Virus record (IMG/VR): IMGVR_UViG_3300045988_168943
Span: 1-6,194 of that record
Direction: 5' to 3' (one strand)
Length of the DNA stretch: 6,194 nt
From: a virus
In this document: one piece after another, positions 1 through 6,194 of the stretch
Numbering within the stretch: position 1 is the first letter of the stretch
How the letters are laid out: each line of letters starts with the position of its first letter
Notes under the pieces: generated by a model
Database searches by the model: none
Told to the model about the DNA's origin: nothing
What the model saw: only the letters and a program-made list of their open reading frames with translations
Program-made: the position numbers and the translations under genes

Positions 1-55
1 GCTAATACCCAATTTCAAGGTGCAGATTTCTTGAGTAATCATTTTGCTTCGCCCT
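1..55. repeat. Terminal direct repeat, copy 1 (identical to 6140..6194); an assembly overlap from a circular genome
   Basis: Compared by eye: gctaatacccaatttcaaggtgcagatttcttgagtaatcattttgcttcgccct occurs at both window ends. The reading frame is preserved across the junction (6140 and 1 are both first codon positions of the capsid ORF). Confidence 0.95.
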
Positions 56-1005
56 CTTTTCCGTCTTATTCTGATACTGATGTGGCGTCCTTTACTCCTA
101 CTACTCACCAAATTTCAGGCTTTCAGGCTGATGTTGCTACTGATGCTATCAATAAGAAGACCTTGCGTCTGACTGTCTCTAATCTTCGTAGTGCCTTTGC
201 GCTTGATAAGCTTTATCGTCTTATGGCTCAGGCTTCGGATGGTGATTATAAGTCACAGATTAAGGCTAGATATGGCTTTGATGCTTACGCTCCCCAGATG
301 CGTTGTCAGTTTGTTGGTTCTGCTAGTAGCGTGATTCAGGTTAACCCGATTACATCTACTGCTGATACTCTCACGACTTCGGATAGTGCCTTTCAGGGAA
401 CCCCCGTTGGTCGTATTTACGGAAATGGTGTTGCACAAGGCTCTGATACGTTTGAGTTTGATACCAAAGAACACGGTATCCTGATGGGTATTTGTTCTTT
501 TGTGCCTGATGTTGATTACAGTTCGTATGGTGTTAACATCTTTAACAAGAAGCTTTCATCCTCTGAGTATTTTCAACCAGAGTTTGATAATCTTGGAAAG
601 CAGCCTCTTGACGCTACTGCTCTGTATCTTGCCAAAGTCCCTGGTTCAGGTGGTATTAAATCCCCTGCCGTTCTTGGTTGGATTCCTCGATATGCTGAGT
701 ATAAGACACATATAGATGAGGTTCACGGTCAGTTGAATGGTAACATCTACCGTTCAGCTAGTGGTGAGCCTACTCTTTCTAGTTGGACTGCTCCTCGTCT
801 CGCTGGCTTTGAGGACGATATGGCTTCTTATTGGTGTAAGGATGGTCTTTCAAAGAACTTCTTTTATATCAATCCTGCTTTGTATAATAGCATCTTTGTT
901 AATCAGTATGAGGGATTTCAGACTCAAGACCAGTTCATTTGTGAAGTTAGTAATAATGTTCAAGCCGTTTTGCCTATGTCGGTTAGCGGTGAGCCTTTAA
1001 TTTAG
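1..1005 (+). CDS. VP1: Major capsid protein VP1 (phiX174 gpF homologue), C-terminal 334 codons; continues from 5408..6139
   Basis: The frame is open from base 1 to TAG at 1003-1005. The TTG start at 31 in the ORF track is an artefact of window linearisation. Bases 1-55 duplicate 6140-6194 in the same frame as the ATG at 5408. The joined protein is 578 aa and carries microvirus capsid hallmarks (see the 5408..6194 entry). Confidence 0.93.
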   Translation, partial: ANTQFQGADFLSNHFASPSFPSYSDTDVASFTPTTHQISGFQADVATDAINKKTLRLTVSNLRSAFALDKLYRLMAQASDGDYKSQIKARYGFDAYAPQMRCQFVGSASSVIQVNPITSTADTLTTSDSAFQGTPVGRIYGNGVAQGSDTFEFDTKEHGILMGICSFVPDVDYSSYGVNIFNKKLSSSEYFQPEFDNLGKQPLDATALYLAKVPGSGGIKSPAVLGWIPRYAEYKTHIDEVHGQLNGNIYRSASGEPTLSSWTAPRLAGFEDDMASYWCKDGLSKNFFYINPALYNSIFVNQYEGFQTQDQFICEVSNNVQAVLPMSVSGEPLI

Positions 1006-1012
1006 TTTGTTT

Positions 1013-1432
1013 ATGAATTATAGTAGTTATTTTCAGTATTGTTATACTGCTGTTCCTTCACCTTCTTACGAGGTTCATCCTGAGAAAGTGATTAATCAAG
1101 ATGAAATGGATGCTTTGTGCCCTCTTGACTCTACTACTGGCAAGCGTTGTGAGCCCCTTGTTCGTGCTCTTGACCCATCTTGTAGTGATTCTGAGCGTCA
1201 GTCGCTTTTAGCTTCTTTGCAGCTTGTTAAGACTTCTTCAGGTTACGAGTCCTTGAGTGATGATGTTAAGTTGCAGATTTGTAAGTTGCGTTCTTTACAG
1301 ACTCCTAGCGAGTTAAAGGAGTTTGCTGGTTATGTTAATCAGATTTCTGATAGTCTCGATGTTGAGACTCTTGAGACTCCTGAGACTCCTGAGACTCCTG
1401 AGACTCCTCAGACACCTAGTGATAATGTTTAA
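1013..1432 (+). CDS. Hypothetical acidic protein (139 aa) with a C-terminal ETP tandem repeat; possible scaffolding-type protein
   Basis: ATG at 1013 lies 7 nt after the VP1 stop (the track begins at an upstream TTG, 1007). Hand count gives about 23 D/E against about 10 K/R. The C-terminus is VETLETPETPETPETPQTPSDNV. I recognise no family. Its position between VP1 and VP2, its size and its acidity fit an internal scaffolding analogue, but that is inference. Confidence 0.7.
   Translation: MNYSSYFQYCYTAVPSPSYEVHPEKVINQDEMDALCPLDSTTGKRCEPLVRALDPSCSDSERQSLLASLQLVKTSSGYESLSDDVKLQICKLRSLQTPSELKEFAGYVNQISDSLDVETLETPETPETPETPQTPSDNV
1364..1417 (+). repeat. 9-bp tandem repeat: gagactcct x4 perfect, flanked by degenerate units gagactctt and cagacacct
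   Basis: Read directly: 1364-1372 gagactctt; 1373-1408 four perfect gagactcct units; 1409-1417 cagacacct. In frame it encodes ETL-(ETP)4-QTP. Confidence 0.95.
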
Positions 1433-1441
1433 TATCTATTT

Positions 1442-1463
1442 GCCCCCTACAGAAGTAGGGGGC
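1442..1463 (+). other. Perfect 9-bp GC-rich hairpin (GCCCCCTAC-AGAA-GTAGGGGGC) between the acidic ORF and VP2; possible attenuator or terminator, or an ssDNA structural element
   Basis: Arms 1442-1450 and 1455-1463 are exact reverse complements with a 4-nt loop. A T6 run follows only after a 7-nt spacer (ttaaaccTTTTTT), so it is not a textbook intrinsic terminator. It shares the CCCCCTA/TAGGGGG motif with the 2795-2882 hairpins. Confidence 0.6.
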
Positions 1464-1485
1464 TTAAACCTTTTTTATCAATTAT

Positions 1486-2508
1486 ATGGGTTCTTTTCTT
1501 TCAACTTTAAGTGGTATTGCTTCTGCCGTGTCTCCTATTCTCGGTGCAGGTGCTTCTTTGCTTGGTTCACATAAGGCGCAAAAAGCTAGTTATGAAGCTA
1601 TTGACCGCCAAAATAGCTTTAACGAGTATATGTACAACAAGTATAAGAATCCCGTTAATGCTAGTAAGTTGTTGCTGCAAGCAGGTATAAATCCTGCATT
1701 TGCCTATGGCAATATAGCTGGCAATATGGGTGCTACTCCCGAGCAAAACGCCCCTGCAGATACGTCTGCTACTCGTGACGCTATACCTAATGCCGTTAAT
1801 GCTTTTGCCCAGATGCAGCAATCTAACTTGGTTCGTTCGCAGGTCACACGTCAGGAGATTGATAATAATTATGCAGCTGCCGAAAAGGCTGCTCAGATTG
1901 CCAAGATGGTGCAAGAGACTACAGGTCTCAAGTATGATAACTATCTCAAAAAGTCCTCTCAGGATATGCAGTTGAATATCCTGAAGCAGACCGAACAACA
2001 GATGTACACCAAGACCTATGCAGATAACTTGCTTGCCCAAGGTTCTGCGTGGGAATTGGCTTCAAAGGCAATGTATGCTCGTATCGGTCAACCTTTGCAG
2101 TTCCAAAAGGATAGATTAGAGATTGCTTATACTGCTGCTCAGATAGCTTACCAACAAAAGGTTAATAAGTGGTATGATAAGATGAGTAAAGCGCAAATGG
2201 ATTCGCTTTATACGAATGCTGCTGCTGCCATTGTTGGTGCTCGTGCTTCCGCTCAGAATGCTGCTACAAATGCCAAAGTAGGTGCTTCACAAGCTTACAA
2301 CTTAGATACAGAGTCTTTTGTTAAAGGTCAACAGAATTTGCGTGATTCTCGTTTGTTTAACGTCACTCTCAAGTCTCTTCGTTTAGGTGTTCAGGAGAAT
2401 CAAATGAAGTTTGATTATTGGCATAATTCAGGTGTATTTAATGACTTTATGTGGCATTCAGGTAATATGTTAGAGCATATTAATCCTATTAAGTTTGGTT
2501 TTAAGTAA
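1486..2508 (+). CDS. VP2: Minor capsid / DNA pilot protein (VP2, phiX174 gpH-like), 340 aa
   Basis: The N-terminus is small-residue-rich and hydrophobic (MGSFLSTLSGIASAVSPILGAGASLLG). It is followed by ...LLLQAGINPAFAY and a long Q/A/K-rich, predicted helical region. This matches microvirus VP2/pilot proteins as I recall them, and the position downstream of VP1 is typical. Confidence 0.85.
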   Translation: MGSFLSTLSGIASAVSPILGAGASLLGSHKAQKASYEAIDRQNSFNEYMYNKYKNPVNASKLLLQAGINPAFAYGNIAGNMGATPEQNAPADTSATRDAIPNAVNAFAQMQQSNLVRSQVTRQEIDNNYAAAEKAAQIAKMVQETTGLKYDNYLKKSSQDMQLNILKQTEQQMYTKTYADNLLAQGSAWELASKAMYARIGQPLQFQKDRLEIAYTAAQIAYQQKVNKWYDKMSKAQMDSLYTNAAAAIVGARASAQNAATNAKVGASQAYNLDTESFVKGQQNLRDSRLFNVTLKSLRLGVQENQMKFDYWHNSGVFNDFMWHSGNMLEHINPIKFGFK

Positions 2509-2537
2509 TATTTTTATTTTTTTTCCGTTATCATTTT

Positions 2538-2642
2538 ATGAGACACGGTTTATTATATTATTTAGTTTGTGCGATATTGATTATCTTTATCGTTATGTTT
2601 GTTTTATGTCTTTTAAGCTCATTTATTGCGGTTTACTTCTAG
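2538..2642 (+). CDS. Candidate 34-aa single-pass membrane peptide (MRHGLLYYLVCAILIIFIVMFVLCLLSSFIAVYF)
   Basis: Hand-translated; too short for the ORF track. It starts 29 nt after the VP2 stop and ends 6 nt before the intrinsic terminator, so it would be the last cistron of the transcript. Caveat: the T-rich strand generates hydrophobic ORFs by chance. Confidence 0.35.
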   Translation: MRHGLLYYLVCAILIIFIVMFVLCLLSSFIAVYF

Positions 2643-2648
2643 TTAATT

Positions 2649-2678
2649 AGGCAGTCATTTATATGGCTGCCTTTTTTT
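2649..2678 (+). terminator. Rho-independent terminator ending the + strand gene block
   Basis: AGGCAGTCA (2649-2657) pairs with TGGCTGCCT (2664-2672): a 9-bp stem with one G-U wobble and loop TTTATA. The stem runs straight into a T7 tract (2672-2678). Confidence 0.8.
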
Positions 2679-2682
2679 GCTT

Positions 2683-2977
2683 CGTGTCGGAGATGCCGTA
2701 GGCAGACACGCTTATTATCTCAAAGTCTTGCGCTAGCCCCTCCTATACCTATGAAAAACACTAGCCTTTGCTTCTTTGGGCAATGCCAAAGAAGTAGGGG
2801 TTGAGGGGGTGAAACCCCCTAACATTCGCCGTCGGCGTCCGACCTCCGAGGGGTTGTAGGGGGCGCGGAGTGGCGCCCCCTAATCGCTAGTTATCAACTT
2901 TCGGTTTTCACGAAGTGCGATTGCCCCCGCCAATCGCCAACCTGCCCTTGTCCTTTAAAGGAAAACCGACACACACG
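2683..2977. other. GC-rich, hairpin-dense non-coding island; candidate complementary-strand origin or other structured DNA/RNA element
   Basis: The track shows no ORF of 60 aa or more on either strand. My hand count over 2781-2940 gives about 59% G+C, against roughly 40% elsewhere. Stems read from the sequence: 2683-2688/2705-2710 with inner 2694-2697/2701-2704; 2771-2779/2786-2794 (9 bp perfect); 2805-2809/2815-2819; 2831-2835/2839-2843; 2857-2866/2873-2882 (10 bp, GC-rich); 2917-2923/2931-2937 (7 bp), enclosed by the long-range pair 2901-2909/2961-2969 (9 bp perfect). Confidence 0.6.
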
Positions 2978-3037
2978 TAAATAATGCTATCTCCACATAG
3001 CATTTCACGTGAAACATTTTAAAAGTAAACTAATATT

Positions 3038-3065
3038 TGTTAACATAACGTCCCTTATGTTAGAA
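3038..3065. promoter_or_regulatory. dif-like 28-bp site (11-nt arm, 6-nt spacer, 11-nt arm); candidate XerC/XerD-dependent attP
   Basis: The site reads TGTTAACATAA CGTCCC TTATGTTAGAA. The inner 8 nt of the arms form a perfect inverted repeat. Compared with E. coli dif (GGTGCGCATAA TGTATA TTATGTTAAAT), the right arm matches 9/11 and the left arm 7/11, including the spacer-proximal CATAA. Confidence 0.55.
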
Positions 3066-3082
3066 GTATGGTAGTACTTCAT

Positions 3083-3090
3083 TATCTTTG
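3083..3090 (+). promoter_or_regulatory. Candidate Bacteroidota -7 promoter element (TAnnTTTG)
   Basis: TATCTTTG matches the Bacteroides -7 consensus TAnnTTTG and lies 66 nt upstream of the first gene after the non-coding region (ATG 3156). I found no convincing -33 TTTG at the expected spacing. A sigma70-like TATAAT at 3121-3126 is an alternative. Confidence 0.3.
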
Positions 3091-3155
3091 CACTCGTTTT
3101 CAGTTACTTATTGTTTCTGATATAATTTATTGTTTAATTTTAATGTAAAAAAGAT

Positions 3156-3557
3156 ATGAGATTGTTATTGGTCAGAGATTCGTTTGATTCTTGTTCTACA
3201 TTGGGTGAGTTATTTATCGATGATGTCCCGTTCTGTAATACTCTAGAGCCTGCTATAGGTAAAAAGGTTAAATACGGCAAAGGTTGTTGTATTGCTCCTG
3301 GCACTTATTCTATTGATTTTCATTATTCTCCAAAGTTTGGAAAATACATGCTTACTTTGTGTGGTGTCTCTGGTCGTTCTGGAATTCTCATTCATTCTGG
3401 TAATACCCATAAAGATACTAGCGGTTGCATTCTTGTTGGTAAGCGTGGTGGTGTTCTTCCTTTGGCTTACTCTACTAGCACTTTAGGCTCACTGTTTGAC
3501 CGTTGCTTGTCTGTTCTAGGTAAAGAGTCAATTACTATTTCGATTACAAATAAATAA
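3156..3557 (+). CDS. DUF5675-like protein (133 aa) with a His...Ser-Gly-Cys motif; putative peptidoglycan-acting enzyme (lysis or entry)
   Basis: Clean ORF in an A-rich start context. STLGELFIDDVPFCNTLEP ... IAPGTYSIDFHYSPKFG ... GILIHSGNTHKDTSGCILVG matches my memory of the DUF5675 family found in Bacteroidota and their phages. The H-x-G-N ... S-G-C-I motif resembles the YkuD (L,D-transpeptidase fold) His/Cys active site, although the His-Cys spacing here is shorter. There is no signal peptide. Confidence 0.8.
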   Translation: MRLLLVRDSFDSCSTLGELFIDDVPFCNTLEPAIGKKVKYGKGCCIAPGTYSIDFHYSPKFGKYMLTLCGVSGRSGILIHSGNTHKDTSGCILVGKRGGVLPLAYSTSTLGSLFDRCLSVLGKESITISITNK

Positions 3558-3560
3558 GTT

Positions 3561-3656
3561 ATGTTTAAAAAAGAAGAAGTTTTTAAAGTTATTATTAAGG
3601 CAGTTCTTTACGCTATTACTGCGTTGGCTGCTCAACTGGGTTATACATCGTTATAA
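3561..3656 (+). CDS. Candidate 31-aa membrane or amphipathic peptide (MFKKEEVFKVIIKAVLYAITALAAQLGYTSL)
   Basis: Hand-translated; too short for the track. ATG lies 3 nt after the upstream stop, and its own stop is 11 nt before the VP4 ATG, so it fills the gap exactly. It has a charged N-terminus followed by a roughly 20-residue hydrophobic segment. Confidence 0.45.
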   Translation: MFKKEEVFKVIIKAVLYAITALAAQLGYTSL

Positions 3657-3667
3657 ATTTTGGGAAT

Positions 3668-5392
3668 ATGAGAGATAGTATTAAGGATTATGTTAAGCGT
3701 TTTAGGCAGAACGTTACACCTGCTATGCGTTGCTACCACCCATTGCGCATTTATAATGCTGCAAGAGGTGTATTTGAGTGGCATAATTGTGGTAAGTGTC
3801 CTTATTGTCTTAAGATGCGTTCTGACGAATTGACGCAAAGATGCTACAAGGAGTCTGAACAACATCCCTATGCTATCTTTTTTACTCTCACTTATGATAA
3901 TGAGCATATTCCCTATTTAGAGCGTGTTGGTAAATGGTGGATACTTCGTAACCGCAGAGAAGTAGTTGATGGTGAAAGTACTGTTATTATTCACGATTCT
4001 GAGGTACAAGGTGTACACCCTATAGAGTCTAATGAATGCCCCATTGATATCGATTGTTTCGGTGTCCTTTGGAAGCAGGACATTATTAATTTCAAGAAAC
4101 GTCTGTTTATAAATCTCAAAAGATATGTTCAGCGCAATAAAAAATATTATACAAGTTTATTCGTTAATGGTAAGCTTAAAGAAGAGCCGCTTTTCCGAAT
4201 CTTCATTAATGGCGAATATGGACCAACTACCCTGCGTCCACATTACCACGGCATTTTGTGGTGTGATGAAAAGTGTTTGGCAAACGATTTTCTTGATTCC
4301 TACAAGAATAGCGCAAAATCTGCCGATAGAGACTATTGGCACGGTCTTATATACGAAAGTTGGCAGATGTGTAGTCCGGATAGATGCGACTCACAACACG
4401 TCACAAAGGCTGCTCCCTCGTACGTTGCAAGCTATGTATGTAGCACATATAGTTTGCCTGATGTTCTTCAGGCTAAACCCTTCCGTCCAAAGGTCTTGGC
4501 AAGTAAAAACCCTATTATTGGTTCTTACAAAGTTAGCCCAGATGTGCTTACGGATGCACTCTTTAATGGAACTATCCTTTATCCTCAATGGAATGATGAC
4601 GAAAAGTCCTTTACCGAGTACCCTTTACCCTACACGTATCTCCTTCGATACTTCCCTAAGTGCCAAGCATATGGCGTTTCGGATATTAATGATAAATTAT
4701 CAATATTTGCGAAGTATGAAGCAGGAAGGTATGTAAAAAGACCAATTGTTAGACGTGGTTTTTTCTACCAAAAGAAACAAGACTTGGTTTGTTATGATTT
4801 CAATCAGGATTATGATGATACCCCTTACAACGATTATTATCGCTATCAAAATAGCCGATTTCATCGTATGTTGAAGTATTGGTGTTCTCGCTCCTTCGAT
4901 GTTCCTGAACGTGATAATTTAGGTATTCTTACAGGTCGTTTTGTGTCTCGTAGGTTGTCTCCTCGTCAATATATTGAGTGTCTTGATAGATTATATAGTA
5001 ATCTTGAGTTATACAAGTTGTCTAAGTTTTATGCCGAGCAGGAAGATTTGTTAGATGGCTCTCGTAATGCGTATAATGAGTATCTATTTACTCAACGCTA
5101 TCAGGCTAAAATTTATCTTCTCACTTATTACCCTGAGTTTGTTTTCTCTCTTCCTAGAGTGCTTACTCCTGCCGTTGATAGGTTTCAACTTAACAGACAG
5201 TTAAATAATTTTGGTCTTGTTATCTCAGATATTTACATTGGTCTTGAGTTGTCTCCTGCTGTTTTGGATTTCTTATATAATAACACTATTAATATGAATT
5301 TCCGTGTTAATACTACCCAGAAGTGTATTGACCGTAACAAGTCTAAAAAGTATAAAGAGTTTTATGCCCGACAAAAGGGTATTATTTATTAA
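3668..5392 (+). CDS. VP4: Rolling-circle replication initiation protein (VP4, phiX174 gpA homologue; HUH endonuclease), 574 aa
   Basis: Motif 1 is FFTLTYD. The HUH motif is RPHYHGILW (HYH at 4241-4249). The two-tyrosine motif 3 is SYVASYV (Y252 at 4421-4423 and Y256), comparable to phiX174 gpA YVAKYV. An N-terminal cysteine cluster, CGKCPYC, is typical of microvirus Rep proteins. The true start could instead be ATG 3725 (MRCYHPLRIYN...), which resembles the usual VP4 N-terminus. Confidence 0.93.
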   Translation: MRDSIKDYVKRFRQNVTPAMRCYHPLRIYNAARGVFEWHNCGKCPYCLKMRSDELTQRCYKESEQHPYAIFFTLTYDNEHIPYLERVGKWWILRNRREVVDGESTVIIHDSEVQGVHPIESNECPIDIDCFGVLWKQDIINFKKRLFINLKRYVQRNKKYYTSLFVNGKLKEEPLFRIFINGEYGPTTLRPHYHGILWCDEKCLANDFLDSYKNSAKSADRDYWHGLIYESWQMCSPDRCDSQHVTKAAPSYVASYVCSTYSLPDVLQAKPFRPKVLASKNPIIGSYKVSPDVLTDALFNGTILYPQWNDDEKSFTEYPLPYTYLLRYFPKCQAYGVSDINDKLSIFAKYEAGRYVKRPIVRRGFFYQKKQDLVCYDFNQDYDDTPYNDYYRYQNSRFHRMLKYWCSRSFDVPERDNLGILTGRFVSRRLSPRQYIECLDRLYSNLELYKLSKFYAEQEDLLDGSRNAYNEYLFTQRYQAKIYLLTYYPEFVFSLPRVLTPAVDRFQLNRQLNNFGLVISDIYIGLELSPAVLDFLYNNTINMNFRVNTTQKCIDRNKSKKYKEFYARQKGIIY

Positions 5393-5407
5393 TTAATATA
5401 TTTTATT

Positions 5408-6194
5408 ATGGTTAAGTCAGTTTTACAAAAACCGCTTTCGATTTCAAACGTATCTCGTAATGCGTTTGATGTAGGCTATAGTAACAAGTTTACTAGCAGT
5501 CTTGGTATGTTGTTGCCGTGTTTCGTTCGTGAGTGTAACCCTGATGAGCACTACCGCATTAATGCCCGTATGTTCACTCGTACAATGCCTATGAACTCGG
5601 CTGCGTTCATTCAGTGTACACAACATATTGAGTTCTTTTTTGTGCCTTATCGTCTCTTGTGGCGAGACTTCCCTCAGTTTGTGACGGGTACCAAGTTCCC
5701 TACTTCTCTGTATGATTCTAAGGTTTCTTCTGATTCTCCAAAGTTCGATTTGGCTAAGATTTATAACGCTTTCAAAGATAAGTTATCTGCTTCTAACCCT
5801 ACCCCTGCTGGTGGTCTTGGTACAGATTTGCTTGGTTATCCTAAGATACAGAATGCAATGCGTCTGCTTGATTTGCTCGGTTATGGTTGTTATTATACTC
5901 CAGAATCTATGGATTTCGCTCCTGCAGCTATGAATCCTTTTCGCTTGCTTGCTTATCAGAAGATTTGCGCCGATTTCTACCGTGTTGCGAATTGGGAAGA
6001 CAACCGTGTTAAGTCTTGGAATATTGATGGTCTTAATATAGACCTTACTTCTTCGTGGAATGCTGTAACGTTGCAGAATTTCTTGGATAATTATCTCGCA
6101 CTCAATTATCGTCCTTGGAAAAAAGATTTGTTTACCATTGCTAATACCCAATTTCAAGGTGCAGATTTCTTGAGTAATCATTTTGCTTCGCCCT
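5408..6194 (+). CDS. VP1: Major capsid protein VP1 (gpF homologue), N-terminal part; runs off the window end and continues at 1..1005
   Basis: I translated it by hand from ATG 5408 and found no stop through 6194. The protein begins MVKSVLQKPLSISNVSRNAFDVGYSNKFTSSLGMLLPCFVRECNPDEHYRINARMFTRTMPMNSAAFIQCTQHIEFFFVPYRLLW and later contains LNYRPWKKDLFT. These are characteristic microvirus capsid blocks (FTRT..P...AAF....FFFVPYRLLW, as in Alpavirinae-like VP1). The ORF track missed it because it has no stop inside the window. Confidence 0.93.
   Translation, partial: MVKSVLQKPLSISNVSRNAFDVGYSNKFTSSLGMLLPCFVRECNPDEHYRINARMFTRTMPMNSAAFIQCTQHIEFFFVPYRLLWRDFPQFVTGTKFPTSLYDSKVSSDSPKFDLAKIYNAFKDKLSASNPTPAGGLGTDLLGYPKIQNAMRLLDLLGYGCYYTPESMDFAPAAMNPFRLLAYQKICADFYRVANWEDNRVKSWNIDGLNIDLTSSWNAVTLQNFLDNYLALNYRPWKKDLFTIANTQFQGADFLSNHFASP
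6140..6194. repeat. Terminal direct repeat, copy 2 (identical to 1..55)
   Basis: Exact 55-nt identity with the window start, giving a circular unit length of 6139 nt. Confidence 0.95.

Follow-up and report, generated by a model that had tools for sequence, protein, structure and literature searches.

The question raised by this locus is what a non-coding, G+C-rich island of stacked hairpins does in the genome of a small temperate phage. The window, the whole stretch of 6,194 nucleotides that was analysed, represents a 6139-nt circular microvirus, and the island occupies positions 2683–2977, which show both the highest G+C content and the strongest structure of the entire genome. The context is that of an Alpavirinae-like temperate microvirus, with Pfam matches to Phage_F, REP_ORF2-G2P (below its threshold) and DUF5675, and with the gene order VP1-VP2-Rep. 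As the initial annotation had stated, the region 2509–3155 holds no open reading frame of 60 aa or more, the closest being located at 2495–2650 (+ strand, 51 aa) and 3140–3304 (- strand, 54 aa). Its description of a G+C-rich island was likewise borne out, as 150-nt windows across 2701–3000 have a G+C content of 0.53–0.59 compared to mostly 0.30–0.48 elsewhere, with 0.22–0.31 at the flanks of the island. The perfect stems that it had named at 2771–2779/2786–2794 (9 bp) and 2857–2866/2873–2882 (10 bp), the perfect 9-bp pairing of 2901–2909 with 2961–2969 that encloses the hairpin at 2917–2937, and the clustering of five of the window's eight GGGGG/CCCCC runs inside 2805–2928 were all found where it had placed them, while its proposal that TAGGGGG/CCCCCTA runs permit functional alternative folds drew no support from comparison with relatives.

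The + strand of the island is structured beyond chance whether it is folded as single-stranded DNA or as RNA. With RNA parameters its folding energy is -120.3 kcal/mol (z = -5.5, none of 200 shuffles being equal), as compared to z = -2.4 for the - strand, and with DNA parameters it is -56.9 kcal/mol (z = -4.1). When the whole genome was tiled with DNA parameters the lowest z values were those of windows within the island (-4.4 and -5.7), followed by -3.9 at 1181–1475. Under DNA parameters the + and - strands fold equivalently (z = -4.4 versus -4.5); the choice of strand by folding energy was consequently dropped, and strand specificity rests on loop motifs and genomic context. Two further pairings were considered and set aside, namely an 18-bp extension of the hairpin H1 suggested by RNA folding, which needs five G·T pairs and is missing in most lineages, and a pairing of CCCCTCC (2737–2743) with GAGGGG (2849–2854), which is not kept in the relative L038. 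The parts of the island and the signals that flank it are as follows.

2649–2679, + strand: intrinsic terminator of the VP1-VP2 operon, context outside the element.
2683–2710, + strand: H0, a two-tier hairpin with outer stem 2683–2688/2705–2710, a 5-nt bulge GGAGA, inner stem 2694–2697/2701–2704 and a GTA triloop closed by C:G.
2730–2737, + strand: mini-hairpin GCGCTAGC, of the form S-CG-NN-AG-S', found in 37 of 39 loci.
2745–2766, + strand: invariant 22-nt tract ATACCTATGAAAAACACTAGCC, apparently single-stranded and unchanged in an alignment of 38 sequences; candidate site of priming or recognition.
2771–2794, + strand: H1, a 9-bp stem CTTCTTTGG/CCAAAGAAG with the invariant loop GCAATG.
2804–2820, + strand: variable hairpin AGGGGGT-GAA-ACCCCCT, lineage-specific in the alignment, with other hairpins in relatives.
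2831–2843, + strand: variable hairpin GTCGG-CGT-CCGAC, common to L002, L015, L027, L028 and L038.
2851–2887, + strand: H2 module, in which the 10-bp hairpin TAGGGGGCGC-GGAGTG-GCGCCCCCTA (2857–2882) lies between the conserved flanks GGGTTG (5') and ATCGC (3').
2888–2896, + strand: one copy of an iteron-like unit, TAGTTATCA, recognised in the alignment.
2901–2973, + strand: 3' module, comprising P1 (2901–2909/2961–2969), P2 (mini-hairpin AC-GAA-GT, 2910–2916), P3 (2917–2923/2931–2937, loop CCCCCGC), the invariant CCCTTGTCC (2945–2953) and a GACAC box (2968–2972).
3001–3024, no strand assigned: conserved box CATTTCACGTGAAACATTTTAAAA with the perfect palindrome TTTCACGTGAAA (3003–3014), situated outside the island and in most loci 3' of the element.
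3038–3065, no strand assigned: dif-like attP TGTTAACATAA-CGTCCC-TTATGTTAGAA, the one site in the window at no more than three mismatches on both strands, with the 13-bp crossover core CATAACGTCCCTT (3044–3056), which is duplicated at both junctions of the prophage L061.

Some 130 genomes and prophages of gut microviruses, otherwise widely diverged in their proteins, share the hairpin cluster, which belongs to the Bacteroidales-infecting (Alpavirinae-like) microviruses. An identical core was recovered from 35 contigs of IMG/VR and 91 of gut metagenomes, 126 contigs in all, and from 4 GenBank microviruses of pigs, and a blastn search of 2500–3160 against 50,697 phage records matched only the four pig-gut microviruses. 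Median amino-acid identity of the carriers to the window is about 25% for Rep and about 34% for VP1, and outside close relatives the nucleotide-level alignment to the window is limited to 2700–2800 and 3000–3100, positions 3001–3100 being kept at that level in about 23 loci. The 22-nt tract and the H1 loop are identical across all carriers, and the element is the most conserved nucleotide sequence of these phages, above any of their genes. Such conservation beyond that of the proteins agrees with a site recognised by a conserved factor of the host. In part the core is invariant by ascertainment, as the search pattern demanded it, although this affects only ATGAAAAACACTAGC within the 22-nt tract, and recent horizontal spread of the cassette could alternatively account for the invariance. 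Shorter patterns (ATGAAAAACACTAGC alone or TTGGGCAATGCCAA alone) returned mostly chance matches in large phages and added one true member, L155. The strand that carries the element is invariably the coding one, which is packaged (VP1 agrees in 103 of 103 carriers and Rep in 89 of 89), and the position of the element is constant, 3' of VP2 and the terminator and 5' of the Rep promoter. Much of it nevertheless varies between lineages, and relatives have elements of up to about 500 nt or more, as compared to 295 nt here. H0 recurs as an architecture with differing stems (CGTGTC, CGTGAC, CGGCAG, CGGTCG, CGGGGA and others) and GTA or GAA triloops, its position being taken in another lineage by a second architecture, GTTTCC-N6-GGAAAC, while tandem TAGTTATCAT units in two to three copies occur in L010, L022, L025, L033 and L037, with some copies also upstream of H0. 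The order is reversed in L005 and L030, where the 3' module precedes the 5' core, and such permutable modules argue against a single globally folded RNA. A homologous 3' module, together with a similar island rich in mini-hairpins, is also present in phiHBP1, an isolated Bacteroides fragilis phage. No earlier description of the element was found in the literature.

That the pairing is maintained by selection on structure is evident from the relatives, in which the element is kept and its stems covary by double Watson-Crick changes. The outcome that the initial annotation had named as refuting its proposal, relatives with no island or with stems devoid of compensatory substitutions, thus did not arise. 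H1 is represented by 35 distinct stem sequences of 9–12 bp, the core pairs of which are all Watson-Crick, and the H2 module was recovered in 103 of 135 instances with stems of 7–10 bp, its distinct hairpins containing no G·T among 130 pairs while the flanks RGGTTA and ATCGCC are conserved. In an alifold analysis of 25 sequences of the 3' module, 7 of 16 pairs show compensatory changes and none is one-sided or broken; similarly, five of eight pairs of the type-C hairpin covary, and the outer pair of the mini-hairpin at 2730–2737 alternates between G:C (13) and C:G (24). Over more than 1000 pair-cells of the helices G·U pairs are essentially absent, a pattern that is predicted for DNA hairpins and is unusual for RNA. 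The element is a conserved, strand-specific and modular structure.

The loops of the island, mostly C-GNA-G and C-GNNA-G mini-hairpins, conform to the rule for DNA mini-hairpins, GCGNAGC/GCGNNAGC, rather than to the GNRA rule of RNA. A count over 94 unique islands gave 295 copies of the motif for the + strand and 45 for the - strand, as compared to 52.7 ± 7.1 in shuffled sequences, which represents a 5.6-fold enrichment confined to the + strand. The fixed mini-hairpin S-CG-NN-AG-S' lies 18–21 nt upstream of ATGAAAAAC, and it is not a GNRA loop, since 33 of 37 loci have a pyrimidine as the third base of this loop. GNA and GNNA loops replace each other at one and the same site (CGC-GAA-GCG and CGC-GAAA-GCG) and triloops closed by C:G predominate, while some loops (GCAA, GTAA, GAAA) are good RNA GNRA tetraloops. 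GCGAAAGC in G4 and GCGTTAGC in St-1 and alpha3 are situated at the primase priming site of the complementary-strand origins, such mini-hairpins are poorly bound by SSB, and the melting temperature of r(GCGAAAGC) is only 39 °C (PMC13037366). In the G4 database record the primer is annotated over GGACGGCGAAAGCCGCCGTCC in the F-G intergenic region, and GCGTTAGC is present exactly in L025 and L038.

We propose, as a reading of the sequence whose chances we put at about even, that the island is a folded + strand single-stranded DNA origin for complementary-strand synthesis. The entering + strand would be coated by the host single-strand-binding protein except at the island, a patch of G+C-rich, perfectly Watson-Crick hairpins whose C-GNA-G and C-GNNA-G loops are expected to be very stable. 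These hairpins would frame the invariant unpaired 22-nt tract between the mini-hairpin GCGCTAGC and H1, and this landmark may be recognised by a conserved priming enzyme of the host, whether primase, RNA polymerase or a PriA-type primosome, which would lay down the primer from which synthesis of the complementary strand gives rise to the double-stranded replicative form. Against this proposal stand the size of the element, well above that of the G4 origin or of the phiX174 primosome site, and the lack of sequence similarity to any characterised origin. The initial annotation had pointed to a DNA-level role on the packaged + strand, and that part of its proposal is favoured by the conservation, the covariation, the terminator and the loops; the function itself, and likewise the host enzyme that would read the island, are what we infer.

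Among the other explanations, the one that survives best, though we consider it unlikely, is that the island is a structured non-coding RNA that is transcribed past the VP2 terminator or from a promoter that escaped recognition, and that acts on the host or on the decision between lysis and lysogeny. The + strand folds better than the - strand with RNA parameters, the stems covary as those of an RNA would, several loops are of the GNRA type, the temperate carriers have no recognisable repressor gene, and a lack of G·U pairs is compatible with RNA. The extent of that lack nonetheless speaks against this explanation, as do the pyrimidine at the third position of the fixed tetraloop, the dominance of C:G-closed triloops and the exchangeable order of the modules. 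The signals around the island point in the same direction. The terminator noted initially, which is that of the VP1-VP2 operon, was recovered by a terminator scan as a 10-bp stem (2649–2672) followed by a T-run, immediately 5' of the island, and an equivalent terminator lies directly upstream of the element in every relative (upstream sequence of 41 loci). Read-through could still transcribe the island, but no promoter for it was found, the sequence upstream of these 41 loci having neither a promoter-sized gap nor a conserved TAnnTTTG, and there is no terminator 3' of it. The candidate promoter suggested near 3083 was identified as a Bacteroidetes-type TAnnTTTG motif (TATCTTTG) at 3083–3090. 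The independently transcribed ncRNA raised by the initial annotation drew no support from described RNA families, as no Rfam 15 family reached its threshold in the window (searched at E <= 10) or in 18 relatives (searched at gathering thresholds); the best match, Clostridiales-2, scored 24.6 bits against a threshold of 58.6 on the non-conserved hairpin 2804–2820, and ARAGORN detected no tRNA or tmRNA in the window. The H1 loop segment GGGCAA is complementary to the invariant TTGTCC, which makes a pseudoknot conceivable, but both sides are invariant and so show no covariation, and phiHBP1 would need another register; this pairing, too, was set aside. A more specific version of the RNA explanation, in which a large structured transcript serves as a regulator of immunity or of lysis and lysogeny like the P4 CI or P1 c4 RNA, or as a decoy for a Bacteroidales factor, is in our judgement distinctly unlikely; if true, the 22-nt tract and the H1 loop would be its functional contacts.

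It is also rather doubtful, though compatible with a complementary-strand origin in the 5' module, that the 3' module (2901–2973) is the viral-strand origin, with CCCTTGTCC ... GACAC as the nick or recognition site of Rep, an HUH endonuclease. According to this explanation P1–P3 would keep the site single-stranded and the nearby TAGTTATCA repeats would be Rep-binding iterons. CTTGTY and GACAC are indeed the sole invariant letters of the 3' module across types A–D and phiHBP1, the module acts as an independent cassette, tandem iteron-like repeats lie beside it in relatives, and the succession of C-rich tract, CTTG, AT-rich spacer and ACAC resembles the phiX174 origin GCTCCCCCAACTTGATATTAATAACAC, the sequence of which was verified in the database. 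That likeness, however, amounts to 12 identities in 30 positions in a hand alignment of low-complexity sequence, CTTG is just a 4-mer, and phiX174-type origins require no hairpin. The invariant word of the island is CTTGTC (2947–2952) and not the CTTGATA of the phiX174/pC194 type, whose exact + strand copies lie outside the island (202, and 4982 within the Rep gene). Moreover, a motif that stays fixed while Rep has diverged to about 25% identity would need a conservation like that of the geminivirus nonanucleotide.

Still less probable is that the island serves Xer-mediated integration and excision, either through accessory sequences beside attP or as a folded single-stranded substrate like that of the CTX phage. 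The dif-like site that had been noted next to the island is real and was placed at 3038–3065, so that the island ends 65 nt from it, and in prophages the island adjoins attR. The use of XerC/D has been proposed for Bacteroidetes microvirus proviruses, some of which have a second dif-like site, and a 13-bp attachment site is likewise duplicated in the provirus BMV1 (PMC3091885). What links the island to the CTX-phage folded attP and the plasmid cer/psi accessory sequences is that it has, within about 65 nt, a dif-like site at which a single-stranded DNA phage integrates; the CTX attP, however, consists of two inverted dif-like arms that form a forked hairpin, whereas no inverted second attP was found in the window, the sole match being one of 9 nt (2591–2599/3042–3050) at chance level. 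Conserved hairpins with compensatory changes are, furthermore, unexpected for double-stranded accessory sites, and phiHBP1, for which lysogens were not found and in which the palindrome box is not present, still has an island, so that the element is not tied to lysogeny. That the island is passenger host-chromosome DNA or a small protein-coding gene is scarcely credible: despite its foreign composition, the ORF that is opened by ATGAAAAAC and the 'hypothetical proteins' placed over it in the GenBank records MG945191 and phiHBP1, a coding function from the conserved ATG was ruled out since the ORF varies from 17 to 117 aa and its frame through H1 differs between carriers, and capture of host DNA by imprecise Xer excision, which had been put forward initially, was rejected as 185,579 reference genomes (32 million contigs) yielded a single contig with the core, in microvirus gene order, and the prophage of a close relative has the island inside the phage with an unrelated host flank.

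In the human and animal gut microviruses count among the most abundant phages, and to our knowledge nothing has been established on how the single strand of those that infect Bacteroidales becomes a replicating duplex. A complementary-strand origin in the island would make the element a candidate handle on the priming machinery of Bacteroidota hosts, and the element may in addition serve to detect this phage group and its prophages in metagenomes at the nucleotide level. It also carries a warning for annotation, as it is covered in GenBank records by genes for 'hypothetical proteins'. Its function is accessible to test, since a homologous module is carried by phiHBP1, the first Bacteroides microvirus to be cultured.

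Several known systems invite comparison with the complementary-strand origin proposed here. The phiX174 primosome assembly site, recognised by n'/PriA in the F-G intergenic region, would share with the island a hairpin signal on the + strand and recognition by a host factor, but it comprises just one hairpin region, about 55 nt in length, lacks a mini-hairpin cluster and has no sequence similarity to the island. The single-strand origins ssoA, ssoU, ssoT and ssoW and the minus-strand origin of M13/f1 are, like the island, extensive, orientation-dependent non-coding structures (150–300 nt in their case); they function only when single-stranded, the host enzyme that acts on them being RNA polymerase or primase, and sso-type origins are likewise cassettes that can be exchanged between replicons. 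The CS-6 signature of ssoA is TAGCGW in a loop, and this motif is not found on the + strand of the island, occurring only on the - strand (2884–2889) with a count in the window at chance level; nor was a folded mimic of a Bacteroidetes promoter (TTTG/TAnnTTTG) recognised in the island. A parallel in organisation is offered by the primase-dependent origins of the Bullavirinae G4, St-1, phiK and alpha3, which are likewise intergenic and made up of several stable hairpins clustered on the + strand. G4-type origins contain the GCGNNAGC mini-hairpin, to which the island corresponds at the level of the motif only, and in both G4 (...GCCGTCCCTACTG) and the window (...GCGCCCCCTAATCGC) a G+C-rich perfect hairpin is followed by a conserved CCCTA... 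flank. No Bullavirinae match, and thus no homology to G4, St-1 or alpha3, was obtained in the blastn search of 2500–3160 against the phage records; the island is modular and 3–5 times longer than the G4 origin (roughly 110 nt), its invariant 22-nt tract is without counterpart in G4, and its hosts are Bacteroidota, unlike those of the G4-type coliphages. In reekeekee- and roodoodoo-microviruses conserved intergenic hairpins next to Rep show compensatory substitutions and have been tentatively tied by their authors to negative-strand initiation (PMC9865509). These hairpins, from a different clade, number one or two and span 13–64 nt (PMC9865509), whereas the island described here is a multi-module element of 300–500 nt or more that combines invariant unpaired tracts with mini-hairpin loops.

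The window comprises one complete microvirus genome, circular and 6139 nt long, with positions 1-55 recurring at 6140-6194, and its sole large non-coding stretch is 2509-3155, for which the lack of any ORF of at least 60 aa, reported in the initial annotation, was confirmed by an ORF check. The description there of a G+C-rich, stably folding island was likewise borne out: G+C content is 0.59 in 2776-2925 as compared to 0.22-0.31 on either side and, for the most part, 0.30-0.48 in the remaining genome, the stems that had been named (such as those at 2771-2794 and 2857-2882) are perfect inverted repeats, five of the eight G5/C5 runs of the window fall within 2805-2928, and the + strand folds better than chance (z = -5.5 as RNA, z = -4.1 as DNA). 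A whole-genome tiling with DNA parameters gave its lowest z-scores (-4.4 and -5.7) in island windows. The second-lowest folding z-score of the genome (-3.9) belongs to 1181-1475. Between the 141-aa ORF and VP2 lies a hairpin, GCCCCCTAC-AGAA-GTAGGGGGC, with a T-run behind it (1441-1464); its arms, CCCCCTA/TAGGGGG, are those of the island, and of the three G5/C5 runs beyond the island two belong to this hairpin. At its 3′ end (1362-1410) the 141-aa ORF carries about five tandem copies of GAGACTCCT, coding for (ETP)n.

Features of the window; all genes are carried on the + strand, on which the element also lies
5408 to 1005, spanning the ends, + strand: VP1, Pfam Phage_F match
1007-1432, + strand: 141-aa ORF
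1486-2508, + strand: VP2
2649-2679: terminator, end of the late operon, outside the element
2683-2710, + strand: H0, two-tier hairpin with a C-GTA-G triloop at its tip
2730-2737, + strand: mini-hairpin GCGCTAGC
2745-2766, + strand: invariant tract ATACCTATGAAAAACACTAGCC
2771-2794, + strand: H1, 9-bp stem with invariant loop GCAATG
2804-2820 and 2831-2843, + strand: variable, lineage-specific hairpins
2857-2882, + strand: H2, hairpin flanked by conserved GGGTTG and ATCGC
2888-2896, + strand: iteron-like unit TAGTTATCA, single copy
2901-2973, + strand: 3′ module, stems P1-P3, with invariant CCCTTGTCC (2945-2953) and GACAC (2968-2972)
3001-3024: palindrome box CATTTCACGTGAAACATTTTAAAA, containing the perfect 12-nt palindrome TTTCACGTGAAA
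3038-3065: dif-like attP, TGTTAACATAA-CGTCCC-TTATGTTAGAA, core CATAACGTCCCTT at 3044-3056
3156-3557, + strand: DUF5675 protein, 133 aa
3668-5392, + strand: Rep

The island is a conserved element and not a trait of the window alone. When the intergenic region was compared by blastn with 50,697 phage records, four pig-gut microviruses proved to carry it, annotated after VP2 (DNA pilot protein) in three and upstream of Rep in the fourth, where the VP2 C-terminus is visible in the sequence just before it. A pattern derived from the shared 5′ part (ATGAAAAACACTAGC, a gap of 8-22 nt, GGGCAATGCC) occurred in 35 IMG/VR contigs, nearly all of 5-8 kb, and in 91 contigs from metagenomes, most of them with a human gut label. 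The element lies on the coding strand in all 103 carriers in which VP1 was located and all 89 in which Rep was. These carriers are distant relatives, with a median identity to the window of 25% (Rep) and 34% (VP1), and, three close relatives excepted, nucleotide-level alignment to the window is limited to 2700-2800 and 3000-3100. The order of parts is kept, while individual hairpins are swapped, added or dropped; the length from ATGAAAAAC to GACAC is 219-499 nt (median 436), the long forms carrying some 200-250 extra nt as long hairpins. A covariance model search placed the type-C form of the 3′ module upstream of the 5′ core in two carriers (hairpin, CCCTTGTT, GTGACAC; L005 6061-6136 and L030 6042-6116), so that the modules behave as independent cassettes. 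Tandem iteron-like repeats, with the units TAGTTATCAT and GCATACACTNATAGGACCTCA (2-3 copies each), are present within the island and upstream of H0 in relatives (L010, L022, L025, L033, L037, L007 and L023). The content of the VP2-Rep intergenic region suggests a hotspot for accessory cargo; in some relatives it holds one or two small opposite-strand genes, each with its own hairpin terminator (L002 2560-2860, L003 2060-2650).

The initial annotation had named a lack of compensatory changes in the stems of relatives as a refutation, and such changes are present in the stems of the element. H0 exists in two architectures with many compensated variants of each, H1 in 35 distinct stems of 9-12 bp with an entirely Watson-Crick core, and H2 as 7-10-bp stems without a single G·T among 130 pairs of distinct hairpins. 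In the 3′ module 94.7% of cells are paired (25 distinct sequences) as compared to 81% in column shuffles and 28-46% in slid registers, with both sides changed in 8 of 18 pairs; RNAalifold independently returned the same three helices (16 pairs: 7 compensatory, none one-sided, none broken), and in the hairpin of the other (type-C) form of the 3′ module 5 of 8 pairs covary (48 sequences). Judged from these alignments, the structure of the island is under selection.

Four lines of evidence point towards a single-stranded DNA element: the upstream terminator, the scarcity of G·T, DNA-type loops and permutable modules. In every lineage the element begins approximately 4-25 nt past the terminator T-run, which leaves no space for a promoter; neither a conserved TAnnTTTG motif upstream, sought across lineages, nor a downstream terminator was found. 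In RNA families an appreciable fraction of G·U pairs is to be expected, and in well-defined helices of the island G·T is nearly nil over more than 1000 pair-cells, every change being from Watson-Crick to Watson-Crick. The loops conform to the rule for DNA mini-hairpins. In 37 of 39 loci the fixed mini-hairpin has the form S-CG-NN-AG-S′; its outer pair covaries, and in 33 of 37 a pyrimidine occupies the third loop position, thereby breaking the RNA GNRA rule. GNA triloops and GNNA tetraloops interchange at the same site. Counted over 94 unique islands, the motif has 295 occurrences on the + strand as compared to 45 on the - strand, shuffles that preserve dinucleotides giving 52.7 ± 7.1, and it is commoner on the + strand in 89 of the islands. 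Transcription of the island would be compatible with all four lines of evidence, and DNA folding energy did not tell the two strands apart. Hirao's review (PMC13037366) describes d(GCGNAGC) and d(GCGNNAGC) as extraordinarily stable and gives a melting temperature of 39 °C for r(GCGAAAGC); it also reports that SSB binds such mini-hairpins poorly and that GCGAAAGC (G4) and GCGTTAGC (St-1, alpha3) are the site of complementary-strand primer synthesis by primase. The G4 database record agrees, annotating the primer at 3970-3997, over GGACGGCGAAAGCCGCCGTCC.

The best-supported mechanism, to which we give about an even chance, is that the island serves as a complementary-strand origin read as folded + strand DNA. 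Its hairpins would hold a patch of the + strand free of SSB and expose both the 22-nt invariant tract and the loop of H1 to a conserved priming enzyme of the host. That these sequences stay invariant among phages with only 25% identity in their own proteins is consistent with recognition by a host factor. A structured RNA, also raised in the initial annotation, could claim some island loops that are good GNRA tetraloops, but is unlikely given the terminator directly upstream, with no promoter-sized gap, and the near absence of G·T; a single globally folded RNA is hard to reconcile with the permuted modules, and Rfam yielded no family for the window or 18 relatives. That the 3′ module contains the Rep nick site, a reading compatible with a complementary-strand origin, is rather improbable: its invariant C-rich tract, CTTGTY, AT-rich spacer and GACAC loosely recall the phiX174 origin, but the match is weak; 2945-2973 and the viral-strand origin GCTCCCCCAACTTGATATTAATAACAC (4290-4328 of phiX174) share about 12 of 30 identities by hand alignment, which may be chance.

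An accessory role of the island in Xer recombination is quite doubtful. Direct evidence that the phage lineage of the window integrates at an Xer-type site comes from L061, a prophage of a close relative within a 33.8-kb metagenome contig, in which the order is host, promoter, 133-aa gene, Rep, VP1, VP2, terminator, island, palindrome box, TGTTAACATAACGTCCCTT, host, and the 13-bp core CATAACGTCCCTT is duplicated at both junctions (about 880-896 and about 7095-7107). This duplication places attP of the window at 3038-3065, unique in the window and 65 nt past the end of the 3′ module (2973). A second lineage shows the same prophage layout with a different core, CATAATACCGGTTA, and both agree with the proposal that proviruses of Bacteroidetes microviruses rely on Xer (PMC3091885). 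The palindrome box, strongly conserved between island and attP in most carriers, could be an operator, an Xer accessory site or part of an origin. Through a perfect 9-nt inverted repeat, CGTTATGTT/AACATAACG (2591-2599 and 3042-3050), a segment of attP is complementary to a sequence on the upstream side of the island; such a repeat is expected by chance in this region, though it would be the kind of pairing that a CTX-like folded attP needs. The island itself is tied to integration only loosely. Passenger DNA or a coding gene is a negligible prospect: the host-DNA capture suggested in the initial annotation was rejected, as the host flank of L061 has no similarity to the island and the core occurs in just one contig among 185,579 reference genomes, itself with microvirus gene order.

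Lysogens were not obtained with phiHBP1, a cultured B. fragilis phage (PMC13064476). Between its VP2 and Rep lies a G+C-rich island that contains five mini-hairpin motifs; the phage also has a full-length model match to the 3′ module (33.2 bits, rough E = 1.6e-5) and lacks the palindrome box. On its minus strand (PV598014, 2326-2736) the annotated hypothetical protein CNECMEOK_00004 overlaps the VP2 end and crosses the G+C-rich hairpin island; this ORF is probably spurious, having stayed open because AT-rich stop codons are scarce there. The island of MG945191 is likewise covered by an annotated 'hypothetical protein'.

We found no description of this element in the literature searched, and it should be of moderate to high interest for work on single-stranded DNA phages and Bacteroides replication. 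It may be likened to the G4, St-1 and alpha3 origins and to plasmid single-strand origins, yet is a member of none: it shows no sequence homology to the phage origins (blastn, 50,697 phage records), and its + strand has no CS-6 motif. Conserved hairpins in other small microviruses have been tentatively linked to negative-strand initiation (PMC9865509).

What the first reader, a model, noticed from the sequence alone, without database searches (positions are those of the whole stretch)
3038..3065. dif-like XerC/XerD site in a microvirus that encodes no integrase
TGTTAACATAA-CGTCCC-TTATGTTAGAA has the exact dif architecture: two 11-nt arms around a 6-nt spacer, with a perfect inverted repeat over the inner 8 nt. 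Against E. coli dif (GGTGCGCATAA-TGTATA-TTATGTTAAAT) the XerD-side arm matches 9/11 and the XerC-side arm 7/11. The core pattern CATAA-N6-TTATGTTA fixes 13 bases, so a chance hit in about 12 kb of two-strand sequence is unlikely. The site lies in the only large non-coding region, and no recombinase ORF exists in the genome. It is established that filamentous ssDNA phages such as CTXphi, and other IMEX elements, integrate at dif using host XerCD. It is also established that integrase-less microvirus proviruses exist in Bacteroidetes genomes. The inference is that this site is the attP of a temperate, Xer-hijacking microvirus.
Basis: partly seen in the sequence, partly recalled or inferred. Interest (0 to 1): 0.75.

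Follow-up and report, generated by a model that had tools for sequence, protein, structure and literature searches.

The report
Microvirus attachment site for Segatella chromosome
The 28-base palindrome is the attachment site through which this gut microvirus, which encodes no integrase, inserts into one dif-like site in Segatella (Prevotella) copri chromosomes; this is a well-documented new example of a strategy first proposed for Bacteroidetes microviruses in 2011.

Summary
TGTTAACATAA-CGTCCC-TTATGTTAGAA lies at 3038-3065, in the only large non-coding region of a circular 6,139-nt microvirus that has no recombinase gene.

The attP interpretation is supported by sequence evidence. Relatives (VP1 87-98% identical, genomes 83-93% identical in DNA) occur as proviruses inside Segatella/Prevotella contigs of up to 98 kb. 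They are bounded by the two hybrid sites: attL ATTTATCATAA-CGTCCC-TTATGT… and attR TGTTAACATAA-CGTCCC-TTAAAAGTAAA. The predicted empty site, ATTTATCATAA-CGTCCC-TTAAAAGTAAA, occurs once in each of eight Segatella/Prevotella genomes and in 63 metagenome contigs. Removing a provirus in silico restores it exactly. The crossover lies within a shared 14-bp core, CATAACGTCCCTTA.

The same attP is present in two other microvirus lineages whose VP1 is only 24-35% identical. One arm of the host site matches the canonical XerD arm at 10 of 11 positions.

Catalysis by Xer, and the identity of the host site as the true chromosomal dif, remain inferred. The concept itself is known (Krupovic & Forterre 2011; Kirchberger & Ochman 2020), so this is a new member of a known kind.

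The parts
3038..3065 (.). attP, a 28-bp dif-like recombination site: TGTTAACATAA-CGTCCC-TTATGTTAGAA.
   Evidence: Searches confirm the sequence. Hybrid attL and attR sites in proviruses and the empty attB in hosts are shown.
3038..3048 (.). Left arm, TGTTAACATAA. It is invariant in every attP and attR copy seen. Its reverse complement, TTATGTTAACA, matches the canonical XerD arm at 9/11. It corresponds in position to the host arm ATTTATCATAA, whose reverse complement matches the XerD arm at 10/11.
3049..3054 (.). 6-bp central (overlap) region, CGTCCC. It is identical in attP and attB. The variant TGTCCC occurs in some host sites (L015 and 3 metagenome attB copies) and in the attL of L007/L028.
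3055..3065 (.). Right arm, TTATGTTAGAA. The inner TTATGT is conserved. The outer 5 nt vary among relatives (TTGGA, ATGAA, GCTAA, TACAA, TATAA and others).
3044..3057 (.). 14-bp core, CATAACGTCCCTTA, shared by attP, attB, attL and attR. The crossover must lie inside it.
3002..3029 (.). Conserved upstream module with a second dif-like layout: ATTTCACGTGA-AACATT-TTAAAAGTAAA. Its right arm is identical (11/11) to the right arm of the host attB. It contains the invariant palindrome TTTCACGTGAAA. Its role is unknown; it may be an accessory site.
   Evidence: shuffle fraction 0.00067 for the 11-mer in the non-coding region; same position in three lineages.
2509..3155 (.). The single large non-coding region. 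It holds attP and the conserved structured block. Integration at attP leaves all genes intact.

Best explanation
The 28-mer is the attP of a temperate microvirus that infects bacteria of the Segatella (Prevotella) copri complex and has no integrase. The double-stranded replicative form recombines with a single 28-bp chromosomal site, attB = ATTTATCATAA-CGTCCC-TTAAAAGTAAA. In dif orientation this site reads TTTACTTTTAA-GGGACG-TTATGATAAAT. The reaction is conservative and reciprocal, and it occurs within the shared core CATAA-CGTCCC-TTA. It yields attL (host left arm plus phage right arm) and attR (phage left arm plus host right arm), with no gain or loss of bases, so it is reversible in principle. 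The following steps are shown by sequence: the site itself, the junctions, the empty target, the host, the fixed orientation, and the coexistence of empty, occupied and circular forms. The following steps are inferred: the catalyst is a host Xer-type tyrosine recombinase (XerC/XerD homologues), and attB is the host's chromosome-dimer-resolution site.
For: Proviruses are collinear with the window permuted at attP. They are 83-87% identical in DNA and carry host flanks: L005, L064, L106, L040, L021 and L038, and L108 in an 80.7-kb contig. L112 and L113 (VP1 96-98% identical) show the attL junction; these contigs end inside the phage, so attR was not seen. The predicted attB is found empty once in each of 8 Segatella/Prevotella genomes and in 63 metagenome contigs, alongside 10 attR, 4 attL and 7 attP copies. 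In-silico excision of the L106 provirus aligns in a single stretch across the junction with the empty locus L014 at 98.5% identity, and it regenerates both attB and attP. In one sample, an empty-site contig (coverage 64) and a provirus contig (coverage 13) share identical host flanks. L008 links attL and an attP junction in one contig. The same attP occurs in two other microvirus lineages with 24-35% VP1 identity, and these lineages do not share the Rep C-terminal half. The host arm TTATGATAAAT matches the canonical XerD arm at 10/11. Outside this att site, only 18 matches of that quality occur in 1.4 Mb of host DNA scanned. No recombinase gene is present in the phage or directly beside the site in the host. 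An unrelated element encoding an SSB and a replication initiator is joined to the same host arm and core (L091). GC skew changes at the site from about +0.01 on the left to -0.065 on the right. GC3 skew of + strand genes changes from about -0.03 to about -0.18. Published precedent exists in PMC3091885 and PMC7062461.
Against: No experiment or genetic evidence links XerC/XerD to this site. The host's other arm (TTTACTTTTAA) and the GC-rich spacer (GGGACG) are unlike canonical dif. The Bacteroidia dif sites predicted by Kono et al. do not resemble this site, although most of those predictions lie far from the skew shift-point and are probably unreliable. In the one complete genome, NZ_CP152346.1, the site lies at about 1.198 Mb of 4.24 Mb, which is 28% of the record. 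I could not locate oriC or compute genome-wide skew, so a position at the terminus is unproven. The local skew evidence rests on about a dozen genes from homologous loci. Bacteroidales encode many other tyrosine recombinases.
Confidence: 0.75

Rival explanations
1. The site is a genuine attP, but the recombinase is a host-encoded (or co-resident mobile-element-encoded) tyrosine recombinase other than the chromosome-dimer-resolution XerC/XerD pair. On this view attB is a dedicated integration hot spot rather than dif.
For: One arm and the spacer of attB are non-canonical. The site's position at 28% of the complete-genome record is not evidently at the terminus. Bacteroidales carry many tyrosine recombinases (general knowledge). 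A VapE/BT4734-like mobile-element gene lies about 6 kb to the right of the site. Single host genes adjacent to the site are variably present.
Against: Three of the four half-sites match the canonical XerD arm at 9-10 of 11 positions, and the layout is exactly 11-6-11. No recombinase gene is linked to the site. The site is unique in each genome. At least two unrelated element types use it. The local skew shift at the site also argues against this view.
Confidence: 0.2
2. Integration occurs without a site-specific recombinase. It is mediated either by the phage HUH Rep protein or by homologous or microhomology recombination across the 14-bp identity.
For: The phage encodes a rolling-circle Rep with an uncharacterised C-terminal half of 285 aa. 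A 14-bp identity between attP and attB exists.
Against: The junctions are precisely reciprocal and conservative, and they are identical in many independent proviruses and in several lineages. Fourteen base pairs is too short for efficient RecA-dependent recombination (general knowledge). HUH-mediated insertion does not need or produce two-armed hybrid sites. Lineages that share the attP do not share the Rep C-terminal half. An unrelated element uses the same site.
Confidence: 0.04
3. The palindrome is primarily a hairpin with another function, such as a terminator, operator or origin, and its resemblance to dif is coincidental.
For: The site can form an 8-bp stem with a 6-nt loop. It lies in a regulatory intergenic region upstream of the DUF5675-Rep genes.
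Against: The provirus/host junctions fall exactly inside it. Its outer right arm varies freely, while the left arm, the spacer and TTATGT are invariant. That pattern is not what a simple hairpin would show.
Confidence: 0.01

Closest known systems
BMV1-7 proviruses, the founding 'Alpavirinae' of Bacteroides and Prevotella (Krupovic & Forterre 2011, PMC3091885)
   Same: They are integrase-less microviruses integrated in Bacteroidales chromosomes. Their att sites are dif-like and flank the provirus as imperfect direct repeats (13 bp in BMV1, 14 bp here). The gene order is VP4-VP1-VP2 and the genome is about 6.1-6.3 kb. An additional dif-like sequence lies near one provirus end in BMV4-6, and this phage has a second dif-like module. 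In BMV1 the site is intergenic next to a glycoside hydrolase gene, and here it is next to an alpha-galactosidase gene.
   Different: The host clade (S. copri complex) and the site sequence are different. The closest GenBank phage VP1 is only about 37% identical, and placement within Alpavirinae was not tested. Here the empty site, both junctions, the free circular form and mixed populations within one sample are all documented, across dozens of contigs. In the 2011 paper an empty site was available only for BMV1.
Enterogokushovirus EC6098 and related Escherichia gokushovirus prophages (Kirchberger & Ochman 2020, PMC7062461)
   Same: The microvirus has a 28-bp dif-motif in a non-coding region and no integrase. 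The prophage is flanked by a bacterial-type and a phage-type dif-motif. Integration is reversible and 'passive', and integrated and non-integrated forms coexist.
   Different: For EC6098, dependence on XerC/XerD and on both arms was shown experimentally in E. coli, and the target is the canonical E. coli dif. Here the host is a Bacteroidales species whose dif is undefined, and nothing was tested experimentally. The virus subfamily is also different.
VGJphi-type IMEX of Vibrio cholerae (filamentous phages that integrate as double-stranded DNA)
   Same: A contiguous duplex attP recombines with the host site. Both hybrid sites retain two arms, so excision is possible.
   Different: VGJphi is an inovirus. 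Its attP shares homology with dif1 on only one side of the central region. Here the 6-bp central region is identical in attP and attB, so both pairs of strand exchanges could be completed (inference).
CTXphi attP(+)
   Same: It is a single-stranded DNA phage without an integrase that uses host XerCD at dif.
   Different: CTXphi uses two inverted dif-like sequences that fold, in the single strand, into a forked hairpin, and its integration is irreversible. Here a single duplex site suffices, and the second dif-like module is in direct orientation.
Mobile-element integration used to discover the Legionella dif/Xer system (bioRxiv 10.1101/2021.09.12.459815, seen by title and abstract only)
   Same: The logic is the same: an integrated element's att site points to a non-canonical chromosomal dimer-resolution site in a clade where dif was unknown.
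   Different: That study established the recombinase and the site. Here this reading is only a possibility.

Membership tests
IMEX (integrative mobile elements exploiting Xer) | The element carries a dif-like site: two ~11-bp arms around a 6-8-bp central region, resembling XerC/XerD binding arms. | tested here: met
   The layout is 11-6-11. Both arms match the canonical XerD arm at 9/11, each in its own orientation. The site is more than chance would give.
IMEX (integrative mobile elements exploiting Xer) | The element encodes no integrase or recombinase of its own. | tested here: met
   No ORF matches a recombinase family in Pfam or PHROGs, at E-values up to 5 in Pfam for most ORFs, and Rep has no match among PDB sequences. 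The 340-aa ORF is a VP2 pilot protein. The Rep C-terminal 285 aa remain unassigned.
IMEX (integrative mobile elements exploiting Xer) | The integrated copies are bounded by hybrid attL and attR sites, and a matching empty chromosomal site exists. | tested here: met
IMEX (integrative mobile elements exploiting Xer) | The chromosomal target is the dimer-resolution site dif: unique, intergenic, and located at the replication terminus or GC-skew shift-point. | tested here: inconclusive
   The site is unique in each genome and intergenic. One arm matches the XerD consensus at 10/11. A local GC and GC3 skew shift occurs at the site. Whole-genome skew and terminus position could not be computed. The site lies at 1.198 of 4.24 Mb in NZ_CP152346.1, and the origin position in that record is unknown.
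IMEX (integrative mobile elements exploiting Xer) | Integration depends on host XerC/XerD. | not testable with these tools
   This needs genetics or biochemistry in S. copri. Homologues of xerC and xerD are reported in Bacteroidetes, including species that carry BMV proviruses (PMC3091885).
Alpavirinae / Bacteroidetes-associated microviruses (microvirus 'Family 5') | The virus has the Microviridae core genes (VP1 capsid, VP4 Rep, VP2 pilot) in the order VP4-VP1-VP2. | tested here: met
   Searches identify the genes. The gene order is seen.
Alpavirinae / Bacteroidetes-associated microviruses (microvirus 'Family 5') | The host is in the Bacteroidales (Bacteroides or Prevotella). | tested here: met
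   Provirus flanks and empty sites are in Segatella copri, S. sinensis and Prevotella sp. genomes.
Alpavirinae / Bacteroidetes-associated microviruses (microvirus 'Family 5') | VP1 is placed phylogenetically, or by protein-sharing network, with named Alpavirinae. | not tested
   The best GenBank phage hits are unclassified pig and human 'Microviridae sp.' records at 33-37% identity. No named Alpavirinae reference was compared.
CTXphi-type single-strand-folded attP | Two dif-like sequences in inverted orientation pair in the ssDNA to form the recombination substrate. | tested here: not met
   A single contiguous 28-bp site accounts for both junctions. The second dif-like module (3002-3029) is in direct orientation, 8 nt upstream.

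The most novel reading that the evidence does not exclude
The phage junctions identify the true chromosome-dimer-resolution site of the Segatella/Prevotella copri complex: TTTACTTTTAA-GGGACG-TTATGATAAAT, with an unusually GC-rich spacer and a divergent XerC-side arm. This is a clade of Bacteroidia in which published dif predictions are inconsistent. In addition, the roughly 65-nt att module would be a portable cassette exchanged among microvirus lineages with less than 35% capsid identity. The module comprises attP plus an upstream copy of the host's XerC-side arm and the CACGTG palindrome, and the upstream host-arm mimic would serve as an accessory Xer-binding site.
Probability: 0.35. Interest if true: 0.55.

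Novelty: new member of a known kind. Interest (0 to 1): 0.4.

Why it matters
S. copri is one of the most abundant and most debated human gut bacteria, and it has few genetic tools and few characterised phages. This result assigns a host and a lifestyle to a common gut microvirus lineage: 38 of the 120 closest VP1 clusters lie on contigs longer than 7.5 kb. It also gives base-pair-exact attP, attB, attL and attR sequences, which allow lysogeny to be scored directly in metagenomes. The result supplies a 28-bp site that could be used for site-specific insertion in S. copri. It also offers a concrete candidate for the so far undefined dif site of Bacteroidia. It does not change the concept, which dates from 2011 and was proven experimentally for enterobacterial gokushoviruses in 2020.

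Tried and rejected
- The exact 28-mer has no match in IMG/VR. The outer right arm varies, so a degenerate 24-mer was used instead.
- A close-relative VP1 search of the genome collection found nothing. The species-representative genomes that carry the site hold empty sites, not proviruses.
- I compared conservation of attB with that of its flanks. I rejected this as evidence because the loci had been selected by matching the site, so its invariance is by construction.
- Local GC skew and GC3 skew are suggestive only. The flanks are at most 10 kb and homologous to one another.
- L089 and L099 (low coding density, probably eukaryotic) and L102 (next to tRNA genes) are pattern hits without phage or Segatella context. 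I treated them as the few chance matches expected.
- Distant pig microviruses (MT135370, MG945191, MG945831, MT135430) share the upstream non-coding block but have no recognisable copy of this attP at the aligned position. They may target other hosts or may not integrate.
- Rfam gave only a sub-threshold hit: Clostridiales-2, 24.6 bits against a gathering score of 58.6. No tRNA was found.
- A search for relatives of the L091 element's replication protein in IMG/VR found nothing.
- The dif predictions of Kono et al. for Bacteroidia were consulted. They disagree with one another, and several lie far from the skew shift, so they cannot serve as a reference.
- The 22.5-kb contig that carries a 100% identical VP1 (L107) is not a provirus at attB. 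It has an intact attP and joins unrelated DNA inside the end of VP2, so it is probably chimeric.

Full report
**What the window is.** The 6,194-nt window has a 55-nt terminal direct repeat, so it is a circular genome of 6,139 nt. Its genes are as follows:
- VP1 capsid: from about 5408, across the window ends, to 1005 (578 aa).
- An unassigned ORF at 1007-1432.
- VP2 pilot protein: 1486-2508, 28% identical to an annotated pilot protein (E = 4e-32).
- A DUF5675 protein: 3156-3557.
- The rolling-circle Rep (VP4): 3668-5392.

No ORF resembles an integrase, resolvase or transposase, even at lenient thresholds, and the Rep protein has no match among PDB sequences. The only long non-coding stretch runs from the end of VP2 to 3155.

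**The observation.** TGTTAACATAA-CGTCCC-TTATGTTAGAA lies at 3038-3065. The inner 8 nt of the arms are perfectly complementary. The stated identities to E. coli dif (7/11 and 9/11) are correct. The core pattern is not expected by chance: the expectation is 0.03, and no shuffle out of 200 reached the observed count.

**Relatives and junctions.** Five IMG/VR contigs encode VP1 proteins 73-91% identical to the window's.
- L009 carries the same site with a different outer right arm.
- L005 (6,465 nt) has non-phage ends and two half-matching sites: ATTTATCATAA-CGTCCC-TTATGTTGGAA at its left end and TGTTAACATAA-CGTCCC-TTAAAAGTAAA at its right end.
- L007 has the same left junction.
- L008 has a different left flank with the same junction, followed by a full genome, an intact attP, and then the start of the phage again.

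This pattern is what attL and attR of an integrated provirus should look like. It predicts an empty host site, ATTTATCATAA-CGTCCC-TTAAAAGTAAA, that shares the core CATAACGTCCCTTA with attP.

**The host site.** I scanned with a degenerate 24-mer that covers all four site types.
- In the species-representative genome collection it hit eight genomes. All belong to Segatella copri, S. sinensis or Prevotella sp., each has one match, and every match is the predicted empty site. Their flanks are the same as the flanks of L005 and L008.
- In the metagenome collection it hit 86 stretches: 63 empty attB, 10 attR, 4 attL, 7 attP and 4 others.
- Complete proviruses lie inside host contigs (L106, L064, L040, and UEOZ01000265 through L041 and L070). 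They are 83-87% identical in DNA to the window and collinear with the window permuted at attP.
- Removing the L106 provirus in silico gives a sequence that aligns across the junction with the empty locus L014 in one stretch at 98.5% identity. The same operation reconstitutes both attB and attP.

A protein search with VP1 found 2,980 relatives. Thirty-eight of the 120 closest clusters lie on contigs longer than 7.5 kb, the longest being 98 kb. L108 (80.7-kb contig) has both junctions at the same locus. L112 and L113 (VP1 96-98% identical) show the attL junction there before the contig ends inside the phage. In all three the left neighbour is the same 314/332-aa gene, and in L108 the right neighbours are an alpha-galactosidase gene and RND efflux genes. 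In one sample, an empty-site contig (coverage 64) and a provirus contig (coverage 13) share identical host flanks, so lysogens and non-lysogens coexist there. The attP function and the temperate lifestyle are therefore shown as far as sequence data can show them.

**Selection on the site.** The identical left arm, spacer and TTATGT are present in two further microvirus lineages (the L018/L076/L039/L057 group and the L025/L048/L059 group). Where VP1 lies on the contig (L018, L025, L048, L059) it is only 24-35% identical to the window's, and their Rep proteins align only over the N-terminal domain. The outer five bases of the right arm vary freely. The variant spacer TGTCCC is seen both in some host sites and in some attL copies.

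**How it most likely works.** The junctions are reciprocal and conservative, and they fall within a 14-bp identity centred on a 6-bp spacer flanked by 11-bp arms. This is the signature of a tyrosine recombinase.

The phage has no such enzyme, and none is encoded next to the host site. Lineages that share the att site do not share the unassigned Rep C-terminal half. A different element, encoding an SSB and a replication initiator, is joined to the same host arm and core in L091. A host enzyme is therefore the economical explanation.

The host's left arm, read as the reverse complement, is TTATGATAAAT. It matches the XerD arm shared by E. coli and non-Bacteroidia Bacteroidetes dif sites at 10/11. 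Outside this att site, only 18 matches of that quality occur in 1.4 Mb of host DNA scanned. In dif orientation:
- attB is TTTACTTTTAA-GGGACG-TTATGATAAAT.
- attP is TTCTAACATAA-GGGACG-TTATGTTAACA.

Because the spacers are identical, both pairs of strand exchanges could be completed on the double-stranded replicative form, as in VGJphi-type elements. A CTXphi-type folded single strand is not needed. That last point is inference.

**Is attB the real dif?** This is unresolved.
- In favour: the site is unique in each genome and intergenic, it has a XerD-type arm, and at least two kinds of element use it. Top-strand GC skew changes from about +0.01 to -0.065 at the site, and GC3 skew of + strand genes changes from about -0.03 to about -0.18.
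- Against or unknown: the other arm and the spacer are atypical, and the skew evidence comes from about a dozen genes. In the one complete genome the site lies at 28% of the record, with the origin position unknown.

The published dif predictions for Bacteroidia disagree with one another, and several lie far from the skew shift, so they give no reference. My attempt to show that the site is more conserved than its flanks is invalid, because the loci were retrieved by matching the site.

**Comparison with what is known.** Krupovic and Forterre (PMC3091885) described integrase-less microvirus proviruses in Bacteroides and Prevotella with dif-like att sites. BMV1 has a 13-bp direct repeat and lies next to a glycoside hydrolase gene. 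They proposed XerC/XerD-dependent integration and noted extra dif-like sequences near one provirus end. Kirchberger and Ochman (PMC7062461) proved dependence on XerC/XerD and on both arms for Escherichia gokushoviruses, and showed continuous, reversible integration. PMC9239249 states that Alpavirinae mostly infect Bacteroides and Prevotella.

I found no paper describing this lineage or this S. copri site. The closest GenBank phage VP1 is only about 37% identical. The finding is therefore a new, unusually well-documented member of a known kind, not a new mechanism.

**Other features nearby.** Eight nucleotides upstream of attP lies a conserved module at 3002-3029, ATTTCACGTGA-AACATT-TTAAAAGTAAA.
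- Its right arm equals the host attB right arm at 11/11 in the window and at 7-10/11 in relatives and other lineages.
- The chance of that 11-mer occurring in the 505-nt non-coding region is about 7e-4.
- Its function is unknown. It might be an accessory Xer-binding site, or the CACGTG palindrome might be an operator.

Further upstream, at 2751-2794, an invariant ATGAAAAACACTAGCC precedes a hairpin with an invariant GCAATG loop. The stem occurs in eight different but always perfectly complementary versions across very divergent microviruses. This is a structured element, possibly a complementary-strand origin.

**Verdict.** Novelty: new member of a known kind. Interest is moderate (0.4).

Noticed in passing
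window 2751-2794 (and the GC-rich hairpins up to about 2935): A non-coding element is conserved among microviruses whose VP1 is only 25-37% identical. An invariant ATGAAAAACACTAGCC precedes a hairpin, CTTCTTTGG-GCAATG-CCAAAGAAG. Eight stem variants were found, including compensated base changes and compensated indels. All are perfectly complementary and all have the invariant GCAATG loop. It may be a complementary-strand origin or another structured signal. No Rfam family matches.
   Followed up: partly
window 3002-3029: A second dif-like module, ATTTCACGTGA-AACATT-TTAAAAGTAAA, lies 8 nt upstream of attP in direct orientation. Its right arm is identical to the host attB right arm. It contains the invariant 12-bp palindrome TTTCACGTGAAA. 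Its position is conserved in three divergent lineages.
   Followed up: partly
L091 1-4678 (metagenome contig ERZ1026846 NODE_6090): The host left flank and ATTTATCATAA-CGTCCC are joined to a different right arm (TTATAAGCTAC) and to a non-microvirus element that encodes an SSB and a replication initiator (phrog_20614). A second kind of element therefore appears to use the same attB. The contig is partial, and no relatives were found in IMG/VR.
   Followed up: partly
L008 1-6260 (IMGVR_UViG_3300045988_153126): The contig runs host flank, attL, full genome, intact attP, then the phage start again. This is either a tandem prophage or an assembly path through coexisting integrated and circular forms.
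   Followed up: no
L107 1-14349 (ERZ1744964 NODE_1844, 22.5 kb): The contig carries the window's phage at 99.9-100% identity with an intact attP. At window position 2503 (the end of VP2) it joins unrelated DNA encoding DUF4062, an Mrr-like protein, a methyltransferase and a UvrD helicase, and it starts inside the hairpin block (window 2796). It is probably a chimeric assembly.
   Followed up: partly
host loci L034, L066, L106, L014 (flanks of attB): Single host genes directly beside attB are variably present. A Na+/alanine symporter gene on the left defines the two left-flank types. The alpha-galactosidase gene on the right is absent in L106 and L014. The site therefore lies at a small hot spot of gene gain and loss.
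   Followed up: partly
window 3156-3557: The first gene downstream of attP encodes a DUF5675 protein (E = 3.5e-26) with the motif HSGNTHKDTSGCILVG. It is conserved in all relatives. Its function is unknown, and it has no significant match among solved-structure sequences.
   Followed up: partly
window about 3561-3656: A 31-aa ORF between the DUF5675 gene and Rep is called in every related contig (L107-L113). It may be a real small gene.
   Followed up: no
window 4535-5392: Only the first ~290 of Rep's 574 aa match replication-initiator profiles. The last 285 aa, searched on their own, match no Pfam family, and full-length Rep has no match among PDB sequences. This C-terminal part also fails to align with the other lineages that carry the same attP.
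   Followed up: partly
window 1-55 and 6140-6194: An exact 55-nt terminal direct repeat is an assembly overlap of a circular genome. It causes an apparent frameshift in VP1 if the window is read linearly across its ends.
   Followed up: yes

Follow-up and report, generated by a model that had tools for sequence, protein, structure and literature searches.

A DUF5675 protein with a YkuD-like His/Cys signature and an adjoining 31-residue membrane peptide form a candidate lysis pair in a microvirus of Segatella copri

The DUF5675 protein encoded by this small phage appears, with moderate confidence, to be a YkuD-like cysteine peptidase that serves as an endolysin together with a 31-residue membrane partner. 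This reading draws on family membership, residue conservation, remote similarity to YkuD proteins, a lysis-type context and selection on the peptide, each of which was observed or computed. The window (the whole stretch of DNA analyzed, 6194 bases) is a complete circular microvirus genome of 6139 nt with a 55-nt terminal overlap. All of its genes lie on the + strand. They are the major capsid protein gene (5408–6193 joined to 1–1005), a 141-residue acidic ORF between the capsid and pilot genes (1007–1432), a 340-residue ORF in the position of the DNA pilot gene, VP2 (1486–2508), the DUF5675 gene (3156–3557, 133 residues), whose product is a probable Cys/His peptidoglycan peptidase and candidate endolysin, the 31-residue ORF (3561–3656), a candidate holin-like partner, and the gene of the 574-residue replication initiator, Rep (3668–5392). 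A non-coding stretch of 647 nt (2509–3155) separates the pilot gene from the DUF5675 gene. A 9-nt tandem array (TGAGACTCC and variants) at 1354–1416 encodes the (ETP)n tail of the 141-residue acidic ORF.

Close relatives, with DUF5675 proteins 77–90% identical to that of the window, were found integrated in bacterial contigs of 42–46 kb. The gene order in these prophages is host alanine:cation symporter gene, DUF5675, 31-residue ORF, Rep, capsid, 141-residue ORF, pilot and host genes; counted from the left end of the prophage, the DUF5675 gene comes first. Proteins identical to the flanking symporter carry the names Segatella copri or Prevotella. The prophage relatives and the identity of the symporter indicate that the phage is a temperate, Alpavirinae-like microvirus of the gut bacterium Segatella copri. 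The phage encodes no integrase. When window positions 3000–3065 were compared with L005 and L007 around 7845–7900, the sequences of the circular phage and of the Segatella copri prophages were seen to lose their identity at ~3040–3050, just left of the conserved CATAACGTCCCTTATG.

The DUF5675 ORF runs from an ATG at 3156 to a TAA at 3555–3557. A preliminary description of this DNA had placed its product in DUF5675, and the HMM search bears this out: the Pfam model (PF18925) matches with an E-value of 3.5e-26 and 91.7 bits, far over the cut-off of 26.7, and PHROG 1501 (phrog_1501) matches with an E-value of 1.6e-20. No NCBIfam family was matched by the protein, and sequence searches of the PDB with the protein and with the family profile gave no match (best E-values 0.2–1, to unrelated proteins). 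The family is large. A word-indexed search of a 90%-clustered collection returned 1618 relatives, many of them on contigs of 6.1–6.4 kb, and an exhaustive search returned 5708 representatives of 50%-identity clusters at E ≤ 0.001. In the bajarodmic viruses (L111 1210–1365, L112 1215–1370), the DUF5675 domain carries an N-terminal extension of ~70–80 residues and is followed by a conserved, acidic, non-membrane peptide of 51 residues, with no membrane peptide at that place.

The window protein contains the motif I79-H80-S-G-N83-T-H-K-D-T88-S-G90-C91-I-L-V-G95, in which five residues (THKDT), rather than the six first counted, lie between IHSGN and SGC. The corresponding signature, I79-H80-x-G-N-x3-D-T88-x-G90-C91-I-L-V-G95, is encoded at 3390–3440 on the + strand, with the codons of the putative catalytic residues His80 and Cys91 at 3393–3395 and 3426–3428 of the same strand. 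In an alignment of diverse relatives (about 35–60% identity), the histidine is present in 145 of 145 sequences and the cysteine in 144 of 145, so the pair singled out in the preliminary description is indeed conserved among homologues; Gly82, Asn83, Thr88, Gly90, Glu31, Gly49, Tyr51 and Ser58 are also invariant or near-invariant in these 145 sequences. The window protein has the full family signature IHxGNxxxDTxGCILVG, plus R7, G17, C27-x-T-L-E31, G49-x-Y51 and S58, and the signature residues are 90–100% conserved in 135–145 relatives. Across these alignments, the His...(S/T)-x-Gly-Cys signature is the invariant core of DUF5675. The AlphaFold model of the window protein has a mean pLDDT of 96.2. 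The region of residues 2–10 is charged (R2, R7, D8, D11) and forms the first core strand of the model, in agreement with the absence of a signal peptide noted earlier. A 64-residue, extremely hydrophobic ORF in the +1 frame of the DUF5675 gene (3292–3486) was also considered. Its stop positions vary among close relatives, and such open frames arise automatically because the third codon positions are T-rich; the ORF is probably not a gene here.

The similarity of DUF5675 to YkuD-type enzymes is remote at the level of single sequences. The window protein gave no match to the YkuD HMM (Pfam PF03734) at E ≤ 1, and no family member passed the Pfam threshold for YkuD (best 18.9 bits, cut-off 23.4) or for Tlde1 (PF10908; best 18.7 bits, cut-off 30.1), all scores of members against the two models being ≤19 bits. 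Nevertheless, when 135 aligned members were compared with Pfam, 35 gave weak matches to Tlde1_dom (best E-value 6.6e-4) and 12 to YkuD (best E-value 2.4e-3), and no other Pfam family was matched by more than three. The match of one member (P0181) covers positions 31–134 of the 146 positions of the YkuD profile.

For a profile comparison, YkuD-domain proteins were collected from Bacteroidales and other genomes. One subgroup of secreted proteins of ~250 residues matches the NCBIfam model LdtF_DpaA_YafK (E-value 1.9e-37, under the equivalog cut-off), and also matches PDB entry 8IKR, Pgp2 and Csd6. The hhalign comparison of the DUF5675 alignment with this YafK/DpaA-like subgroup gave a P-value of 3.5e-4 over 62 columns, with a probability of only 37%. 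The aligned blocks occur in the same order in both families, namely F-C-x-T-L-E/F-C-..-L-G-P, I-P-x-G-x-Y/P-E-G-x-Y, I-x-I-H/I-F-I-H and T-x-G-C-I/T-I-G-C-I (DUF5675/YkuD), and the alignment puts His80 and T88-S-G-C91 on the catalytic histidine and the TxGC of the YkuD proteins, with a similar result from a second hhalign comparison. The score of 31.6 tops all 120 shuffles; column shuffles scored 12.7 ± 2.3, and all 60 block shuffles that kept the motifs and scrambled their order scored lower (19.6 ± 3.6, maximum 28.6). The short spacing between histidine and cysteine had been raised as a concern, which is eased by the Pfam-validated YkuD proteins: their His–Cys distance is 8 in the YafK/DpaA type and ~19 in canonical L,D-transpeptidases, a range that includes the value of 11 in the window protein. 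The second residue after the cysteine is canonically an arginine and is a leucine in the window protein; residues other than arginine are found here in the YafK-like set as well. Moreover, secondary-structure elements succeed one another in the same order in the AlphaFold model of the window protein and in that of a YafK-like protein (three strands, two strands, a strand with the histidine, a strand after the cysteine, a helix and a strand).

The structure searches were less favorable. A Foldseek search of the PDB, which includes structures of YkuD, Csd6, Pgp2 and Tlde1a, with the pLDDT-96 model found nothing similar (best E-value 0.1, TM below 0.25) and no peptidoglycan-acting structure. Against BFVD, only DUF5675 proteins were recovered, plus a marginal match named 'Lysin' (E-value 0.065), and a reverse search of viral structures with the YafK-like model did not recover DUF5675 proteins. 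Of the YkuD-like resemblance proposed in the preliminary description, the part that concerns the catalytic pair is upheld by the profile alignment, whereas the expected likeness to YkuD/Ldt structures did not emerge from the PDB. That Foldseek finds no solved homologue would suit a non-enzymatic or unrelated function, in which the cysteine and histidine bind metal or have a structural role and the resemblance to YkuD is convergent. A public microvirus protein with 74% identity (P0091, DAJ22713.1) bears the name 'barstar', which might be read in the same way, but no DUF5675 member matches the barstar model and the name looks like an annotation error. The alignment of several motif blocks in order with YkuD, beyond what shuffles produce, and the fusion of DUF5675 domains to wall-degrading and wall-binding modules (see below) argue for an enzyme, and we consider a non-enzymatic role improbable. 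On balance, the mixed evidence from sequences and models is positive for a YkuD relationship. It largely supports the placement of DUF5675 in the YkuD (MEROPS C82) superfamily of L,D-transpeptidases and carboxypeptidases, as a remote branch with a predicted fold link. Within these comparisons, the hydrolytic YafK/DpaA, Csd6 and Pgp2 type would be nearest.

The YafK/DpaA (LdtF) amidase and the L,D-carboxypeptidases Csd6 and Pgp2 (PDB codes 8IKR, 4XZZ and 6XJ6) share with the window protein a histidine that precedes the cysteine, an (S/T)-x-G-C-hydrophobic motif and a PxGxY strand. They differ from it in being secreted and larger, with extra helical regions, and in the His–Cys distance (8 in the YafK-like set, 11 in the window protein). 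Another point of comparison is Tlde1a of Salmonella (PDB code 7UMA), a type VI effector of the L,D-transpeptidase fold that kills bacteria via stem peptides (PMC9638812). Like the DUF5675 protein, it stands alone and has no signal peptide. The Tlde1 motif is H-x14-17-(S/T)HGC-hydrophobic and is accompanied by a capping subdomain (PMC9638812); the window protein has H-x10-C, a serine instead of a histidine before G-C, and a shorter domain. The routes to the wall differ as well, since Tlde1a is delivered by type VI secretion whereas the window enzyme would act from within the cell.

The 31-residue ORF (3561–3656; MFKKEEVFKVIIKAVLYAITALAAQLGYTSL) starts three bases (GTT) after the stop codon of the DUF5675 gene, as the preliminary description had stated for a small hydrophobic ORF, and ends 11 nt before Rep. 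Its product begins with a charged N-terminus and continues into a single membrane-helix-like stretch of ~20 mostly hydrophobic residues that is interrupted by two lysines, with a Kyte-Doolittle maximum of ~1.8 over 19 residues. Six relatives have the ORF at the same position and with the same length. Its changes are mostly synonymous, with a pN/pS that is ~0–0.2 for 13 of the 15 pairs and never above 0.45. Therefore, the 31-residue ORF is a real gene, and it is under purifying selection. The peptide matches DUF6486 only weakly (E-value 0.004, under the cut-off). It resembles a 32-residue ORF of another microvirus and the N-terminus of a 71-residue ORF in Dulem virus 260 (L003 4039–4254). The latter ORF overlaps the DUF5675 stop codon (ATGA) and encodes a signal-like N-terminus and then an LTSC lipobox-like motif. 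Compared with it, the 31-residue peptide looks like a signal-anchor segment that ends just before the lipobox cysteine, and it may be a truncated small lipoprotein. As in a holin–endolysin system, a predicted wall enzyme without a signal peptide is encoded beside a small membrane-type protein, and the peptide is a candidate for the part of the holin. To our knowledge, it is shorter than any known holin, which, like the two lysines in its hydrophobic stretch, counts against that part.

The neighborhoods of DUF5675 genes elsewhere are consistent with a role in lysis. Homologues in crAss-like phages are 33–41% identical over the whole length and are annotated as 'L,D-carboxypeptidase/transpeptidase'; those of crAss001 (gp30) and cr85_1 directly follow genes named 'lysis regulatory protein' and 'lysis regulatory protein/holin'. 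In a contig from Bacteroidales, an Rz-like spanin gene is located directly downstream of the DUF5675 gene (phrog_739, E-value 3.3e-6), and the neighbors at other DUF5675 loci are two-helix membrane proteins of 52–84 residues or lipoprotein-like ORFs. Two papers on Vibrio phages list a DUF5675 protein beside a protein with transmembrane helices. An abutting small membrane-type ORF is present in 29 of 38 non-redundant viral DUF5675 loci, against 27% of 179 other genes from the same loci, a rough control as the loci are not independent. Additionally, DUF5675 domains are fused to recognizable lysis modules: a 521-residue protein (P0149) combines DUF5675 with SH3_3 and Phage_lysozyme, a 508-residue protein (P0123) combines it with SH3_3, and a 325-residue protein (P0182) has a weak Glyco_hydro_19 match, under the Pfam cut-off, in addition to DUF5675. 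By their domain matches, these fusions have a modular, endolysin-like architecture. The lysis role suggested in the preliminary description fits both the holin and spanin neighbors and the SH3 and lysozyme fusions.

The crAss-like proteins offer the closest parallel to the window protein. They belong to the same Pfam family and have the same predicted fold in BFVD (E-value 5.7e-10, TM 0.85), their hosts are Bacteroidales, and crAss001 gp30 is part of a lysis module with small membrane proteins. The arrangement differs: in crAss001, two or three genes of the holin or lysis-regulator type precede the enzyme gene, in a dsDNA genome of 100 kb, whereas in the window the enzyme gene comes before that of a single 31-residue peptide, in a 6.1-kb ssDNA genome. 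Among microviruses, acquired M15 peptidases have been proposed as endolysins (Roux et al. 2012, PMC3394797). The M15_3 genes of Gokushovirinae and Alpavirinae resemble the present case as horizontally acquired wall peptidases that often lie beside a small ORF of unknown function; their products are zinc metallopeptidases, unrelated to DUF5675 in fold and family.

Two other ways in which a peptidoglycan enzyme could be used have to be weighed against this context. One is that the protein acts in the cytoplasm as an enzymatic amurin, trimming precursors or recycling intermediates (for example, at the diamino acid–D-Ala bond of UDP-MurNAc-peptides) and starving cross-linking, such that cells would lyse during growth, as with phiX174 E. 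The lack of a signal peptide is compatible with this, as are the existence of small cytoplasmic YkuD-type L,D-carboxypeptidases (the NCBIfam model ElsL was weakly matched by a YkuD control protein) and the precedent of single-gene lysis by inhibition of wall synthesis in microviruses (Roux et al. 2012, PMC3394797). Moreover, some microvirus DUF5675 genes have no adjoining membrane ORF. However, the fusions to SH3 wall-binding and lysozyme domains, and the holin and spanin neighbors in tailed phages, point to the assembled wall as the substrate, and in this phage the membrane peptide is tightly coupled to the enzyme and conserved. We consider action on precursors unlikely.

The second is that the enzyme is packaged or bound to the capsid and opens the wall locally for DNA delivery. 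DUF5675 domains do occur inside proteins of 868 to 1251 residues in jumbo and other tailed phages (such as Ralstonia phage RP31), which could be virion or ejection proteins. In the window, however, the gene is not part of the VP1/VP2 structural block and sits beside Rep and the membrane peptide, and the endolysin-type fusions and holin neighbors fit release better than entry. We know of no T=1 microvirus capsid that carries a 15-kDa globular enzyme. The 'entry factor' considered in the preliminary description thus finds little support in a microvirus, and we judge it very unlikely.

The DUF5675 gene directly follows the 647-nt non-coding region. At 3083–3090 on the + strand, 66 nt upstream of the start codon, TATCTTTG matches the Bacteroidota-type -7 element TAnnTTTG. 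This pattern is not significant alone (8 in the window, 7 expected), but the element and the enclosing block TTATCTTTGCACTCGTTTTCAGTTACTTA are kept in all six relatives compared, two of them prophages, and it is a putative promoter. A sigma-70-like promoter at 3097–3126 was rejected, being no more than expected by chance and having a -10 hexamer (TATAAT, 3121–3126) that is not conserved in relatives. The preliminary description had made the DUF5675 gene the first after a candidate promoter; its place as the first gene after the non-coding region stands, and the sigma-70-like site does not. After the pilot gene, a terminator-like hairpin (2649–2672) with a T-run (2649–2682, + strand) is suggested by its position only, with one found and one expected by chance. 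Such a hairpin would end the preceding transcription unit, and the DUF5675 gene would then be the first cistron of the next; plausibly, it is the first cistron of the phage operon. This place in the operon would be harmless for a cytoplasmic enzyme awaiting a membrane lesion. The non-coding region also contains a GC-rich, hairpin-rich island (2683–2977). Rfam and tRNA scans of the window gave only a sub-threshold match to Clostridiales-2 (2788–2864; 24.6 bits against 58.6).

The conserved promoter-like block, and the location of the gene directly after the host symporter gene in the Segatella copri prophages, could also be accommodated by a gene for lysogenic conversion, which would be expressed in lysogens from its own promoter and would remodel stem peptides or exclude other phages without causing lysis. 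Three points make this hard to sustain: as long as the cell is intact, its wall is out of reach for an enzyme without a signal peptide; the gene order and the promoter are those of the entire phage operon, Rep and the capsid gene among its members; and lytic crAss-like phages have DUF5675 in the context of a lysis module. A conversion gene is, in our estimate, a very improbable explanation.

From the evidence for an endolysin with a membrane partner, we infer as follows how the enzyme works, which bond it cuts, what the peptide does and how the two would bring about lysis. His80 would activate Cys91, which would attack the peptide bond at the L-centre of the stem diamino acid. Water would resolve the acyl-enzyme, such that a stem or cross-link would be cut and not joined. 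In the absence of a signal peptide, the enzyme would build up in the cytoplasm until the translationally adjacent 31-residue membrane peptide lets it through to the wall, as in a holin–endolysin pair; the Segatella copri host would then burst and release the microvirus progeny. One caveat to this endolysin reading is that L,D-carboxypeptidase activity alone would leave cross-links intact.

A more far-reaching version can be offered only tentatively. It holds that Bacteroidota microviruses may lyse their hosts by a miniature two-gene cassette, consisting of a 133-residue minimal YkuD-like cysteine hydrolase and a 31-residue lipoprotein-signal-like peptide that lacks the lipobox cysteine, rather than by a phiX174-type amurin. 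The peptide would then be the smallest holin-like release factor described, and the enzyme would be the first endolysin of the YkuD superfamily whose bond specificity is defined; it might be an L,D-endopeptidase acting on the donor side of 4-3 cross-links.

Annotations, a supplementary table and a preprint already predict a cell-wall or lysis role for DUF5675, and the concept is not new. Supplementary file 3 of Kirchberger et al. 2022 (mBio, PMC9239249) contains a 'DUF5675 / transpeptidase' cluster with 17 members in families 5, 8 and 12, and a cluster of a 31-residue hypothetical protein in the same three families; the members of the former are DUF5675 proteins encoded by microviruses, as is the window protein. 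The main text of that paper mentions peptidase and amidase lysis genes in general, and does not discuss the function, partner or mechanism of DUF5675. The accessible part of a 2026 preprint (bioRxiv 10.64898/2026.04.11.717860) uses structure to place a DUF5675 protein among C82 peptidases and puts forward a 'C82-like' lysin domain; activity of the protein is not reported in that part. No experiment on any member of the DUF5675 family was found in the portion of the literature that was accessible, and a literature search for experiments on crAss001 gp30 and for microvirus transpeptidases returned nothing relevant.

Behind this gene pair is the unsettled question of host lysis in microviruses other than phiX174. 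The phage is a tractable test case, with a gut host (Segatella copri), natural lysogens, a two-gene module of 133 and 31 codons, and clear predicted catalytic residues; its value is as a test system rather than as a new concept. If the proposed reading is true, it would provide a function for a family of thousands of proteins, including the predicted lysis enzyme of crAss-like phages, and endolysins would gain a new catalytic class.
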